From assembly GCA_965215185.1 (NCBI GenBank), contig OZ244034.1, positions 3,008,001-3,072,000 on the forward strand: a stretch of 64,000 nucleotides of DNA, in the 5' to 3' direction. The notes below the pieces were generated by a model. The model ran no database searches, had not been told where the DNA came from, and saw only the letters and a program-made list of their open reading frames with translations. Below are positions 1 through 64,000 of the stretch, piece after piece; position 1 is the first letter of the stretch, and each line of letters opens with the position of its first letter. The position numbers were made by a program, and so were the translations under genes. This DNA is from Acidimicrobiia bacterium (GTDB taxonomy: Bacteria > Actinomycetota > Acidimicrobiia > Spongiisociales > ZC4RG35).

Positions 1-1
1 T

Positions 2-418
2 TCACGGCGGAATCTCAATCTGACGAACCCGGTCAATGACAATAGTGACCCCTATGACGACGTCACCACCAACCCATGGCAAGACGGCGGATGCCTGTCG
101 CGTCGACCCCGCGACGTGACCGCTACACCCGGCTCGGGTTCGCTGGAAATCAGCTGGAAGAAGCCGCTGTGGACCTTCGAGCCAACCGTCGACGGCTATC
201 TCGTGCAGTGGAAACTCGCCCACAAGCCCGATTACCCCTCCAGCCAGCAGATAATCGTCGACGGCCTTACCGACACCACCACCGTCACCATCGACAACCT
301 AGTCAGAAACGGCTACTACACCGTGCGGATCGCGGCGATCGAAGTCGATAGGCCCGGCATCCTGCGAGACCAGTTCGGTCACCAGCGCTACACAGAGTCC
401 GACTTTCTCGCCAACTGA
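2..418 (+). CDS. C-terminal part of a fibronectin type III domain protein (runs in from the window edge)
   Basis: Frame open from base 2; PRDVTATPGSGSLEISWKKP...GYLVQWK...TIDNL...YTVRIAA is an FN3 pattern. Confidence 0.8.
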   Translation, partial: SRRNLNLTNPVNDNSDPYDDVTTNPWQDGGCLSRRPRDVTATPGSGSLEISWKKPLWTFEPTVDGYLVQWKLAHKPDYPSSQQIIVDGLTDTTTVTIDNLVRNGYYTVRIAAIEVDRPGILRDQFGHQRYTESDFLAN

Positions 419-433
419 ACCGCACCGGGTTTC
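416..433 (+). mobile_element. Isolated IS3-family terminal inverted repeat remnant
   Basis: TGAACCGCACCGGGTTTC closely resembles the IS3 end TGAACCGTTCCGGGTTTC at 2417. Confidence 0.55.
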
Positions 434-670
434 ACGCAGGCTGTGGTGTACCCCGTGTTTCGCGCCCGCCGGTTCTCGTGGTGGGTACAGCGTATCTGAC
501 CGATGCGGGCGCGACAGCCCCGCCATCCAGGCGACGGCGGCGTCTGTGTATCCGACTTGGAGCGTTCCGAGCATCCATCGGACGGCTTCGAGTTCCGCGG
601 CCGCGGTCTTCGGCTCCGGCGGGCGAACTGTGGGGGTGAGCGGTAGGTCTGTTGAGGTCTAGAAGGACGC

Positions 671-902
671 CTAGATGGCGCTGGCGGGATCGGGGTTTGA
701 GGTTGGTTTTGTCAGCCAGATGGTTCCACTTGTTGACAACATCGTTGCGGGCGGACTCCCAGGCGTCGAACGCTTGGCGGTGGGTTTCGTCGTCGAGGAT
801 TTTGGGGGTGTCGACCTCGTTGCGTGGGTGAGCACGGTCGAGGCAGGCGAGGGTGTCTGCTATCGGGGTACCGTCGGGTCCGACGTAGCGGAAGAGGGGC
901 TG
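671..902 (-). pseudogene. Fragment resembling the C-terminus of SNF2-type helicases
   Basis: Start-less frame QPLFRYVGPDGTPIADTLACLDRAHP...AFDAWESARNDVVNKWNHLADKTNLKP; family recognised from memory only. Confidence 0.4.
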
Positions 903-1018
903 TTTCCAGTCGGCGGCACGTACTCAGAACATGTAACCGGGTGCGAAGACTCCGGTCGTGCACACCTTCGGTGTTCCCGTCTGAACGTCCATGTATGCGG
1001 GCTTGTGCCGCTGGGCTT

Positions 1019-2095
1019 TCAGGTCGTGGCCAGTTCCAGCATTCGCTGGTACATGGCGTGCGCGTCGAACGTGCCGGAGTTGGCGGTGACCCACTCGTCA
1101 ACGATGCCGCGAGTCGCTTCCTTCCACCGCTGGAGTTCGGCGTCTTCGAGCAACACTTTGGTGATTCCAGCGGCAGTGTTCTTCTCGGCTGCAGTGGCGC
1201 TCGCCCTGTCGTAAAACATGGCCACAGCCTCAGAAACCTGCTTGCCAGATAGATTCTCTATGGCGGCCTGTTGGTCTGTCGACAGCCTGTCCCAAGCGTC
1301 TAGGTTCATCACCAGGAACGACGCAAGCACGTAGCAGCCGCACTCTGTGCCGCTCTCCAGAACATCTGTCAGGTCATGGGTTGCCAGCGCGGTGTCAACC
1401 GTGAGCAGGCCATCAATCTCGCCTGCCTCCAATGCGCCGCGCAAATCAGGTGCGGCCATGCTCACCGGATTGGCTCCCAGCGCTTTGATCATCGCAGCCT
1501 GCACCGGACCTGACGACCGGATAGTGAGCCCGGCGATGTCGTCTGCTGTGGAGGCAACACCCTCCGCAAGCCACAAGTCGCCGGGACCCGTTGTCCATAG
1601 ACCGAGTATCTTCACGTCGTGATAGTCGTTGCGAAGGGCCTCAAACTCGTCGTAGAGCACCCAAAACGCCGCGGTGGCCTCCGACGAACTGTCAAACACG
1701 AATGGCATCTCCATCACTGCAGTCGCCGGGAAGCGCCCCGCCGAATACCCCTGGAGCGCCCATCCGATGTCCTGGCCACCCGCAGCGACGTTTGCATAGG
1801 TATCCGCTGCTGGACTCAAGGCCTGTTCCGCGTGGAACTCGACGGTGACTGAGCCAGCCGTCGCCGCGTTTACGTCTGCGGCCCACGGCTCCAGCACCTG
1901 AAGACGCAACGGATGCTTAGCAGGAAACGGGTAACCCAAGCTGAGAGTCACCGGGTCAGCTCGGTCGGAAGCGTTGTCGTTGCATGCAGCAGCCACCGCT
2001 CCGACCACCAACACCACAGCAAGAAGCCCACCCAGTCGAGTCAACACCAGTATGCGGGCTTGTGAGGTTGACCAACCGCTTCCTGTCTTCTTCAT
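1019..2095 (-). CDS. dctP: TRAP transporter substrate-binding lipoprotein (DctP family)
   Basis: Lipobox AAAC; GRFP...EMPF, GLTIRSSG and LGANPVSM motifs; no dctQM nearby. Confidence 0.9.
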   Translation of the reverse strand: MKKTGSGWSTSQARILVLTRLGGLLAVVLVVGAVAAACNDNASDRADPVTLSLGYPFPAKHPLRLQVLEPWAADVNAATAGSVTVEFHAEQALSPAADTYANVAAGGQDIGWALQGYSAGRFPATAVMEMPFVFDSSSEATAAFWVLYDEFEALRNDYHDVKILGLWTTGPGDLWLAEGVASTADDIAGLTIRSSGPVQAAMIKALGANPVSMAAPDLRGALEAGEIDGLLTVDTALATHDLTDVLESGTECGCYVLASFLVMNLDAWDRLSTDQQAAIENLSGKQVSEAVAMFYDRASATAAEKNTAAGITKVLLEDAELQRWKEATRGIVDEWVTANSGTFDAHAMYQRMLELATT

Positions 2096-2214
2096 ACGCT
2101 CACAATCCCATCATCTTCGGAGTAACACAACTCGCACATTCCCAAGTTTAAGGCTGTTCGCCCGGGGCCCCGCCAGCGGACTTCCCTCCCGCTGGGGGCC
2201 TTTGGGGGTCGGGG

Positions 2215-2416
2215 ATCTGGAACCAACGCCAGCTCCAGCGGCTCGTGATCGACTACATAGCGTACTACAACTTCCACCGGCCCCACCGATCGCTAATCCA
2301 GCGACCACCCCAACACACCACCCCCGACAACAACACGACTGACCACCCGCTACCCCTTCGACTCGTCCGAACGATCCGCTGCGATGGCCTCATCAACGAA
2401 TACAAACATGCCGCCT
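2215..2416 (+). pseudogene. C-terminal fragment of an integrase-core (rve-type) transposase
   Basis: IWNQRQLQRLVIDYIAYYNFHRPHRSLIQRPP...RCDGLINEY; cut by the IS3 end at 2417. Confidence 0.75.
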
Positions 2417-2752
2417 TGAACCGTTCCGGGTTTCCCGGAGAGTGTTTTACTTGAGTCCAGCTAGCTGGACTCGCTTTTGTTGACGATGGTAGTTGGCCTC
2501 CTTCTCTGCTGGTGGGATGTGTCCTATTGGTTCGAGGAGTCGGCGGTGGTTGAACCAGTCCACGTATTCGAGGGTGGCGTACTCGACCTGGTCGAGGTCC
2601 TTCCACGGAGCGCGTTTGTGGATGAGTTCTGTCTTGTACAGGCCGATGACGGATTCGGCGAGGGCGTTGTCGTAGGAATCCCCAACCGAGCCGACCGATG
2701 GTTCGATGCCGGCTTCGGTGAGCCGGTTCGTGTAGCGAATGGACAGATATTG
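2417..2752 (-). mobile_element. IS3-family right arm (OrfB C-terminus plus right IR), copy 1
   Basis: QYLSIRYTNRL...GDSYDNALAES...WFNHRR; ends in ...CCCGGAACGGTTCA. Confidence 0.9.
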
Positions 2753-4206
2753 CCCAGGTTCAAGGGGTCGTTGCAACACTGCCTTGTTTGAGGGAGTGTA
2801 GGTATTCGTTGAGGGCCTCGGCTGGAGTCCTCCAGCCGAGGGTTTTGCGGGGTCGGCTGTTGAGTGCTGCAGCGACAGCGTCGAGGTCGTTGCGTGAGTG
2901 TCTGTGGAGGTCGGTGCCTTTGGGGAAGTATTGGCGGAGCAGACCGTTGGTGTTCTCGTTGGTTCCACGCTGCCATGGACTCTGCGGGTCGCAGAAGTAG
3001 ATGTCGAGGTTGGCCTCTGTGCGGAGTTGAGCATGCTGAGCCATTTCGACTCCTTGGTCCCAGGTCAACGACTTCCGGAGCTGTTGGGGCAGGGTGATGA
3101 TCGACGCAGCGATAGCGTCTCGTACGGCTTGGGCGCCATGGCCGGCGAGAGGGGGCCCGTTGTGGACCCGTTGCTGTTTTCGGTGGCCTGGCATGGGTGG
3201 GAGATGCAACAGCATCGTGAACCGGGTGGTGCGCTCAACCAGCGTCCCGATCGCGGAACTCCGAAGTCCCAGGATCAGGTCACCTTCCCAGTGTCCTGGC
3301 ACTGCCCGGTCGTCGGCCTCGGCGGGGCGTTGGCTGATCATGATCTCGGGGCTGACGAAGGTGCGGCGCCGCTGCCGGGTCCGTGCCCGCGGGACCCGCA
3401 AAGCTCGCCCGGTTCGCAGACACGCCACAAGCTCCCGTTTTAGCGCGCCTCGGCCTTGCACATAGGCCGCCTGGTAGATCGCCTCGTGAGAGATCCTCAT
3501 GGACTCATTATCAGGGAAATCGATCCGGAGCCGCCTCGAGATCTGCTCAGGACTCCACGACGTTGCCCACCGCCGATCAGCTCGCCTTCCGTGACGGCGA
3601 CCCGCCCAGCGCACCTGGGGCCCTGGCACCAGCTCACCATCCGGGCGGGCGATCTGACCACCCAAACGATCCTGCACATACTCACGAAGCTCGTCGTTGG
3701 CGGCCAGCTTCGCGACCTTCGGGCGGCTGGCACGCCGCTCCGCGTGCCACTGCGCTGTCGTTGCCCGATAAACCACACCACGACTACGAGTTGCGGCGTT
3801 GCGCCGCAACTCCCGCGAAATCGTCGACGCGCAACGACCAAGGCGACGACCGATCTCCCGCACCCCCACACCCTGCGCACAGAAGATAGCGATCTCTTCC
3901 CGTTCGGTAAACGACAGATAACGGCCCGACACCGAACCCAGAGAGATCGGCGGCATCCCACCAGCCTGGCGGAACCATCTAGACCCAACCGCCGGTGACA
4001 CCCCCGCCCCGGCAGCAGCGTCCTCGCTCGAGACACCCCCAGCGATCGCTTCCCAGAACCGGACCCGATCCTCACGCCGCGCTTTCGACGGCCGACCAGG
4101 CGACCACAACTGACCCCGCATCACACGAACCGCCTCCCGACGCTTCACAACACTCACCGCAAACCTCCTTCATCACCAAGTGTTGCGACCACCAATTGAA
4201 TCCGCC
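2753..4206 (-). mobile_element. IS30-family insertion sequence
   Basis: 27-bp imperfect IRs CCCAGGTTCAAGGGGTCGTTGCAACAC and GGCGGATTCAATTGGTGGTCGCAACAC around a full transposase. Confidence 0.92.
2760..4157 (-). CDS. IS30-family transposase
   Basis: STISRELRRN HTH; GHWEGD, TWDQG, SPWQRGTNENTNGLLRQYFPKG; GGAGG RBS. Confidence 0.95.
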   Translation of the reverse strand: MSVVKRREAVRVMRGQLWSPGRPSKARREDRVRFWEAIAGGVSSEDAAAGAGVSPAVGSRWFRQAGGMPPISLGSVSGRYLSFTEREEIAIFCAQGVGVREIGRRLGRCASTISRELRRNAATRSRGVVYRATTAQWHAERRASRPKVAKLAANDELREYVQDRLGGQIARPDGELVPGPQVRWAGRRHGRRADRRWATSWSPEQISRRLRIDFPDNESMRISHEAIYQAAYVQGRGALKRELVACLRTGRALRVPRARTRQRRRTFVSPEIMISQRPAEADDRAVPGHWEGDLILGLRSSAIGTLVERTTRFTMLLHLPPMPGHRKQQRVHNGPPLAGHGAQAVRDAIAASIITLPQQLRKSLTWDQGVEMAQHAQLRTEANLDIYFCDPQSPWQRGTNENTNGLLRQYFPKGTDLHRHSRNDLDAVAAALNSRPRKTLGWRTPAEALNEYLHSLKQGSVATTP

Positions 4207-4542
4207 CAATATCTGTCCATTCGCTACACGAACCGGCTCACCGAAGCCGGCATCGAACCATCAGTCGGCTCGGTTGGGGATTCCTACGACAACGCCCTCG
4301 CCGAATCCGTCATCGGCCTATACAAGACAGAACTCATCCACAAACGCGCTCCGTGGAAGGACCTCGACCAAGTCGAGTACGCCACCCTCGAATACGTCGA
4401 CTGGTTCAACCACCGCCGGCTCCTCGAACCCATCGGAGACATCCCACCAGCAGAGAAGGAGGCCAACTACCATCGTGAGCAGAACCGAGTCCAGCTAGCT
4501 GGACTCAAGTAAAACACTCTCCGGGAAACCCGGTACGGTTCA
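4207..4542 (+). mobile_element. IS3-family right arm, copy 2 (inverted relative to copy 1)
   Basis: Same 336-bp segment as 2417-2752, about 13 mostly synonymous differences counted by eye. Confidence 0.9.
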
Positions 4543-4712
4543 CATCTCGAAGGTAACCAACGGACCCACCGAAGCCCTCAACAACCTCATAAAGCGGATC
4601 AAACGCATCGCGTTCGGGTTACCCAACTTCGCGAACTACCGAATCCGCGCCCTTCTCTACGCCGGGAAACCCAACTGGGACCTATTGGCCACCGTCACTC
4701 CCCACTGAAATC
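4543..4712 (+). pseudogene. ISL3-family transposase C-terminal fragment; its IR continues at 6192-6199
   Basis: TNGPTEALNNLIKRIKRIAFGLPNFANYRIRALLYAGKPNW; end CTGAAATC...GATGAGCC split by IS110. Confidence 0.85.
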
Positions 4713-4727
4713 CACTCATACTTAGAA

Positions 4728-4905
4728 GGTTCCTGGGCTGGGACGGGTCTGACCCAACTGAAATCTGGCCTTGTGCCTTTTCATCGATCTGTCGGCCTGT
4801 TCCCGGCCTGGGGCGTAACCCCCTGACCCGGGGCGGATGTGACCTTATAGGAGCTTTGATCTTCCTCCACCGTGAGTGGCCTGTCCACCGCTTGCCGGGT
4901 CCGGG
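4728..4905 (+). ncRNA. Predicted IS110 bridge RNA (boundaries approximate)
   Basis: Two stem-enclosed loops carrying ACTGAAATC/TCATCGAT (match target flanks) and ATAGGAGC/TGAGTGG (match element ends). Confidence 0.75.
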
Positions 4906-4944
4906 GATCGGAAATGATTCTATCCCGCAGAGGAGGAAGGTGTC

Positions 4945-6175
4945 ATGGGAGAAGATGGTCGGGTTGTGTTCGGTGGGGTTGATACCCATCGTGATACCCA
5001 TGTTGCGGCGGTGGTTGATGGCGCCGGTCGGGTCCTGGGAACGGCACCGTTCGGGGCTGATCCGGTCGGATATGAGCAGATGACCAGGTGGTTCGGAACC
5101 CACGGGCACCTGCTCCGGGTAGGAGTGGAGGGCACCGGCAGCTACGGCGCCGGCCTAGCCCGCTATCTGATGGCGGCGGGCATCGAGGTGGTAGAAGTGA
5201 ACCGGCCGAACCGGCAGTTACGCCGCCAGAGGGGCGGCAAGACCGACAGTGTCGACGCCGAGGCGGCAGCTCGGGCAGCGGCCTCGGGGCAAGCTACCGC
5301 AGTTCCCAAATCTGGTGACGGCCCGGTTGAGTGCATACGGATGTTGTTGGTGGCCCGCCGCTCGGCTACCAAGGCCCGCACCCAGGCCGCTAACCAGATC
5401 CATTCTGTGGCCGTTACCGCACCTGAACAGGTAAAACGCCAGCTCAGAGGTCTCAAGCTCAAGGCCCGGGTTCGGGTCTGTGCCCGCTGGCGTCCCGGCC
5501 AAGCACAGACCACTGCGGCGTACGCGAAGATGGCTCTACGCTACCTGGCCCGCCGATACCAAGCCCTCGACACAGAAATCGCAGAACTCAAGATCGAGAT
5601 CCGTCGCCTCTGCGCCGAGGCTAACCCGGCTCTGTTAGCCGCCAAAGGTGTGGGCCCTGACACCGCTGCCGCCCTGCTAGTCGCAGCCGGCGACAACCCC
5701 CAGCGGATGAAATCGGAACGGTCCTTCGCGGCGCTGTGTGGCGCCAGCCCCGTCCAGGCATCATCGGGACAGACCATCCGGCATCGTCTCAACCGGGGAG
5801 GTAACCGCCAAGCCAACAACGCGCTCTGGCCGATGCGCTACCACCCGGATACGCCACGACGCAGCCACCAACCAATACGTGGCACGGCGCCAGGGGGAAG
5901 GAAAGAACCGAAAAGAGATCATCCGCTGCCTCAAGCGGCACATCGCCCCACAGGTCTACCGACTGCTGACCAACCCGCCACCAACCCCGAACTGCGCCCG
6001 GCTCCGCCGCCGACGTCAACACGCCAACATCACCGTCACCCAGGCCGCCCAACAGCTCGGAACCCACCCCAGCCGCATCTCAGCACTCGAACGCGGCCGA
6101 GACCACAACCACCAACTCGCCAGCCGATACCAGACCTGGCTCCTAACCCACGAACCGGCCCCATCACCGACTTGA
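4945..6175 (+). pseudogene. IS110 recombinase with C-terminal XRE-like HTH; +1 frameshift near 5830
   Basis: GVDTH, VEGTGSYG, KTDSVDA and ASSG motifs intact; ANNALW continues as RCATTRI...RCLKR in the 5738..6175 frame. Confidence 0.88.
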
Positions 6176-6321
6176 CAACCATAGGAGCATCGATGAGCCG
6201 GTTTAGGGGGGGTGCTCTGCCCCGGGAGATCCGCATCCTCGAAGAACTCGGCATGATCAACCCCCAACCCGCCCCCCTAACCAGCGGGAAGTCCGACGCT
6301 TCTACCAAGCAGACCACACCC

Positions 6322-6465
6322 TGAGGTTGACCCGCTTCGGTGGACGCTCTAAGACTTGGGATTGTTCCCAGATAGGAGTGTTCAGAGAATGCCGAAGACG
6401 AGACGGCCGTATCCGGCGGAGTTCCGAGCGGAGATGGTTCGCGTGGTCAGGGCGGCTCGTAGCCC
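6322..6465 (+). mobile_element. IS3-family left end and truncated OrfA
   Basis: TGAGGTTGACCCGCTTCGGTGGAC end, then MPKTRRPYPAEFRAEMVRVVRAARSP from 6389. Confidence 0.75.
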
Positions 6466-6752
6466 TTTCCGAAGGACCGGGATAGGTGCCACACGCTTAC
6501 GTTGCCGATGTGGCGACCAGGCACTTCGGTACGGCGGACCGAGAAGTCGTACACTCGGGCCTCGCGCCAGGACTGCATGCTCCGTTCGACGAAGCTGGCT
6601 GCCCGGGCTCTGGTATAGGGGGCGGTCGCCCAAGGTAGGAACCGGGCCAGTTCGGTCTTGGAAGCGTTGACGGCCCGGTAAAGGGCGTCGATGTCCTGTC
6701 TCCTGAAGGGGCGTAGTACGGACCGTTCCGTGTGGCGGTCGATGGGCGGCAG
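6466..6752 (-). pseudogene. Truncated RimJ/RimL-type GNAT acetyltransferase
   Basis: TERSVLRPFRRQDIDALYRAVNASKTELARFLPWA...HIGNVSV; C-terminus replaced by IS3 remnant. Confidence 0.7.
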
Positions 6753-6833
6753 GGTTCCCGCGATGATCTGCTTATGTCCGGTCGTTCCTGGATGGGCAAA
6801 GCTGCATCGAGGAGGTTCGGCTCCGGAGACTAG

Positions 6834-6977
6834 CTAGGCGCAATCCTGCTGAACCGAATGGAACGGGTGGGGGACTCTCTCGATGACTACACCACCCGTA
6901 CCCTGGTCCTGCACGGCACCGAGGACAGCCCCGTCCCCCTTCTGCCAGTGGGCCACCGGGCGCACTTCCGTCCGTAG
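6834..6977 (+). pseudogene. Alpha/beta hydrolase fragment
   Basis: LGAILLNRMERV...TLVLHGTEDSPVP, no start or N-terminus. Confidence 0.4.
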
Positions 6978-7180
6978 ATCGGAAGGTCTATCGAAGTATC
7001 AAGTATGATTCCATTGACGAACCCCTTGGAGTAGCGCTGCTCAATGACATCATCACCCGGGTACGTGAACAGGTCAGAAGTGGGCTCCAGAAGACAGAAT
7101 CACCAGAGCCTTGGGGTCATGGGGTACGATAAGAAAACTAGTAGGATAGATTGGATAACAGGAGATAAGGAGGACTGCGT

Positions 7181-8089
7181 TTGTACACGGTCACCGGAGC
7201 CACGGGCTATACCGGCCGGTACATAGCCGCTCTGCTCCTCGACCAGGGACACGCCGTCCAGTCCATCACCGGACACCCTGACCGCCCCAACCCTCTCGGT
7301 GACCGGGTGCCGCTGTTGCCGTTCAACTTCGAGCGGCCCGACCTGTTGGAGCGGACATTGCGTGGCACCGACACGCTGTTCAACACCTACTGGATACGGT
7401 TCGCTCGTGGCGACCGCACCTTCGGGCGATGTGTCGAGGAAACACGGACTCTATTCCGGGCTGCCAAGGCTGCAGGTGTGCGCCGCGTGGTGCATGTCAG
7501 CATCACGAACCCGGACCATCAGTCGTCGCTGCCCTACTTCGCCGGGAAGGCCGAGGTCGAGGATGCGCTGCGTGCCTCTGGCCTCTCGTACGCGATAGTG
7601 CGACCGACGGTGCTGTACTCCACTGAGGACGTGCTGCTGAACAACATCGCCTGGTGTCTCCGCAGGTTTCCGTTCTTTCTCCTTCCCGGGTCGGGGACCT
7701 ACGGCATCCAGCCCGTATTCGTGGAGGACCTGGCCGCATTGGCGGTCGCGGCGGCTTGCGACGACCGGAACACCGAGATCGACGCGGTGGGCCCCGACGT
7801 GTTCGAGTTTGGCGGGATGGTGCGGCTGATCCGGGACAAGCTCCCTACCCGGTGTCTGGTGCTGCCGGCGCCCAAGCTGGTGACCTACGCAGCTGCCCGG
7901 GTCCTGGGTGTGTTCCTCCGGGATACCGTCCTCACCCGGCACGAGATTGCAGGGCTGTGCTCTGGGCTGATGGTCTCTCGCGCGGACACGCTGCCTCCGG
8001 CGCCGACGCGGCTCGCTGACTGGCTGGACCGATACGGATCAGAGCTCGGAGTGACCTACGCTTCCGAGTTCCGGCGGCATTACCGCTAG
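7181..8089 (+). CDS. NAD(P)H-binding atypical SDR (epimerase/NDUFA9-like)
   Basis: VTGATGYTG, YFAGK, IVRPT, QPVFVEDLA; AAGGAGG RBS. Confidence 0.88.
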   Translation: MYTVTGATGYTGRYIAALLLDQGHAVQSITGHPDRPNPLGDRVPLLPFNFERPDLLERTLRGTDTLFNTYWIRFARGDRTFGRCVEETRTLFRAAKAAGVRRVVHVSITNPDHQSSLPYFAGKAEVEDALRASGLSYAIVRPTVLYSTEDVLLNNIAWCLRRFPFFLLPGSGTYGIQPVFVEDLAALAVAAACDDRNTEIDAVGPDVFEFGGMVRLIRDKLPTRCLVLPAPKLVTYAAARVLGVFLRDTVLTRHEIAGLCSGLMVSRADTLPPAPTRLADWLDRYGSELGVTYASEFRRHYR

Positions 8090-8247
8090 AGGCCTGGTTT
8101 GTCAGTGACGGAGAGGTGGAGTCCTACCCCTTTGAGACGTGCAGCCATCGCCCGGATCCCTGTGAAATCCCGGGTCCTGGCTGGTGGCCAGCACAACCCG
8201 GGTACCACCACGACACCCATGGCAACTGCATTCTTGACAGCCGGCGC

Positions 8248-9031
8248 CTATCGGCCGTCCATCCACACCTGCAGTGCGATCGCGCCGGCGTCGCGTTTCT
8301 GGCGGCTGCTGATCGTGAGAGGCGTCCTCCCGGCAGGACAGAAGACGAAGAGCGATGGGTCTCCACCGATGTCGTACCAGCATGCCCGGACGGCATACGG
8401 TCGCGACCGGAGTTTGCCGCTGTCCGTCCGTTCCGAAGGTGTGCATGACCTTCCACCTGTCCAGCGCGTCGAACACGATGCGGTCCAGATGGCTTCTCGC
8501 GACGGACAGGACCACCACGTGTGGCCGCAGCGCTTCCAACAGCGAATGCCACAGCGGGAGGCCATAGACCTCGAGCGTCGCTCTATCGGAGTTGCTGAGC
8601 CTGCTCCATGTCGGGTTGGTGGCGACGGGTGAGCAGATGTCGGTGTGCAAGGCGGTCGAGGGCCAGCCCGGGTAGTAGTTCGACCTAGCGCCGTTGAGCA
8701 GCGGCTCGAAGTGTCTGAACCAGGTGTGGTACGGGTCGGTGCGGAAGTAGGCCGAGAGGGCTTTGACGTAGCGATCCCGATCGTCCGCGGTGACGCTCGC
8801 AGCGACCGGAAAACGCCGGAACGGCTTGCGTGCCGGGAACTCTTCCAACGAAGGGTTGAGGCCGACGGTAAGCATGCGCACCGGCGATCTGCAGTAGGCG
8901 TCGATGTCGCCGAAGAACAGGATCGGGATGGCAGGGCTGACGCGAGACGGCAGGCGCCCGGCGCGCTCGAACGCCCGCCATGCCTGTGCCACTAACGGGC
9001 CGAGGCGAGGGATCTGCGCGTTGCTGCCCAT
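8248..9031 (-). pseudogene. Hypothetical protein with uracil-DNA-glycosylase-like motifs; probable frameshift near 8433
   Basis: PILFFGD, TVGLNPS, HTDI, LRPHVVV; plausible coding continues in the 8248..8565 frame (ERTDSGKLRSRPY). Confidence 0.6.
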
Positions 9032-9180
9032 CTATGCGAAACCCTTACACCGTTTGATTCGAGAACTCGCGCCACCTCGAATGGTACTGAAGGCAATCGT
9101 CCGGAAAGGATGCCAGCTATGGCCTTATGAGTTCTCGCCACGTGGTTACAGCGCGAGTTTCTGGTATCTTGCGGGTCTGA

Positions 9181-9252
9181 TCGGGAGTGGTGTAATCGGC
9201 AGCACGACAGGTTCTGGCCCTGTTAGTAGGGGTTCGAGTCCTCTCTCCCGAG
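9181..9252 (+). tRNA. tRNA-Gln(CTG)
   Basis: Acceptor TCGGGAG/CTCCCGA, anticodon arm ACAGG-TTCTGGC-CCTGT, GGTTCGAGTCC T arm. Confidence 0.96.
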
Positions 9253-9278
9253 CGTTTGGTATCATTGCCGCACGCAGT

Positions 9279-9351
9279 GGCCCCGTCGTCTAGGGGCCTA
9301 GGACGCCGCCCTCTCAAGGCGGTAACGCCAGTTCAAATCTGGTCGGGGCTG
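9279..9351 (+). tRNA. tRNA-Glu(CTC)
   Basis: Acceptor GGCCCCG/CGGGGCT, anticodon arm CCGCC-CTCTCAA-GGCGG, GTTCAAATC T loop. Confidence 0.96.
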
Positions 9352-9357
9352 CGGAAG

Positions 9358-9413
9358 ACGGCCCGGTCGTCGCTCATCCGCCGAGGATGAACGGACCGGG
9401 CCGCTCGTATTTT
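9358..9413 (+). terminator. Stem-loop after the tRNA pair
   Basis: GGCCCGGTC...TCATCC/GGATGA...GACCGGGCC followed by TATTTT. Confidence 0.6.
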
Positions 9414-9790
9414 GAAGGCACGCGGACAGGTGGGCCGGATCCTCGCGAGACGCATCCTCGCGAAAACTGTTCCTGGCGAGGCGGTTGACGTTGTCACACC
9501 GGTACCCGATAGTTGGTGATACCAGACACCCGAGCGGCTTCGAACCAGGCGTCAGTCGACCATCCGGGGATCATCGATTCAGGAACCCGGGCGCCCGTGC
9601 CGGGCGGGGAGGCGCACGTTCCGATCCCAGGCAAGGTGGTGGTGGGGGTGGGCCCTGAGGAGGGGTCGGCGCCGGCGATTTTCGCGACCCGGCACCCGGT
9701 GGTCCACGGGTCCTGAGACCCTGCCTGCCCGGGCAACCCCATCACGTTGTCCGCCGCTGACGCAGAAGCCGCGCTCCGGATGGCAGACGG

Positions 9791-10498
9791 TCAGGCCTTC
9801 CCGTAGACGGGGACCGCGGCACCCGACATGACCCCGGACTCTCCGGTCAGGATGTATTCGGCCACTGCGGCGATCTCGTCGGGGGTGGGCCACTTGACGT
9901 AGTCCGAGTAGGGGAGGGTCGCCCTGGTCGCGGGGGTGTCGATCACGGACGGGAGGATAACGTTGACGGTGATGTCGGCCTCCTCCAGTTCCAGAGCCGC
10001 CGTCTTGGCCAAGGATACCACGCCGGCCTTGGCGATGTTGAAGGCCGCCTGCCCGGGCGGGGTGTCCACCGCCGCCCGGCTTCCCACCAGCAGGATGCGT
10101 CCGCCGCCGCCCGCCTCCAGGTACGGGATGGCGGCTCTGACGGTGCAGAAGGCCGAGCGCAGGTTGAGGTCGATCATCCGGTCGAACCGTATGTCGTCCG
10201 TGTCGGCTACATCGCGCCCCCCGGCCCAGCCCCCCACCAGTGCCCCCACCACGTCGACCCGCCCGAACCGTGAGGCGATCGATGCCATGAAACCATCGAT
10301 CTTCTCCCGCTCGACCGCGTTGACCCTCCTCAGGACCAGCCGGTCCTCGTCGTAGGGGAAGCGTTCCTCGTATTCGACCGCCTCGTCGGGGATCAGGTAG
10401 GTGGCGCCGATGCGGTAACCCTTGGCGAGCAGCCGTGTGGTCAGCGCGGTGCCCAACCATCCGGTGGCGCCCGTGAGTACGGCTACAGGATCGCTCAT
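9791..10498 (-). CDS. SDR family oxidoreductase
   Basis: TGATGWLG, NVILPSVIDTP; the YxxxK position reads FNIAK. Confidence 0.88.
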   Translation of the reverse strand: MSDPVAVLTGATGWLGTALTTRLLAKGYRIGATYLIPDEAVEYEERFPYDEDRLVLRRVNAVEREKIDGFMASIASRFGRVDVVGALVGGWAGGRDVADTDDIRFDRMIDLNLRSAFCTVRAAIPYLEAGGGGRILLVGSRAAVDTPPGQAAFNIAKAGVVSLAKTAALELEEADITVNVILPSVIDTPATRATLPYSDYVKWPTPDEIAAVAEYILTGESGVMSGAAVPVYGKA

Positions 10499-10537
10499 GG
10501 CCGCTAAGGATAGAGTGGCCGATTCCGGTTGCGTTCC

Positions 10538-11818
10538 TCAGCCGGACTTATCGATGATCCACACATCGGCGACGTTCGTGCCGGTCTTCCCGATCCGCAG
10601 CAGGGCCCCGGCGCGTTCCAGATACGGGTAGGAGTCGCAGCCGGCCAGGTGTCGGCGGGCCACGTCGGGGTCCGTCACCGTCCTGCCGTCCACGTACCCG
10701 CCCGCCGCGTCGGTGGGGCCGTCCACCCCGTCGGTGCCGACCGCCAGGAAGCGGTGGGTGGATCCGGCGATCTCGACTCCCGCGGCCACGGCGGCGTGCT
10801 GGTTGCGGCCGCCGCGCCCCTGTCCGGTCACCTCAACGGTGGTTTCCCCAGCCAGGACCCGGACGGTTCCCTCGGGCGTGGCGGCAAGGGCTCGGCCGAC
10901 CGCTTCGCAGGCCGGTCCCGACAGGGGATCCTCGCCGAGCTCCGCCTCCAGCCCGGCATCGGTGAGATAGCCGGCGGCGGCCCTCCCGGCGGTGATGCCG
11001 TCGGCGAGGATGAGGGCCGGGCCCGCCCGGGACCGTTCCCGCCCGGCAACGGCTGGGGTGCGGGCCGATCTGCGGGCCCGCTCGGCCGCCGTACCCCGGA
11101 TGGAGAACCTTTCGAACACCTCGGAGACATCGAGCGCGGTACGGGGGGCGGCCACGGTCGGGCCGGAAGCCACAACCGCCGGGTCGCCGCCGACGTCGGA
11201 GACGACCAGGGTGGCCACATTGCCCCGGCACCGAGCGGCCAGGCGTCCCGCCTTGACCTTGGACACCGCCTGCCGTACCCCGTTGATCACCTCGATAGGG
11301 GCGCCGGAGCGGATCAGCCGGTCGTTGAGGTCGCGCACGTCGTCGAGGTTCAGACCGTCGCTTGGTGCTTCGAGCAGCGCCGAGCCTCCTCCTGACACCA
11401 GGGCCAGGAGCAGCTCGCCCGGCGCCACCCGCTCGACCAGGGCGATGGCCGCATGCGCCGCCCGGACGCTCTCGCCGTCGGGGATCGGGTGGCCGGCCAC
11501 GATCAGTTCCGCCCATCCGGGGACATCCCCCGCCTCGTCGGTCACCACCAATCCTCCCGAGATCAGGGAACCGAGCGCCTGGTCGGCTGCCCGACTCATT
11601 CCGACGGCCGCCTTCCCGAAGGCCAGCACCGCCACCCGTAGCGCCGCCAGCGGTTCTCCGTCCACCACCACGCTGTCCTCGCGGCGGATCAGCGCCTCCC
11701 GGACCAGACGGGCGGGTTCCACCGCGTCCAAGGCGGCGTCCAGCGCCTCCAAGAGGCGGAGCGTGGCGGCGGGGTCGGCCGTCCTCAGATCCCCAAGCCG
11801 GGCAGCGGCGGGTCCCAT
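10538..11818 (-). CDS. Glycerate 2-kinase (DUF4147 + MOFRL)
   Basis: FGKAA, GHPIPD, SGGGSAL, SGPT, GETTV, GGRN, GTDGVDG, TGTNV; start overlaps the upstream stop. Confidence 0.9.
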   Translation of the reverse strand: MGPAAARLGDLRTADPAATLRLLEALDAALDAVEPARLVREALIRREDSVVVDGEPLAALRVAVLAFGKAAVGMSRAADQALGSLISGGLVVTDEAGDVPGWAELIVAGHPIPDGESVRAAHAAIALVERVAPGELLLALVSGGGSALLEAPSDGLNLDDVRDLNDRLIRSGAPIEVINGVRQAVSKVKAGRLAARCRGNVATLVVSDVGGDPAVVASGPTVAAPRTALDVSEVFERFSIRGTAAERARRSARTPAVAGRERSRAGPALILADGITAGRAAAGYLTDAGLEAELGEDPLSGPACEAVGRALAATPEGTVRVLAGETTVEVTGQGRGGRNQHAAVAAGVEIAGSTHRFLAVGTDGVDGPTDAAGGYVDGRTVTDPDVARRHLAGCDSYPYLERAGALLRIGKTGTNVADVWIIDKSG

Positions 11819-12573
11819 CAGGGGGTGATCCTCTTGAACTCCTCCGCCGCGGTGAGGTCGGCCCCCGCTCCCGCCGCTCGTGCCCGGGCGTGGATCTCGA
11901 CCCGGAACGCCTCGGTGGCCTCCCCCGTACGTCCGGCGCCGTCCATGGTCGTGGTGGCTTGGCTGGAGTGCTCGAGCAACGCCTCCACCTTGCGATCGAC
12001 GAAGCCTTCCACGTCCTCCCGGTGATCGGGCCGGTCGGCGGCCCACAGGAGGAGGGCGCCGGGGCGGTGATGGTCGATCCCGCCACCCAGCTGCTCGGGG
12101 AAGAAGAGATGGTCCCGGGCCGCCACCACCCCGTCCACGACCGCCCAGCCGGTGGCCCGGTGGTCGGGGTGCAGCATGTAGCGCCGCCACGGGTCGTGGG
12201 ACAGCAACACATCGGGGCGCAGCCGGCGGATCCACGCGCACATTTCAGCCCGCAACTCCATCGAGTATTCGAGTTCGCCGTCCACGTGTCCGAGGTTGAA
12301 GGTGTCGACGACCCCGAGTGCGTCGGCCGCCCGCCGCTGCTCCTCGGCCCTGGTCCGGGCGAGTTCGGAAGGCGAGGCCGAGGGATCCCAGGATCCTTTG
12401 GATCCGTCGGTCAGGACCAGCACCGTTATGTGGGCGCCGCCCGCGGCCCACTTCGCGAGGGTGGCGCCGGCCCCGAACTCGGCGTCGTCGGGATGGGCCC
12501 CCACAGCCAGTACCCGGCGCGGTGGTGTCAGGTTGGTAGATGACCGGTCCATTCCGGTGCGGTAGTCGACCAT
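11818..12573 (-). CDS. PIG-L/LmbE family deacetylase
   Basis: AHPDDAE, HPDH, HSSQ. Confidence 0.92.
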   Translation of the reverse strand: MVDYRTGMDRSSTNLTPPRRVLAVGAHPDDAEFGAGATLAKWAAGGAHITVLVLTDGSKGSWDPSASPSELARTRAEEQRRAADALGVVDTFNLGHVDGELEYSMELRAEMCAWIRRLRPDVLLSHDPWRRYMLHPDHRATGWAVVDGVVAARDHLFFPEQLGGGIDHHRPGALLLWAADRPDHREDVEGFVDRKVEALLEHSSQATTTMDGAGRTGEATEAFRVEIHARARAAGAGADLTAAEEFKRITP

Positions 12574-12870
12574 GAACCGAGCCTAGGCCGGTGCTGAGGC
12601 ATCCACGACCCGTCGGTCGTTCGAGGGTAGATGCGCGGGCGGTGGTGCGACGGGCAAAGGGAATCGGGATCGTCCGCACTCTTCCTGCGCGGTCAGCCAC
12701 CTGGAACGGAGGCGGTAGAGGTCTTACGATCCGGCAATCCTGCGGCTCTCAGCCTATCGGTTCGATTGGTATTGTACGAAAGGCGAATTCGGAGGTTAGG
12801 TAGTTGGTCCCATGTTCATCGTGTTGCCAAAGAGCCGATGTCCCCGGGGGTTGGTTTGCCACCCTGCGTA

Positions 12871-12976
12871 CTAGGAGAGTGCTGAGAAACCTCCCGTTGG
12901 GCCGGCGGTCGATGACAAAATGCCACGTCAGTGGACGACGGGCCAACCAATTACGCGTCTTTCAGCATTCTCCTAG
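12871..12976. mobile_element. MITE-like 106-bp foldback element
   Basis: Terminal IR CTAGGAGAGTGCTGAGAAAC / GTCTTTCAGCATTCTCCTAG plus an inner IR; CTAG at both ends. Confidence 0.65.
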
Positions 12977-13069
12977 GAGGCAGCGGCAGCAGTGCGGGTT
13001 CCGGACCCTCGGCCCGCTGACAGGGATCGAGCCGGCGACACCCGAGTGCCGGTCCCACATGGATCCTCA

Positions 13070-14137
13070 ATGCGGATAACGCTGGAGAGTCTCCGCGCGG
13101 TGGCCATAGGATGCACGATCCTAGGAGGGGGCGGGGGAGGCGATCCGAGGATCGGTCAGATGATGGCCGAAGAAGCGATCCAGGTTCTCGGCCCGGTCGA
13201 TGTGTACCAACTCGAAGACCTCGATCCCGACGATCTAATCCTCCCGTGCGGGATGATCGGAGCTCCAACCGTGATGATCGAGAAAATCCCGAACGGTGGT
13301 GAGGGGCGAGCCATCCGAGATGTCTACGAGGACATCTACGGCCGCGAGTTCAAAGCGGTAATGCCGTTCGAGATGGGCGGAATCAACGGGGTATTGCCCA
13401 TCGCCTGGGCAGCTCACGCCGGGCTCCCGCTCGTCGATGGCGATTTCATGGGTAGGGCATTCCCCGAGTTGCAGATGCTCACACCGCATCTGCTCGGGAT
13501 GCCGGGCAGCCCCGCGGTGATCGCCGACGAGCGCCTGCAGACCATCGTCTTCCGAACCCTCGACAACCTCTGGCTGGAGAAACTGGTCCGGAACGCAGTC
13601 GCCACATTCGGAGGGTCCGCTTGCGGGGGTATGTATCCGATGACTGCCTCCCAAGCTCGTGGTCCGCTCATACCGGGGACCGTGTCGCTGGCGGAGCAAC
13701 TGGGACGGGCTATTGGATCCGGCGCGGACGATCCGCTCGAGGCCTTGTCCGAGGTGATCCCCGTTTTCCCGCTCGCAGCCGGGAAGGTGGTCGATGTCGA
13801 TAGGCGCACCGCCGGCGGGTTCGTCCGGGGGTCGGCGGTCATAGAGGGTATAGACCGGCACCGGAACCAGGTCTTCCGTCTCGAGTTCCAGAACGAGAAC
13901 CTGGTGGTGTTGAAGGATGGGGAAGCGCTGGCCACCGTCCCCGACGTAATCACCCTGCTCGACTACCACACCGCCCATGGGATCGTCACTGAGGGAATCA
14001 GGTACGGGCAGCGGGTGAGGATCGTGGCGTTTCCCAGCCCGAAGCAGTGGACCTCACCCGAAGGTATTGCAACCGTCGGTCCGCGGGCATTCGGGTACGA
14101 CGTCGACTATGTGGGAGTAGAGCAGCGGTATGGGTGA
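13070..14137 (+). CDS. DUF917 family protein
   Basis: LGGGGGG, GAPTVMIEK, EMGGIN, DFMGRAFPELQM, FQNENL, VPDVI, VGPRAFG. Confidence 0.92.
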   Translation: MRITLESLRAVAIGCTILGGGGGGDPRIGQMMAEEAIQVLGPVDVYQLEDLDPDDLILPCGMIGAPTVMIEKIPNGGEGRAIRDVYEDIYGREFKAVMPFEMGGINGVLPIAWAAHAGLPLVDGDFMGRAFPELQMLTPHLLGMPGSPAVIADERLQTIVFRTLDNLWLEKLVRNAVATFGGSACGGMYPMTASQARGPLIPGTVSLAEQLGRAIGSGADDPLEALSEVIPVFPLAAGKVVDVDRRTAGGFVRGSAVIEGIDRHRNQVFRLEFQNENLVVLKDGEALATVPDVITLLDYHTAHGIVTEGIRYGQRVRIVAFPSPKQWTSPEGIATVGPRAFGYDVDYVGVEQRYG

Positions 14138-15716
14138 TATCGCCTGGAGGATCGGTATCGATGTCGGCGGAACCAACACCGATGCGGTCGTTCTCGACTC
14201 GCAGGACCGTCTGCTCGCCCGAGTCAAGACATCGACCAGCGAGGACGTGACTACCGGAATCGTCAACGCCCTGGAACTCGTTCTCGAAGAACTGGACGGG
14301 CCCGTATCCAACATCAGCCACGTGATGCTCGGCACCACCCACGCTACCAACGCCATCCTCCAGCGAAGGGATCTCTACAAGGTGGCCATGGTCAGGATCG
14401 GAGGCCCCGCCACCCGCTCCATTCCCCCTCTCGCCGGCTGGCCTTCCGGGCTCCGCTCGGCGGTGTCGTGCGGGGAGGTGGTGATCGACGGGGGAGTGGA
14501 GATGACCGGAGAGCCACTGGTCCCGCTGGACGAAGAAGCCGCTCGATCGTTTCTGGGTTCGGTCGCAGGCAGCGCCGAGGCCGTATCGGTCGCCGGAGTC
14601 TTCTCACCGGTCGTGGCGGACCAGGAGCTTCGCATCGAGGAGATAGCCCGCGAGGAGATGGGGGATGTCCCGATCTCCCTGAGCAATGAGATAGGGTCTC
14701 TCGGTCTCCTCGAACGTGAGAACGCCTGCATCCTCAACGCGGCGCTGGTCCGGGTAGCCCGACGGGTGATCGACGGCCTCACGTCGGCGATAGCGGCCTA
14801 CGGAATCTCGGCCGAGGTCTACGTGGCTCAGAACGACGGCACTTTGATGGGCCTCGACTACGTCCGCCGCTACCCGGTTCTGACGATCGGGAGTGGCCCT
14901 ACCAACAGCATGCGGGGCGCCATCTACCTGGCCGGCCTGACCGACGCCCTGGTTGTGGATGTTGGCGGGACATCCACCGACATCGGCATTATCAGCAACG
15001 GCTTCCCTCGCGAGTCGTCGACGGCGGTGGAGGTGGGTGGGGTGCGTACCAACTTCCGCATGCCTGACCTGGTATCCATCGCGATCGGGGGCGGGACCAT
15101 CCTCACCGACGATCCGGCAGGTGTGCGGATCGGACCCGAGAGTGTCGGGTTCCGCATACGCGAGGAGGCTCTCGTATTCGGCGGGCGAACCCCCACCCTC
15201 ACCGACGCCGCAGTGGTGGGCGGCAGGGCCGATTTCCTGGGCAGCTCCGAACGGTTGACGAACCAAGCCGACCTCCTTGGGAGGGCGATGACGGCATGTG
15301 ACGAGTTCGTCAGCGAGGCTGTCGACCGCGCCAAGGTCTCGAGAAAGGAGCTTCCGCTCATAGCCGTAGGCGGTGGGAGCATCCTGATCCCTGCAGCCAT
15401 CCCGGGGGTATCGGAGGTGATCCGGCCGGACCAGTACGACGTGGCCAACGCTATCGGGGCCGCCATCGCTTCGGTCTCCGGGGAGATCGACCGGGTTTAC
15501 AAGCTCGGTCCCGGCGGGCGAGAGGAAGCGGTGTCGGACGCCGTAGCCACCGCCAAGGGTGAGGCAGTCAGTGCCGGAGCCGATCCGGTCTTGGTGGATG
15601 TCGTGGAGATCGAGGAGGTTCCCCTTGCCTACCTGACCGAACCCGTGATCCGAATCCGGGTCAAGGCGGCCGGACCTCTCCGACCTCCAGAACATGTCCA
15701 GGAGTCGATGCCATGA
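14130..15716 (+). CDS. Hydantoinase/oxoprolinase family (HyuA-like) protein
   Basis: GIDVGGTNTD, GTTHATNA, SGPTNS, DVGGTSTD. Confidence 0.93.
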   Translation: MGDIAWRIGIDVGGTNTDAVVLDSQDRLLARVKTSTSEDVTTGIVNALELVLEELDGPVSNISHVMLGTTHATNAILQRRDLYKVAMVRIGGPATRSIPPLAGWPSGLRSAVSCGEVVIDGGVEMTGEPLVPLDEEAARSFLGSVAGSAEAVSVAGVFSPVVADQELRIEEIAREEMGDVPISLSNEIGSLGLLERENACILNAALVRVARRVIDGLTSAIAAYGISAEVYVAQNDGTLMGLDYVRRYPVLTIGSGPTNSMRGAIYLAGLTDALVVDVGGTSTDIGIISNGFPRESSTAVEVGGVRTNFRMPDLVSIAIGGGTILTDDPAGVRIGPESVGFRIREEALVFGGRTPTLTDAAVVGGRADFLGSSERLTNQADLLGRAMTACDEFVSEAVDRAKVSRKELPLIAVGGGSILIPAAIPGVSEVIRPDQYDVANAIGAAIASVSGEIDRVYKLGPGGREEAVSDAVATAKGEAVSAGADPVLVDVVEIEEVPLAYLTEPVIRIRVKAAGPLRPPEHVQESMP

Positions 15717-15790
15717 TTGGGGTGAGCCCTGCGGCTGCCGTGGCCCGGACCAGTCAAGACAAGGAACGATATGACTAGGGAAGCCAGAAA

Positions 15791-16789
15791 ATGACCACAG
15801 AATCTAGCTCACGCGTCGGGGCGATCATCCCGACATCCATCGCCGGCCCGGAAGACATAGCCTCCGCTGCCCGATTCGTCGAGGATGCCGGGTTCGGCGA
15901 GGTCTGGGTCGCCGAGGACTACTTCTTCTACGGTGGCATGTCTACGGCGGGCTTGGTGCTCGAAACGACCGAATCCATCCAGGTCGGCCTCGGCGTCGTG
16001 GCGAGCGTGGCTCGCCATCCGGCTGTGACCGCCATGGAGTTCGCCACCCTCGGCAGGGCCTACCCCGGCCGCTTCCTCCCCGGGATCGGTCACGGGGTAC
16101 CGGCATGGACCAAGCAGATGGGCCTGTACCCGAAGAGCCCGCTCGGCGTGTTCCGTGAGGTCGCCACCAGCGTCCGCCGGCTGGTCGAAGGCGAGACCCT
16201 GGACGAATCCGGTCATTACACCTTCAACTCGGTCACCCTCACCCATCCTTCGCCCGGGTTGGAGATCCTCGGCGGGGTGGTAGGACCCAAATCGTTGCAG
16301 CTGTCCGGCGAGTTGATGGACGGGACCGTACTGTCGGTGCTGGCCGGTCCCAAGTATGTCGAGTACTCCATCGACCATACATCCAGAGGCATGGCGAAGG
16401 CCGGGCGGTCCGGTGACCACCTACTCCCGACGTTTGCCCTGTTCGCGGTGGACGAGGACGGCGACGCTGCTCGGGCTTCCGCCAGAGGAATCGTCGCCTT
16501 CTACCTTTTTGCAGTCGGGCCGACTCCCCTTACCGGGGTTTACGACGCCAACCCGGCGCTCATCGACATGCTCCAGCGGGGCGGGCCGGAGAAGGTCGCT
16601 GAGGAAATGCCCGACGAATGGCTCGAAACGTTCGCCGTGGTGGGCACACCCTCCGAATGCGCGACGAAGATCGAGGCCCTGCTGGCTGCCGGCGCCTCGT
16701 CTGTGGTCCTGTTCCCGGTCGCTGCCGATCAGAGCCGCACCCAGCTCGAGATCGCGTCCCGGCAAGTTCTCCCCAAGATCGGCAATTGA
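15791..16789 (+). CDS. LLM-class flavin/F420-dependent oxidoreductase
   Basis: VWVAED, RHPAVTAME, GRFLPGIG, GPKSLQLSGELMDG. Confidence 0.9.
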   Translation: MTTESSSRVGAIIPTSIAGPEDIASAARFVEDAGFGEVWVAEDYFFYGGMSTAGLVLETTESIQVGLGVVASVARHPAVTAMEFATLGRAYPGRFLPGIGHGVPAWTKQMGLYPKSPLGVFREVATSVRRLVEGETLDESGHYTFNSVTLTHPSPGLEILGGVVGPKSLQLSGELMDGTVLSVLAGPKYVEYSIDHTSRGMAKAGRSGDHLLPTFALFAVDEDGDAARASARGIVAFYLFAVGPTPLTGVYDANPALIDMLQRGGPEKVAEEMPDEWLETFAVVGTPSECATKIEALLAAGASSVVLFPVAADQSRTQLEIASRQVLPKIGN

Positions 16790-16883
16790 ACATGTGCTAC
16801 CCGGACCCGCACAACACGAAGGTCGCAGAGCCCGGCTGTAAGTGCCGGTTGCCGGACATATCCGCTCGTAGAGGAGTCGTGAC

Positions 16884-17762
16884 ATGAAAGTCAGAAGAGT
16901 TACGACCACCGAGGAGGCGTTGGAGGCGCTGGCCGAGCTCGGAAGCGCCGCCCAGCCCCTCGCCGGTGGAACCGACGTGATGGTGCAGCTGTCCCGCAGC
17001 GAGATCTCACCCGAGGTGTTGGTACCCATCCATGAGTTGGAGGAGCTGTCCAACATCGAGGTCAACGGCGGGCCACGGGTCGGAGCGCTCGTCACCCATG
17101 AGACGCTCGCCAAGGGAGCACTGGGATCGGCTTACCGGAGCGTGGCCGAGGCTGCTGTCACCGTAGGTGGGTGGCAGACCCAGGCGGTGGGAACGCTGGG
17201 AGGGAACATCTGCAATGCCTCCCCGGCCGCGGACACCCTACCCCCGCTGCTGGTTCACGATGCCGAAGTGGAGTTGCGATCCAGGACCGGGATGCGCACC
17301 CTTTCATTGGGCGAGTTCATCGTCGGTCGAAGAGAGACCCTTCGGGAACCGGATGAGTTGCTTACAGCGGTCGGACTCGCTCCAGGCGCCGAGCGGAGCG
17401 GCGATGTGTACCTCAAGGTCGGCCGGAGGGGCGCCATGGAGGTAGCCATCGTGGGTCTTGCCATGCGTCTCGTCTTCGATGAGAACGAGACCGTCTCGAC
17501 GGCCCGCCTCGCTCTCGCGTCGGTGGCGCCGGTGCCGCTACGGGTACGAGCGGCCGAGGCACTGCTGGAAGGCCAGGCCCTGGACGGATCGACCCTGGAC
17601 CTGGCGTCCGAAGCAGTACTCGAAGCAATCAACCCGATCGATGATCTGCGGGCCTCGGCTTCCTACCGTCGGCTTCTGATCCCCGGGCTGGTCCGTCGCG
17701 CCGCCGGTATGTGCGCCGGCCGGGCCGGGATCTCAACCGAAGTGGAGGAGGTGCAATCATGA
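16884..17762 (+). CDS. Mo-hydroxylase FAD-binding (medium) subunit
   Basis: AGGTD, GTLGGNICNASPAAD, DDLRAS. Confidence 0.93.
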   Translation: MKVRRVTTTEEALEALAELGSAAQPLAGGTDVMVQLSRSEISPEVLVPIHELEELSNIEVNGGPRVGALVTHETLAKGALGSAYRSVAEAAVTVGGWQTQAVGTLGGNICNASPAADTLPPLLVHDAEVELRSRTGMRTLSLGEFIVGRRETLREPDELLTAVGLAPGAERSGDVYLKVGRRGAMEVAIVGLAMRLVFDENETVSTARLALASVAPVPLRVRAAEALLEGQALDGSTLDLASEAVLEAINPIDDLRASASYRRLLIPGLVRRAAGMCAGRAGISTEVEEVQS

Positions 17763-18232
17763 GATCACCAGTCTCGTTCGCCGTCAACGGGCGGGGGGTG
17801 ACGGCCGATGTCGACGGTGCTGCCACCCTTCTCGATGTCATCCGCAACAACCTCGGGCTCACCGGAACGAAGGAGGGCTGCAACGAGGGCGAGTGCGGGG
17901 CTTGCACCGTCCTCATCGACGGCAAGCCTGTCCACTCGTGCATCTACCCGGCCATATCCGTCGCGGGTCACTCGGTGGTGACCGTCGAGGGCATGTCGGC
18001 CACGGGGACGGGTCGGGCCGTGCAGGAGGCTTTTTGGGACTCCGGCGGTATCCAGTGCGGGTTCTGCACCCCGGGTTTCATAGTGACCGTCACCGCCTTG
18101 CTGGAGGAGAACCCCGCCCCTAGCGAGGATGAGGTGCGCCTGGCCCTAGCAGGAAACATCTGCCGTTGTACCGGCTATAGCCAGATACTCGACGCCGTAG
18201 CAGGAGTCGTAAGTGGGAAGGAGCGAACGTGA
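17759..18232 (+). CDS. Mo-hydroxylase 2Fe-2S (small) subunit
   Basis: GCNEGECGACT, QCGFCTPG, NICRCTGY. Confidence 0.95.
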   Translation: MRSPVSFAVNGRGVTADVDGAATLLDVIRNNLGLTGTKEGCNEGECGACTVLIDGKPVHSCIYPAISVAGHSVVTVEGMSATGTGRAVQEAFWDSGGIQCGFCTPGFIVTVTALLEENPAPSEDEVRLALAGNICRCTGYSQILDAVAGVVSGKERT

Positions 18233-20532
18233 CGATTGTAGGTGAGCGATTCCGCCGGACCGACGGTGAGCCCAAGGCGCGGGGCGAAGCCATCTTCGGC
18301 GTGGACTATCTGCCCCAGGGAACGATCCACGGCGTGCTGCTCCGGTCGCCGGTGCCCTCAGGCCGGATCGTCAAACTTGATGTGTCGGCGACTGAGCAGA
18401 TGCCCGGGGTTCGTGCCGTGGTGACCTCCGCCGACATGCCCGACAGCCTGGCCGGATGGGTGCTGCGCGAGCAGCCGATGTTCGCCCGGGATCGGGTCAG
18501 GTACGAGGGAGAGCCGGTGGCGGCAGTCGCCGCGGACACCCTCGAACAGGCCAGGCAGGCGCGCGACGCCATCGTCCTCGAGATCGAGGAGACCCCGGCC
18601 GTGGCCGACCTCGACTTCGCGTTGAGCGACGACTCGCCGCTGCTGCACCCCGACTGGGAGAGCTACGTGCCCATGCTGGGCGAGTACCCGAGACGTAGGA
18701 ACATCGCCGCCGAGTGCATCTCGGATCCCGAGGGTGTCGACGAGGCCTTTGCGACGGCCGACCGGATCATCGAGGACGAATACCGCGTGCAGCGGCAGTA
18801 TCAGGCGTACATCGAGCCCAAGGCAGCTGTCGTCATCTATCAGGGCGGCCGGTACGAGGTACACACGGCCCACCAGTTCCCGTTCAACGTGCGGGACCGT
18901 ATAGCTCAGTACCTGGACATCCGTCCCTCGCAGATCCGGGTGATAGGTCACACGATCGGGGGAGGGTTCGGAGCCAAGCTCGACGCCGGTATCGAGCCTC
19001 ACGCCTGCGCTCTGTCCAGGGCGGCCGGGGGTCTCCCGGTGAAGATCGTCAACAACCGTGCCGAGGACATGCTCACGTGTCCCTCCCGCGAGGACGCGGT
19101 TACCCGCATCAGGACGGCGCTCGACAAGGACGGCAACATGACCGCCCGCGAGCTCGTGGTGATCGCCGGCAACGGGGCCTACAGCGGTGAGATGCCCTGG
19201 CTGGCCTCCATCGCCCTGCACTGCGCGCGGGGCGTCTACAGGGCCGGACCGACCCGGGTCAAGTCCTGGCTCGTCTACACGAACACCGCTCCGACCGGCG
19301 CCTTCCGGGGTGTCAACGGTGCCTACCTCTACCATGCCGTCGAGCGGCATATGGACCACATCGCCGCCGAGTTGGGACGCGATCGGCGCGAGTATCGCCT
19401 CGAGCACCTGTTCCGGGCCGGTGAGGTGCTCCTCAACGGCCAGGTTCTCGACGACGCGGGCATCCTCCGGGAAGCCTTCGATGTCGTGGAGGGAGCCGCC
19501 CCCTGGAAGGAGCGGCTCGCCGCCACGGCCGGTCCGATGAAGGGGGTTGGTATCGGCGCCGCCTGGTGGGTCACCAATCCGATGCCCGGCACCGCGACCC
19601 TCAAGCTGAACGAGGACGGCACGATCGGTGTCATCACCGCCGCCACCGACAACGGCTCGGGCGCGGTGACGCTCGGCATCACCCAGATCGTGGCCGAGAA
19701 ACTCGGTGTGCAGCCGGAGGATGTGTACGTGACTATGCCGGACACCGACGTGGCAGGATTCGATGCCGGTTCGCAGGGGAGCCGCACGACCCGGATCGTC
19801 GGGAAGGCCGCCTCTATCGCCGCCGACGAGGTGATCGGTAAGATCAAGCAGACCGCCTCCGATCTTCTGGAGGCGGCACCCAGCGACATCGTCGTATCCG
19901 ACGGAAAGGCATACGTGGCGGGTTCGCCCGATGCGGGTCTCTCGCTTGCGGATGTGGCGGCCACGGCCACCTGGACGGTAGGTCCCATCCAGGGCACTGG
20001 TTCGTTCCTCACGCCCTTCCCCGATTTCAATCCCGGTTGCGCTACCGGACTCATGTTCCCGTCCTTCCCGACCCCCACCTATCACGTCCATCTGGCGGAG
20101 GTGGAAGTCGATCCGGTGACCGGAAACGTCAAGGTGACGAGGTACGTGGTGGCCCAGGAGGTGGGGAAGATAATCAGCCCCGACGGCGCCTACGGCCAGG
20201 TGTCGGGTGGTGTGACCCAAGGCATCGGCTACGCCCTGTACGAGAGCCTCGCCATCGGTGAGGACGGGCGTTACAAGGAGAGGAACCTCGAGAACTACCG
20301 ACTGCCCCTGGCCGTCGACATTCCCCGGGTCGAGTTCTTCCCTCTGGAGCATCCCGATCCGGACGGACCCTTCGGCGCCAAGGGAGTCGGCGAGAACTCC
20401 GTACTCCTGGGCGGCGCGGTGATAGCGAACGCGGTAGCCGATGCCGTAGGCGCGCCGTTCGATCAGCTGCCCATAAAGCCGGAAGCGGTCTTGAAGGCGA
20501 TCGCAGCCAAGCGTGAGGCACCTGTGGCATGA
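18229..20532 (+). CDS. Xanthine dehydrogenase family molybdopterin-binding (large) subunit
   Basis: GGGFGAK, AFRG, GSR, GAKGVGE. Confidence 0.95.
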   Translation: MTIVGERFRRTDGEPKARGEAIFGVDYLPQGTIHGVLLRSPVPSGRIVKLDVSATEQMPGVRAVVTSADMPDSLAGWVLREQPMFARDRVRYEGEPVAAVAADTLEQARQARDAIVLEIEETPAVADLDFALSDDSPLLHPDWESYVPMLGEYPRRRNIAAECISDPEGVDEAFATADRIIEDEYRVQRQYQAYIEPKAAVVIYQGGRYEVHTAHQFPFNVRDRIAQYLDIRPSQIRVIGHTIGGGFGAKLDAGIEPHACALSRAAGGLPVKIVNNRAEDMLTCPSREDAVTRIRTALDKDGNMTARELVVIAGNGAYSGEMPWLASIALHCARGVYRAGPTRVKSWLVYTNTAPTGAFRGVNGAYLYHAVERHMDHIAAELGRDRREYRLEHLFRAGEVLLNGQVLDDAGILREAFDVVEGAAPWKERLAATAGPMKGVGIGAAWWVTNPMPGTATLKLNEDGTIGVITAATDNGSGAVTLGITQIVAEKLGVQPEDVYVTMPDTDVAGFDAGSQGSRTTRIVGKAASIAADEVIGKIKQTASDLLEAAPSDIVVSDGKAYVAGSPDAGLSLADVAATATWTVGPIQGTGSFLTPFPDFNPGCATGLMFPSFPTPTYHVHLAEVEVDPVTGNVKVTRYVVAQEVGKIISPDGAYGQVSGGVTQGIGYALYESLAIGEDGRYKERNLENYRLPLAVDIPRVEFFPLEHPDPDGPFGAKGVGENSVLLGGAVIANAVADAVGAPFDQLPIKPEAVLKAIAAKREAPVA

Positions 20533-20551
20533 GCCGGGACGTGCCGGAGTC

Positions 20552-20794
20552 ATGCGGAAGGAGGACCCGCCACTGAAGTTCGGATAGTTGTGCAGCCACG
20601 AGTCGTACCAACCCGAACGCCTCGTGCGATACACCCTCGTCGACGGGGCCGAAGTCCTGATAGAGACCTACAAGCCACTCGTGCATGAGATTGACGCCGA
20701 CTACGTATCCCTCCAAGTGGCGAGCAAGCAACCGGAGAGGACCATAGAGATACACCGCAAGGAAGTACTGCCCGAGTTGCGTAGTCCCTTGTAG
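20552..20794 (+). pseudogene. Internally deleted LLM/F420-dependent dehydrogenase remnant
   Basis: LKFG*LCSHESYQPERLV (FGD-like N-terminus with a TAG) joined directly to ...KEVLPELR C-terminus. Confidence 0.65.
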
Positions 20795-20845
20795 GGACCG
20801 ATATCACTCTGGGTTCAGGTGGATCTCCAGGATCCCGGCCGACTC

Positions 20846-21322
20846 CTAAGCTCGCAGCCGCCCTGCGGCGTCAAGGACCGAGTCGATGACGAACTGGTAG
20901 CCCGTGCACCGACACAGGTTGCCGGACAAACGCTCGCGAACCTCGGCTTCCGACGGGTTGGGAGACTCCCTGAGAAGTTCTGTTGCGGTGATCAGGATTC
21001 CAGAGGTGCAGAACCCGCACTGGAGTCCATGGTTGTCCCGGAACGCTTCCTGCAGCGGGTTCAACCTGCCGTTCTCCGCCAAACCCTCGACCGTGGTAAT
21101 GGTGCTTCCATCGGCCTGCACAGCGAGCATCAGACACGAGCGAGCCGAGACGCCATCGACCAGGATCGTGCACGCGCCGCAAACTCCGTGCTCGCAGCCG
21201 AGATGAGTTCCCGTCAGTCCGCACTCGTGGCGGATGAAATCCGCCAGCGTCAGCCGCGCCTCGCAAACACCCTCATACCGATGACCGTTGATCGTCATGC
21301 TCACAGTCTGCATGTCGCTCAT
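20846..21322 (-). CDS. Mo-hydroxylase 2Fe-2S subunit (CoxS-like)
   Basis: GCEHGVCGACT, QCGFCT, NLCRCTGY. Confidence 0.95.
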   Translation of the reverse strand: MSDMQTVSMTINGHRYEGVCEARLTLADFIRHECGLTGTHLGCEHGVCGACTILVDGVSARSCLMLAVQADGSTITTVEGLAENGRLNPLQEAFRDNHGLQCGFCTSGILITATELLRESPNPSEAEVRERLSGNLCRCTGYQFVIDSVLDAAGRLRA

Positions 21323-22197
21323 CCCACACCCCCCTTCGCTCGTTCGACCGCTTGAATCAGGGCACGTCTCACGAACACCCGGGTCATGTCCCTCCGGTAC
21401 GCCTCGGACCCATGGATATCCCCAACGGGATTCACTGCTCCGGCGGCCGCCTGGGCCGCAGCCTCGATCGCTTCGTCTGATGGCTCTGTGCCGAGCAGAC
21501 CGGATTCGGCGTCGCGCGACCTGGCCGGAGCCGCCTCGACACCTCCGAGGGCGATCCGGGCCATGTCACACCTCCCGTTCCGGTCCAGATGCACCACCGC
21601 CATCGCGATCACGATGGCGAAGTCACCATGACGCCGAGCAAGCTCGGTAATCGCGGCCCCGGTTCCGTCAGCAGAGCACGGAACCCTGACCGAGGTGATC
21701 ATTTCAGTCGGTGCGAGTTCAGTGGTCATCGGACCGACCACAAGGTCGTCAGCCTGGACCGTTCGCGTGCCGTCGGAACCTTCGACCACTACCTCACCAT
21801 CGAGAGCGAGCAGGGCAACCGGGAGTTCGGCTGCCGGATCAGCGTGGGCGAGGCTACCGCCGATCGTACCCCGATTCCGGATGGTGACGTGTCCGACATG
21901 GCCGAGCGTCTCCGCCAACACCGGCACGTTGTCACGGACCAACCGGCTGGTCTCGACGGTCCGCTGCCTGGTCATAGCACCGATCACGATGTGCCCGTTG
22001 TCCTCCCCGATGTGGTCGAGGTCGGTCGCCGGGTTCAGGTCGATCAGAACTCCGGGTTGGACCAAGCGGTAGCTCATCAACGGCACCAGGCTCTGGCCGC
22101 CGGCGAGGAGCTTGGCTTCGTCGCCGTGCTCGCCGAGGAGGGCGACTGCATGTTCGCGCCCCTCGGCTCGCTGATACTTGACTGACGGTGGCTTCAT
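21319..22197 (-). CDS. Mo-hydroxylase FAD subunit (CoxM-like)
   Basis: AGGQSL, RNRGTIGGSLAHADP, RRHGDFA. Confidence 0.94.
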   Translation of the reverse strand: MKPPSVKYQRAEGREHAVALLGEHGDEAKLLAGGQSLVPLMSYRLVQPGVLIDLNPATDLDHIGEDNGHIVIGAMTRQRTVETSRLVRDNVPVLAETLGHVGHVTIRNRGTIGGSLAHADPAAELPVALLALDGEVVVEGSDGTRTVQADDLVVGPMTTELAPTEMITSVRVPCSADGTGAAITELARRHGDFAIVIAMAVVHLDRNGRCDMARIALGGVEAAPARSRDAESGLLGTEPSDEAIEAAAQAAAGAVNPVGDIHGSEAYRRDMTRVFVRRALIQAVERAKGGVG

Positions 22198-24578
22198 GAC
22201 GACACCTCCCCGTTCTCTGCGTGCCGTATCTTCTCGAGGAGACGCATGGGGGTCATCGGGAACCTCGTAACGGTGACACCGATGTCGGAGAGCGCGTCAT
22301 CGATAGCCGAACCGACCAACGAGACACCGGCGATCGTGCCCGACTCGCCCACGCCTTTCATCCCACCGGGAATGTGCGGCGATGGCGTCTCCTGGTGGAT
22401 GACCTTGAACGGCGGGATTTCCATGGCGGTCGGGATCAGGTAGTCCATGAAACTCGTGGTCAGCAACTGACCCTCTTCGTCATAGACGAGTTCTTCGAAC
22501 AGCGCCCCTCCGAAGGCCTGCGTGAATCCGCCCGCCAACTGTCCATCGACGAGCAGCGGGTTGATCACCGTCCCACAATCGTCGGTCTGTACGAAATCGA
22601 GGAGTTTCACCACGCCGGTCTCGCGGTCCACTTCGACGAGCAAAGCGGCGCAGCCGAACGAGGTCGCCATGTTCTCGGGGTCGTAGACATCGGTTTCTTC
22701 GAGCGTCGGCGTCTCGTCCATGGGAAGGCGCCCGTTGAGGCGCCGGTACGCAGCATCGCCCACCTCCTGCATGGAGACGGTCTGGCCGGGTGAACCCTTC
22801 ACCGAGATGATGCCGCTCTCGATCACGAGGTCGGCCGGGGAAGCCTCCATGAGTTCAGCGGCAATCCGGAAGACCTTCTCCTTAAGCCTGGCCGTCGCTC
22901 TGATGATCGCTCCGCCGCCCAGCGGCGCGGCCCGGCTCCCACCGGTTCCGTAGCCCGTGTACGGGCACGAATCCGTGTCGCCGGTAACGACTTTGACATC
23001 CTCGATCGGCACCCCGAGCCCGTCCGCAGCGATCTGGGCATAGATCGTATGGGTACCTTGACCCATATTGATCTGACCGCTGTAGACGGTCACCTTGCCC
23101 ATCGGGTCGATCCGAACGACCTCTTCGTCGAACCCCGAGTGCTGCAGCCCGACCAGATTGAGGATCCGGCTCGGCCCGTACGCGCTGGGCTCAATATGGA
23201 ACGAGTACCCGATTCCCAGCGACCGGCCGTCGGCGCGGGCATCGGCTTGGCGTTGACGCCACCCGAGTTCGTCGACCGCGGACAGGGTCGAGTCCAGCGC
23301 GTCGGCATAACGCCCGCTGTCGTATGTAAAGGCGACGCCGCTGAAGTGCGGGAACTCCTCCGGCGTGGGAAAGTTCATCCTGCGCACCTCGTTGGGGTCC
23401 AATCCCAGTTTCCGAGAAGCGATCTCGAGCAGGCGCTCGTGCACGATGTTCCCGTTCTGCACACCCCAGGCTCGGAACGATCCGAAGGGTGAACGATTGG
23501 TCATCACGGGTTTCACCGTCACATTGATGTTGGGGATCTTGTATGGACCCATGCAGGTCAGGGTCGACGCCCAGGCGGGCCCGGATCCGACAGTGCCGAG
23601 GGCGCCTCCCATCACTCCATATGTGGTACCGCGCAGACCGGTGATGGTGCCGTCGCTCTTGAATGCCATCTCGTAATCGAGCCGCATCTCGCGCGAATGC
23701 ACCGTTGCGAAGAAGCTGTCACGACGGTCCTCTACCAGTTTGACAGGACGACCCGTGCGCCTGGAGAGCACCGAGGCCATCACCTCCTCGCCATAGAAAT
23801 CGAACTTGTTTCCGAACCCGCCGCCCAGATCCGGGGTTCGGACCCGGATGTGGTTGACAGGCATTTCGAACACCTCGGATAAGAGATCACGGGCCAGGTT
23901 GGGCGATTGGGTAGAAATCCACACATCGAGCGTCCCCGCGAACGGATCCCACGACGCGATGCAACCCCTCGGTTCGAGTGGACACCCCAAGGCCCGACCG
24001 TGCTCAAGTATTTCCCCGACGACCAGGTCGGCCTCGGCGAAAGCGGATGCAGCGTCACCGAACTCATAGGTCAGAGATCCGCTGACGTTGTCCGGCCAGT
24101 CGTCGTAGATCTTGGGTCCGCCTTCGGCCAGAGCGACATCGAGGTCCGCGACGACAGGTAGAGGCTCGTACTCGACATTGATGAGGGCGAGTGCATCCTC
24201 GGCGACGTACCGGTTCGCCGCGGCGATCACAGCAACGGCTTGGCCGACCCACCGAACGCGATCAACCGCCAACGCGTGGAAGCGCGCCATACGTTGCCCT
24301 GGAATCGGGTGCCAGATGATCGGTTGCTCGTTTGCGACTGCGGCGAGGTCCTGGCCGGTGACTACATCGAACACGCCCGGCAGCGCACGAGCTTCTGCGA
24401 CATCGATGCTGGTGATGTCGGCGTGTGCGTAAGGACTGCGTAGGACAGTTGCCTCGAGCATACGGGGTACGGATATGTCGTCGATGTATTGGCCGTTCCC
24501 CGCGAGAAGACGAGGATCCTCCCGACGTCGGACTGATGACCCGACGAACTTGCTCGGAGCACTCTCGGTGACGGTCAT
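22194..24578 (-). CDS. Mo-hydroxylase large subunit (CoxL-like, not form I)
   Basis: GGGFGNK, active-site loop SFRAWG, MGQG, GMKGVGE. Confidence 0.93.
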   Translation of the reverse strand: MTVTESAPSKFVGSSVRRREDPRLLAGNGQYIDDISVPRMLEATVLRSPYAHADITSIDVAEARALPGVFDVVTGQDLAAVANEQPIIWHPIPGQRMARFHALAVDRVRWVGQAVAVIAAANRYVAEDALALINVEYEPLPVVADLDVALAEGGPKIYDDWPDNVSGSLTYEFGDAASAFAEADLVVGEILEHGRALGCPLEPRGCIASWDPFAGTLDVWISTQSPNLARDLLSEVFEMPVNHIRVRTPDLGGGFGNKFDFYGEEVMASVLSRRTGRPVKLVEDRRDSFFATVHSREMRLDYEMAFKSDGTITGLRGTTYGVMGGALGTVGSGPAWASTLTCMGPYKIPNINVTVKPVMTNRSPFGSFRAWGVQNGNIVHERLLEIASRKLGLDPNEVRRMNFPTPEEFPHFSGVAFTYDSGRYADALDSTLSAVDELGWRQRQADARADGRSLGIGYSFHIEPSAYGPSRILNLVGLQHSGFDEEVVRIDPMGKVTVYSGQINMGQGTHTIYAQIAADGLGVPIEDVKVVTGDTDSCPYTGYGTGGSRAAPLGGGAIIRATARLKEKVFRIAAELMEASPADLVIESGIISVKGSPGQTVSMQEVGDAAYRRLNGRLPMDETPTLEETDVYDPENMATSFGCAALLVEVDRETGVVKLLDFVQTDDCGTVINPLLVDGQLAGGFTQAFGGALFEELVYDEEGQLLTTSFMDYLIPTAMEIPPFKVIHQETPSPHIPGGMKGVGESGTIAGVSLVGSAIDDALSDIGVTVTRFPMTPMRLLEKIRHAENGEVSS

Positions 24579-24993
24579 ACTTAGTCTCCTGTGCTGGTCG
24601 CGTCGTTCGGTGTGTGAGTGTAATAGGAGCGCGAAACCGGCGTCCCGTCCAGCGGCGAAGTATTTTGCAGTTCCTGCAAGCCTGGACCGGAGGTCGCTGG
24701 GGCCCGCCTCAAACTCGATCCAGGCTTGGGCCGCTCACAATCACCGGCAACCCGACGGCGTAGGAAGCGGCCAACCATCCCACTACCAATCCTGTCATCC
24801 GCCTCTGCGGGAGGGACGACCAGTTGTCGGCTCGGCGAGCCTAGGCCGGTGGTCGATTATCGACCGAACCTGCACCAGTTGGCGGCGTTGAGCAACCCAT
24901 ACGCCGATTTGACGGACATGTAACCAACGAATCCCGACGTAGATGGGCTGTCGGTGCTAGAAAAGGGGGTAGCGAACGCAGGAGGTTAGGTAG

Positions 24994-25869
24994 GTGTATC
25001 CATCCGCATTCGACTACTCGGCTCCCGAGTCCCTCGACGAGGCGCTGGCCACCCTCGGCGAGGTAGGGGACGAGGGTCGGGTTCTGGCCGGAGGTCAGAG
25101 CCTCATCCCGATGATGAAGCTCAGACTGGCGGTGCCTGACCACCTCGTCGACATCAACGGTGTGTCCGAGTTGTCATACATAAGCGAATCGAACGGCGAT
25201 CTGGCCGTAGGCGCCCTCGCCCGCCACGCCGATATCGCCGCGTCCGATCTGGTGAGCCGTACCAACAGCACCATGGCGTCGGCCGCGCCGTGGATATCCG
25301 ATCCCCTGGTGCGCAACCGGGGCACCTTGTGCGGTTCGGTGGCCCACTGTGACCCCGAGGGCGACTGGAACTCGGTCATGCTGGCGGTGGGCGCCTCGGT
25401 GGTGGCCCGCTCGTCGTCGGGAGAGAGGGTGATACCGATCTCCGACTTCGTGGTGGACTTCTTCACCAACGCTCTCGACCCGGGGGAGATGGTCACCGAG
25501 GTGAGGGTGCCCAAATACTCGGGTCCGGCTGGTGGCGCGTACCTCAAGCTGGAGCGCAAGATCGGCGACTACGCCACCGTAGGTGTGGCGACCCATCTCG
25601 TTCTCGACGGCTCGGGCAACGTGGCGGAGGCCGGCTTGGGCCTCACCGCCGTTTACGGGCACAACCTCAAGGTGACCGAGGCCGAGGCGATGATGGTGGG
25701 ACAGACTCCCGGAGACGAACTCTTCTCCGAGGCCGCGGCGATCGCAGCCCGGACCTGCGATCCGGACAGCAATGTGAGGGGTCCGGCCGAGTACAAGCGG
25801 GCGGTGGTCGCCGAATACACCCGGCGCGGCTTCGCCCAGGCACTGGCAGCGGCGCGAGGGGAGGGCTGA
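24994..25869 (+). CDS. coxM: Aerobic CO dehydrogenase medium subunit
   Basis: AGGQSLIPMMKLR, ERKIGDYA; first gene of the MSL operon. Confidence 0.92.
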   Translation: MYPSAFDYSAPESLDEALATLGEVGDEGRVLAGGQSLIPMMKLRLAVPDHLVDINGVSELSYISESNGDLAVGALARHADIAASDLVSRTNSTMASAAPWISDPLVRNRGTLCGSVAHCDPEGDWNSVMLAVGASVVARSSSGERVIPISDFVVDFFTNALDPGEMVTEVRVPKYSGPAGGAYLKLERKIGDYATVGVATHLVLDGSGNVAEAGLGLTAVYGHNLKVTEAEAMMVGQTPGDELFSEAAAIAARTCDPDSNVRGPAEYKRAVVAEYTRRGFAQALAAARGEG

Positions 25870-26330
25870 TGCAGATCACCACCACCGTAAACGGGACCAG
25901 CGAGACCAGGGATGTCGAGCCCCGTCGCCTGCTGGTCGACTTCATCCGTACCGACCTCGGCCTGACCGGCACCCACATCGGCTGCGACACGACTTCGTGC
26001 GGGGTCTGCACGGTGCTGTTCGACGGCCGGCCGGTCAAGTCCTGCACGATGTTCGCTGTCCAGGCCGACGGCAGGGAGATCACCACCGTGGAGGGCCTCG
26101 GGCAGAACGGGGGCCTGCACCCGGTCCAGGCGGCGTTCAAGCAGCATCACGGACTGCAGTGCGGCTTCTGCACGCCGGGCATGATGCTGGTGGGCGCCTC
26201 ACTACTAGAGAGCAACCCCACGCCGACCGACGACGAGGTTCGCTGGGCGATCTCCGGCAATCTCTGCCGCTGTACGGGATACATGAACATCGTGACTGCC
26301 ATCCAGGCAGCCGGTGGAGAGGGGAGCTGA
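25869..26330 (+). CDS. coxS: Aerobic CO dehydrogenase small subunit
   Basis: GCDTTSCGVCT, QCGFCTPG, NLCRCTGY. Confidence 0.94.
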   Translation: MQITTTVNGTSETRDVEPRRLLVDFIRTDLGLTGTHIGCDTTSCGVCTVLFDGRPVKSCTMFAVQADGREITTVEGLGQNGGLHPVQAAFKQHHGLQCGFCTPGMMLVGASLLESNPTPTDDEVRWAISGNLCRCTGYMNIVTAIQAAGGEGS

Positions 26331-26331
26331 C

Positions 26332-28704
26332 ATGACGACAGTTCGCGAGCTACGCACCAGCCCCGAGGTGGGCGGGGTCGGCCACTCGGTGCTTCGCAAG
26401 GAGGACGACCGGTTCATCAGGGGCGCCGGCAACTATCTCGACGACCTCACCCTTCCCGGCATGCTGCACATGGCTATCCTGCGGTCCCCCGTGGCTCATG
26501 CCCGGATAGTGTCCATCGACTCCTCGGAAGCGATGGCCCTCGACGGCGTGCTGGCGGTCGTTACCGGTGAGGCTCTGGCGGCGCACGGGCTGGCCTGGAT
26601 GCCGACTCTGTCGGGCGACACGCAGGCCGTTCTTGCCACCGACAAGGTTCGGTTCCAGGGCCAGGAGGTCGCGGCGGTCATCGCCACCCATCCCTACATC
26701 GCCCGCGACGCCCTCCCGTTGATCGATGTCGACTACGAGGAACTCGAGGCGATCACCACGCCCCAGCAGTCCCTCGGCACTGACACCCTGATCCGGGACG
26801 ACAAGGAAGGTCAGACCGACAACGTCGCCTACACATGGGCGGCGGGTGATCAGGACTCCACGGACTCCGCCTTCGCGGCCGCAGCCAGGGTGGTGAGCCT
26901 CGACACCCACTACCCGCGGTCCCATCCGGCGCCGCTGGAGACGTGCGGGGTGGTCGCGGATGTCAACTCGATCACCGGGCAGTGCAACATCTACATGACC
27001 AGCCAGGCGCCCCACGCCATCAGGACGGTATTCGCCCTGGTAGCGGGGCTCCCGGAGGAGAAGATCCGGATCATCACGTGCGACATCGGCGGAGGCTTCG
27101 GCAACAAGGTGCCGGTGTATCCGGGGTACGTGGTGGCCACGGCCGCCTCGCTGTTGATCGGCAAGCCGGTCAAGTGGATCGAGAGCCGCACCGAGAACCT
27201 GATCTCCACCGGTTTCGCCCGCGACTTCCACATGCACGCCGAGTTGGCGCTGGACGGGGACAACCGGATCACCGCCATGCGGGCCGACATCCTCTCCGAC
27301 CAGGGTGCTTTCTTCTCGGACGCGCAGCCCAGCAAGTTCCGGGCCGGATTGTTCCACATCTGCACGGGCAGCTACGACTTCCCATCCGCTCATGTCACGG
27401 CCAAAGGCGCCTACACGAACAAGGCGCCCGGCGGGGTGGCCTACCGGTGCTCGTTCCGGGTGACCGAGGCCTCCTACCTGATCGAGCGGTTGGTGGACAA
27501 CGCCGCCCATGAGGTGGGGATGGACCCGACTGACTTCCGGGCCCTCAACTTCATCAACGCCGACCAGTTCCCCTACCTGTCGCCCACCGGGTTCGTCTAC
27601 GACTCGGGCGATTACCACGGGGCGATGGACCTGGCGAAGGAGATCATCGACTACGACGGTTGGCGGGCCCGCCAGGCGGAGCAGAACGCCGATCCCGACG
27701 CCACCAAGCTGATCGGTATCGGGGTGGCCTCCTTCACCGAGGTGGTGGGCGCCGGTCCCTCCCGCGAGTACGACATCCTGGGCCTCAAGATGTTCGACTC
27801 GGCCGAGTTACGGGTCCATCCGACCGGCAAGGCCATCCTGAAACTGGGTGTCCAGACCCAGGGCCAGGGGCACGAGACCACCTTTGCCCAGATCGTGGCC
27901 GAGGAGCTCGGGATCCCGTACTCGGACATCAAGGTCCAGTACGGCGACACCGACAACACGCCCTACGGCCTCGGTACGTACGCGTCTCGCTCCACCCCGG
28001 TGGGCGGGGCCGCCACGGCGATGGTCTCCCGCAAGCTGCGGGCCAAGGGCCAGAAGCTGGCCGCCCACCTGCTGGAGGCCGCCGAGGAGGACCTCGAGTG
28101 GGAGCCCGGCAAGTTCACCGTGCGTGGCACCGACCAGAGCGTCACCATCCAGGATGTGGCCTTCGCCGCCTACACCAACCATCCGGAAGGTATGGAGGCA
28201 GGTCTCGAAGGCGTCACCTACTACGACCCGCCCAACATGACCTACCCGTTCGGCACCTACATCGTGGTGGTGGAGGTCGACACCGGCGACGGGACGTGGA
28301 AGGTGCTGGACATGGCGGCGGTGGATGACTGCGGCGTGCGCATCAACCCGATGATCGTGGACGGCCAGATCACCGGCGGCCTTACCGAAGGGTTCGCCAA
28401 GGCCAACATGCAGTGGATCACGTTCGACGACGACGGCAACTGCATCGGGTCCAACTTTATGGACTACCTGGTGCCGACGGCGTGGGAGACGCCCAAGTAC
28501 AAACTGGGCGAGACCGTCACCCCGTCGCCCCATCACCCGATCGGGGCCAAGGGCGTGGGCGAGTCGGCCACGGTGGGTTCGCCGGCCGCTTTCACCAACG
28601 CGGTGATCGACGCTCTCTGGTCCAGGGGCGTGTCCAACATCGACATGCCGGTGCTTCCGCACCGCGTGTGGGGCGCGCTCAACGGTGTGGAGGCGGGTCC
28701 CTGA
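26332..28704 (+). CDS. coxL: Aerobic CO dehydrogenase large subunit, form I
   Basis: Diagnostic VAYRCSFR loop; M-S-L gene order. Confidence 0.97.
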   Translation: MTTVRELRTSPEVGGVGHSVLRKEDDRFIRGAGNYLDDLTLPGMLHMAILRSPVAHARIVSIDSSEAMALDGVLAVVTGEALAAHGLAWMPTLSGDTQAVLATDKVRFQGQEVAAVIATHPYIARDALPLIDVDYEELEAITTPQQSLGTDTLIRDDKEGQTDNVAYTWAAGDQDSTDSAFAAAARVVSLDTHYPRSHPAPLETCGVVADVNSITGQCNIYMTSQAPHAIRTVFALVAGLPEEKIRIITCDIGGGFGNKVPVYPGYVVATAASLLIGKPVKWIESRTENLISTGFARDFHMHAELALDGDNRITAMRADILSDQGAFFSDAQPSKFRAGLFHICTGSYDFPSAHVTAKGAYTNKAPGGVAYRCSFRVTEASYLIERLVDNAAHEVGMDPTDFRALNFINADQFPYLSPTGFVYDSGDYHGAMDLAKEIIDYDGWRARQAEQNADPDATKLIGIGVASFTEVVGAGPSREYDILGLKMFDSAELRVHPTGKAILKLGVQTQGQGHETTFAQIVAEELGIPYSDIKVQYGDTDNTPYGLGTYASRSTPVGGAATAMVSRKLRAKGQKLAAHLLEAAEEDLEWEPGKFTVRGTDQSVTIQDVAFAAYTNHPEGMEAGLEGVTYYDPPNMTYPFGTYIVVVEVDTGDGTWKVLDMAAVDDCGVRINPMIVDGQITGGLTEGFAKANMQWITFDDDGNCIGSNFMDYLVPTAWETPKYKLGETVTPSPHHPIGAKGVGESATVGSPAAFTNAVIDALWSRGVSNIDMPVLPHRVWGALNGVEAGP

Positions 28705-28717
28705 ACTTTAGGGCTCG

Positions 28718-29611
28718 GTGACCATCCTCCGGCAGGCGGCTCGCCTGCAGGAGGATGGGCGGGCCTTCGCGCTGGCGACCGTCACCTGGTCACGCGGGCC
28801 GTCGTCCGGCAAGGGCGGATCGAAGGCGATCATCCACCCGGACGGCCGGGTGGAAGGCTGGTTGGGAGGTGCCTGTGCAGCCCCGACCGTGGTTCGTCAC
28901 GCTCTGGAGGCCCTCGGCGACGGCTCGGCACGGGTGCTGATGCTGGGCGAAGGTGACCTCCGGCCGGGTGTGACGGACGTGGCGATGGCCTGTGACAGCG
29001 AAGGCGCGATGGAGGTGTTCGTGGATCCGATCCTGCCGTCTCCCCACCTGATGGTCGTCGGGACCTCACCGATGACGGACACCTTGAGACGGATCGCCGA
29101 AGCGGTCGGGTGGCGGGCCGAAGTGGTCACCGAAGTCGGGGACATCGGCGGGGCCGGCAAACGCTCCTACATCGTGGTGGCCACCCAGGGTCACTTCGAC
29201 GAGCCCGCTCTGGAAGCGGCCCTCGCCACTCCGGCGGCGTATGTGGGTCTGGTGGCTTCCCAGAAGCGAGCATCGTCGGTGATCGCCTGGCTGCGGGAAC
29301 GGGGGGTGTGTGAAGGGGCGCTGACGAGGGTGCATGCCCCGGCGGGTATGGATCTCGGTTCGACCACCCACGAGGAGATCGCCGTCTCGGTGATGGCCGA
29401 GTTGGTGGCCTTCAAGGCGGCCGGAGCGGGAGCCCAGGTGGTGGACGTAGAGATGCCGCCCCATGTGGTAGACCCGGTGTGCGGCATGTCGGTGGACATC
29501 GCCGCGGCGCGTTTTGTCAGCCACTACGCCGGAGCCGAGGTCTACTTCTGCGCCGCGGGCTGTCAACGAGCCTTCGAATCCGATCCGTCGGCCTACGGAA
29601 GGCCTCGTTAG
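28718..29611 (+). CDS. XdhC/CoxI family maturation protein with C-terminal YHS domain
   Basis: GWLGGAC, YVGLVAS, PAGMDLG, EIAVS; DPVCGM...YFCAAGC. Confidence 0.88.
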   Translation: MTILRQAARLQEDGRAFALATVTWSRGPSSGKGGSKAIIHPDGRVEGWLGGACAAPTVVRHALEALGDGSARVLMLGEGDLRPGVTDVAMACDSEGAMEVFVDPILPSPHLMVVGTSPMTDTLRRIAEAVGWRAEVVTEVGDIGGAGKRSYIVVATQGHFDEPALEAALATPAAYVGLVASQKRASSVIAWLRERGVCEGALTRVHAPAGMDLGSTTHEEIAVSVMAELVAFKAAGAGAQVVDVEMPPHVVDPVCGMSVDIAAARFVSHYAGAEVYFCAAGCQRAFESDPSAYGRPR

Positions 29612-29666
29612 GGACCGATCCGATCCTTGACTCTCTCCAGCCGTACAGGCAACGCAAGGTTGTCAC

Positions 29667-30023
29667 CTACAGCCACCAGACCCAGGACTCTCCGGTAATG
29701 GGTGGACAGGCGACGAACTTTGACAGCGCAGCGATGACATTGCCGGGATAGGCGAGCGAGGCCCGGTTGAACCGGGTCGGGTTGGTGAAGATCACCCCCG
29801 CGTGGGCTGTGCCCGCGCTCGCCCGGCGAGTCATGAGAAGCGAGAAGACCCCTAGGTTCTCGGTAACCAGCACTCGGTCGGTGGCGGCGGCGTGGTCCAG
29901 CAGATCCGCGTCACTCAGTCCCCGCAGGGATGGTTCACCCGCCACGGCGATGACATCGATACCCTTCTCGGAGAGCGCCCCGCCAATGGTCGGCGAGTGC
30001 ATCTCATCGAGCAGGAGCCTCAC
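29667..30023 (-). CDS. PIN-like toxin (DUF5615 type)
   Basis: MRLLLDEM, SDADLL, RVLVTEN. Confidence 0.85.
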   Translation of the reverse strand: MRLLLDEMHSPTIGGALSEKGIDVIAVAGEPSLRGLSDADLLDHAAATDRVLVTENLGVFSLLMTRRASAGTAHAGVIFTNPTRFNRASLAYPGNVIAALSKFVACPPITGESWVWWL

Positions 30024-30442
30024 TTCCTGAGTAACGCCTGCCGGCGGGCCCAGGCAGCCTCGGCTTCGTCGGCGGCCCGCGCCCTTTCAGCGAGTTCGGC
30101 ATCGATCTCGTCGGTGTAGTCCGCGTAGTAGGCGAGGCCTGCATCGACCATCGCAATGCTGACTGCCATCAAGTCGGCCGCTCGGGCTCTTCGCTGCTCG
30201 ACCGGAACGTCTCCGCCGACGATCGCGCCGATGACATCGGCCACTTCGGGCCCGCCGGCCAGCGCGGCCCGCCTCCCGGTCGGGCCCTCCCGGAAAACAA
30301 CGGCGGGGTGGGCGTCCATTCGCAGTCCCTCGTCGATCAGCCGTTCGGCGAGTGCCGAGACCGCCTGCCGGCGTGACGACGCTCGCGCTTTGAGACGGTG
30401 GTAGGCGGCATCGTTGGAGAATCGAATGGACACAACCGGCAT
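30020..30442 (-). CDS. Cognate antitoxin (RHH + DUF433-like)
   Basis: VSIRF, HPAVVFREGPTGRRAAL, YYADYTDEID; 4-bp overlap with the toxin. Confidence 0.8.
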   Translation of the reverse strand: MPVVSIRFSNDAAYHRLKARASSRRQAVSALAERLIDEGLRMDAHPAVVFREGPTGRRAALAGGPEVADVIGAIVGGDVPVEQRRARAADLMAVSIAMVDAGLAYYADYTDEIDAELAERARAADEAEAAWARRQALLRK

Positions 30443-30458
30443 GACTACAGTGTAGTCA
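30442..30458 (-). promoter_or_regulatory. Palindromic operator overlapping the -10 of a leaderless TA transcript
   Basis: TGACTACA-G-TGTAGTCA perfect IR; TACACT lies 6 nt before the ATG on the minus strand. Confidence 0.7.
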
Positions 30459-30485
30459 GTTGTATTCACACCCTTGAAGGTCGAT

Positions 30486-30965
30486 TCAGCCCTTCCCGAC
30501 CTCTCCGGCCAGCACTTCTTCTAACGAGAGCGGCGTGGCATGTTCTCGGGCCAGTCGGCGAGTTGGATAAGCGTCCCGTGGGCGCTGGACGGATAGATGG
30601 ATCACTCGCTCCAGACACCCGGATCGTCGTAGAGCCCGACCACCTTCAGCCCGCCGGGCGGCGTCGCTCACCGACGACACCTTGAAGGTGAGGTGGTGCA
30701 CGCCCTCGCCTCTCGACTGAAGGAACCGCCGGAGGAAGCAATCGTCCGAGACGGGGGCGAGGGCTTCGATCTTGGCGCCGCCCGGCAGCCGGTAGTGGAT
30801 CCACCTGAAACCCTGCCTGGCGTTGTCGGCCCCCGTGATGAAGGTACCTCCCAGTAGCTGGAATAGCCGAGCCGCCGCCCGGAGGTTGTGCACTCCCGGG
30901 GCGACGTGGTCGAGGTAGTCGATCAGATCGGTCAGCGGTTCCAGGTGTTCGGGAAGGTCGAGCAT
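30486..30965 (-). pseudogene. Degraded VOC/methylmalonyl-CoA-epimerase-like gene
   Basis: LDHVA, KIEAL, GEGVHHLTF; C-terminus (WSE*...HGTLIQLA) is out of frame with a stop. Confidence 0.7.
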
Positions 30966-31079
30966 GGTTCCAACATCTCCGGGATGGCGCGAGAATCCGA
31001 CGCCCCCGCGTCGGGAGGCACCGGATCTCACTGTCTGTCGGGTCCGACCGACCGGGCGGCCGGACGATATTTTCTGTCT

Positions 31080-31264
31080 AGCTACTGGCGGGCATACCCT
31101 CGGTTGGGCCGATGTGCCTCTCGTAGACCTCGTCGAGCCCCCTGCGATGTCGGCTATGTACACTGTGTCCCCGCGCCTGGCCAACCGCTCGGCGATGCCC
31201 CGTCCGATTCCTCTCGCGCCACCGGTTGCCAGAGCCCCGATAGGGCGACCCGCTACCCACTCAT
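31080..31264 (-). pseudogene. SDR N-terminal remnant
   Basis: ATGGARGIGRGIAERLARRGDTVYIADI then loss of similarity. Confidence 0.6.
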
Positions 31265-31311
31265 GGCCCCTCCGCCGGCAGCCGCAGTCATTAGCGCAGA
31301 GTGGTCAGCCG

Positions 31312-31920
31312 TCACCTGACCCCTTCCGTATCCAAACCCCGCTCGGTCAGCCAGGCGCCTCTGGGATGGCGGGCCGCCACCGAGAGATCGGCCGGCCGGT
31401 CGATATCGAGGGCGAACCCGAGCGAGGCGAGCACGACGGGAAGGTGGCCGCTGTGCAGATGGCGGTGGAAGCTGGCCACACCGTAGGAGAACGGGAAAGG
31501 GCCCGAACCGCCCAAGGCCGGGGTTCCCCCGTCGTACGAGAAGGCTACGACATGGCCGCCGGCTCGGACCGGCTCCAAAGCCCTGCCCACCTCTACCGCT
31601 GTGAGGCAGGGTAGGTCGGAGTGCAGGATCAACCACGGTCGACCCGCCGCGTAGCGGACGGCTTCTGCGGCTGCTCCGTCCAGACCCCCGCCCGGCGGAT
31701 CGGCCAGGACATGGAGGTTCCGGGTGGCCGCCCACTCCCTGACTTCGGGCGAGGATGAGACGATCAGCGGCGCCGGGCCCGCCCGCTCGACCACGCGGGC
31801 GGTGCGGGAGGCCAGGGCCCGGGCGAGGAGGGCCCGGGCCGTAGGATCCAGCGCGGCCGCCAGCCTCCGGAAGGCGTCCCGGAAGGATCGGATGGGCAGC
31901 GCGACCACCGGGTCCTGCAT
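31312..31920 (-). CDS. cofC: F420 biosynthesis guanylyltransferase CofC/FbiD
   Basis: HSDLP, DGGT, FSYGVASFHRH, LDIDRPADL. Confidence 0.8.
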   Translation of the reverse strand: MQDPVVALPIRSFRDAFRRLAAALDPTARALLARALASRTARVVERAGPAPLIVSSSPEVREWAATRNLHVLADPPGGGLDGAAAEAVRYAAGRPWLILHSDLPCLTAVEVGRALEPVRAGGHVVAFSYDGGTPALGGSGPFPFSYGVASFHRHLHSGHLPVVLASLGFALDIDRPADLSVAARHPRGAWLTERGLDTEGVR

Positions 31921-31928
31921 CCTTGACC

Positions 31929-33164
31929 CTACGCCCTCGTGGTCTGCGAATGCCCGAGTCGGGGCAGCGGCCGCTCGTCGATCGGTATGTGGATGACCGC
32001 CGCGGCGATGCTCAAGGCCACTCCCAACCACCAGACGGGATCGTAGGACCCTGTCCGGTCATAGATGTAGCCGCCCAACCAGACGCCCAGGAAGCTCCCG
32101 ACCTGGTGCGACACGAACACGACGCCGAAGAGTGTGGCCAGGTACCGGATGCCGAAGACCTGCCCGATTATCCCGGTCGTGAGCGGCACCGTGGACAGCC
32201 AGAGAACCCCTATGACCCCCGCGAACAGGAAGACGGTCACCTCCGTCTTGGGCGCCAGCAGCATCAGCGAGATCACCACCGCCCGGAGGGAGTAGATGCC
32301 GCTCAGGCCCCGCTTCTTGGACCAGCGCTGGCCGAAAGCTCCGCTGCCGAACGAACCGACGATGTTGAAGGCGCCGATCAACGCAATGGATATGGCACCG
32401 ACCGACGGCGCCAGTCCGACGTCCTGCACGAAGGCCGGGAAGTGGACGGTGATGAACGCCACGTGAAAGCCGCACACGAAGAAACCGCTGGTGAGCAACA
32501 CGAACCCGCGGTGGGTGCGCGCCTCGGTCAAGGCTTCGCCGAGGGTCTGGTCGGTGGTGCGCTCGCCACCGGCCGCCGTGCCGTTTGGCAGCGCGAAGGC
32601 GAGAGGGATGATCACCAGCAGGATGGCCGCCAGGAGGACCAGGGCGGTGTACCAGCCGAACGCGGTGATGAATCCCTGACCTATGGGTGAGAACAGAACC
32701 TGGCCGAGCGAACTGGCCGCCGTACCGAGTCCGAGTGCCAGCGAGCGCCGTTCGGGCCCCACCGCTCGGGCCATCGCCGCCAGGGCCAGCGAGAAGGCGG
32801 TGAAGGCCACCCCGAGACCCACCACGACCCCGGCGGTCAGCTGTAGCATCGCACCGCTGCTGGACGCCGCCATACCCCATGTGCCGAGGGCGTACACGAC
32901 CGTTCCGCCGGCCAGGACGTAGCGGGGGCCGTACCGGTCGGCGATCGCCCCGGCGACGGGCATCCCGATCCCCCACACGAGGTTCTGGATGGCGAGGGCA
33001 AGAGCGAAGGTCTCCCGGCTCCAGTCCTGGGCGACCGTCATCGGTGCCAGGAACAGTCCGAAGATCGAGCGCACCCCGAAGCCCACTGTGGCGATCAGAC
33101 AGCCGGCGACTATGACGATCACCGGCGTCCGCCAACGCTGCGGGCGCGTTCTCGAAACGGTCAT
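31929..33164 (-). CDS. MFS transporter
   Basis: About 12 hydrophobic segments, GAIADRYGPR, GFFVCGFHV. Confidence 0.93.
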   Translation of the reverse strand: MTVSRTRPQRWRTPVIVIVAGCLIATVGFGVRSIFGLFLAPMTVAQDWSRETFALALAIQNLVWGIGMPVAGAIADRYGPRYVLAGGTVVYALGTWGMAASSSGAMLQLTAGVVVGLGVAFTAFSLALAAMARAVGPERRSLALGLGTAASSLGQVLFSPIGQGFITAFGWYTALVLLAAILLVIIPLAFALPNGTAAGGERTTDQTLGEALTEARTHRGFVLLTSGFFVCGFHVAFITVHFPAFVQDVGLAPSVGAISIALIGAFNIVGSFGSGAFGQRWSKKRGLSGIYSLRAVVISLMLLAPKTEVTVFLFAGVIGVLWLSTVPLTTGIIGQVFGIRYLATLFGVVFVSHQVGSFLGVWLGGYIYDRTGSYDPVWWLGVALSIAAAVIHIPIDERPLPRLGHSQTTRA

Positions 33165-33678
33165 ACACTCTCTCGTCTGCCGGAAGGCCCCGTCGGAGCA
33201 GATCAGCGCAGGATGCTACTTCGCCATTGTGGCGGGGTCGGCGGCCGACGCTGTTGTTCACGACGGTTTGGCCGATATCGTCCCGGCGCTTGTGGGTGGA
33301 TGCAGGCAATTACACAATTTGCAGGCATTACTTTCGGATTGTGCAGATCCGGTATCGGGGCTGCTTCACACCGTAGGTTCGCCATCGGGATAGTGGCAAC
33401 GCTCAACGATCTGGCGCCGCGTGTGGCGACCGTCGTCGACGACTAACCCGGCTCTCGCATATTCAGCGTAGTTCTACGGACTCAAGAACCACTCGTCTTC
33501 CTCCAGGGTTGTTCGTGCCGAACACTTGTCACCTCGATTCTGCGACGGCGTGCCGGCATCGGCGGCTGCGGTGGACGAACACGTCTGCAATGTACATAAT
33601 CGATACGAACCGCTCCCTTCGAGTGGTCTGCTGTTAACGAGGAGGAGCTATGGCTCGATTCAGGGAACTCCTGATGGC

Positions 33679-34812
33679 ATGAGGGAAACTGCCGACGGCA
33701 GCGAGATCGGGGTCGCGATTGTTGGTGCCGGGTTTATGGGTGATACCCATGCGTATGGATATCGGCGGGTGCGTAGCCTGCGAGTCCCCCCGGCAGTCCT
33801 CCCCAACGTTCGCACGATTGTCGATATCGATGCGAGGGCGGCGCGGTCGTTGGCGGCGCGGTGGGGTGTGCCGGAGTGGTCAACGGATTGGGAGGGGGTG
33901 GTTGCGGACGACGGGATCGATTTGGTGGATGTCTGTACTACCCCCGATGTGCATCGGGAGATCGGTGTGGCTGCGGCCGGGGCGGGTAAGAGCGTCTACT
34001 GCGAGAAACCGGTCGGCCGGAACGTGGGGGAGACTGCGGCTTTGGCGGCTGCGATTCGGGATGGTGGTGGTTTCGGTTACGTGGGTTTCACGTATCGGTG
34101 GACACCGGCGGTTGTGCTGGCCAGGAGCCTCATCGCGGGGGGACGGATCGGTGAGATCCGTGAGATCCACTTCGGCTATCAGTCCTCGCCCTGGGCCGAC
34201 GAGGACCGTATCTGGACGTGGAGATTCGCAGCGGGTGTGGGTGGTGGGGGTGCGTTGGCTGATCAGGGGTCGCATGCGTTCGACATGGCCCGGTTCCTGG
34301 TGGGGGAGGTGTCCCGGGTTTCGGGTTACACGCGCATAGCCGTCCCGCTGCGGCCGGATCCTGAAGGGATGGTGCCTGGTGCTATGCGCGACGTCGAGAA
34401 CGACGACCAGTGGGCGGCGTTTGTGGAGTTCAGGAACGGGGCCTATGGGACTCTGCATGGAAGCCGGGTCGCTCACGGCACCGCGACCGAGTTCGGGTTC
34501 GAGGCCTACGGTGCGTTGGGGGCGCTTCGGTGGAACATTCAGAGGATGAACGAGTTGGAGATCTACGAGACCTGCGATGATGCTCTGGACGGTTTTCGTA
34601 CGGTCCGTATCGGTCCTGAGCATCCGATTCACGGCGACTACGTTCCCCGGCGGGGCCATTCGGTGGGTTTCAACGACTTGAAAGCGATTGAGATCGCTGG
34701 GTTGTTGACGGCGCTGGCTGAGGGGAGATCCCCGGAGCCGAGCATGGAGGATGCTCTCTCGGTTGCTCGGATCGTCGATGCTGTGCCACTGCGGCAATGG
34801 GTGGATCTGTAA
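33679..34812 (+). CDS. Gfo/Idh/MocA oxidoreductase, copy 1
   Basis: IVGAGFMG, CEKP, GGALADQGSH. Confidence 0.93.
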   Translation: MRETADGSEIGVAIVGAGFMGDTHAYGYRRVRSLRVPPAVLPNVRTIVDIDARAARSLAARWGVPEWSTDWEGVVADDGIDLVDVCTTPDVHREIGVAAAGAGKSVYCEKPVGRNVGETAALAAAIRDGGGFGYVGFTYRWTPAVVLARSLIAGGRIGEIREIHFGYQSSPWADEDRIWTWRFAAGVGGGGALADQGSHAFDMARFLVGEVSRVSGYTRIAVPLRPDPEGMVPGAMRDVENDDQWAAFVEFRNGAYGTLHGSRVAHGTATEFGFEAYGALGALRWNIQRMNELEIYETCDDALDGFRTVRIGPEHPIHGDYVPRRGHSVGFNDLKAIEIAGLLTALAEGRSPEPSMEDALSVARIVDAVPLRQWVDL

Positions 34813-34838
34813 ATGGACACCAGCTAGGGAGCGACGCT

Positions 34839-35201
34839 ATGACAAGGTTATCCTCGATGGTCGGTTCAATGGCGGGGCCGGTTTCCCCTGACGACTTGGC
34901 AACTTTCCAACGGGCCGGTGTGGCGACGACGGTGGACGGAATCAATCGTCTTGGTTTCCCGGTGTGGGCTACTTCGGTTCGGCCTTTCGGTGCCGGCAAG
35001 GAGGCTATTGGTAGTGTCGGTAGGCCGGTGATGCGTGCTGGGGTCAACGTGTCACCTGGCGACGTTGTCGTTGTTGCAGCGGCCGCGCCGGTCCGCACCG
35101 AACGCGAGGTTGGTTTACGTTTGGCTGCCGAGGGCGGCACGATGCCGGGGAGGGTCGCGGGACATCTCGACGGTATCGACTTCGATACCGGCAGCGGGTA
35201 G
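34839..35201 (+). pseudogene. RraA/HMG-aldolase with two in-frame deletions (279 and 48 bp)
   Basis: Compared with 44375..45064 it lacks WGEM, GSARD and ADGDGVV. Confidence 0.85.
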
Positions 35202-35317
35202 CGGCCAGGAGGTTTCTCCGGCTCTTATTGCGAGCCCTTTCAGGGGCGACTGGGGTCGTTTTGGTCTATGGTTGATTCATCGGTTCGGCGATAAACGTCC
35301 GGACGGAGGAGGATGCT

Positions 35318-37039
35318 ATGAAGAGGCAATCGCGTATCCGAGTGATCTTTGCGTTAGTTCTGGCTTTTGCTTTGGTGGCCGCCGCTTGCGGTGGCGACGA
35401 GGAGCCCGCTACGACCACGGCGGCACCAGCCCCGGCACCTACTGAGGCTCCCGCATCCACTGAGGCGCCGGCATCCACTGAGGCGCCGGCATCCACTGAG
35501 GCGCCCGCATCCACGCCGGATACGACCACTGCGCCGACTCCTGCTCCTCCCGAAGCGCCGGTTCGGCTCCCACTGCTGACTGTGGCGGTTGGAATGGAGG
35601 ATTCGACACTCGCAAGCTGGTGGGGTTTTCAGCCTGAGCGCGGAATGGTGCTCAGACAGATTCATGAACCACTTGTCGATCGCGACCCCGTGACCAACGA
35701 GTTCATACCGATGCTGGCAACCGGTTGGGAACAGCTCGATGACGAAACGTGGGAATTCGAACTCCGACAGGGTGTCACTTTCCACGATGGTTCGCTGTTC
35801 GATGCTGAGGCGGCTGCCTTTGCCCTGAACTATCTCTTTTCCCCGGAAAACGAGTTGCAGAGCTGGCAGCGACACCGCACCGAGATCGAGGCGACCGTGA
35901 TCGGCGACTCCAAGATCCGGGTGACCACCGTCGGACTCGTGCCGTTGTTCCTCCAATGGATCTATGAGAACGGCATCCCATCGATGCGTCAGATCCTGGA
36001 AGAACCGGAGCTGTACGAGTCCGTACCGATCGGCACCGGGGCCTACAAGTTCGTGAAGTGGGAACGTGGTATTTCCATAGAGCTTGCAGCCAACGAGGAT
36101 TGGTGGGGGCCGAGCGCAGACGACTCCCCCGGTCAAATCAACTTCGACACCGTCATTGTCCTCATTCGTCCCGAGCCACGGACCAGGATCGCGGCGGTGG
36201 AGGCGGATGAGATGGATGTTGCCTGGGACGTGCCATTCGAGGAGTGCCAAGCGCAGCTCGGAGCGAGTTGCATCACCGCTCCCGGGGACAACGTGGTCAA
36301 CGTGCGGTTCGACTCGCAACATCCTGTGATGTCTGATCCTCGCATCAAGGAAGCGATGGCACTCGCGCTTGATAAGGAGGCAATCGGTCTGCGCCTGTGG
36401 GGGTCTCCACCCATCGGTTCGATGGACGTGCCCGGTGCCTTCGGCTATAACCCGGATCTGGAACCCTGGCCCTACGACCCGGAGAGGGCCAAGGCTCTCG
36501 TCGAGGAGGCGCGCGCAGATGGGGTTCCGGTTGATATGGAACTGCGTGTGAGCGGCCGCGCGGCCTTTTTCGCCTCGGTAGAGGAACTCACCGAAATCGT
36601 CCACTTCAGTCTGCAGGAGATCGGCCTGAACGTGGCGTTCGAGATGCTGGAGACGCCCGAGCATGTCCCGCTCTTCATCGAGCGGGCTGAGAACCTGTCA
36701 CCGGAGCGCAACTATCTCTTCGTCTCGAGACGGGGCGGCGGAGGTGCGTTCGACTCGAGAAAGTTTGCCGATACCTGGTATCTGTCCACAGGGTGTTGTG
36801 GCGTCGAGCCACATGCGGACGTTGACCAGATCATCCAGACAATCAACGACTCTCGTGATCGCGCCGAGCAGGATCGGCTGCTCCAGGAGCTTCACCGGAT
36901 GTTCCGATACGACATGGAGAAGGTCTTCTACATTCCGATCACCCAACTCAGCAAGTTCCACGGGGTCGCTGCGCATCTCGAGTGGACCCCTCGGCCGGAC
37001 AGCCAGATGCTTTTCCGGGAGATCGTTGTCCGCCCGTAG
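35318..37039 (+). CDS. ABC transporter substrate-binding lipoprotein, family 5 (Dpp/Opp)
   Basis: Lipobox AAAC, LRQGVTFHDG, PIGTGAY, YDPERAKAL. Confidence 0.94.
   Translation: MKRQSRIRVIFALVLAFALVAAACGGDEEPATTTAAPAPAPTEAPASTEAPASTEAPASTEAPASTPDTTTAPTPAPPEAPVRLPLLTVAVGMEDSTLASWWGFQPERGMVLRQIHEPLVDRDPVTNEFIPMLATGWEQLDDETWEFELRQGVTFHDGSLFDAEAAAFALNYLFSPENELQSWQRHRTEIEATVIGDSKIRVTTVGLVPLFLQWIYENGIPSMRQILEEPELYESVPIGTGAYKFVKWERGISIELAANEDWWGPSADDSPGQINFDTVIVLIRPEPRTRIAAVEADEMDVAWDVPFEECQAQLGASCITAPGDNVVNVRFDSQHPVMSDPRIKEAMALALDKEAIGLRLWGSPPIGSMDVPGAFGYNPDLEPWPYDPERAKALVEEARADGVPVDMELRVSGRAAFFASVEELTEIVHFSLQEIGLNVAFEMLETPEHVPLFIERAENLSPERNYLFVSRRGGGGAFDSRKFADTWYLSTGCCGVEPHADVDQIIQTINDSRDRAEQDRLLQELHRMFRYDMEKVFYIPITQLSKFHGVAAHLEWTPRPDSQMLFREIVVRP
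35441..35512 (+). repeat. 18-bp tandem repeat x4 encoding a TEAPAS linker
   Basis: ACTGAGGC(T/G)CC(C/G)GCATCC four times. Confidence 0.95.
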
Positions 37040-37296
37040 TAGAACTGAGAGAAGTGGTTGGTGCTCTCGGTCGACGAGTTGACCCTGGTACCCGGCGGTC
37101 GTAACGGCCGACGCTCTCAGCGAAAGGAGTGTCGGTCGGTGACGAGAGCCGACCCGAAAGGGGAACGGTCGCATCGTGGCAGCAACAGGCATGTTGACGG
37201 CGTGTCCCCCGGCCGGTCGGTGCGACGGTGCCACTGTGGGCTGCCAGTCCGAAGTGATCCGCTCTGGTGGTACGCCTGCTTAGCTGATCGCTAGAA

Positions 37297-38214
37297 GTGG
37301 CTTGGCTCCGCCCATTCGGCCGGCGGACGCTCCAGTCCGGGGTGGGTCTCCTCTTCCTCATTCTCTTTGTCTTCGTTGTAGGCAGACTGCTTGGAGATCC
37401 CGTAGATCTCATTCTCCCCGAAGTAGCGCCGCAGGAGTCTCGAGATGCCCTGAGGGCGAGCCTGGGTCTTGACAAACCGATCTACGAGCAGGTGTGGGAG
37501 TACGCAGGGAGGCTGGCTCGCGGCGAGTTCGGCGATTCCTACTGGCAGAAACGGCCCGCCAGTGAGGTCATCCTGGAGCGCGTGCCGAGAACGCTTTACC
37601 TTGCAGGCGTGTCAGTTGCGTTGGCCGGAATCGGAGGGATCGGTTTGGGCCTCGTCGCCGCAGTGCGCCCTAATACGTGGCTTGACAAGTTGATCCGTTT
37701 GTGGAGTGTCGCTGGTATTTCGATTGTGGGTTTCTGGCTGGGATTGATGTTGATCCTGGTGTTGAGCGTAGAGTTGAGGCTCTTTCCGACAGGTGGCTAT
37801 GGGGGGTTACATCACGTTGTCTTGCCCGCAGTGACGTTGGCTTTTCGATCTGCGGGACAGGTTGCACAAATGACCCGAGTGACGGTGCTCGGTGAGTACA
37901 CAAAGCCATACATTGCAGCGATGCGCTTGCGCGGTTACTCGGAAGCCCGAATCCTTGGACACGCGCTCCGCAATGCCGCGGCCCCGGTGATAACCATCTG
38001 GGGCGACGAGGCGGCCAATCAGGCGAACGGTGCCGTGGTGGTCGAGGCGGTATTTGCCTGGCCAGGTCTCGGTCTCTTGGTGATTCAGGCTCTGACCCAG
38101 CGGGATCTCGTATTGGTTGAAGCCGGCGTCTTCACGATGGGGCTCATCATCGTCCTGGTGAACGCATTGGTCGATGCCCTTTACGGTCGCCTGAACCCCC
38201 GGCTTAGAACGTGA
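37297..38214 (+). CDS. ABC permease, DppB-like
   Basis: LGLDKP, GDSYW, HALRNA, VEAVFAWPGLG. Confidence 0.93.
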   Translation: MAWLRPFGRRTLQSGVGLLFLILFVFVVGRLLGDPVDLILPEVAPQESRDALRASLGLDKPIYEQVWEYAGRLARGEFGDSYWQKRPASEVILERVPRTLYLAGVSVALAGIGGIGLGLVAAVRPNTWLDKLIRLWSVAGISIVGFWLGLMLILVLSVELRLFPTGGYGGLHHVVLPAVTLAFRSAGQVAQMTRVTVLGEYTKPYIAAMRLRGYSEARILGHALRNAAAPVITIWGDEAANQANGAVVVEAVFAWPGLGLLVIQALTQRDLVLVEAGVFTMGLIIVLVNALVDALYGRLNPRLRT

Positions 38215-38224
38215 GAGGGAAGGT

Positions 38225-39136
38225 GTGAACGAGAGGCCGCTCGTCGAGGGGCGGTGGGTAGTCCGGGCTCTCAGGATGATCCCGAAACTGGATTGGATCC
38301 TGCTTGCGGCAGGTATATGGATGACCCTTGTGTTGGTGGCCACCTTGGTCGGCGAGTGGATCGCGCCGTACGACCATGCACAACAGAGCATTATGGTACG
38401 AAACCTCCCTCCAGGATCGCCGGATGGCCAGGGAGGTACCCACGTATTGGGAACGGATCTGCTGGGTCGTGATCTCTTGAGTCGGATAATCGCGGGAGCG
38501 AGGGTTTCTATGGTGGTCGGGATCCTCGGCGTTGGGACGGCGGCCTTCGTGGGTACCCTACTGGGAACCTTGGCAGGCTACGCACGAGGGCGAACCGAGG
38601 CAATTGTCATGCGTATTGTGGACATACAGATGGCAATTCCCTTTCTCTTATTGGCGCTCGTATTCCTTTTTCTGTTCGGGCGTAGTTTTCTCAATGTGGT
38701 GGGGATCCTGGCTCTGTTGAGATGGCCGGTATTCGCCAGGACGGCGAGAAGTCTTGCCCTGAACCTGAGGACCACGGAATTCGTGGAGGCTGCAGGAATG
38801 CTTGGCTACTCGCACGCGCGAATCCTCGCAAAGCATATGTGGCCGAATATGGCGTCACCTCTCATTGTGCTCGCAACGCTGGAGATGGCCCGCCTGATCA
38901 TCGCAGAGGCGACGCTCAGCTTCCTCGGGATGGGGGTGCAGCCTCCGCACACGTCTTGGGGTCGGATGATTGCACAAGGCCGTAACAACATCTCATCGGC
39001 ATCGTGGAACGTTGTGTATCCGGGTCTGGCGATCTTGTTCACCGCCGGGAGTACCAACATGCTGGCGAACTGGCTAAGAGAGATCACCGATCCGCTGAGA
39101 AAGCGGAGCCGTCAGGACTCACGGCGCGGCAATTAG
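38225..39136 (+). CDS. ABC permease, DppC-like
   Basis: LGTDLLGRD, FVEAA, EATLSFLGMG. Confidence 0.93.
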   Translation: MNERPLVEGRWVVRALRMIPKLDWILLAAGIWMTLVLVATLVGEWIAPYDHAQQSIMVRNLPPGSPDGQGGTHVLGTDLLGRDLLSRIIAGARVSMVVGILGVGTAAFVGTLLGTLAGYARGRTEAIVMRIVDIQMAIPFLLLALVFLFLFGRSFLNVVGILALLRWPVFARTARSLALNLRTTEFVEAAGMLGYSHARILAKHMWPNMASPLIVLATLEMARLIIAEATLSFLGMGVQPPHTSWGRMIAQGRNNISSASWNVVYPGLAILFTAGSTNMLANWLREITDPLRKRSRQDSRRGN

Positions 39137-39137
39137 T

Positions 39138-40211
39138 GTGAAGCGAATGCGAGCAGGAGACCAGGGCACCGGAGGGGCAGGCGGCGCGGCATCGAGAGGC
39201 GAGTTGCAGGCGCGTGAGCGGGCTACTGGATCTGCAACGGTGGAGATTCGAGACCTGACCGTTTTCTACCGCACCGGTCGGGAAAGGGTGTTAGCCGTCG
39301 ATTCGGTGAATCTCGATCTCGTGCAAGGCGAGACATTGGCCCTGGTCGGCGAGTCGGGCTGCGGAAAGACCACGCTCGCAGCCACCATTGCCGGCGCGCT
39401 GCCGGAGACGACGGCGGAGGTGAGCGTCGGCATGTTTCGCATGGCCGGTATCGATTTCGGTGCAGATACGGGTCTGAGCCATCCGATGCGGCGGGATGCA
39501 CGAATCGCGCTCATCTCGCAGGATGCAATGGGGTCGCTCGATCCGTGCTTCTCGATAGGGACCCAACTGTCCGAGACCTATAGGTTGTGGCACGACGTGA
39601 CGAGGCGCGAAGCTCGATCCCGAGCTGTGGAGTACCTCGACTACGTCGGCCTTCCGGATGGCCCGCGGCTCCGGAAACATTTCCCGCATCAGTTGTCGGG
39701 AGGTATGCGACAGAGAGTGGCCATTGCGCTGTCTCTGATGATGGACCCGACGGTACTGGTAGCCGACGAGGCGACCACTGCCCTGGATGTGACGATTCAG
39801 TCCGAGATCGTTGATCTGCTCCTGTCGATTCAGGAGGAAACGGGAATGGCGATTCTCTTCATCACTCACGATCTCGCGCTGGCGGGCGAGGTGGCGGACC
39901 GAATAGCGGTCATGTACGCGGCCCGCATCGTCGAGCGTGGTACCGCTGACGAGGTCATGCACGAGAAGGCACACCCCTACACCCGCGCTCTGATGGGTCT
40001 GATACCGAGAGGTCCGGTCGACTCACATCCGCTGACGTCTATTCCCGGCGCTCCTCCACTGCTGACGGATCGCTCGGACAAGTGCCGGTTCGTAGAGCGA
40101 TGCGCAATGGCGATGGACATATGCCGGAGCCGGCAGCCGGGCCCCACTCGTTTGTCCGACGGGCAGATCGTGGAGTGCCATCTCTACGGCGAAAATGAGA
40201 GCGCAGGATAG
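39138..40211 (+). CDS. ABC ATPase, DppD-like
   Basis: GESGCGKT, LSGGMRQR, ADEATTALD, HPYT. Confidence 0.93.
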   Translation: MKRMRAGDQGTGGAGGAASRGELQARERATGSATVEIRDLTVFYRTGRERVLAVDSVNLDLVQGETLALVGESGCGKTTLAATIAGALPETTAEVSVGMFRMAGIDFGADTGLSHPMRRDARIALISQDAMGSLDPCFSIGTQLSETYRLWHDVTRREARSRAVEYLDYVGLPDGPRLRKHFPHQLSGGMRQRVAIALSLMMDPTVLVADEATTALDVTIQSEIVDLLLSIQEETGMAILFITHDLALAGEVADRIAVMYAARIVERGTADEVMHEKAHPYTRALMGLIPRGPVDSHPLTSIPGAPPLLTDRSDKCRFVERCAMAMDICRSRQPGPTRLSDGQIVECHLYGENESAG

Positions 40212-41271
40212 GCAGTTGGTGATGGCCCAGACCTCGCGATCGCCGATTCTTCAAGTGCGGAGCGCAAGCAAGGCCTTTGCGGCGCGTGGGAAGGGAGGGC
40301 GTCGCGTACTACAAAAGGCTGTTGATGGAGCTTCCGTCACGTTGGACGAAGGCAACACCCTGGGCATAGTCGGTGAATCGGGATCGGGCAAGACGACGCT
40401 CGGAAGGATGATCGCCGGTTTGGAGAGGCCGGACGAGGGGGAAATCCTCATTGGCGGTGAGCGGGTCGAGAACCTGGCGCAGAAGCGGAACAGTCGCGTG
40501 CTCAGCACGCTCGTGCAGATGATCTTTCAGGATTCGTCTTCGGCCCTCAACCCCAGGATGACCGTGGGGGCAATTCTCCAAGAGGTGCTCTACGTCCATC
40601 ACGGTCGGGTAGGCGTCGGGCGGCGTCGGGACGGCGTGGGTGAGCTCCTCGACAAGGTGGGGTTGCCCGAGGGAATCATCGAGAGGTACGCGTGGGAGCT
40701 GTCGGGAGGCCAACTACAACGTGTGTGCATTGCGAGGGCCTTGGCGGTCAATGCCAAGATCCTGGTCTGCGATGAGCCGGTATCGGCATTGGACGTATCC
40801 ATACAGGCCCAGGTCCTCAACTTGCTCGTGTCTCTTCAGGCAGAGACGGGGATGGCGCTCGTGTTCATCAGCCATGACATTGGCGTGATTCAGTATGTGA
40901 GTCAACGGATAGCGGTGATGTATGCAGGGAGAATCATCGAGGAAGGCCCGACCGTGGAAGTCGTGCGGCGTCCGGTACATCCCTACACGCAAGTTCTACT
41001 GAGAGCCGTGCCGAAGGGTCTGGAGGGGCGGCGACCCAGGGCGATGCGCTCCGGAATGAAGATCCAACGCATGATTGCGGGAACGACCGCCGACTGGTCG
41101 GGTTGCGCTTACCGCGGGAGATGCGATCGCGCGACAGAGATATGTGCACAGGAAGTGCCGCCCTGGGTTTCCGTGAATAATGGGAGGCGTGCATTCTGTC
41201 ATCATCCCGGAGAGGCCCGTCGCCCACGGCTTCCTCTCGGCGAACAAGAGGACACCCGAGGGCAGGGGTAG
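40195..41271 (+). CDS. ABC ATPase, DppF-like
   Basis: GESGSGKT, LSGGQLQR, CDEPVSALD. Confidence 0.93.
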   Translation: MRAQDRQLVMAQTSRSPILQVRSASKAFAARGKGGRRVLQKAVDGASVTLDEGNTLGIVGESGSGKTTLGRMIAGLERPDEGEILIGGERVENLAQKRNSRVLSTLVQMIFQDSSSALNPRMTVGAILQEVLYVHHGRVGVGRRRDGVGELLDKVGLPEGIIERYAWELSGGQLQRVCIARALAVNAKILVCDEPVSALDVSIQAQVLNLLVSLQAETGMALVFISHDIGVIQYVSQRIAVMYAGRIIEEGPTVEVVRRPVHPYTQVLLRAVPKGLEGRRPRAMRSGMKIQRMIAGTTADWSGCAYRGRCDRATEICAQEVPPWVSVNNGRRAFCHHPGEARRPRLPLGEQEDTRGQG

Positions 41272-41388
41272 CGCCAAGCGTCAGAAGAGCGGCTAGGGCT
41301 CGCACCTATCTGCCGGCTGCTGTCGAGCGTCGGAGGGCTTGGGGGCCACTCGTCGAGACGGGATGGGCCGGCACGACCGGCAACGAGA

Positions 41389-42324
41389 CTAGAAGACGGC
41401 GAGGGGAGTCACAGGAGACCCTGTTCCGTACCGGATACGGAGCGGAGCTATCAAAAAGAGGAAGCTCCAACGTCCCCGATCGAGGCAGGCTGTTCTCAGC
41501 TCGCTGAAACTGCAAACGTCTACGAGACACAAGCCCATCGCGACGCTCCCGACCTCGTGGATGGGCTGCTCCACCGCTGCATACCCGGACGGAACGACAT
41601 CATTCGCGGCATCTGCGGCGACCACGGCCACTTGCCGGTCGCGCAGCCAGGGCAGGCAGGCTGCGTGGAGTCCGGGACGGAGCAGCGGCTCCGAGTGCGG
41701 TCCTTCGGCGATGCGCCGCTCCCACCATCCCGTACGCACCAGGAGCGCATCACCCTCCTCGACGCGCACACCCTGCGCTTTCTCCGCCTCCTCCAGCATC
41801 GACGGAAGGACGGCATCGCCGGCATCCAGCCAGTCCTTCCCCGCGAGTCCTGCGATGTCGAGCAGAACGCCCCGGGTGATGATCCCCTCGCGGAGAGCGT
41901 CTATCGACAACTCTGTGGCGCCTTGCTCGGTGGTGACGACGGCCGCGTCGCGCCCGTTGTAGATCCGTCCCCTCCAGATGGAATGGCTCAGCGCGTCGAT
42001 GTGGGTGACAACGTGGGAATGGAAGACCAGCCCCACAAAATCGACTGCTCCTGGCCTTTCCGGGTTGACGCTCTCGCCGCTGCGGATCATGAAATGTAGC
42101 GGCGGGTATGGCACATCCGGGGCGGCTCCCTGTCCTCCGATGAGCGTGGCGCAGGAGACAGCCATGCCTTCGCGGACGGATTGCAGAGCCGAAAGTCGTT
42201 TCTCAGGACTGATGAAGTTCAACGTGCCGCGCTCGTCGTCTCGCCCCCAGCGTCCCTCATTGCTCAATGTATCGAAGTAGTCGAGAACATCCGCTTCTGT
42301 GGGAATCGCTCGAGAGGTCGGCAT
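41389..42324 (-). CDS. Cyclase family protein (kynurenine-formamidase-like)
   Basis: GRWGRDDERGTLN, THIDALSH, RGVLLD, VRTGW, GTGSP. Confidence 0.9.
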   Translation of the reverse strand: MPTSRAIPTEADVLDYFDTLSNEGRWGRDDERGTLNFISPEKRLSALQSVREGMAVSCATLIGGQGAAPDVPYPPLHFMIRSGESVNPERPGAVDFVGLVFHSHVVTHIDALSHSIWRGRIYNGRDAAVVTTEQGATELSIDALREGIITRGVLLDIAGLAGKDWLDAGDAVLPSMLEEAEKAQGVRVEEGDALLVRTGWWERRIAEGPHSEPLLRPGLHAACLPWLRDRQVAVVAADAANDVVPSGYAAVEQPIHEVGSVAMGLCLVDVCSFSELRTACLDRGRWSFLFLIAPLRIRYGTGSPVTPLAVF

Positions 42325-42405
42325 GGGCTTCTTCGCAGACTGTTGGATTACTTGTGGCGTGCCAGAAGTGAATATAGTTGACTCTGTGCGGGGAGGGCGG
42401 CGGAG

Positions 42406-43218
42406 TTGGACAGCGATCTGCGAGGTAAGACAGCGCTTATCACCGGCGGTTCGACGGGGATCGGCCGGTCCATAGCGCTCGCGCTCGGCGCTGAAGGTGT
42501 CGCGTTGGCCGTGGCGAGTCGCAATCCCGACCAGGGAGCCATCGAAGAGATGAGAGGGCTCGGAGTCACCGCTCTCGCGATTCCCGCCGACCTCAGCACC
42601 GAGAAAGGCGCAATACACGCCGTACGGACGACCATCCGGTCACTTGGAAGGCTCGACTTGCTCGTCGTCAATGCCGCGACCGCCCATCATGAACCGGTGA
42701 CGAAGGTCACGACCTCGAATTGGGAATACACGCTTCGGACCAACTTGACGGGCGTGATGTGGCTATGCCGGAAAGCCGGCGCCGCCATGATCGAACGCGG
42801 TGCCGGCTCTGTGCTCGTCGTAGGGTCGACCGCCCAGTACTTTCGCGCTCCGGCGCAGTCGGCCTATCACGTGAGCAAGACCGCACTTGCCGCGTACGCT
42901 TCTGCGCTCGCCGTGGAGTTGGCGCCACACGGCATAAGGGTCAACATGCTGGTGCCCGGCAGTTTTCCCACCGCGCTCAACGCGCCGTTGCGAGAGAAGG
43001 ACGGTGAACGACTACTGGCCGATATCCCGTTGGGTCGGCAAGGCGAGCCCTCCGAGTGCGGACCGGCGGCGGTCTTTCTGCTCTCCGATAGGCTTGCCTC
43101 ATATGTCACGGGTGCCGAGCTGGCCGTAACCGGGGGCATGCACTTGAGACCCTTCGTACGGATCAGCCGCCGGGAGTTGAAGGCGTTGAACGAACCCGAC
43201 CTTGCCGAGGCCACATGA
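42406..43218 (+). CDS. SDR family oxidoreductase
   Basis: TGGSTGIG, YHVSK, IRVN. Confidence 0.92.
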   Translation: MDSDLRGKTALITGGSTGIGRSIALALGAEGVALAVASRNPDQGAIEEMRGLGVTALAIPADLSTEKGAIHAVRTTIRSLGRLDLLVVNAATAHHEPVTKVTTSNWEYTLRTNLTGVMWLCRKAGAAMIERGAGSVLVVGSTAQYFRAPAQSAYHVSKTALAAYASALAVELAPHGIRVNMLVPGSFPTALNAPLREKDGERLLADIPLGRQGEPSECGPAAVFLLSDRLASYVTGAELAVTGGMHLRPFVRISRRELKALNEPDLAEAT

Positions 43219-44348
43219 AAGAGACCAAAGACGGGCGCGAATTGACGGTCGCGATCGTTGGTGCCGGATTCATGGGTGATACCCATGCGTACGGGTATCG
43301 GCGGGTGCGTAGCCTGCGCGCCCCTCCGGTCGTCCTCCCCAACCTTCGCAAGGTCGTAGACATCGATGCGGAGGCGGCACGGTCGTTGGCGGCGCGGTGG
43401 GGTGTGCCGGAGTGGTCGACGGATTGGGAGGCGGTGGTTGCGGACGACGGGATCGATTTGGTGGATGTCTGTACTACCCCCGATGTCCATCGGGAGATCG
43501 GTGTGGCTGCTGCCGAGGCAGGTAAGAGCGTCTACTGCGAGAAACCGGTCGGTCGGAACGTCGGGGAGACTGCGGCTTTGGCGGCTGCGATTCGGGATGG
43601 TGGTGTTTTCGGTTACGTGGGTTTCACGTATCGGTGGACACCGGCGGTTGTGCTGGCCAGGAGCCTTATCGCGGGGGGACGGATCGGTGAGATCCGTGAG
43701 ATCCACTTCGGCTATCAGTCCTCGCCGTTCGCAGATGCCAACCGGCCCTGGTACTGGAAATTCGCAGAGGATGCCGGCGGTGGTGGGGCTTTGGCCGATC
43801 AGGGGTCGCATGCGTTCGATATGGCCCGGTTCCTGGTGGGGGAGGTGTCTCGTGTTTCGGGTTACACGCGGATAGCCGTGCGGCAGCGGCCGGATCCTGA
43901 TGCGGTGGCGCCTGGCGCCATGCTCGAGGTCGAGAACGACGACCAGTGGGCGGCGTTTGTGGAGTTCAGGAACGGGGCCTATGGGACTCTGCATGGAAGC
44001 CGGGTCGCTCACGGCACCGCGACCGAGTTCGGGTTCGAGGCCTACGGTGCGTTGGGGGCGCTTCGGTGGAACATTCAGAGGATGAACGAGTTGGAGATCT
44101 ACGAGACCTGCGATGATGCTCTGGACGGTTTTCGTACGGTCCGTATCGGTCCTGAGCATCCGATTCACGGCGACTACGTTCCCCGGCGGGGCCATTCGGT
44201 GGGTTTCAACGACTTGAAAGCGATTGAGATCGCTGGGTTGTTGACGGCGCTGGCTGAGGGGAGATCCCCGGAGCCGAGCATGGAGGATGCTCTCTCGGTT
44301 GCTCGGATCGTCGATGCTGTGCCACTGCGGCAATGGGTGGATCTGTAA
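43215..44348 (+). CDS. Gfo/Idh/MocA oxidoreductase, copy 2
   Basis: IVGAGFMG, CEKP; near-identical paralog of 33679..34812. Confidence 0.94.
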   Translation: MKETKDGRELTVAIVGAGFMGDTHAYGYRRVRSLRAPPVVLPNLRKVVDIDAEAARSLAARWGVPEWSTDWEAVVADDGIDLVDVCTTPDVHREIGVAAAEAGKSVYCEKPVGRNVGETAALAAAIRDGGVFGYVGFTYRWTPAVVLARSLIAGGRIGEIREIHFGYQSSPFADANRPWYWKFAEDAGGGGALADQGSHAFDMARFLVGEVSRVSGYTRIAVRQRPDPDAVAPGAMLEVENDDQWAAFVEFRNGAYGTLHGSRVAHGTATEFGFEAYGALGALRWNIQRMNELEIYETCDDALDGFRTVRIGPEHPIHGDYVPRRGHSVGFNDLKAIEIAGLLTALAEGRSPEPSMEDALSVARIVDAVPLRQWVDL

Positions 44349-44374
44349 ATGGACACCAGCTAGGGAGCGACGCT

Positions 44375-45064
44375 ATGACAAGGTTATCCTCGATGGTCGG
44401 TTCAATGGCGGGGCCGGTTTCCCCTGACGACTTGGCAACTTTCCAACGGGCCGGTGTGGCGACGACGGTCGAGTCCCTGGGGGTTCCGCAGGGCTATTAC
44501 CAGATGATGTCCCCGGAGATGGTTCGGCGCACTTCACAGCTGTGTATCGCGGGTCAGGCCGTCACCGTCGCGAATGGTCACAATGACAACCTGATGATGC
44601 ATGTCGCTCTTGAGGTCGCTGGATCGGGCCAGGTGCTCGTGATTACCGGAACCGGTCCGATGGGAGTCTCTTGGGGGGAGATGGTGACTGTGGGCGCTAT
44701 GGCGAAGGGGATCACCGGTGTGATCGTCGATGGTTCGGCGCGCGACGTGGACGGAATCAATCGTCTCGGTTTCCCGGTGTGGGCTACTTCGGTTCGGCCT
44801 TTCGGTGCCGGTAAGGAGGCTATTGGTAGTGTCAATAGGCCGGTGATGTGTGCGGGGGTCCACATGTCACCTGGCGATGTCGTGGTAGCTGATGGTGACG
44901 GGGTGGTGGTCGTGCCGTACGGGCAGGTCGCCGCTGTTGCAGCCGCCGCGTCGGTCCGCACCGAACGCGAGGTTGGTTTACGTTTGGCCGCCGAAGGCGG
45001 GGCCATGCCGGGGAGGGTCGCGGGACATCTCGACGGTATCGACTTCGATATCGGGAGCGGGTAG
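44375..45064 (+). CDS. RraA/HMG-CHA aldolase family protein
   Basis: GQAVTV, DNLMMH, WGEM, DGSARD, PGDVVVADGDGVV. Confidence 0.9.
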   Translation: MTRLSSMVGSMAGPVSPDDLATFQRAGVATTVESLGVPQGYYQMMSPEMVRRTSQLCIAGQAVTVANGHNDNLMMHVALEVAGSGQVLVITGTGPMGVSWGEMVTVGAMAKGITGVIVDGSARDVDGINRLGFPVWATSVRPFGAGKEAIGSVNRPVMCAGVHMSPGDVVVADGDGVVVVPYGQVAAVAAAASVRTEREVGLRLAAEGGAMPGRVAGHLDGIDFDIGSG

Positions 45065-45182
45065 CCACCAGGAGGTTTCTCCGGCTCTAATTGCGAGCCC
45101 TTTCTCGGGGGCGGCTGGGGTCGTTTCGGGCTATGGTTGATTCATCGGTTCGGGGATAAACATCCCGGACGAGGAGGATGCT

Positions 45183-46445
45183 ATGAAGAGGCAATCGCGT
45201 ATCCGAGCAGTCTTCGGGCTACTGATGGCTTTCGTATTGGTGGCCGCCGCTTGCGGCGCCGACGAAGAGCCCGCTACCACCACGGCGGCACCAGCCCCGG
45301 TAGTCACCGAGGCACCGATGACACCGCTCACGCTGCGTCTGGGACGCTTTCCGGGCGGAGCCGGGGCCGCTTTCGTCACCCAGTTCATGATCAATGAGGA
45401 TCTGGTTCAGGAAGCTGGCCACGAGTTCGGTTACGACCTCGACGTCGAGTGGCTGAACATGGCCAATGCAGTCGCCACTGCGCAGGCGCTGCTGTCCGGC
45501 GAACTGGACATAGGACCGATGGGAAGCGCAGCCTACATAGCGTTGGTCGTCGAGGAACAGGCGGTGACTCCCATCGCCGTCGCGGAGGGGAACTATAAGT
45601 TCGTCATTTCTGTCAGGGGTGACTCCGACATACGGAACCCGCAGGACCTCGTTGGCCGGAAGGTGGGAACCATCTTCGGTACCGGCCTGGTCGACGCACT
45701 CTCAGCGATGATCGAACCCATCTTTGGCACCGCTGATCCGGAAGAGGCCGGTATGGAGCTCGTCAACGTCGCCGGCGTTGCCGCGCTGGCCCAGGTTGCC
45801 GAAGGACTGGACGCCGCGATTGCAACCGTGCCTGCGTGGCTGGCCGCTCGAGAGGAGCTCGGCGTATCGGCCATCTACAACTCGTACGGATATACCGAGG
45901 ACCACTACGACGGACCTCTTGGAACTGGAGCAGGAATCCTGATTCCGGAAGCCGAGAACTCCCCCTTCTGGCCCGACGGGTTCGTCAGCCATCGCGCTAT
46001 CACCGTGGCTACCGACGACATCATCGCAGAGCACCCTGGTGCGGTTGCGGCCTACCTCCTTGCGACCCATCGGGCCATCGAGGAGCTCCAGGGACGCACT
46101 GCTGCCAACGTCGCGTCGCTTTCGGCGGCGGACTGGGGCCTCCAGCCGAAGACGGCTTCTCAGCTCGTCACGAACGAGATGCTCCTGCGGCGTGGTTGGG
46201 CGTGGCTTACCGAAGGGGAGGCCGACGTGATGACACTGCAGGGAGTCCTACTCCTTGCGGCAGGTGCGCTCTCGAGCGAGGCCGAATGGGATGCCATGGC
46301 AGCGAGTCTTGCCAAGGGCGGTGAGGTGGCCAAGATGGCCTATGACGCCGCCGGCGGTGTTCCCACGGCGGATGTGTTCGTGGAAGAAGGAATCGACAAA
46401 CGTGGCCTCCCCACTTGGGAGGCAGACAGTTGGACGGCGCCCTAG
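45183..46445 (+). CDS. ABC substrate-binding lipoprotein, NitT/TauT/SsuA type
   Basis: Lipobox AAAC, SGELDIG, DLVGRKVG; followed by TauC/TauB-like genes. Confidence 0.88.
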   Translation: MKRQSRIRAVFGLLMAFVLVAAACGADEEPATTTAAPAPVVTEAPMTPLTLRLGRFPGGAGAAFVTQFMINEDLVQEAGHEFGYDLDVEWLNMANAVATAQALLSGELDIGPMGSAAYIALVVEEQAVTPIAVAEGNYKFVISVRGDSDIRNPQDLVGRKVGTIFGTGLVDALSAMIEPIFGTADPEEAGMELVNVAGVAALAQVAEGLDAAIATVPAWLAAREELGVSAIYNSYGYTEDHYDGPLGTGAGILIPEAENSPFWPDGFVSHRAITVATDDIIAEHPGAVAAYLLATHRAIEELQGRTAANVASLSAADWGLQPKTASQLVTNEMLLRRGWAWLTEGEADVMTLQGVLLLAAGALSSEAEWDAMAASLAKGGEVAKMAYDAAGGVPTADVFVEEGIDKRGLPTWEADSWTAP

Positions 46446-46641
46446 GAGAAGTACTGAACAATGACGATTGCTGTCGGCCCGTCGCTCGCTGACCTGGCAC
46501 TTTGCTTTGACCGACGGGCCGCTGGCCGATTGCTCAGCACTCTTCTGGACGGGCTCGTTTCCTGAGCCCGGAGGGATCGACTGTGGTCGGCGGAGCAGAG
46601 ATCAGTCGGAGGTCGCAATCGCCAGATTACGGAGTGGCCCT

Positions 46642-47457
46642 TTGACCGCACTGCAGGCCAACCGGATCGACGGTCCTGGGAAACGCCGGTGGATCCGGCT
46701 TGGAGGCCGCGGAGTCCTTCGCTATGCGCGGTCGATCGGCGCGGTCGTGTTGATCTGGTACTACTTGGCGAACCGGATCGACAACCATGTCCTCCTCCCC
46801 ACCCCGGATCGAGTGGTCCGTAGCGTCTACCGCTTAGTGACCGGAGGCGGCCTACTCGAGGACTACACCATCAGCGTTCAGCGGCTGCTCATCAGCTACG
46901 CTGCCGCCGCCGCCGTTGCGATCATCCTCGGTGTCGCCATGGGCCTAAGTAGAGTCGTGAACGAGTTCTTCGATCCTGTCGTCGAGTTGCTCCGACCGAT
47001 ATCGGCGCTGGCCTGGATCCCGCTCCTGCTCGCCCTCATCGGTGTCTCGAAAACGCTTCCCTTCATCATCATCTTCTCCATCGCCCTATTCCCGTTCCTC
47101 TTGAACACTGTCGGCGGAATCCGTGGTGCCAATCCTGTGCTGATCAGAGCCGTGCGGACCATGGGCGTTGGGGGACTCACCATCGTTCGCCGGGTCGTCC
47201 TACCCGGCGCTCTGCCGTCCGTTCTAACCGGAGCGCGCATCGCGATGGGGAACGCGTGGATGGCGCTGATTGCATCTGAGCTCATCGGAGCTCCCGACGG
47301 ACTTGGATACAACATCATCTTCTTCGGCTCGACGTTGAGGACGGCAGACATGATCGCGGTGATCGTCATCATTGCCATCTCCGGCTACTTGACCGACCTG
47401 CTGCTTCGAATGTTGCAACGCCGCCTGACGCCCTGGAGACCCGCCGATGTCACGTGA
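46642..47457 (+). CDS. ABC permease, TauC/SsuC-like (start uncertain)
   Basis: LPTP, LRPISALAWIP, LPGALP, SELIG. Confidence 0.88.
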   Translation: MTALQANRIDGPGKRRWIRLGGRGVLRYARSIGAVVLIWYYLANRIDNHVLLPTPDRVVRSVYRLVTGGGLLEDYTISVQRLLISYAAAAAVAIILGVAMGLSRVVNEFFDPVVELLRPISALAWIPLLLALIGVSKTLPFIIIFSIALFPFLLNTVGGIRGANPVLIRAVRTMGVGGLTIVRRVVLPGALPSVLTGARIAMGNAWMALIASELIGAPDGLGYNIIFFGSTLRTADMIAVIVIIAISGYLTDLLLRMLQRRLTPWRPADVT

Positions 47458-48328
47458 CCGCTTCCTCAGGGTGGCTAGGACCCGACGAAACAGGTGGTGG
47501 CGGTACCGGCGCCCGGTGATGTCGCGTGACCGGCTCCTCACCGTCGCTCGGATGGTCGCGATTCCTGTCCTTATTGTGGTCGCATGGCAGATCTGGGGCA
47601 CCAGACTTCCGGAGAACAGCAATGTGCCTGTGCCGTCGGAGGTGGTCGAGGGGGCGATCTTTCTGATATCGTCCGGTGATCTCCAACTAGCCGTTTGGAT
47701 CAGCCTCCGGCGTGTGCTCTCAGGGTTCCTGATCGCTCTCGCGATCGGGGTTCCGGTCGGCCTGCTCATGGGGATGTTGCGCCCGGTCGAGCGTAACGCC
47801 GACCCGGTCGTTCACACGTTCCGGATGATCGCGCCCATCGCCCTGGTGCCTCTCGCGATCGTGTGGTTCGGGCCTCGCGGCACCGCCGCCATCTTCATCG
47901 TGGCCTACGGCGCGGTCTTCCCGATCATCCTCAATACCATCAACGGCGTCAAGGAGGTCGACCGGCTGCTTGTCAAGGCCTCCCGTACAATGGGACTCCG
48001 GACCCTCAAGATCCTCAGGAGAGTGATACTGCCCGGTGCCCTGCCGAGTGTCTACACAGGGGTCAGGATCGCCATGGGGATGGCGTGGGGAGCCATCATC
48101 GCTGCCGAGTTGACCGTGGGATTCAAGGCGTACCCATCGGCAGAAGGAGTAGGTCTCCGCAGCGGTGCCGGGGGTGGAATCGGCTTCATGATGTTCTTTC
48201 TCTACGACAACCGGGTCGCCACCGACCTCATCGTTGTCACGATCATCGCGGTCGGCGCTGTGGCCTTTGCCTCCGACCGTGTTCTCAGATACGTCGCACG
48301 AAAGGGAATGCCATGGGCTCGTCTATGA
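47447..48328 (+). CDS. ABC permease, TauC/SsuC-like (alternative start 47519)
   Basis: SLRRVLSGF, IAPIALVPL, LPGALP, AAEL. Confidence 0.9.
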   Translation: MSRDRFLRVARTRRNRWWRYRRPVMSRDRLLTVARMVAIPVLIVVAWQIWGTRLPENSNVPVPSEVVEGAIFLISSGDLQLAVWISLRRVLSGFLIALAIGVPVGLLMGMLRPVERNADPVVHTFRMIAPIALVPLAIVWFGPRGTAAIFIVAYGAVFPIILNTINGVKEVDRLLVKASRTMGLRTLKILRRVILPGALPSVYTGVRIAMGMAWGAIIAAELTVGFKAYPSAEGVGLRSGAGGGIGFMMFFLYDNRVATDLIVVTIIAVGAVAFASDRVLRYVARKGMPWARL

Positions 48329-49140
48329 GCGAAACCGACGCGGTCATCGTTCTCGATGACGTCTCGAAGACCTTTTGGGTGGAGCGAACACGAGAGTCTG
48401 TAAATGCGGTCGAGAGTTGCACGCTCGATGTGAGTCGCGGGGAGTTTTTCACGGTGGTTGGCCCTTCAGGCTGTGGCAAGACCACAATCCTCGGAATGAT
48501 CGCGGGTTTCGAGGCGCCGTCCTCGGGACGGATCACGATGCACGGGGAGACCATTCATACGACGAGCGCCGAACGGGGCATGCTCTTTCAGGAGTACGCG
48601 TTGTTACCTTGGAAGACGGCGAGCGGCAATGTCGAGTTCGGCCTGAAATATGGACCGAAGAAGTACTCTAGGGCGGAACGGGCCGAGATCGTGCAGCGCC
48701 ACATCGATCTCGTTCGCCTGACCGGCTCGGAGAGCAAGTATCCACACGAGCTGTCCGGAGGTATGCGCCAGCGCTGTGCGCTCGCCAGGCTTCTGGCCTA
48801 TGACCCTGAGGTGCTACTGATGGATGAGCCGCTGGCCGCTCTCGACGCGCAAACCCGCCGGGTCTTGCAGGAGGAGTTACTCCGCATCTGGGGCCAGCAG
48901 CGTGAGAAGGGGGATCGCAAGACGATCATCTACGTCACGCACTCCATCGAGGAGGCGGTGTTCCTGTCCGACCGCGTCGGTGTGATGAGCACGTCGCCGG
49001 GGCGGCTGAAGGAGATCGTGGACATCGACATACCCCGGCCACGCACCGAGGAGTCGCGGGGACTACCACGCATCGCCGAACTCGAACATAAGATATGGAA
49101 CCTCATTCGCGAGGATGCCCATAGGGCAGCGCTCGAGTAG
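48325..49140 (+). CDS. ABC ATPase, TauB/SsuB-like
   Basis: GPSGCGKT, LSGGMRQR, MDEP, VTHSIEEA. Confidence 0.94.
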   Translation: MSETDAVIVLDDVSKTFWVERTRESVNAVESCTLDVSRGEFFTVVGPSGCGKTTILGMIAGFEAPSSGRITMHGETIHTTSAERGMLFQEYALLPWKTASGNVEFGLKYGPKKYSRAERAEIVQRHIDLVRLTGSESKYPHELSGGMRQRCALARLLAYDPEVLLMDEPLAALDAQTRRVLQEELLRIWGQQREKGDRKTIIYVTHSIEEAVFLSDRVGVMSTSPGRLKEIVDIDIPRPRTEESRGLPRIAELEHKIWNLIREDAHRAALE

Positions 49141-49262
49141 CGCTACGAACGCAAGCCGGCCGCGTCTCCTAACAGGTTGACCGTCCGCGCGGTCGCAGCT
49201 ATGGTTGGATCGATTGAAACAACGATGTGTGAGTCTCCGACGACGTTGGATTTGGCGGTGCC

Positions 49263-49709
49263 ATGATCGAGTTCGACCCTGATAACCGGACTGTCGACAT
49301 TGCTATCACATGCCACGACTTCGACCAGTCGTTGAGGTTCTACAGAGACATCCTCGGCTTCGATGTAGTCGTCGATTTGGAGGTCTCCGCAGAAATAGCA
49401 ACCGGGCTCGGCCTCGCTTCCCGTGGTTTCCACCATGTACGGTTACGAGCAGGCAACACCCTGATCAAGCTCATGGACATCGAACCACCACCGGGCGAGG
49501 CGACCCACTCCTTTGCTGCCGGTGTCCGCTGGCTGACGATCTTCGTGAAGAATGTCGAAGCCACTTGGGACTACCTCAAGAAGAGGGGCGTCGACTTCGC
49601 CACCGATCCGTACACCGTCCGTGCAGAGGATGAACAGCCGGGCGTACACGGATCAGCCGTGGCGGCTATCGCTCCTGACGGACTGCTTGTTGAGTTCGTC
49701 CAGGCATAG
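49263..49709 (+). CDS. VOC family protein
   Basis: SLRFYRDILGF, PDGLLVEF. Confidence 0.88.
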   Translation: MIEFDPDNRTVDIAITCHDFDQSLRFYRDILGFDVVVDLEVSAEIATGLGLASRGFHHVRLRAGNTLIKLMDIEPPPGEATHSFAAGVRWLTIFVKNVEATWDYLKKRGVDFATDPYTVRAEDEQPGVHGSAVAAIAPDGLLVEFVQA

Positions 49710-49771
49710 CCACTAACGATCGGCTGCAAGTAGACGCGGCCCAGGTCGGCCACGAGGAAGGAAAGCGACAG

Positions 49772-51052
49772 GTGGTGGCTGCTAGCACCCGAAGGATGCC
49801 TGAGACTCGCACGAGGCTACTCCCGGATATCGAAGAAGCCTTGGCATCGGGGGCCATTCATCGCAACCCCCACCCGGTGTACAGGGCCCTGCGCGAGGAG
49901 ACGCCTGTCTACTGGAGTGGCCTCCTCAAGCAGTGGCTGGTCACGTCGTATGACCTGGTAGTAGAGGTCCTTCTCAATTCGACAGTTTTCTCGAACTACG
50001 GGTACGAGTCGAGCTACATCGAGCGGCTCCCTACCGAGTTCCTGATCGAGGTCGACACCCTTCGCCATCACTGGAAGCAGGAGGGGCTCATGCATTCCGG
50101 CGGGCCGAAACACACTCGTCTCAGGCGCGCGGTAGGCCCCTCTTTTACCCCGAAGGTGGTTTCCCGCCTCGAGGAGCGAATCCAGGATCGCGTCACGCAT
50201 CTTCTCGAGAATGCAAAGGCGCGTTACGATCATCAGTACGAAGTCATCCAAGGTCTGGCACAACCGCTCCCCGTAACCGTCCTCGCAGATGTGCTTGGAG
50301 TTCCCGAGAGGCATCGAGACCGCTTTCCGGTCTGGTCGGCGAGCGTTCTCCGGTTCTTTGGTAGCCCGCAACCCGACCCCCTCAATGCCGCCGAACTCGA
50401 TGCCAACCTCGTTGATTGGAGGCGCCTGGTTAGCGATCTGCTACACAGCCGTTCTCGATGTCCCCGGGATGACTTTCTTACTACGGTCGCGAGAGCCATC
50501 GATAACGCTCAGATGTCTGCCGAAGACGGTCTGGCTATCTGCGTTCATCTTCTGATCGCCGGTCATGAGACCACGACCAATCTGATCGGCAACACCATCT
50601 ACTGTCTTGTCACGCGTCCCGACCAGCTTGAAGAGGCGCGTGGATCGACGGAAGCTCTGCAGAGTGCCGTTGAGGAGACGCTCCGCTACGAACCGCCCAT
50701 AGCGCGGATCAGGCGGGTGTGCGCTAAGAGCTACGAGCTAGGCGGTGTACTCATTCGCAAGGGAGAACCGGTAGTGGCGGTAGTTGCAGCTGCGCATCGT
50801 GATCCCCAGACCTTTCAACGGCCCGACGAGTTTGATCTCCATAGGGAGATGCCGAGGAGAGGGCATCTTGCCTTTGGCCTGGGACCCCATTTCTGCCTCG
50901 GGGCTCCCCTCGCCCGTTTGGAAGCCGTGGTCGCAGTACGGCAATTCCTCGATCGGTTTCCAGAGATACGTCTCGCACCCTCGACTGCACCGGCTTGGCG
51001 AGAGTCGATCAACCACCGGGGTCTCGAGAGCCTGTTGCTCGACACGGGATGA
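49772..51052 (+). CDS. Cytochrome P450
   Basis: AGHETT, EETLR, HLAFGLGPHFCLG. Confidence 0.96.
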   Translation: MVAASTRRMPETRTRLLPDIEEALASGAIHRNPHPVYRALREETPVYWSGLLKQWLVTSYDLVVEVLLNSTVFSNYGYESSYIERLPTEFLIEVDTLRHHWKQEGLMHSGGPKHTRLRRAVGPSFTPKVVSRLEERIQDRVTHLLENAKARYDHQYEVIQGLAQPLPVTVLADVLGVPERHRDRFPVWSASVLRFFGSPQPDPLNAAELDANLVDWRRLVSDLLHSRSRCPRDDFLTTVARAIDNAQMSAEDGLAICVHLLIAGHETTTNLIGNTIYCLVTRPDQLEEARGSTEALQSAVEETLRYEPPIARIRRVCAKSYELGGVLIRKGEPVVAVVAAAHRDPQTFQRPDEFDLHREMPRRGHLAFGLGPHFCLGAPLARLEAVVAVRQFLDRFPEIRLAPSTAPAWRESINHRGLESLLLDTG

Positions 51053-51099
51053 GCCGGCCCAGGCGTCGCTCACAAGAGTGCCCTGCTGGCCGCTGCACA

Positions 51100-51984
51100 T
51101 CAGCCCAGCCCGAGTAAGCGCCGCGGGTTATGGGCTGAGATGGCCTGCCAAGCGGCCTCCGACAATCCGGCCGACTTCAGAGCCGTCACGTATTGCTCCA
51201 CGTTGACCGCCGGATAGGAGGTCCCGAAGAGCATCCGATCCATCAGAAACCCGTTCGCCGCAAGCGTGTAGTCGGATCTACCGGGAAGATTGGCCCAGTA
51301 GAGGTCCGGCATCACCCAGAAGTTGGGGCGCCGCCACGCTACGCCGAGGGTCTCGGTGACGAACGGCCAGCCTCCATGCACCGAAACCACCTGCAGGTTG
51401 GGGAAGTCGCGTGCTACCCGATCGAGGGGCGCCGGGAAGGCGTACGAGATATCGGGGTTCGCGTCGCCGCCGGACACGAAGACCGGAAGGCCGGTCGCAT
51501 CGATCTGTTCATAAACGGGATAGAGCACGGGATCATCCGCGTGCATGGGTGGATCGGCTATTCCCGGCTCGACGGTCACCCCGACAAACTCCAGTTGCCG
51601 GCAGGTAACCAGATCTGCTTCGGTATCGCCGGGAGTCAACCGAAGCGAGCCGACTCCGAGAAAGCGATCCGGGTGGGTCCGGACGAGTTCGGCCACGAAT
51701 TCGTTCGAAGTACCGCCAATGAGGTCATTGGATGCACGTGCCGCCAGCACGGCGGTGTCGACACCGGCCCGTGTCATCTCGTCGAAGAAAAGGGGAAGTG
51801 ACTGCCGTTCGAACGAAGGCGGGATATCGTATCCGCGCTGCCGGAGTCTGGCCCCCATCGCGCCAGGGGAGGTGAACATGCGCTGTTGCAGGAACTCGCC
51901 GGCAGGAGGCCTCGCCCGAAGGTCGATCGCACCCGGCATCAGGTCCCGGCTCTCATCCCCATTTGGCGGCCGGCGGCTGGTCAC
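51100..51984 (-). CDS. Amidohydrolase family 2 protein (start may be 51939)
   Basis: LYPVY, HGGWP, MLFGTSYP, NPRRLLG. Confidence 0.88.
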   Translation of the reverse strand: MTSRRPPNGDESRDLMPGAIDLRARPPAGEFLQQRMFTSPGAMGARLRQRGYDIPPSFERQSLPLFFDEMTRAGVDTAVLAARASNDLIGGTSNEFVAELVRTHPDRFLGVGSLRLTPGDTEADLVTCRQLEFVGVTVEPGIADPPMHADDPVLYPVYEQIDATGLPVFVSGGDANPDISYAFPAPLDRVARDFPNLQVVSVHGGWPFVTETLGVAWRRPNFWVMPDLYWANLPGRSDYTLAANGFLMDRMLFGTSYPAVNVEQYVTALKSAGLSEAAWQAISAHNPRRLLGLG

Positions 51985-52522
51985 CGGTCGGCAGAGGCAC
52001 CACGTCCCAGGGGTGATACGAGGCCCAGATCTTGTAGTGCAGCTCTGCCTCGGCGATCGTCCAGATGATCACCCACTGTCGCTCCGCATCGGCCTCCGAG
52101 GTGACCTGCATCGGCCAATCGCCGGAAACAGAACCAGCCAGATGTCCGTGAGTCCAACCGTCGCCGAAGTGGGCACGCACCGTGATGGGGTCAACGCCAC
52201 TCGACTTCTCGATACGATGCTTTACGCGGCGCTGCTCGGGCCAGGAGAGCAGCCAACGCACCTCGATACCTTCGCTGTGGTCGTGCACCGGTCCCTCGAT
52301 GGTCCCTGATGAGGCAAGCATCAGATCGTTGAACGCGGACAGGACGCGGGTGATCACAGGATCCAGAAGCTCCACCGCGCGCAGGAAGACGGTCTCGCGC
52401 TCAGATCGAGAACCGGCCGACTCGTACGTGTCCGATCGGAGGTCCATGAGGTGTCGCTGGTAGTCCTGCACCCGACTATCCAAAGCTATCGACGGTGACC
52501 AATTCACGGCTCTGTGCTCCAA
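51953..52522 (-). CDS. Hypothetical protein
   Basis: 189-aa protein-like ORF overlapping the amidohydrolase start; no family recognised. Confidence 0.7.
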   Translation of the reverse strand: MEHRAVNWSPSIALDSRVQDYQRHLMDLRSDTYESAGSRSERETVFLRAVELLDPVITRVLSAFNDLMLASSGTIEGPVHDHSEGIEVRWLLSWPEQRRVKHRIEKSSGVDPITVRAHFGDGWTHGHLAGSVSGDWPMQVTSEADAERQWVIIWTIAEAELHYKIWASYHPWDVVPLPTGDQPPAAKWG

Positions 52523-52666
52523 TCGGCGTGTACCGCTCTTGTAGGATCGATTCTACAAGTGGCCGGATTGCTCGATCAAATATATGATCTATCGCATCCC
52601 GGCCCACGACTCGACGGTGCCAACAGTAGTCGTTGTGGGCCGAGCTATAGCGGGGAGGAAGCCGAG

Positions 52667-53089
52667 ATGGTTCACATTGATCCAGAGCGCCGAACAGTCG
52701 ATGTTGCGATTACGTGCAGCAACTTCGAAGAGTCACTCCACTTCTACCGGGACGTTCTCGGCTTCGAGATTGTGGTGGACACCGAGATCTCAGGTGAGAT
52801 TGCCACTCGTCTCGGCGTGGCACCGCGAGGGTTCCACCAGGTGCGGCTCCAGGCGGGCGACAGCTTGATCAAGCTCATGGACATCGAGTCTCCGCCCCCA
52901 CCGGCGCCTCACGGTTTCGCTTCCGGGGTCCGCTGGATCACCGTGTACGTGGAAGACATCGACTCGACCATCGAAGAACTCAAGAAAAAGGGAGTCGAGT
53001 TTCTCGCTGATCCCGTGAGAGGTCAGCACGCCGCCGCGGTGGCTGCGATTGCTCCGGACGGCATCCTGGTTGAATTCGCACAGGTCTAG
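52667..53089 (+). CDS. VOC family protein, paralog of 49263..49709
   Basis: SLHFYRDVLGF, LIKLMDIE, GVRW, PDGILVEF. Confidence 0.88.
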   Translation: MVHIDPERRTVDVAITCSNFEESLHFYRDVLGFEIVVDTEISGEIATRLGVAPRGFHQVRLQAGDSLIKLMDIESPPPPAPHGFASGVRWITVYVEDIDSTIEELKKKGVEFLADPVRGQHAAAVAAIAPDGILVEFAQV

Positions 53090-53361
53090 CGTGGCCAGGG
53101 CCCGAGTACGCCACCCTGGATTACGTCGACTGGCTCAACCGCCATGGGCTCCTCGAGATCGGTCGGGGACATACCAGCGATCGGACACCAGGCCACGCAC
53201 GCACTCAGGCAAAACGGCCTCGATAGATTGCGCTGTTCACCGGGAACGTTTGGCCCGGTAGTGGGCAGGCGGACCGGTAGGTGGGTCACGGTACGGTACG
53301 GTACGATCGTGTCTTGCGGGGCTGATCCCTCGTGGCGTTGGCGTCCTAAGGAGGTTGTGAA

Positions 53362-54147
53362 ATGGGCCGGCTCGACGACAAGGTGGCGGTGGTAACCGGG
53401 TCCTCGCGTGGTCTCGGTGAAGGGATCGCCCGCCGGTTGGCCGCCGAAGGTGCGGCCGTGGTGTGCGCCGACGTGCTCGACGCCTCCGAAGTGGCCGCAT
53501 CGCTGCCCGCTGCACCTTCCGGTGCCCGCGCTACGGCCGTCCACCTTGATGTCACCGACAGCGCCCGGGTCGACGAGGTGATGCGCGACATTGCCGCCGA
53601 GTACGGAAGCCTCGACATCCTGGCCAACAACGCCGGGGTGGCGCAGCCGATCGCCGAGGTCATCGACACCTCCGACGAGGTGATCGATCGCGTGTTCGCA
53701 GTCAATATCAGAGGGGTGATCAACTGCTCCCGGTCTGCGGCCCACATCATGAAGGAGAACATGTGGGGCCGGATCATCAACACCGCCTCGCAGACCGGCA
53801 AGGTCGGCTGGCCGGGATGGGGCATCTACTCGGTCTCCAAGTTCGCGGTGGTCGGCCTCACCCAGGTGATGGCGCTGGAGTTGGCCCCGTACAACATCAC
53901 GGTGAACGCCATCTGTCCCGGCACCATGTTCACGAACATGACCAAGACCGGGTTCGGGATGGCGGCCCAGATGGCGGGCCGTGACCGCGAGGATGTGCTG
54001 GCCGAGCACATCGCCACCATCCCGATGAAGCGTCTGGGGACCGCCGACGACATCGGGGCGATGGCGGCCTTCCTCGCATCCGACGACGCTAAGTTCACCA
54101 CCGGGGCTTCCCTCAACCTGACCGGGGGCGAGCAGGTCTTCTTCTAG
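53362..54147 (+). CDS. SDR family oxidoreductase
   Basis: TGSSRGLG, NNAG, YSVSK. Confidence 0.94.
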   Translation: MGRLDDKVAVVTGSSRGLGEGIARRLAAEGAAVVCADVLDASEVAASLPAAPSGARATAVHLDVTDSARVDEVMRDIAAEYGSLDILANNAGVAQPIAEVIDTSDEVIDRVFAVNIRGVINCSRSAAHIMKENMWGRIINTASQTGKVGWPGWGIYSVSKFAVVGLTQVMALELAPYNITVNAICPGTMFTNMTKTGFGMAAQMAGRDREDVLAEHIATIPMKRLGTADDIGAMAAFLASDDAKFTTGASLNLTGGEQVFF

Positions 54148-54292
54148 GAGGGTGGTGTGAAACCCCTTCACGGCCCGTTGATCGATGACATGATGCCTGT
54201 TCAGAGGAAGATGGGCCGTTGCTGCCCACCGTTTTAGACCACCCTTCTAGGGAGGCTGGGGCTATCCTCCGGCCGGCCTCATTCGCTGTGGC

Positions 54293-55435
54293 ATGAGCAA
54301 GATGCGAGCCGCCGTCTACCACGGCAGGCGCGACATCAGGATCGAGGAGATCGAGGTACCCGAGCCGGGGCCCGGAGAGTTGCTGGTAGAGGTCCACGCC
54401 GCCGGGATCTGCGGCACCGACGCCTCCGAATGGGAACACGGACCGATGATGTTTCCGGTGTCGGTGCGCAACGACTGGTCCGGTCACCGCGGCCCGATGG
54501 TTCCCGGTCACGAGTTCGGCGGCAGGGTGGTGGACCGCGGTCCAGGGGTGGAGGCGTTCCCTGACGGCACGCTGATGGCCAGCGGGGCGGGAGTGTCGTG
54601 CGGATCGTGCGGGCCGTGCCGGGCGGTGATCACCAACTTCTGCGAGCGGTACTTCACGGTGGGCCTGCAGCGGAACGGCGCCCTGGCCCAGTACGTTGCG
54701 GTGCCGGCGGGTATCTGCCTGGACGTTGGCGATCTGGGTCTCGACGATGATCGGGCCGCTCTGGTGCAGCCCATGTCGATCGCCCTCCACTCCCTCCGCC
54801 AGGGAGAGCCGGGTTCCGGTGACCCGGTGGTGGTGCTCGGAGTGGGTGGGGTGGGCGCCTTTCTCGTCTACGCGGCGGTCCGATCGGACCTGCGGGTGCT
54901 GGCCGCCGATCTCGACCCGGAGCGGCTCGAGATCGCCGCCGCGCTGGGCGCTTCGCTCACGCTAAAGGTCGACCGGGACGAACCACTCGCCCCCCAGATA
55001 CGGGATGCCCTGCGCGGCCCTCCCGCGGTGGTCTACGAGGTGACGGGAGTTCCCTCCGTCCTGACCGCGGCGCTGGAGGTGGTGGCGCCACGGGGGCGGG
55101 TGGTGGCCATCGGCCTCGGCACGGTTCCGGTACCGGTCGACGTACGCTCCCTCACCCTGCGGGAACTCTATCTGGTGGGTAGCAACGCCCATGTCTTCGC
55201 GGCCGACTTCGCGGACGCCGCCCGGCTGGTGGCCGGCCGCGCCGAGGGTTGGTCGGATGTCGCGCCGGTGGCCCTGCCCCTCGAGTGGCTGGTCGCCGAC
55301 GGTCTCCGACCGATGGTGGAGCGGAGACCCGAACGGATCAAGACGCTCGTCGACCCGTGGGCGGCCGATGTACGCCCGGCGGCGCGGGCAGGTCTGAGTG
55401 GTCTGTCTGCAAAGAGTGGTCTGTCTGCAGAATAA
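54293..55435 (+). CDS. Zn-dependent alcohol dehydrogenase (butanediol/sorbitol DH-like)
   Basis: GICGTD, GHE, CGSCGPC...C, GVGGVG. Confidence 0.93.
   Translation: MSKMRAAVYHGRRDIRIEEIEVPEPGPGELLVEVHAAGICGTDASEWEHGPMMFPVSVRNDWSGHRGPMVPGHEFGGRVVDRGPGVEAFPDGTLMASGAGVSCGSCGPCRAVITNFCERYFTVGLQRNGALAQYVAVPAGICLDVGDLGLDDDRAALVQPMSIALHSLRQGEPGSGDPVVVLGVGGVGAFLVYAAVRSDLRVLAADLDPERLEIAAALGASLTLKVDRDEPLAPQIRDALRGPPAVVYEVTGVPSVLTAALEVVAPRGRVVAIGLGTVPVPVDVRSLTLRELYLVGSNAHVFAADFADAARLVAGRAEGWSDVAPVALPLEWLVADGLRPMVERRPERIKTLVDPWAADVRPAARAGLSGLSAKSGLSAE
55396..55429 (+). repeat. Tandem 16-bp repeat GAGTGGTCTGTCTGCA x2
   Basis: 55396-55411 and 55414-55429; inverted relative at 57308-57326. Confidence 0.8.
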
Positions 55436-55724
55436 CTTGCCGTGCTCCGCTTTTATACCTCAAAAGCATCCCACCATCCACCGAAATGCCCCCAACATCG
55501 CCACAAACACCAGAAACTAACCGGCCCCACTACCTCCAGTCATCGTCGCCCCCCCCCAACCGATCGGTGGATTCAGGCTAAACGCGCAGAGCCCCCGGAA
55601 CTGCGAATCGCAGCCAATCCGGGGCGTGCTGGCACCAAGGCAAGTCGCCGTCTCAAGTTGACTACACGGAAGATCCCTACAAACTCTTGTGCAACTATAT
55701 AATTTGCTTCTAGCTTCTTCTAGA

Positions 55725-57074
55725 TTAGAACTTGGCTCGGTCCTTGTTGCTTGCCCTGAGCCGCGCGCCAAGGTCGTCGGGAGAGACGAATACTCTTCGC
55801 CGACCCTCCACGCCGGCATCGAGCAGTCCATGGGACGTCAGGTCGAGTAGGTCGGTACGAGCCGTTTGCAGAACTACATCATGGCTGTTGGCGTGGCTCC
55901 GGTATGTGTAGCGATACCCTGGATGCCGTAGGGCGTGTCCGAGGAGAGCCCGTTGTCTGTGGTTGAGCCCGGGCAGATCCCCGGCTAGGCGTTCCGCGGC
56001 CTGCATGCGATCGAGGGTCTCGTCGACGTAGATCGCCAATTCCTCGAAAGCCCTTCTCAAGACCTCGAGTTGGTGGATCAGGAAGTATGTCAGGTCGTTG
56101 CCGTCCGTCTCCGTGTGGAGGAAGGCGTGCGCGTACTTTGCCGGTGCCTTCAGGACGATCTCGGAGATCGAGACATACTCGGTAAGCCAGTATCCGGCGC
56201 GTAGCGCGGACCAGTAGAACAAGGCGCGGGCCGCTCGACCGTTCCCATCGACGAACGGATGAATGTAAGCCAACCAAAAGTGGAGTAGGATGGCCTTGAC
56301 CAGCGGATGGGTGAATGATTTTTCCCCGTCGTTGGCGAAGTTGCACATTCGTTCGATACGCTCCGGGATCTGTTCCGCGGGTGGCGGAGAGAAAACGACC
56401 TCATCACTGTGCCAGGCGACAACAGACACCCTGGTCTCGTCTGGCTGCTGGAAGCGGCCGCAGTCCCTCCGGTGTTCCAAGGTGTCTTCGGTGAGTATGG
56501 CGTGCATTCGCAGGAGTAGTTCCGGCGTCAGGTCCTCTGAGGCCGCTTCCTTGATGTGGCTGATTGCCCGGTAGTTGTTGAAGATCATGCGTTCGGACTT
56601 GTCTCGAGGATCCCGGCCTGACCGGAGCATCTGCTTGGCTACGACACGGGTTGTGGAGGCTCCCTCGAGTTGTGAGGACGACAGGGCTTCCTCGATGAGG
56701 CCTCGCACCTTGTAGCGATCCCGCGTGGTTCGATCCACGACGGCCGCGGGCGCGGCAGACCGGCCGGTAGCCCGAAAGTCCAGGTTGTGGAGGCTCTTGA
56801 GGATCGGGTCCACAAGGCTGTAGGAAAACGGTATCCCGTGTACGTCAACCAATCCGGTAGCCCGGGATGATTGATTGCGGGCGAGGCGCATGCCGGCCCA
56901 CCACTGTTCGACCGTGAGACCCTCGGGGGGCTCCCGCCGGCGTACGTCATCCCAATGGAGGTATCGACCGTCCTTCAAGGTCGCGCCCACGTTGACCAAC
57001 CGCACGAACGTTTCTGGCTCGAGGTCTCTTATCAGAGCGTATAGATCTGGAGGTTTGGCGATCCGCGTAGCCAT
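55725..57074 (-). CDS. Fic family protein with C-terminal HTH
   Basis: HPFVDGNGRAAR catalytic motif; SSSQLEG inhibitory-type motif N-terminal to it. Confidence 0.93.
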   Translation of the reverse strand: MATRIAKPPDLYALIRDLEPETFVRLVNVGATLKDGRYLHWDDVRRREPPEGLTVEQWWAGMRLARNQSSRATGLVDVHGIPFSYSLVDPILKSLHNLDFRATGRSAAPAAVVDRTTRDRYKVRGLIEEALSSSQLEGASTTRVVAKQMLRSGRDPRDKSERMIFNNYRAISHIKEAASEDLTPELLLRMHAILTEDTLEHRRDCGRFQQPDETRVSVVAWHSDEVVFSPPPAEQIPERIERMCNFANDGEKSFTHPLVKAILLHFWLAYIHPFVDGNGRAARALFYWSALRAGYWLTEYVSISEIVLKAPAKYAHAFLHTETDGNDLTYFLIHQLEVLRRAFEELAIYVDETLDRMQAAERLAGDLPGLNHRQRALLGHALRHPGYRYTYRSHANSHDVVLQTARTDLLDLTSHGLLDAGVEGRRRVFVSPDDLGARLRASNKDRAKF

Positions 57075-57162
57075 AGCGTCTCCGTAACCGTGTGTAGTGA
57101 TCGGAAGACCGGTCAAATCCATCTTCTAATCAATACCAGATTAGTACATAAGCCTGGATTGG

Positions 57163-57328
57163 CTAGGCGTTTGCCCTGGCCGTTAGGGGGACCGGATGGT
57201 TTGGCGACGCCTCTCGTTGCGTTCCGCCTCCTCGATGTACCGCTGGGAGTACGCCTTCGTCGGCGGGCCTTGCAAGGAACGCCGCTGCCGGCGCATGCCA
57301 CGCCGCCATTTCACGGACAGACCACTGG
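57163..57328. repeat. Structured MITE/REP-like intergenic element
   Basis: Nested palindromes (CCTCCTCGATGTAC...GTACGCCTTCGTCGGCGGG); TGGCTAGG direct repeat at 57160 and 57326. Confidence 0.55.
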
Positions 57329-57366
57329 CTAGGATCGGCCGCGCCTGCGACTGAAAGGCGGTTCCG

Positions 57367-58635
57367 ATGGAGATGACCGAGCGTTCGCCCGAGTTCCCGG
57401 TTGCCACCACTCCGGCTCCAGGTGTCATGGGGGTGGACTGGGAGCAGCGGGTCGACTTCGACCGGCTGCGCAGGTACCGGCTGGCGCGGGCCCGCCAAGC
57501 CCTCGAGGAGTCGGACCTCGGAGCGCTTCTCGTGTTTGACACCGCCAACATCCGCTACCTGACCGCCACCCACATCGGGTACTGGGCCTTCAACAAGATG
57601 GAACGGTGGGCGCTGCTGACCCGGACCGGCGAGCCGTGGATCTGGGATTTCGGTTCGGCGGCGCGGGTCCACAAGCTGCAGGCGCCCTGGCTGGTCCCCG
57701 AACAGTCGGTGGGAGGAAACACCGGACTGGCAGGATCGATCGGTCCGGAGTCGGGTCTGGTGGCCAAGGCCGTTCGGGAGATACGGGACGTGCTCCACGA
57801 CGAGGGTGTGGCCGGCATGCCCGTCGGGGTCGACATGGCGGAGACGGAGATGTATCTCGAGCTGGCGCGGGCGGGGATCGAGGTGCGGAACGGGCAGCAG
57901 ACCATGCTGGCGGCCCGTGAGATCAAGAGTCAGGACGAAATAATCCTCCTGACCCAGGCGTCGGCGATGGTCGACGGTGTCTACCAGGACATCTTCGAGG
58001 CCCTCAAGCCCGGTGTGCGGGAGTCGGACATAGTCGCCCTGGCCAACAAGCGGCTCTACGAGATGGGTTCCGAGCACGTGGAGGCCGTCAACTCCATTGC
58101 CGGGGAGCGGTGCAGCCCGCACCCGCATGTGTTCTCCGACCGTCTCATCCGGCCGGGTGACACTGCCTACTTCGACATCATCCAGGCCCACAACGGCTAC
58201 CGCACCTGCTACTACCGCACGTTCGGGGTGGGTCGGGCGACGCAGGCGCAGCGCGATGCCTACAAGAAGGCTCGCGAGTGGATCGACGCCGCCATCGCCC
58301 TGGTCAAGCCGGGGACCACCACCGACGAGATCGCTCTGGTATGGCCGGAAGCCGAGGAGTTCGGTTTTCCCGACGAGATGGAGGCCTTCGGGCTCCAGTT
58401 CGGGCACGGGGTCGGCTTGGCGGTCCACGAGCGGCCGGTTATCAGCCGCCTCAATTCCATCGACACGCCGATCGAGTTGAAAGAAGGTATGTTCTTCGCG
58501 CTGGAGACCTTCTGCCCGGCGGCCGACGGCCGGTCCGCCGCCAGGATCGAGGAACAAGTCGTCTGTACGGCGGAGGGCCCCAAGGTCGTGACCCTGTTCC
58601 CCGCCGAGGAACTGATGGTGGCCAATGAGTATTGA
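57367..58635 (+). CDS. M24 (Xaa-Pro peptidase/creatinase-fold) hydrolase
   Basis: NIRYLT, IKSQDEI, GHGVG...HERP, ALET, RIEE. Confidence 0.92.
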   Translation: MEMTERSPEFPVATTPAPGVMGVDWEQRVDFDRLRRYRLARARQALEESDLGALLVFDTANIRYLTATHIGYWAFNKMERWALLTRTGEPWIWDFGSAARVHKLQAPWLVPEQSVGGNTGLAGSIGPESGLVAKAVREIRDVLHDEGVAGMPVGVDMAETEMYLELARAGIEVRNGQQTMLAAREIKSQDEIILLTQASAMVDGVYQDIFEALKPGVRESDIVALANKRLYEMGSEHVEAVNSIAGERCSPHPHVFSDRLIRPGDTAYFDIIQAHNGYRTCYYRTFGVGRATQAQRDAYKKAREWIDAAIALVKPGTTTDEIALVWPEAEEFGFPDEMEAFGLQFGHGVGLAVHERPVISRLNSIDTPIELKEGMFFALETFCPAADGRSAARIEEQVVCTAEGPKVVTLFPAEELMVANEY

Positions 58636-59638
58636 TATGGACGACACGATGCATGCGGTACCGGATACCGATACCCGGATCGGCATCTACCGGTTGATGC
58701 TCGAAGCACGCATCTTCGAGCAGTACGCCTACCAGATGTTTCTCGAGGGGCTGGTCAAGGGCACCTCTCACCTGGCCACCGGACAGGAGGCGATCGCAGC
58801 CGGATTCGCCGCCGCCATGCGTCCGGCCGACCTCACCTTCTGCACCTACCGCGGGCACATCCACACCCTGCTGAGGGGAACACCGCCCGGCCCGCTCATG
58901 GCGGAACTGCTCGGCCGGGCCACCGGCGTGTGCGGCGGGAAGGGAGGCTCCATGCACCTCACCTGGGCGGCGGCAGGCGCCATGGGTTCCTACGCCATTG
59001 TCGGAGCCCACCTTCCGATCGCCGCGGGAGCGGCCTGGGCAGCGATGGAGCGGGGTAGCGGGCAGGTGTCGGTCTGCTTCTTCGGTGACGGAGCTACCAA
59101 CATCGGTGCGTTTCACGAAGCCCTCAACATGGCGGTCGTCTGGAACCTGCCGGTCGTGTTCGTCTGCGAGAACAACCAGTACATGGAGTACACACCTATC
59201 GGGTCGGTCACCGCCGTGGAGCGCCCGGCGGCCGATCGTGCCTCCGCGTACGGGCTCGAAGCGGTTCTGGCGGACGGCAACGATCCCGACGATATGTTCG
59301 GTATCGCCCGGAGCTCTCTCGAAAGGGCCAGGGCCGGGGGAGGCCCCAGCCTCATCGAAGCTCTCACCTACCGCCACGGCGGTCACTCCCGCGCCGATCC
59401 CGGCAAGTACCGCCCGGACGACGAGGTGGAGAGATGGAAGGCACGGGATCCGATCCCGATGTACAGGGAGAGGCTGGCGTCTGCGGGATCATCGGAGCAG
59501 CAACTGTCGGGTATAGAGGAGTCGGTAGAGGCGGCCATGCGCGTAGCCGTCGAGGAGGCGAAGGCGGCGCCGGCGCCCTCCCTGGCTTCGATATCCACCG
59601 AGGTATGGGCGGATGGGGGTTCGCAGTGGCGGAACTGA
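58625..59638 (+). CDS. ThDP-dependent dehydrogenase E1 alpha (acetoin/pyruvate DH type)
   Basis: GQEA, GKGGSMH, GDGA...ENN, TYRHGGHS. Confidence 0.94.
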   Translation: MSIDMDDTMHAVPDTDTRIGIYRLMLEARIFEQYAYQMFLEGLVKGTSHLATGQEAIAAGFAAAMRPADLTFCTYRGHIHTLLRGTPPGPLMAELLGRATGVCGGKGGSMHLTWAAAGAMGSYAIVGAHLPIAAGAAWAAMERGSGQVSVCFFGDGATNIGAFHEALNMAVVWNLPVVFVCENNQYMEYTPIGSVTAVERPAADRASAYGLEAVLADGNDPDDMFGIARSSLERARAGGGPSLIEALTYRHGGHSRADPGKYRPDDEVERWKARDPIPMYRERLASAGSSEQQLSGIEESVEAAMRVAVEEAKAAPAPSLASISTEVWADGGSQWRN

Positions 59639-60603
59639 TGACCTATCGGGAGGCGGTCGCCTACGGCCTCGCCCAGGAGATGGAGCGGGACGAGACCGTC
59701 TACCTGATCGGCGAGGATGTGGCTGCCGCCGGTGGGGTCTTCAAGACCACACCCGGTCTCCTGGAACGTTTCGGACCCCGCCGGGTGCGGGACACCCCCA
59801 TCTCGGAGGAGGCGATAATCGGCGCGGTGATGGGCGCGGCGATGAACGGCCTGCGTCCCGTGGCCGAGATAATGTTCTCCGACTTCCTGGCCACCTGCTG
59901 GGATCTTGTAGCCAACCAGATCGCCAAGATCCGCTACATGACGGACGGCCAGGTGGCCCTGCCGCTGGTCATCAGGACCGCGAACGGTGGCGGGGTGCGC
60001 TTCGGGGCCCAGCACTCGCAGAGCCTCGAGAACTGGGCGATGTCGGTACCCGGCCTCAAGGTCGTTGCCCCCTCGACCCCGCGCGATGTCGTCGAACTGA
60101 TGGCCGCGTCGATCCGCGATCCCGATCCGGTGATCTTCTTCGAGCACAAAGCCCTGTTCGCCACCCGTGGGCCGATTCCGGATGGTGAGCTGGTCGGCGA
60201 GCTGGGCAAGGCAGCCGTCGTCCGCTCGGGATCGGACGCCACCATCCTGGCTCTGGCCGCCATGGTCCCGAAAGCGCTGGCCGCCGCGGAGGATCTGGCG
60301 GGACGCGGGATCGACGTTACCGTCGTGGACGTCCGCTGCCTGGTGCCCCTCGACACGCAGACGATCCTGGGCACGGTGGCCGAGACGGGGCGCGTCTACA
60401 CGGTCGAGGAGAACCCGCGGTTGTGCGGATGGGGAGCGGAAGTGGTCTCGATAATCGCCGAGGAGGCTTTCTACGATCTGGACCAGCCGATCGTCCGGAT
60501 CACCACCGACCACGTCCCGCTGCCGTCCGCCGATATCCTCGAAGACGCCGCCATCCCGTCGGCCGAGCGGATCGTGGCCACAGTGGAGAAGACGATCGAA
60601 TGA
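59626..60603 (+). CDS. ThDP-dependent dehydrogenase E1 beta
   Basis: GEDV, DTPISE, AQHSQ, FFEHK. Confidence 0.94.
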   Translation: MAELMTYREAVAYGLAQEMERDETVYLIGEDVAAAGGVFKTTPGLLERFGPRRVRDTPISEEAIIGAVMGAAMNGLRPVAEIMFSDFLATCWDLVANQIAKIRYMTDGQVALPLVIRTANGGGVRFGAQHSQSLENWAMSVPGLKVVAPSTPRDVVELMAASIRDPDPVIFFEHKALFATRGPIPDGELVGELGKAAVVRSGSDATILALAAMVPKALAAAEDLAGRGIDVTVVDVRCLVPLDTQTILGTVAETGRVYTVEENPRLCGWGAEVVSIIAEEAFYDLDQPIVRITTDHVPLPSADILEDAAIPSAERIVATVEKTIE

Positions 60604-60970
60604 TGGCGGCAATCGGCAGGCGCCGGTGCATGGCGATTCCCGCACGGGTACTTGCGTATCGGGGCCGCGAGTCGTCCTGTCGTCTCGCGAAAACCGTCAC
60701 CGCCGGCTTGCTCGCCGGGCCCTCCCCCACCACCACCTTTCCTGGGACCGGAACGCGTTCCGTCCTACCTCTGATCGGGCGGCCCGGTTCCGAGAATCAT
60801 GATCCCTCGTGGGGTCGAATGACGTCCGTTCGACACCGCTCGGATGTTTGGCATCCCTCACTATGCAACGTGGGTGTGACAACTTCAACCCCCTCGCGCG
60901 GTGGACTTCCCGGAAGTGCATACCGGACTAGCGCGGCGCACCCTTCCGAGCCGGATGCGGGGAGGATCCG

Positions 60971-61864
60971 ATGAGTGACTTCCGGGATGCACGGGTGGGG
61001 TTTATCGGCCTCGGTAGGATGGGGTACCCCATGGCAGCCAACATCGCCCGCGCCGGGTTTCCTCTGACCGTGTGGAACCGGACGGCTTCCAAGTCGGAGG
61101 CGCTGGCCGCGGAGACCGGAGCGACGGTAGCGGCATCCCCGGCGGATCTGGCACGTGCGGTCGATGTCCTGATCACCATGGTGGCCGATGGCCGGGTCCT
61201 GACCGACCTCTACACAGGAGCCGGCGCGATCTGCGGATCCCTGTCGGCCGGGACCGTCTGCGTGGATATGAGCACCGTGAGTCCGGACGAGTCGCGACAG
61301 GTGGCGGCGGCGGTGGAATCCGCAGGGGGACGGTTCGTCGATGCGCCGGTCTCCGGTAGCACGGCGCCGGCCAGCGCCGGAACCCTGACCATCATGGCCG
61401 GGGGTCGGCCCGAGGATGTCGAGCCCCTGCGGCCGGTCTTCGAAGCGATGGGGTCTCGCCTCTACCACATGGGGCCGGTGGGCTCGGGAGCGACGATCAA
61501 GCTGGCGGTCAACTCGATCGTGTACGGCCTCGGGCAGGCGGTCGCGGAGGCCTTGGTGCTGGCAGAGGCAGCCGGCATCGGCCGGGAGACCGCGTACGAG
61601 GTCTTCGCCAACAGCGCCATCGCCGCCCCCTTCGTTCACTACCGCCAGGAAGCCTTCCTCAGACCGGGCGAGGTACCGGTGGCATTCAGGATGGTCCTGG
61701 CCAAGAAGGACCTCGACCTGGCGCTCGATCTGGCGCGGTCGGTGGGCGCCTCCATGCCGCAGGCCGGCCTCAACCGATCGGAACTGGTGGAGGCCATCGC
61801 GGCGGGCTTCGGCGACCACGATATGTCGGCGGTCGCCGAGCGCCTGCGGGCCGCCCTCACCTGA
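60971..61864 (+). CDS. Beta-hydroxyacid dehydrogenase (3-hydroxyisobutyrate DH / tartronate semialdehyde reductase family)
   Basis: GFIGLGRMG, DAPVSG, KLAVN, KDL. Confidence 0.93.
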   Translation: MSDFRDARVGFIGLGRMGYPMAANIARAGFPLTVWNRTASKSEALAAETGATVAASPADLARAVDVLITMVADGRVLTDLYTGAGAICGSLSAGTVCVDMSTVSPDESRQVAAAVESAGGRFVDAPVSGSTAPASAGTLTIMAGGRPEDVEPLRPVFEAMGSRLYHMGPVGSGATIKLAVNSIVYGLGQAVAEALVLAEAAGIGRETAYEVFANSAIAAPFVHYRQEAFLRPGEVPVAFRMVLAKKDLDLALDLARSVGASMPQAGLNRSELVEAIAAGFGDHDMSAVAERLRAALT

Positions 61865-62009
61865 CGGCAGGAAGCGTTCGCCTGCTTGGACACGCGAAAA
61901 CCGTTCACGTTAGGATTCACCGGGTTGTCTGGAGGAAAGGCGGCATCCGGCAACGTCGGAGGTGCCGCGGATGGATGACAGAGCAGGACCCGAGTGAAGG
62001 GACGGAAGA

Positions 62010-63062
62010 ATGATGAGAGGTAAGCAGAAGTGGGCCGTGCTCGTCGCGCTACTGGCACTGGCGCTCGTAGCGTCGAGTTGCGCCGGTGAGGACGATGACA
62101 CCGCCGGGGGGACGATCGTTGCCTTCATCCCGACCACCACCAACACCTACATCGCCGAGTGGGGCCGCGGCGCTCAGGAGAGGGCGGCGGAACTGGGTTA
62201 CAACCTGGTGATCATCGAGAACAACTTCGACCAGGCCGAACAGGACACCCAGGTACAGCAGCAGTTGGGCGCGGGCGATGATGACGTGGTGGCCTATGCT
62301 TGGTGGCCGTCGGACAACGAAGCCGGGGCGGCCTCCCTGCGGGCTCTCGCCGATACCGGTGTCCCGGTCATCCAGACCAACCAGTTGCCGTTCCCCGGAT
62401 CCGAGAGGTACGTGGTCGGTTACGCGGGCGTGAACGACAAGCTCAACGGCGAGGTAGCTGCCAACCTGCTCATAGAGGCCCGGGATCACATGATCGCCAA
62501 TGGGATGGAACTCCACGGCGCCGGCGGGCATGCCATCGTCATCGGCTTCGTGGCCGGTTACCAGGCCGGTATCGACCGCTCCGGTGCCGCGCTCCCGATT
62601 CTGGCCCGTCAGAATATCAGCGTGCTCGGCGAGGTCGATGTGGGCTTCGGTCCGGCCGAGGGGTACGACGGGACGAAGCAGTTGATTGCCGCCCATCGCA
62701 ACGCCGGTATCGACCTGGTGTACGCCCACAACTCGGCTCTGGCCGAGGGCGTGATCCAGGCCTTGGAGGAAGAGGGCTATCACCCCGGTCAGGACGTGAT
62801 GGTGGTGGGTGGTACCTGCCACGGCAACCTCGACCATCTGATCGACGGCTCGGAGTTCGCCACCGGTCTGCAGGCCGCCCGTCTCGAGGGTGTGTTCAGC
62901 ATCAACACCCTCGACGAGTACCTCACTGAAGGCAGCCTGGCGAGCTTCAACAACTTCATTCCCAACCCGCCGGTACACAGCCCGGCCTACACCCCCGGCA
63001 GCAACGAGATCGAGACCGTGATGGTCGAGGGCTTCGGCGTTGCCGACCTCTGCGTCTACTAG
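62010..63062 (+). CDS. Sugar ABC transporter substrate-binding lipoprotein (RbsB-like)
   Basis: Lipobox SSC, type I PBP pattern, VYAHNSALAEG. Confidence 0.88.
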   Translation: MMRGKQKWAVLVALLALALVASSCAGEDDDTAGGTIVAFIPTTTNTYIAEWGRGAQERAAELGYNLVIIENNFDQAEQDTQVQQQLGAGDDDVVAYAWWPSDNEAGAASLRALADTGVPVIQTNQLPFPGSERYVVGYAGVNDKLNGEVAANLLIEARDHMIANGMELHGAGGHAIVIGFVAGYQAGIDRSGAALPILARQNISVLGEVDVGFGPAEGYDGTKQLIAAHRNAGIDLVYAHNSALAEGVIQALEEEGYHPGQDVMVVGGTCHGNLDHLIDGSEFATGLQAARLEGVFSINTLDEYLTEGSLASFNNFIPNPPVHSPAYTPGSNEIETVMVEGFGVADLCVY

Positions 63063-63203
63063 CCACTTCGGGATGGTGGGACGGCAGGTCATCGACCGCC
63101 GTCCCACCATCGACGACCACAAGACACACCGTGGGGGTCCGGAGCCACCGGATCGCTGCGAGGAACGAGTGTGCAGGAACGATGGCGTGATCGATAGCAG
63201 GAC

Positions 63204-63674
63204 ATGACGGCCACCAACCTGTTCCACGTGGGGGTGCTGGTGCCCGACCTCGCCGAGGCGACAGCGCGGTTCACCGAAGTGCTGGGTCTCACCTTCAAAG
63301 ATCCGGCGGTCGCCCACGTCGATCGGTTCGAGCAGATGTCGCGGATGGAGCAACTCGACCTCCGCATCACGTGGTCCGTGGAGGGTCCGCCTCACCTGGA
63401 ATTACTCGAATCCCAGGACAACGACGGTCTGTACGGGCGGGCACGGGAGGGCCTGCACCACATAGGCCTGTGGGAGCCGGACCCCGAAACCCTCATCGAG
63501 CGGTTGCTGGGTCTCGGACTGAAGAAGGAGGCCACCCAGTACATGCCGGACGACCGGATCCTGGCCACCTACACCGAGCCGAACGAGTTGTACGGCACCC
63601 GCCTCGAGTTCATCGAAGCGGGCCGCCGTCCCGGTATGGAGGCCTGGCTGGCTGGGGAGGAATGGCTGGACTGA
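63204..63674 (+). CDS. VOC family protein (glyoxalase_4 type)
   Basis: FHVGVLV, HLELLE, GLHHIG, RLEF. Confidence 0.88.
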   Translation: MTATNLFHVGVLVPDLAEATARFTEVLGLTFKDPAVAHVDRFEQMSRMEQLDLRITWSVEGPPHLELLESQDNDGLYGRAREGLHHIGLWEPDPETLIERLLGLGLKKEATQYMPDDRILATYTEPNELYGTRLEFIEAGRRPGMEAWLAGEEWLD

Positions 63675-63765
63675 GTGTCGGAGGTCAGTGGCTGTGGCCG
63701 GTGGCCGGTTGAGTTGCCACCGCTCCACCAAGGGGTGAAACCAGAGCCTTTGCTGATGGTCGGAG

Positions 63766-64000
63766 TTGAAAGGAGTCCCTATCACTCTCTCTGAATCCGC
63801 GCCACCGTTCGACCTCACGGCGGGCCATTTCACCATCGCCGGTTCACCGGTGGGCGCCGGTTACGGGACCGCGTCACCGTGGCCCTTCGAGGTCCGGGTG
63901 GAGGCGGCCGCCGCGGCGGGATACCGCTCGATCGGGATGGGCGAGGCGGACTACTCGGGAATGCGGGCTGCGGGCATCTCCGACGATGAACTACTGGGCA
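63766..64000 (+). CDS. N-terminus of a sugar phosphate isomerase/epimerase (TIM barrel); runs off the window, start uncertain
   Basis: SPWPFEVRVEAAAAAGYRSIG...AGISDDEL. Confidence 0.7.
   Translation, partial: MKGVPITLSESAPPFDLTAGHFTIAGSPVGAGYGTASPWPFEVRVEAAAAAGYRSIGMGEADYSGMRAAGISDDELLG

Follow-up and report, generated by a model that had tools for sequence, protein, structure and literature searches.

The element at 4714-6191 of the window (the whole stretch of 64,000 nt that was analyzed) is a decayed insertion sequence of the IS110 type. We are confident that it belongs to the IS110 group of the IS110 family, that its left end encodes a bridge RNA, and that it is inserted in an ISL3 element, within the final 15 bases of its right terminal repeat. 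The bridge RNA mechanism was first described in 2024 for IS621 (Durrant et al., PMC11208160; Hiraizumi et al., PMC11208158). Judged from its sequence, the left end has the guide logic and the architecture of an IS621-type bridge RNA; the system is of an already known kind and brings no new principle.

The ISL3 element that received the insertion is represented by the 3' end of its transposase gene (4544-4708, + strand), which comprises the last 54 codons and the stop TGA at 4706-4708. These 54 C-terminal codons are 91% identical (49/54) to an intact element of the same genome, L072. The L072 protein carries the DDE_Tnp_ISL3 domain (PF01610, 1e-57) together with the ISL3 zinc ribbon and a helix-turn-helix, and the element is bounded by an imperfect terminal inverted repeat (GGCTCTTCGG.../...CCGATGAGCC). 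The target of the IS110 element is the tip of the right ISL3 terminal repeat. The left ISL3 repeat was considered as a second target and rejected, its sequence having no match to the guides.

Two unfilled ISL3 ends in the same genome, which read ACTGA[A/T]ATCCGATGAGCC, carry an extra C compared to the first reading of the junction, and the element therefore begins at ACTCAT (4714). The initial annotation had placed the start at CACTCAT, with ACTGAAA-TC-GATGA as the target. Unfilled sites rule out that start for both the window copy (W) and the copy c1098, and the unfilled target, one C longer, is ACTGAAAT-CC-GATGA; the natural target site of the W-type loop is ACTGAAATCCGATGA. On the + strand, the left target half-site at 4704-4713 is ACTGAAATCC (CCACTGAAATCCGATGAGCC and CCACTGATATCCGATGAGCC in the unfilled sites), and the left core copy, CC at 4712-4713, is target-derived as read from those unfilled sites. 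The non-coding left end (4714-4944, 231 nt), of which there are 12 copies in the genome, begins with ACTCAT. The right end (6176-6189) extends 14 nt past the stop codon and terminates in ATAGGAGCA, the left donor half-site. It is followed by the right core copy, TC at 6190-6191, which is donor-type according to the right-end sites and the unfilled sites, and by the right target half-site GATGA plus GCC (6192-6199), which are the final 8 bases of the ISL3 right terminal repeat.

The genome contains 13 more right-end-like sites, and ATC comes next in 13 of the 14 overall. The second core base is C at both junctions in all copies, while the first varies, being C or A at the left junction and T at the right, and the second C alone is common to the left core CC and the right core TC of the window copy. 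The TC core proposed initially thus holds for the right, donor copy but not for the left copy, which is the CC of the target. The two ends, ACTCAT... and ...GGAGCA, are not inverted repeats.

Four short matches connect the left end to the junctions, and each of them, as claimed in the initial annotation, was found in place on direct reading. The 9-mer ACTGAAATC occupies 4704-4712 and recurs at 4757-4765; TCATCGAT (4781-4788) reappears as its reverse complement, ATCGATGA, at 6189-6196; ATAGGAGC occurs at both 4847-4854 and 6181-6188; and TGAGTGG (4873-4879) likewise has its reverse complement, CCACTCA, at 4712-4718. We compared these matches with 5,000 first-order Markov resamplings of 4725-4944, scoring any match at least as long. 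The left-junction match was attained in 35 resamplings, the right-junction match in 68, the right-end match in 14 and the left-end match in 291. In favor of chance similarity within a GC-rich, repeat-laden region, every match is short (7-9 nt) and the weakest was attained in 291 of 5,000. However, the four matches occurred jointly in 0 of the 5,000 resamplings, and in other copies the same loop positions follow the flanks, making coincidence exceedingly improbable.

The putative bridge RNA (about 4727-4904, + strand, as are all of its parts) is encoded within the left end and would fold into two loops. The target loop is closed by a long stem with its 5' strand at 4731-4753 and its 3' strand at 4791-4813 (helix 1, 20 pairs). 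The predicted left target guide (LTG), ACUGAAAUC plus U4766 (4757-4766), has the sequence of the left target's top strand, so that it would pair with the bottom strand, and U4766 could wobble-pair opposite the invariant core C. A small hairpin, GGC...GCC (4767-4777; helix 2, 3 pairs, 100% paired), divides the two strands of the target loop. The right target guide and the bases that follow it occupy 4781-4788: UCAUC (4781-4785) is complementary to GATGA at 6192-6196, and the conserved GAU (4786-4788), whose G pairs with the core C, is invariant among all motif-bearing copies found. The donor loop is closed by 4823-4843 and 4883-4904 (helices 3 and 4, 16 pairs). It contains the predicted left donor guide (LDG) at 4847-4857, made up of AUAGGAGC, which is identical in sequence to 6181-6188 of the right end, and of UUU, and the right donor guide (RDG), UGAGUG plus G4879 (4873-4879), of which UGAGUG is complementary to C-ACTCA at 4713-4718. 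Set against the donor A-T-C, the three U of the LDG are in turn mismatched, matched and possibly wobble-paired (U-G).

Comparison of 12 diverged copies supported this architecture. The consensus has 39 pairs, 95.2% paired, of which six are changed on both sides: three in helix 1 (95.4% of cells paired in 12 sequences) and three in helices 3 and 4 of the donor loop (90.9% and 96.3% paired). When partners were slid by 1-3 columns as a control, pairing fell to 38-57%, and none of 500 shuffles did as well in either percentage paired or covariation score. Folding 4713-4944 as a single sequence gave a less distinctive result (stability z = -1.57, 10 of 200 shuffles as stable) and recovered the long stem, which had been annotated at 4733-4753/4791-4811 and corresponds to helix 1 of the consensus. 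The second stem-loop, annotated as holding both donor matches, also stands, since the consensus closing stem of the donor loop encloses them. Whether the matches themselves lie in loops depends on the fold. The consensus loops hold the guides but permit two small local hairpins that touch the LDG and the RDG, whereas the minimum-energy fold of the single sequence pairs parts of three of the matches: UGAAA (4759-4763) is paired with UUUCA (4779-4783), UAGG (4848-4851) is paired with 4721-4724, and the RDG lies within an 8-bp hairpin. The guides thus appear to sit in the loops of a conserved architecture, and their single-strandedness in the free RNA is not guaranteed.

The linker between the two loops, folded alone, gave no consistent hairpin, and a search of 4300-6600 against Rfam 15 (E up to 1) matched no families. 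The target-loop domain of the window copy is 98.8% identical (82/83) to that of an intact paralogue, c3102, compared to 79.4% for the ORF. That the domain is kept so much better than the ORF suggests that the RNA is under constraint.

If the target loop guides insertion, its sequence should follow the flanking DNA from copy to copy. Guides and flanks were collected from the window's genome, eight other scanned genomes and one MAG, yielding 24 distinct LTG/left-junction pairs with 19 LTG sequences. Copies were counted when an ACTCAT-type left end was recognizable 20-50 nt upstream of the loop motif and when they lay more than 60 nt from a contig end; rows excluded include four identical copies of G009 (L046, L055, L061 and L065) as well as L044, L054 and L052. 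Copies with an identical 40-nt left context and an identical guide were counted once.

Agreement between guide and flank was strong in this covariation test, which the initial annotation had proposed. In 19 of the 24 distinct pairs the LTG agreed with the flank of its own copy at no fewer than 8 of the 9 positions, compared to 2 of 496 non-cognate pairs, and in 20,000 permutations the observed sum was never attained. Cognate matches were 9/9 in ten pairs, 8/9 in nine, 7/9 in two, 6/9 in two (c1005 and L060) and 3/9 in one. The right guide, for which there were nine distinct pairs, matched at 5/5 in four, 4/5 in two, 3/5 in two (c2398 and c1097) and 2/5 in one. Relative to the crossover, the LTG is found paired in either of two registers, one base apart. 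The one clear exception is L049 (3/9 on the left, 2/5 on the right), which combines a c1005-like body with a c979-like target loop; it lies in an ISL3 end despite its different target loop, at a site matched by the W-type loop only. Across the paralogues, the insertion targets are mostly the ends or genes of other insertion sequences.

The same site has also been used repeatedly. In the MAG (OZ253564.1), nine loci carry the W-type loop and all nine adjoin an ISL3 end (eight with ACTGAAATC, one with ACTGAGATC). The eight of these loci with a right end continue into GATGAGCC (seven) or GAAGAGCC (one) and then into different DNA each time, the sequence beyond GAGCC being unlike in every copy. Far from being scattered over unrelated sites, elements with an identical target loop occupy this site in at least nine further instances in another genome.

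A fixed protein site would not vary with the DNA outside the element, as the target matches do across 19 guide classes, and this bears on the possibility that the matches are protein-binding sites or sites of DNA-level pairing (subterminal repeats or DNA-DNA homologies) and not RNA guides. Where the matches concern the element's own ends they do not vary, as expected of protein-binding sites; in addition, no promoter-like site is recognizable on the + strand of the integrated left end and the contigs from RNA libraries that cover it may be DNA (see below). Yet within each loop the two strands are directed at opposite strands of the DNA, and the loops lie between conserved helices of an RNA type that tolerate G-U pairs and show compensatory changes. 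Moreover, the protein is an equivalog-level member of a family in which the RNA mechanism has been proven biochemically and structurally. We therefore consider it very unlikely that the matches act as DNA or protein sites, and take them to be RNA guides in what follows.

The donor loop is a different case. Its putative guides are complementary to the joined ends (8 nt plus 6-7 nt), and AUAGGAGC is invariant in both left-end alignments (A1 and A2). Neither the donor guides nor the element ends vary among the copies. It had been remarked initially that the donor guides match up to the core only. That is what we observed, but it is no anomaly: it follows from the handshake-guide rule published for IS621 (PMC11208158). 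In IS621 the second base of the core hardly varies and the first is less conserved, which the cores found here parallel. In the window copy, G4879 matches the target-derived C4712, the first core base, and not the donor T, while AU at 4787-4788 matches the donor A-T (the last base and the first core base) and not the target T-C. Consistent with this, the adjacent handshake position, 3' of the RDG, is the only one here that varies among copies; 15 of 18 elements have the first core base of the target there, and 0 of 18 have the donor T. By analogy with IS621, G4879 and AU 4787-4788 are the predicted handshake guides.

The recombinase gene is read on the + strand in two frames. The first (4945-5834; PF01548, 5.6e-25; PF02371, 9.4e-16), with a ribosome-binding-like GGAGGAAG at 4931-4938, encodes the DEDD RuvC-like domain together with the greater part of the Tnp domain (Transposase_20), including the Ser aligned with the catalytic serine of IS621. 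One extra base at 5835, relative to the intact paralogue, shifts the frame past about residue 296. The second frame (5836-6175, stop TGA at 6173-6175) contains the end of the Tnp domain, which is out of frame from about 5835, and a C-terminal helix-turn-helix (about 5996-6103; HTH_31, 2.9e-8). The intact paralogue c3102 encodes 409 aa (PF01548, 1.2e-23), shares the guides of the window copy, is located at a distance of 90 kb and occurs in multiple copies in a related genome. Its protein is encoded at L002:1732-2958 and is identical in OZ253564.1. The intact paralogue protein P0001 scored 210.3 bits over residues 10-343 against the curated NCBI whole-protein model NF033542, "IS110 family RNA-guided transposase" (cutoff 140). 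When it was aligned to IS621 (8wt6) and ISCro4 (9t56), its D, E, D and D positions lined up with those of IS621, and the Ser in ...QASSG... lined up with the Ser in ...RYESG... of IS621. A title- and abstract-level literature search yielded no description of a helix-turn-helix tail on IS110 recombinases, from which we do not conclude that such tails are undescribed.

The extra base near 5835 is the sole ORF indel in the alignment of the window copy with c3102. It might be an assembly error or be bypassed, in which case the window copy would be fully autonomous and active: the remainder of both frames is open and conserved, and both ends and the RNA domain are intact, the latter with a target loop nearly identical to that of the intact paralogue. 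We think this unlikely. The extra base lies outside a homopolymer run (GATGCGC compared to GAT-CGC), is absent from the intact 409-aa relatives and belongs to a copy that is single in the genome at 100% identity, and the RNA-library contigs overlapping 5784-5837 represent conserved pieces unrelated to this copy. As its sequence stands, the window copy has no working recombinase gene by reason of the one-base insertion. We regard it as a probable relic or, at best, as an element that the intact paralogue with the same guides could mobilize in trans. The description of the element in the initial annotation as a natural RNA-programmed recombinase is accordingly right about the kind of element, an IS110 element with IS621-type guide logic, and wrong about this copy, in which the gene is frameshifted.

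A scan of the + strand of the integrated left end found no promoter, and a scan for a terminator past the donor loop found none. The ends do contain the two halves of a possible promoter (both + strand): a -35-like TTGACA at 6172-6177, which overlaps the stop codon, and a -10-like CATACT at 4717-4722. Joining the ends places TTGACA 17 nt from CATA[C/A]T in 14 of 16 complete copies, and we infer that a circle junction would complete a promoter (TTGACA, a 17-nt spacer and CATACT). Assembled contigs were taken from RNA libraries of four runs, three recorded metatranscriptomes from one study and one presumed RNA run from another. Contigs span 4650-4919 in all four runs, and those from both studies take in 4705-4896; they may contain DNA and are neutral on transcription. 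Two contigs from two studies end at 4896, although these ends may be branch points between diverged copies. Parts of the ORF are uncovered.

By homology to IS621, the element would leave as a circle. Joining of its right and left ends would create the junction promoter, from which a bridge RNA of about 170-180 nt might be made, with the recombinase gene behind it. The first loop of this RNA would read the target and the second would read the circle junction. A tetramer of the DEDD/serine recombinase would then swap strands at the two-base core, of which the second base, C, alone need be common to both. The handshake stretches, AU 4787-4788 and G4879, fit the products and not the substrates, and would thereby favor strand exchange.

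No paralogue of this lineage departs from the common right end, left end and donor loop. A single synaptic complex of IS621 takes its two loops from two RNA molecules. Given an invariant donor code and loops contributed by two RNAs, the RNA of any paralogue could steer the circle of any other. We suggest, tentatively, that the paralogues might form a guild with one donor code and at least 19 target programs, in which targeting is combinatorial and partly in trans; this is a possibility to which we give less than even weight. Several side observations would fit such an arrangement: the position of L049 at a W-type-loop site, the retention by the frameshifted window copy of an almost unchanged target-loop domain, and the preference for the ends or genes of other insertion sequences as targets.

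On the same tentative reading, two further twists would be new mechanistic details: the two registers of the LTG, with a U-G wobble over the invariant core C, and the C-terminal XRE-type helix-turn-helix, which is absent from IS621. Within one bacterial genus, closely related bridge-RNA elements have radiated in an unusually legible way, sharing one donor code and carrying many target codes. Since the same genomes also contain unfilled sites, the target rules, the tolerance of the core, the handshake positions and the spacing of the half-sites can be read from the natural insertions. Insertion at the tips of other insertion sequences would show RNA guidance landing a mobile element in safe, repeated sites. 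With its additional predicted DNA-binding domain, the intact paralogue of 409 aa is a candidate for a bridge recombinase of high-GC, actinobacterial type; bridge recombinases of the ISCro4/IS622 type are already genome engineering tools (bioRxiv 10.1101/2025.05.14.653916).

Bridge RNAs were predicted in 2024 for 85.7% of catalogued IS110 elements (PMC11208160), and the per-element predictions of that study may already include relatives of the element described here. The closest functional comparison is with IS621 of E. coli. Both have a DEDD RuvC-like domain and a Tnp domain with a catalytic Ser, a long left end encoding an RNA of about 175 nt (putative here) with target-binding and donor-binding loops, about 9 + 5 programmable target bases, a two-base core with an invariant second base, handshake guides (predicted here) beside the right target guide and the RDG, and a -35 box in the right end with a -10 box in the left end (putative here). 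The sequence similarity is remote (E 9.5e-12), and there are differences. The core is xC here (donor TC; targets CC or AC) but CT in IS621; the protein has 409 aa as opposed to 326, the extra ~64 residues (346-409) carrying the XRE-type helix-turn-helix; the left guide occurs in two registers one base apart; and the LDG reaches the core only by way of one mismatched, one matched and one possibly U-G wobble-paired base. The host belongs to a sponge-associated lineage of acidimicrobia, and most of the targets are ends or genes of other insertion sequences.

ISCro4 (PDB 9t56) belongs to the same family and has the same two-domain catalytic core (E 2.5e-10). Unlike the elements described here, ISCro4 and its kin are enterobacterial close relatives of IS621, and the aligned chain of 341 residues has no C-terminal helix-turn-helix. 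The IS1111 group shares the recombinase family and the two-loop logic, but according to PMC11208160 its guide (seekRNA or bridge RNA) is encoded in the right end. With its long left end (231 nt) and short right end (14 nt), the present element has its RNA on the IS110-group side, and no long subterminal inverted repeats were seen. With respect to the protein, a common C-terminal helix-turn-helix tail is found on the plasmid "IS110 family transposases" of Arthrobacter, Paenarthrobacter, Streptomyces, Rhodococcus and Mycolicibacterium; in 14 records these tails span 65-70 residues at 35-49% identity, and the plasmid proteins are distant relatives only.

Four short stretches in the left end of the IS110 element (W, 4714-6191) correspond to the element's own junctions. 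Read directly from the sequence, ACTGAAATC lies at 4704-4712 and again at 4757-4765, TCATCGAT (4781-4788) is the reverse complement of 6189-6196, ATAGGAGC occurs at 4847-4854 and again at 6181-6188, and TGAGTGG (4873-4879) is the reverse complement of 4712-4718. The initial annotation, a model's reading of the raw sequence, had listed all four, each is present where it was placed, and the bridge RNA was read correctly from them. When 4725-4944 was resampled 5,000 times with a first-order Markov model, matches at least as long as those observed arose 35 (ACTGAAATC), 68 (TCATCGAT), 14 (ATAGGAGC) and 291 (TGAGTGG) times per 5,000, and all four jointly in 0 of 5,000.

Consensus folding of 9 and then 12 copies yielded four helices, among them a long stem (4731-4753 with 4791-4813), a 3-bp hairpin within it (4767-4769 with 4775-4777) and a composite second stem (4823-4843 with 4883-4904). 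In the 12-copy alignment 39 pairs were 95.2% paired, compared to 38-57% when the partners were slid by 1-3 columns, and six pairs had changed on both sides. None of 500 shuffles reached the observed pairing or covariation score, although related sequences may exceed shuffles even without structure. The target matches form the two strands of an internal loop in the first stem and the donor matches lie within the loop closed by the second, so that the predicted placement of both pairs in loops holds for the consensus. It is less clear for the single sequence, whose fold was not exceptional (z = -1.57) and paired parts of three guides locally; the consensus also permits small hairpins that touch both donor guides. 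No Rfam family matched the window RNA. The target-loop domain (4731-4813) is 98.8% identical (82/83) between W and c3102, a paralogue in the same genome, while the ORF is 79.4% identical; strong constraint on the RNA domain would account for this, as would its recent conversion.

The check proposed in the initial annotation, covariation of the loops with their flanks, gave a clear result. The target-loop motif was present in 10 of 201 genomes of the same family (9 of 17 in the window's genus, its own genome included, and 1 of 6 in another genus), and a reversed-pattern control had no match in the 201. Two MAGs of 'Candidatus Spongiisociaceae' (class Acidimicrobiia) added 12 loci and brought the set to 30 physical copies whose left end could be recognised. 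These comprise 24 distinct pairs of guide and left junction and 19 distinct left guides. The left guide matched its cognate junction at 9/9 positions in 10 pairs, 8/9 in 9, 7/9 in 2, 6/9 in 2 and 3/9 in 1. The mean match was 7.96 for cognate and 4.04 for the 496 non-cognate pairings, only 2 of which reached 8, and when each guide was represented once, 0 of 20,000 permutations reached the observed sum. For the right guide, nine distinct cognate pairs scored 5/5 (4), 4/5 (2), 3/5 (2) and 2/5 (1), compared to 5/5 in 3, 3/5 in 5 and 2/5 or less in 48 of the 56 non-cognate pairings.

The related MAG OZ253564.1 carries the c3102 protein at 99-100% identity in nine loci with a W-type loop, and all nine adjoin an end of an ISL3-type insertion sequence. 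The eight loci with a visible right end have eight different sequences beyond GAGCC; because these differ while all adjoin ISL3 ends, the insertions are independent hits on one 15-base site. One mismatch was tolerated, on either side. The 3/9 match belongs to L049 (G014:C10:2331125-2334173, genome G014), which lies in an ISL3 end yet has a target loop of the type of another paralogue, c979 (match 3/9 and 2/5). In 100-nt windows its body is 88-98% identical to the paralogue c1005, but over the first 100 nt c979 is its nearest relative. The loop may have been swapped once the element was in place, or the RNA of another paralogue may have guided the insertion in trans. The donor code is common to all copies, and for the E. 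coli element IS621 the two loops of one complex are described as coming from two RNA molecules (PMC11208158).

The window's genome (3.12 Mb, single contig) contains 34 matches to the element, and a left-end HMM found 12 left ends, of which 8 are full and 4 interrupted, as well as one remote resemblance. The copies are old paralogues, since they are only 70-81% identical to W. Their left end, (C)ACTCATA..., and right end, TTGACAA..ATAGGAGC, are kept, and ATC directly follows the right end in 13 of 14 right-end-like sites. The boundaries are settled because unfilled sites exist for both W and a second copy, c1098. Two intact ISL3-type ends in this genome read CCACTGAAATCCGATGAGCC and CCACTGATATCCGATGAGCC, and the c1098 site has two unfilled relatives with the sequence TATGAA[A/G]CCCGGCAC. 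Loose ends of RNA-library contigs, with ...ATCC joined to GAAGAGCC, provide a further unfilled ISL3 end and are independent evidence. Only an element that runs from ACTCAT (4714) to ...GGAGCA (6189) and has a core of two bases explains the filled sites of W and c1098. The left copy of the core (4712-4713) is the target-type CC and the right copy (6190-6191) the donor-type TC. Because the unfilled sites fix the boundaries, the target first proposed, ACTGAAA-TC-GATGA, is one C short; a search of the window's genome found no occurrence of it.

The remote resemblance, to the target-loop domain, lies at C1:255,824-255,910 (nhmmer E 2.3e-6), and its loop AATTGAAATC is one base off the window guide; the 240 nt inspected alongside held no recognisable donor loop or recombinase gene. 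Nested insertions were seen at C1:1,095,841-1,098,933 (L004, L007), where c1097 sits within the right end of c1098, between TTGACAAA and C, and a third paralogue, c1095, holds this pair within its left end in reverse orientation. The guides of c1097, c2341 and c909 read the right end of sibling elements, and c979 and c374 are located within the Transposase_20 region of another IS110-type gene.

With the boundaries corrected, the bases beside the guides fall into a pattern. GAU (4786-4788) is invariant in every copy found with the motif and pairs with A-T-C of the right junction, of which A-T is donor-derived. G4879, directly 3' of UGAGUG, pairs with the target-derived first core base at the left junction; across 18 elements the base at this position corresponds to the target's first core base in 15 and to the donor's T in none, and the next base matches in 11. 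In IS621, as described in PMC11208158, handshake guides beside the right target and right donor guides pair, once strands have been exchanged, with the non-cognate top strand, and exchange is blocked if they pair with the cognate one; the same dinucleotides are reported to modulate excision (PMC13626964). The arrangement of G4879 and GAU follows this handshake principle. The initial annotation had remarked that the donor guides match only up to the core; under the handshake pattern this is no anomaly, and the TC/ATC core is corrected to CC on the left and TC on the right. Extended by UUU (CUU in other copies), the left donor guide (4847-4857) mismatches donor A-T-C at the first base, matches it at the second and might form a U-G wobble at the third.

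The left target guide occurs in two registers. A 9-base match ends at the crossover C in c979, c1097 and loci L039, L045, L056 and L067, and one base before it in W (4757-4766 against 4704-4713), c1098, L051 and L064, which have an extra C between match and element. In the second register, directly backed by the unfilled sites of W and c1098, the next U could wobble-pair with the G opposite the crossover C.

Bases 4544-4705 encode the C-terminal 54 residues of an ISL3-family transposase. Of these, 49/54 agree with an intact copy, which has DDE_Tnp_ISL3 at 1e-57 in its protein and an imperfect terminal inverted repeat with the right tip ...ACTGAAATCCGATGAGCC. The IS110 element therefore lies 8 bases from the ISL3 right-repeat tip, overlapping the ISL3 stop codon. 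To its left (2760-4713) are stacked broken insertion sequences amid ordinary genes. On the minus strand, 2760-4157 is an IS30-like gene with HTH_38 and rve; it is followed by the C-terminal fragment of an rve_3 gene (4180-4512) and by the ISL3 stump (4544-4713). The ordinary genes on either side are one for a DctP-type solute-binding protein (1019-2095) and an NAD-binding gene (7181-8089). Immediately after the ISL3 tip lies TAGGGGGGGTGCTCT (6204-6218); similar strings (GTAGGGGGTGCTCT) adjoin or interrupt several other IS110 copies in this genome and probably mark the end of one more repeated element.

Translation of 4945-5835 gave the Pfam domains DEDD_Tnp_IS110 and Transposase_20. The frame breaks near 5835 and continues in another frame to a stop at 6173-6175. 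The 81% identical c3102 (genome position 3,102,724) has an uninterrupted ORF of 409 aa (P0001), and the sole indel within the aligned ORF is one extra base at window 5835; the window copy is broken. With 210.3 bits over residues 10-343, P0001 exceeds the cutoff of 140 for NCBIfam NF033542, 'IS110 family RNA-guided transposase', and its DEDD positions and SG serine are in register with the IS621 and ISCro4 recombinases of solved structure. The second frame encodes a C-terminal helix-turn-helix of XRE type (HTH_31/HTH_3) at 5996-6103, equivalent to residues 351-386 of P0001 (L002:1732-2958). The same Pfam match occurs in many of the 120 homologues of about 409 aa among the matches listed, and the 73-residue tail is also found in annotated IS110 family transposases of 14 plasmid records from Arthrobacter, Paenarthrobacter, Streptomyces, Rhodococcus and Mycolicibacterium.

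Joining of the ends would align TTGACA (6172-6177) with CATACT (4717-4722) across a 17-nt spacer, and TTGACA, 17 nt and CATA[C/A]T are kept in 14 of 16 complete copies. A promoter scan of the integrated left end found no plus-strand promoter-like site. This arrangement suggests a circle-junction promoter, in agreement with the published finding that excision reconstitutes a promoter (PMC11208160); the helix-turn-helix tail might serve autoregulation of that promoter or an additional DNA contact. RNA-library contigs cover the left end, although such cover cannot demonstrate transcription. The sole sigma-70-like site in 4500-6300 is antisense (4946-4917, minus strand; ATGACA, 18 nt, TAGAAT, 10/12), directed back over the ribosome-binding site toward the donor loop.

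The window RNA has the two-loop layout, target-binding and donor-binding, published for IS621 (PMC11208160). The second core base of IS621 is described as almost invariant and the first as looser (PMC11208158); here the second base is C. Unlike P0001, IS621 ends before residues about 346-409, which hold the helix-turn-helix. Bridge RNAs were predicted for 85.7% of catalogued IS110 elements (PMC11208160, 2024), and the NCBI model NF033542 already carries the RNA-guided name. The value of this system is that of a legible natural series, and it belongs to the kind described in 2024 rather than representing a new mechanism.

What the first reader, a model, noticed from the sequence alone, without database searches (positions are those of the whole stretch)
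4690..6199. The IS110 guide appears programmed against the terminal repeat of another transposon (ISL3)
Removing 4713-6191 rejoins ...ACTCCCCACTGAAATC to GATGAGCC, restoring the stop codon region and GGCTC-type right end of the ISL3 remnant. Some IS110/IS1111 members are known to target transposon ends. Inference: this element parasitises ISL3 ends, gaining a multicopy safe site and possibly immobilising the ISL3.
Basis: partly seen in the sequence, partly recalled or inferred. Interest (0 to 1): 0.7.

Follow-up and report, generated by a model that had tools for sequence, protein, structure and literature searches.

The report
RNA-guided IS110 targeting ISL3 transposon ends
A small jumping gene of the IS110 type, which uses its own RNA guide to pick its landing site, is aimed at the right-hand end of a different jumping gene (ISL3); this is a clear new example of a known behaviour.

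Summary
A 1478-bp IS110-group element (window 4714-6191) sits 8 bp inside the right inverted repeat (IRR) of an ISL3 remnant. Removing it restores CTGAAATCCGATGAGCC, with two Cs, exactly as at empty ISL3 ends in the same genome.

The left end folds into a bridge-RNA-type target loop. Its two guide segments match the ISL3 end: ACTGAAATC equals left-flank positions -10 to -2, and TCATC is the reverse complement of right-flank positions +1 to +5.

- In this genome, 2 of 2 copies carrying this guide lie in ISL3 IRRs.
- In related genome G196, 16 of 17 do, at the same base, in ISL3 copies at different loci.
- Near-identical IS110 copies sit in ISL3 ends only 87-98% alike, so they inserted independently.
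- Across 16 sibling guide classes, guide and flank covary (0 of 10,000 shuffles reach the observed match).

The window copy is frameshifted. Immobilisation of ISL3 is inferred, not tested.

The closest known case is IS4321/IS5075, which sit in Tn21-family inverted repeats. This is a new member of a known kind, of moderate interest.

The parts
4180..4542 (+). Fragment of an IS3-family element (C-terminal integrase core plus right end ...CCGGGAAACCCGGTACGGTTCA). It truncates the ISL3 copy on its left.
   Evidence: Pfam rve_3/rve_2 on 4180-4509. ISL3 homology starts at about 4541. A second, inverted copy of this fragment lies at genome 3010450-3010779, window 2450-2779.
4541..4713 (+). ISL3 remnant: the last ~55 codons of the transposase (stop TGA 4706-4708) and the inner 18 bp of the right inverted repeat (4696-4713, CACTCCCCACTGAAATCC).
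   Evidence: Pfam DDE_Tnp_ISL3, E 8.8e-10. 87-93% DNA identity to three other ISL3 copies in the genome and 83% to a more diverged remnant. Inverted repeats defined.
4714..6191 (+). IS110-group insertion sequence, 1478 bp. It has no terminal inverted repeats and makes no target duplication. One C at the junctions is shared with the target.
   Evidence: Junctions compared with empty sites. Same ends in 12 left ends and 15 right ends of relatives in the genome.
4714..4944 (+). Left non-coding end (231 nt), read as encoding the bridge RNA.
   Evidence: Conserved scaffold with variable guide blocks in 12 genomic copies. Long 5' non-coding end upstream of the transposase gene, as in the IS110 group.
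4717..4722 (+). CATACT, a -10-like hexamer. In a circle junction it would lie 17 nt from the TTGACA at 6172-6177.
   Evidence: Read from the sequence. Junction promoters are described for IS110 elements. Not shown to be active here.
4731..4813 (+). Target-binding stem-loop: a long lower stem, a 13 x 13-nt internal loop and a short GGC/GCC cap.
   Evidence: RNAalifold on 24 left ends gave 25 pairs, 10 of them with compensatory changes.
4757..4765 (+). Left target guide ACTGAAATC. Same sense as left-flank positions -10 to -2 (window 4704-4712).
   Evidence: 9 of 9 match. Strand sense as in Durrant et al. 2024.
4781..4787 (+). Right target guide TCATC, followed by the constant GA. Its reverse complement (TC)GATGA matches right flank GATGA (6192-6196).
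   Evidence: 5 of 5 match.
4848..4854 (+). Left donor guide candidate TAGGAGC. Same sense as the element's right end TAGGAGCATC (6182-6191).
   Evidence: Conserved in 11 of the 12 aligned left ends; in the 12th (c374092, whose left end diverges after about 100 nt) the block is not recognisable. Matches the right ends. Assignment by analogy; the structure of this loop is not resolved.
4872..4879 (+). Right donor guide candidate GTGAGTGG. Its reverse complement CCACTCAC matches the left junction CC+ACTCA (4712-4718).
   Evidence: alignment; reading by analogy.
4945..6175 (+). Transposase (bridge recombinase) gene, broken by one extra G at 5835. Intact relatives encode 409 aa with DEDD, Tnp and C-terminal helix-turn-helix domains.
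   Evidence: Pfam PF01548, PF02371 and HTH_31. Frameshift shown by alignment with intact copies. PDB sequence matches: ISCro4 transposase E 2.4e-13, IS621 transposase E 1.5e-10.
6172..6177 (+). TTGACA, a -35-like hexamer in the right end. It overlaps the stop codon and lies 14 nt from the element's last base.
   Evidence: Read from the sequence. Conserved in the right ends, although that regex required it.
6192..6199 (+). Outer 8 bp (GATGAGCC) of the ISL3 right inverted repeat, cut off from the rest by the IS110.
   Evidence: Target duplications directly outside this tip in G196.

Best explanation
Window 4714-6191 is an IS110-group insertion sequence. The RNA encoded in its left end carries a target-binding loop whose two guide segments specify the right inverted repeat of an ISL3-family insertion sequence. 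The expected sequence of events follows.

1. The element excises as a circle. This step is inferred.
2. A TTGACA-17 nt-CATACT promoter forms across the joined ends. The motifs are present; activity is not shown.
3. The left-end RNA is made. [quoted passage not shown] 4. The DEDD/serine recombinase exchanges strands at the C between the two segments.

The element therefore always lands 8 bp inside the ISL3 right end. It always lies in the same orientation as the ISL3 transposase gene, 5 bp after that gene's stop codon.

The result is a repeated, non-essential landing site. A by-product is that the ISL3 right repeat is split into 18 bp plus 8 bp, which should cripple that ISL3 copy (inferred). 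The window copy itself carries a frameshift and is probably dead or dependent on intact relatives.
For: Shown directly:
- Removing 4714-6191 restores the exact sequence of empty ISL3 right ends.
- The guide segments match, left 9 of 9 and right 5 of 5, in the strand sense reported for IS621 bridge RNA (passages of PMC11208160).
- The loop sits in a conserved stem-loop: 25 pairs, 10 with compensatory changes, 24 sequences.
- The protein has PF01548 and PF02371 and matches the solved bridge recombinases ISCro4 and IS621.

Specificity:
- In G000, 2 of 2 copies with this guide are in ISL3 right ends.
- In G196, 17 exact guide 23-mers were found. Of these, 16 lie at the same base of ISL3 right ends with different outer flanks, 1 lies elsewhere, and none lies in a left end.
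- 8 of 10 occupied copies examined have perfect 8-bp ISL3 target duplications around the ISL3+IS110 unit.
- G196 has 15 empty perfect targets. None of 9 ends of the variant ...GAAACGCGATGAGCC is occupied, against 16 of 31 canonical ends. Fisher p = 0.006, but the copies are related, so this is only a hint.

Independence of the insertions:
- Nine subtype-B IS110 copies that are 99-100% identical sit in ISL3 ends only 87-98% identical to each other. There is no correlation between the ISL3 and IS110 distance matrices (r = 0.08; 425 of 2000 permutations reach it).

Programmability:
- In 16 guide classes of the family, the cognate guide-flank match averages 7.6 of 9, against 4.9 of 9 for non-cognate pairs. 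0 of 10,000 shuffles reach the observed value.
- Subtypes A and B are only 81% identical overall yet have identical guide loops.
Against: - One element in G011 sits at exactly this ISL3 position but carries a different guide, matching 3 of 9 on the left and 2 of 5 on the right.
- One of the 17 G196 copies is off target, matching 5 of 9 and 1 of 5.
- The two guide halves would fit a site with one C. The real site has two, so the halves abut instead of overlapping by a 2-nt core as described for IS621. The donor reads TC where the target reads CC.
- No RNA, circle or transposition was observed. laid only assembled contigs and showed no circle junction.
- The donor-binding loop structure was not resolved.
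- Rfam gave no match.
- The window copy is frameshifted.
- Copies within a genome are related, so the counts overstate independence.
Confidence: 0.9

Rival explanations
1. The many ISL3::IS110 units arose from a single chance insertion. The composite was then spread by ISL3 transposition or duplication, so the association says nothing about IS110 target choice.
For: 8 of 10 occupied copies have ISL3-type 8-bp duplications around the whole composite. This is what composite transposition would also leave.
Against: Near-identical IS110 copies (99-100%) lie in ISL3 ends that are only 87-98% alike, and the two distance matrices are uncorrelated. The same ISL3 end variant carries either IS110 subtype. 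The guide matches the site. The outer 8 bp alone would have to serve as an ISL3 end.
Confidence: 0.04
2. The site is chosen by protein-DNA recognition, for example by the C-terminal helix-turn-helix domain binding the ISL3 repeat. The sequence match in the left end would then be a by-product.
For: The recombinase carries an extra HTH_31-type domain. IS621, at 328 residues, is about 80 residues shorter. The G011 element occupies the same site with a non-matching guide.
Against: The HTH is visible in the two lineages that share this ISL3 target (subtypes A and B). Sibling lineages with other targets align with the window element through the region that encodes it, but I did not translate them. 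What changes with the target across 16 guide classes is the guide block. The match has the two-strand sense specific to bridge RNAs.
Confidence: 0.04
3. The similarity between the guide block and the flank results from recombination or gene conversion with the flank after insertion. It would not be a functional guide.
For: None found. Considered only because a 9-nt direct repeat lies 44 nt apart.
Against: The same relation holds for the reverse-complemented right guide and for many unrelated flanks. The guide blocks sit in a structurally conserved internal loop.
Confidence: 0.01

Closest known systems
[quoted passage not shown] Partridge & Hall 2003, seen only as a title in reference lists. 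The seekRNA paper reports nearly 900 IS4321 insertions at that target (passage).
   Same: A DEDD-recombinase element that lands at one fixed position, and here in one fixed orientation, inside the terminal inverted repeat of a different transposon, so it uses another mobile element as a repeated landing site. That IS4321/IS5075 also lie in one orientation is recalled from memory, not from a call.
   Different: Here the guide RNA is encoded upstream of the recombinase gene (IS110 group, not IS1111). No subterminal inverted repeats were seen. The host element is an ISL3-family insertion sequence rather than a Tn3-family transposon. The bacteria are Acidimicrobiia-type genomes, going by the record titles, rather than enterobacterial plasmids.
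IS621 and the bridge-RNA mechanism (Durrant et al. 2024, PMC11208160, passages read; structure entries 8wt6 and others).
   Same: Domain make-up, a long left non-coding end, a target loop whose left guide has the sense of the top strand and whose right guide is antisense, donor-guide candidates matching the element's own ends, and -35/-10 halves split between the right and left ends.
   Different: The target is an IS end rather than a REP element. There is an extra C-terminal HTH domain. The guide halves abut around a single shared C (target CC, donor TC) instead of overlapping on a conserved CT dinucleotide. Sequence similarity to the IS621 protein is distant (E 1.5e-10).
IS1111-attC group and REP-targeting IS110/IS1111 elements (ISPa11, ISPpu9/10, ISKpn4). 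Passages; abstracts.
   Same: Site-specific use of repeated genomic sequences as landing pads.
   Different: Those targets are host or integron repeats, not the end of another insertion sequence.

Membership tests
IS110 family, IS110 group (bridge-RNA-guided insertion sequences) | [quoted passage not shown] | tested here: met
   E 5.4e-25, residues 11-155 of the 4945-5829 translation.
IS110 family, IS110 group (bridge-RNA-guided insertion sequences) | C-terminal Tnp domain (PF02371) with the conserved serine region | tested here: met
   E 1.4e-15. The ...ASSGQT... stretch aligns with ...YESGSS... of the ISCro4 transposase. That this serine is the catalytic one is recalled, not tested. The window copy is frameshifted at 5835; intact 409-aa relatives exist.
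IS110 family, IS110 group (bridge-RNA-guided insertion sequences) | No terminal inverted repeats and no target-site duplication | tested here: met
   The ends ACTCATAC... and ...GGAGCATC are not inverted copies of each other. Empty and occupied sites differ only by the element plus one shared C.
IS110 family, IS110 group (bridge-RNA-guided insertion sequences) | Long non-coding end upstream of the recombinase gene that encodes a structured RNA with a target-binding internal loop | tested here: met
   231-nt left end. Consensus stem-loop with a 13 x 13 internal loop, 10 of 25 pairs compensatory. No Rfam match.
IS110 family, IS110 group (bridge-RNA-guided insertion sequences) | [quoted passage not shown] | tested here: met
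   9 of 9 and 5 of 5 for the window copy. Covariation across 16 guide classes, 0 of 10,000 shuffles. Strand rule.
IS110 family, IS110 group (bridge-RNA-guided insertion sequences) | Second internal loop whose guides match the element's own ends (donor-binding loop) | tested here: inconclusive
   TAGGAGC and GTGAGTGG match the right end and the left junction. Single-sequence and alignment folds did not give one consistent loop.
IS110 family, IS110 group (bridge-RNA-guided insertion sequences) | Conserved 2-nt core shared by donor and target and covered by both guide halves | tested here: inconclusive
   Only one C is demonstrably shared. The target reads CC and the donor TC. The guide halves abut rather than overlap. 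Two registers occur in the family.
IS110 family, IS110 group (bridge-RNA-guided insertion sequences) | Circular intermediate with a promoter formed across the joined ends | not testable with these tools
   TTGACA (6172-6177) and CATACT (4717-4722) would be 17 nt apart in a circle. No circle junction appeared in the assembled contigs of 4 runs.
IS1111 group (IS4321/IS5075 type) | Guide RNA region downstream of the recombinase gene, and subterminal inverted repeats | tested here: not met
   Only 16 nt follow the stop codon, and the non-coding region lies upstream. The element therefore behaves like IS4321 but is not a member of that group.
ISL3 family (the target element) | DDE_Tnp_ISL3 transposase, imperfect terminal inverted repeats beginning GGCTC, and 8-bp target duplication | tested here: met
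   PF01610 on the remnant. An intact 425-aa copy in the genome. 26-bp inverted repeats. 7 of 7 perfect 8-bp duplications in G196.

The most novel reading that the evidence does not exclude
This IS110 clade is a specialised parasite of other insertion sequences. It has repeatedly re-programmed its target loop onto competitors: the ISL3 right end, the right end of an IS3-family element, the right end of its own relatives, and a conserved stretch of another IS110-like transposase gene.

On this reading it splits and disables the competitors while using their copy number, and possibly their read-through transcription. The ISL3 ends respond with escape variants, such as the unoccupied ...GAAACGC... 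ends. That would be an arms race between transposons run through a programmable RNA.

The recombination geometry also tolerates an extra base at the crossover, a register not described for IS621.
Probability: 0.3. Interest if true: 0.65.

Novelty: new member of a known kind. Interest (0 to 1): 0.45.

Why it matters
This is a clean natural case in which the specificity of a bridge-RNA element can be read from genomes.
- Guide, empty targets, occupied targets, one off-target copy and an unoccupied target variant are all available side by side.
- It extends the habit of landing in another transposon's end from the IS1111 group (Tn21 repeats) to the IS110 group and to ISL3.
- Sibling lineages in one genome appear to have been retargeted to other IS ends. 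That bears on how these guides evolve and on transposon-against-transposon competition.
- The one-base offset between the guide halves and the crossover is a natural variant of the core geometry. People engineering bridge recombinases may want to test it.

Tried and rejected
- Rfam scan of window 4000-7000 at E up to 1 gave 0 matches, so no curated RNA family covers this left end.
- Whole-left-end folds gave a convincing target loop but no stable donor-loop structure. I did not build a covariance model.
- Sequencing runs: 24 runs were listed, all kept as assembled contigs. Four were laid.
  - The contigs are short and repeat-collapsed. No contig joins 6191 back to 4714, so no circle was seen.
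  - The only joint near the ends (4723 to 6182 with a G between) is explained by relatives whose left end reads ACTCATACTTGTAGG. I reject it as a circle.
  - Uncovered parts of the RNA run X16 are not evidence of anything.
- The pattern search over 201 genomes of the order with 2 mismatches returned mostly chance hits. None of the 30 auto-fetched loci L013-L042 has the guide scaffold, including the exact match in G078.
- I tried to fit one crossover model with a 2-nt core to all copies and failed. The core options TC, CC and CG/CA each fit the window copy's junctions only if a mismatch is allowed, and the family shows two registers.
- I considered testing ISL3 immobilisation by comparing ORF intactness of occupied and empty copies. 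I dropped it because it would not be decisive.
- Literature: searches found no paper describing IS110 elements in ISL3 ends. ISL3 occurs 0 times in the bridge-RNA, seekRNA and structure papers listed there.
- PMC219399 (Partridge & Hall 2003) is not held. I saw only its title in reference lists.
Full report
**What is there.** The window lies at G000:C1:3008001-3072000. Around the finding the sequence is a pile of insertion sequences.
- An IS30-like gene lies at 2760-4157 on the minus strand (HTH_38 plus a weak rve hit).
- An IS3-family fragment lies at 4180-4542 (rve_3).
- The last ~55 codons of an ISL3 transposase follow at about 4541-4708 (PF01610).
- Then comes an element with a DEDD_Tnp_IS110 and Transposase_20 gene at 4945-6175.
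- A blastn of 4690-6199 against the genome gave the self hit, a second full-length copy at 3102701-3104208 (82%) that shares both flanks, and about a dozen 72-75% relatives and fragments.

**The observation.**
- The left junction reads ...CACTCCCCACTGAAATCC|ACTCATACTT. The right junction reads ...CATAGGAGCATC|GATGAGCC.
- Two other ISL3 copies in the genome end ...CACTGAAATCCGATGAGCC and ...CACTGATATCCGATGAGCC, followed by unrelated DNA.
- The ISL3 inverted repeats are GGCTCTTCGGAAATGAGGGGGGAGTA on the left and GGCTCATCGGATTTCAGTGGGGAGTG on the right, the latter given as its reverse complement.
- The IS110 therefore lies 8 bp inside the right repeat.
- The ISL3 stop codon (4706-4708) is untouched.
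- In G196, 7 of 7 empty ISL3 copies (1433-1438 bp) have perfect 8-bp duplications directly outside these tips. This fixes GATGAGCC as the true end.

**The guide.** Aligning 12 left ends from the genome shows a constant scaffold with two variable blocks.
- In the window copy the first block is ACTGAAATC (4757-4765). This is identical to the 9 nt of left flank at 4704-4712.
- The second block is TCATC (4781-4785). This is the reverse complement of GATGA at 6192-6196.
- This is the strand arrangement Durrant et al. describe. [quoted passage not shown]
- RNAalifold on 24 left ends from several genomes places the two blocks on opposite sides of a 13 x 13-nt internal loop. The loop sits above a long stem, with 25 pairs in all, 10 of them with compensatory changes.
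- Further downstream, TAGGAGC (4848-4854) repeats the element's right end. GTGAGTGG (4872-4879) is antisense to the left junction CC+ACTCA. These fit donor guides, but I could not fix the structure of that loop.
- TTGACA (6172-6177) and CATACT (4717-4722) would be 17 nt apart in a circle. This is the junction-promoter layout reported for the family.

**Is the site choice real?**
- In G000 the 15-mer ACTGAAATCCGATGA occurs once unoccupied, at the intact ISL3 copy.
- Both G000 elements with this guide are in ISL3 right ends. A third, degraded right end also abuts GATGAGCC at genome ~1322627.
- A 16-mer left-junction pattern searched in 201 genomes of the same order gave 15 exact hits in one genome, G196.
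- In G196, 16 elements, including one in a slightly diverged end, sit at the same base of ISL3 right ends with different outer flanks.
- The exact guide 23-mer occurs 17 times in G196. The 17th copy is elsewhere, matching 5 of 9 and 1 of 5.
- G196 also holds 15 empty perfect targets, about 30 left-end-type sequences (none occupied), and 9 ends of a variant ...GAAACGCGATGAGCC. None of those 9 is occupied, against 16 of 31 canonical ends. Fisher p = 0.006, and the copies are not independent.
- 8 of 10 occupied copies checked keep a perfect ISL3 duplication around the ISL3+IS110 unit.
- An exact 21-mer scan of one genome per species found 16 stretches. Fifteen lie in one record titled as a Candidatus Spongiisociaceae MAG, and one in a record titled as an Acidimicrobiia MAG. 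The window's own genome is left out of that scan.

**Independent insertions or one composite?** Two IS110 subtypes (A and B, 81% identical) carry the same guide.
- Nine B copies in G196 are 99-100% identical to each other. The last 300 bp of their ISL3 hosts are only 87-98% identical.
- The two distance matrices are uncorrelated (r = 0.08; 425 of 2000 permutations reach it).
- This rejects spread of a single composite. It points to recent, repeated insertion into pre-existing, diverged ISL3 copies.

**Programmability in the family.** Other copies carry other guide blocks that match their own flanks.
- Across 16 guide classes from G000 and its relatives, the best-register match of the left guide averages 7.6 of 9. 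Non-cognate pairs average 4.9 of 9, and 0 of 10,000 shuffles reach the observed value.
- Two classes do not match their flank, each at 3 of 9. One is the G011 element that lies at exactly the ISL3 position but carries the guide of another lineage. It is about 96% identical to a G000 copy with a third guide.
- I cannot explain the G011 case. Replacement of a resident copy, or a half-site reaction, are guesses.

**What does not fit the textbook.** In IS621 both guide halves include a shared CT core.
- Here the halves plus the constant GA would specify ...AAATC+GATGA with a TC core. The real site has an extra C.
- The left junction reads CC and the right junction reads TC in all 18 copies seen in ISL3 right ends (2 in G000, 16 in G196). 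Only one C is demonstrably shared.
- Across the family the left guide ends either at -1 or at -2 from the element. The -2 cases always have a C at both positions.
- This looks like tolerance of one extra base in a C run at the crossover. I could not settle it.

**State of the window copy and movement between genomes.**
- The window gene has one extra G at 5835. Intact relatives encode 409 aa.
- The same frameshift allele is in 4 of the 16 ISL3-resident G196 copies, at different loci. A defective lineage has therefore spread, presumably helped by intact relatives.
- The window copy is 96.5-97.6% identical to subtype-A copies of G196. The second G000 copy is 99.3% identical to subtype-B copies. 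G000 and G196 are in different families of one order. That indicates recent horizontal transfer.

**Expression.** Only assembled contigs were available.
- In one metatranscriptome run (X16) a 192-nt contig with 3 differences covers 4705-4896, that is, the junction and both guide loops. It starts in the ISL3 flank.
- It could be read-through from the ISL3 gene, or DNA in the library. It is a weak hint only.

**Comparison and verdict.**
- The element meets the tested defining features of the IS110 group. The exact core geometry and the donor-loop structure are inconclusive, and the circle is untestable here.
[quoted passage not shown] It is not an IS1111-group member, because its non-coding region lies upstream of the gene.
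- I found no paper describing IS110 elements in ISL3 ends.
- I rate it a new member of a known kind. The main claim is well supported (0.9). Immobilisation of ISL3 is untested.

Noticed in passing
G000:C1 ~1098932 (-), ~1095842 (+), ~1005646 (+); right ends at 971233, 978220, 1283655, 1095983. Compare window 4520-4542.: Sibling IS110 lineages carry guides (TATGAAACC/GGCAC, TACCAAACC/GGGCA) that match ...GAAACC(C)|GGYACGGTTCA. This resembles the right end of the IS3-family element seen empty in the window (CCGGGAAACCCGGTACGGTTCA). One left flank has an IS3 integrase hit ending about 116 bp upstream.
   Followed up: partly
G000:C1 1097483 (-), nested in the right end of the copy starting at 1098932; also 909140 and 2341230.: Three copies carry guides (TTGACAAAC or TTTGCAAAC, with ATAGA) that match the right end of IS110 relatives themselves (...TTGACAAAC|ATAGGAGCATC). 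One is found nested in exactly that position.
   Followed up: partly
G000:C1 979954-978480 (-) and 374092 (-): A lineage with guide AACTCAACC/AAGCC sits inside what reads, by my own reading of the flanks, as the conserved ...GDRQLN|KAIHTIA... stretch of another IS110-like transposase gene. It would thus target a coding motif of a competitor.
   Followed up: no
L004 / L075 (G011:C10 ~2331229-2332821): An IS110 sits at exactly the ISL3 right-end position but carries the AAACTCAACC/GAGCC guide, which does not match the site (3 of 9, 2 of 5). The element is about 96% identical to G000 copy 1005646, which has yet another guide, so guide blocks are exchanged between lineages.
   Followed up: partly
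Window 4712-4713 and 6191; all family copies: Two registers of guide against flank occur: the left guide ends at -1 or at -2. In the -2 class both positions are C, and the guide halves abut rather than overlap. The junctions read CC on the left and TC on the right in all 18 copies seen in ISL3 right ends.
   Followed up: partly
Window 5835; L044, L045, L049, L057: The same one-base frameshift allele of the recombinase gene occurs in the window copy and in 4 of 16 G196 copies at different ISL3 loci. A defective lineage has multiplied and crossed between genomes.
   Followed up: partly
G000 copies against G196 copies (L043-L060): IS110 subtype A is 96.5-97.6% identical, and subtype B 99.3% identical, between two genomes placed in different families of one order. 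ISL3 end variants are also shared. This indicates recent horizontal transfer of these elements.
   Followed up: partly
G196:C1, e.g. 181114, 479336, 1601850, 1720264, 3227218: Nine ISL3 right ends of the variant ...CTGAAACGCGATGAGCC (or ...CTAAAACGC...) are all unoccupied, against 16 of 31 canonical ends occupied. This may be a variant that escapes the guide, or simply a different ISL3 subfamily.
   Followed up: partly
L080, L081 (G096); L082-L084 (G191); L002 (G033); L058, L059, L079 (G196); L085 (G011): A further lineage keeps almost the same left guide (AACTGAAATC/T) but has a different right half. It sits in a different repeated sequence (...GATGGCGATCACTGAAATTC|...|CCCA...), which suggests retargeting by changing one guide half at a time.
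   Followed up: no
Window 5990-6110 (frame of 5738-6175): The recombinase has a C-terminal XRE-type helix-turn-helix domain (HTH_31, E 2.9e-08). IS621, at 328 residues, is too short to carry it. Its role is unknown.
   Followed up: no
Window 2447-4543: Two inverted copies of the same IS3-family C-terminal fragment (2450-2779 minus strand and 4180-4509 plus strand, 92.7% amino-acid identity) flank an IS30-like gene (2760-4157, minus strand). This end of the window is an IS graveyard.
   Followed up: no
Window 4705-4896: In one metatranscriptome run (X16) a 192-nt assembled contig with 3 differences covers the ISL3/IS110 junction and both guide loops. It could be read-through from the ISL3 gene, or DNA in the library.
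   Followed up: no
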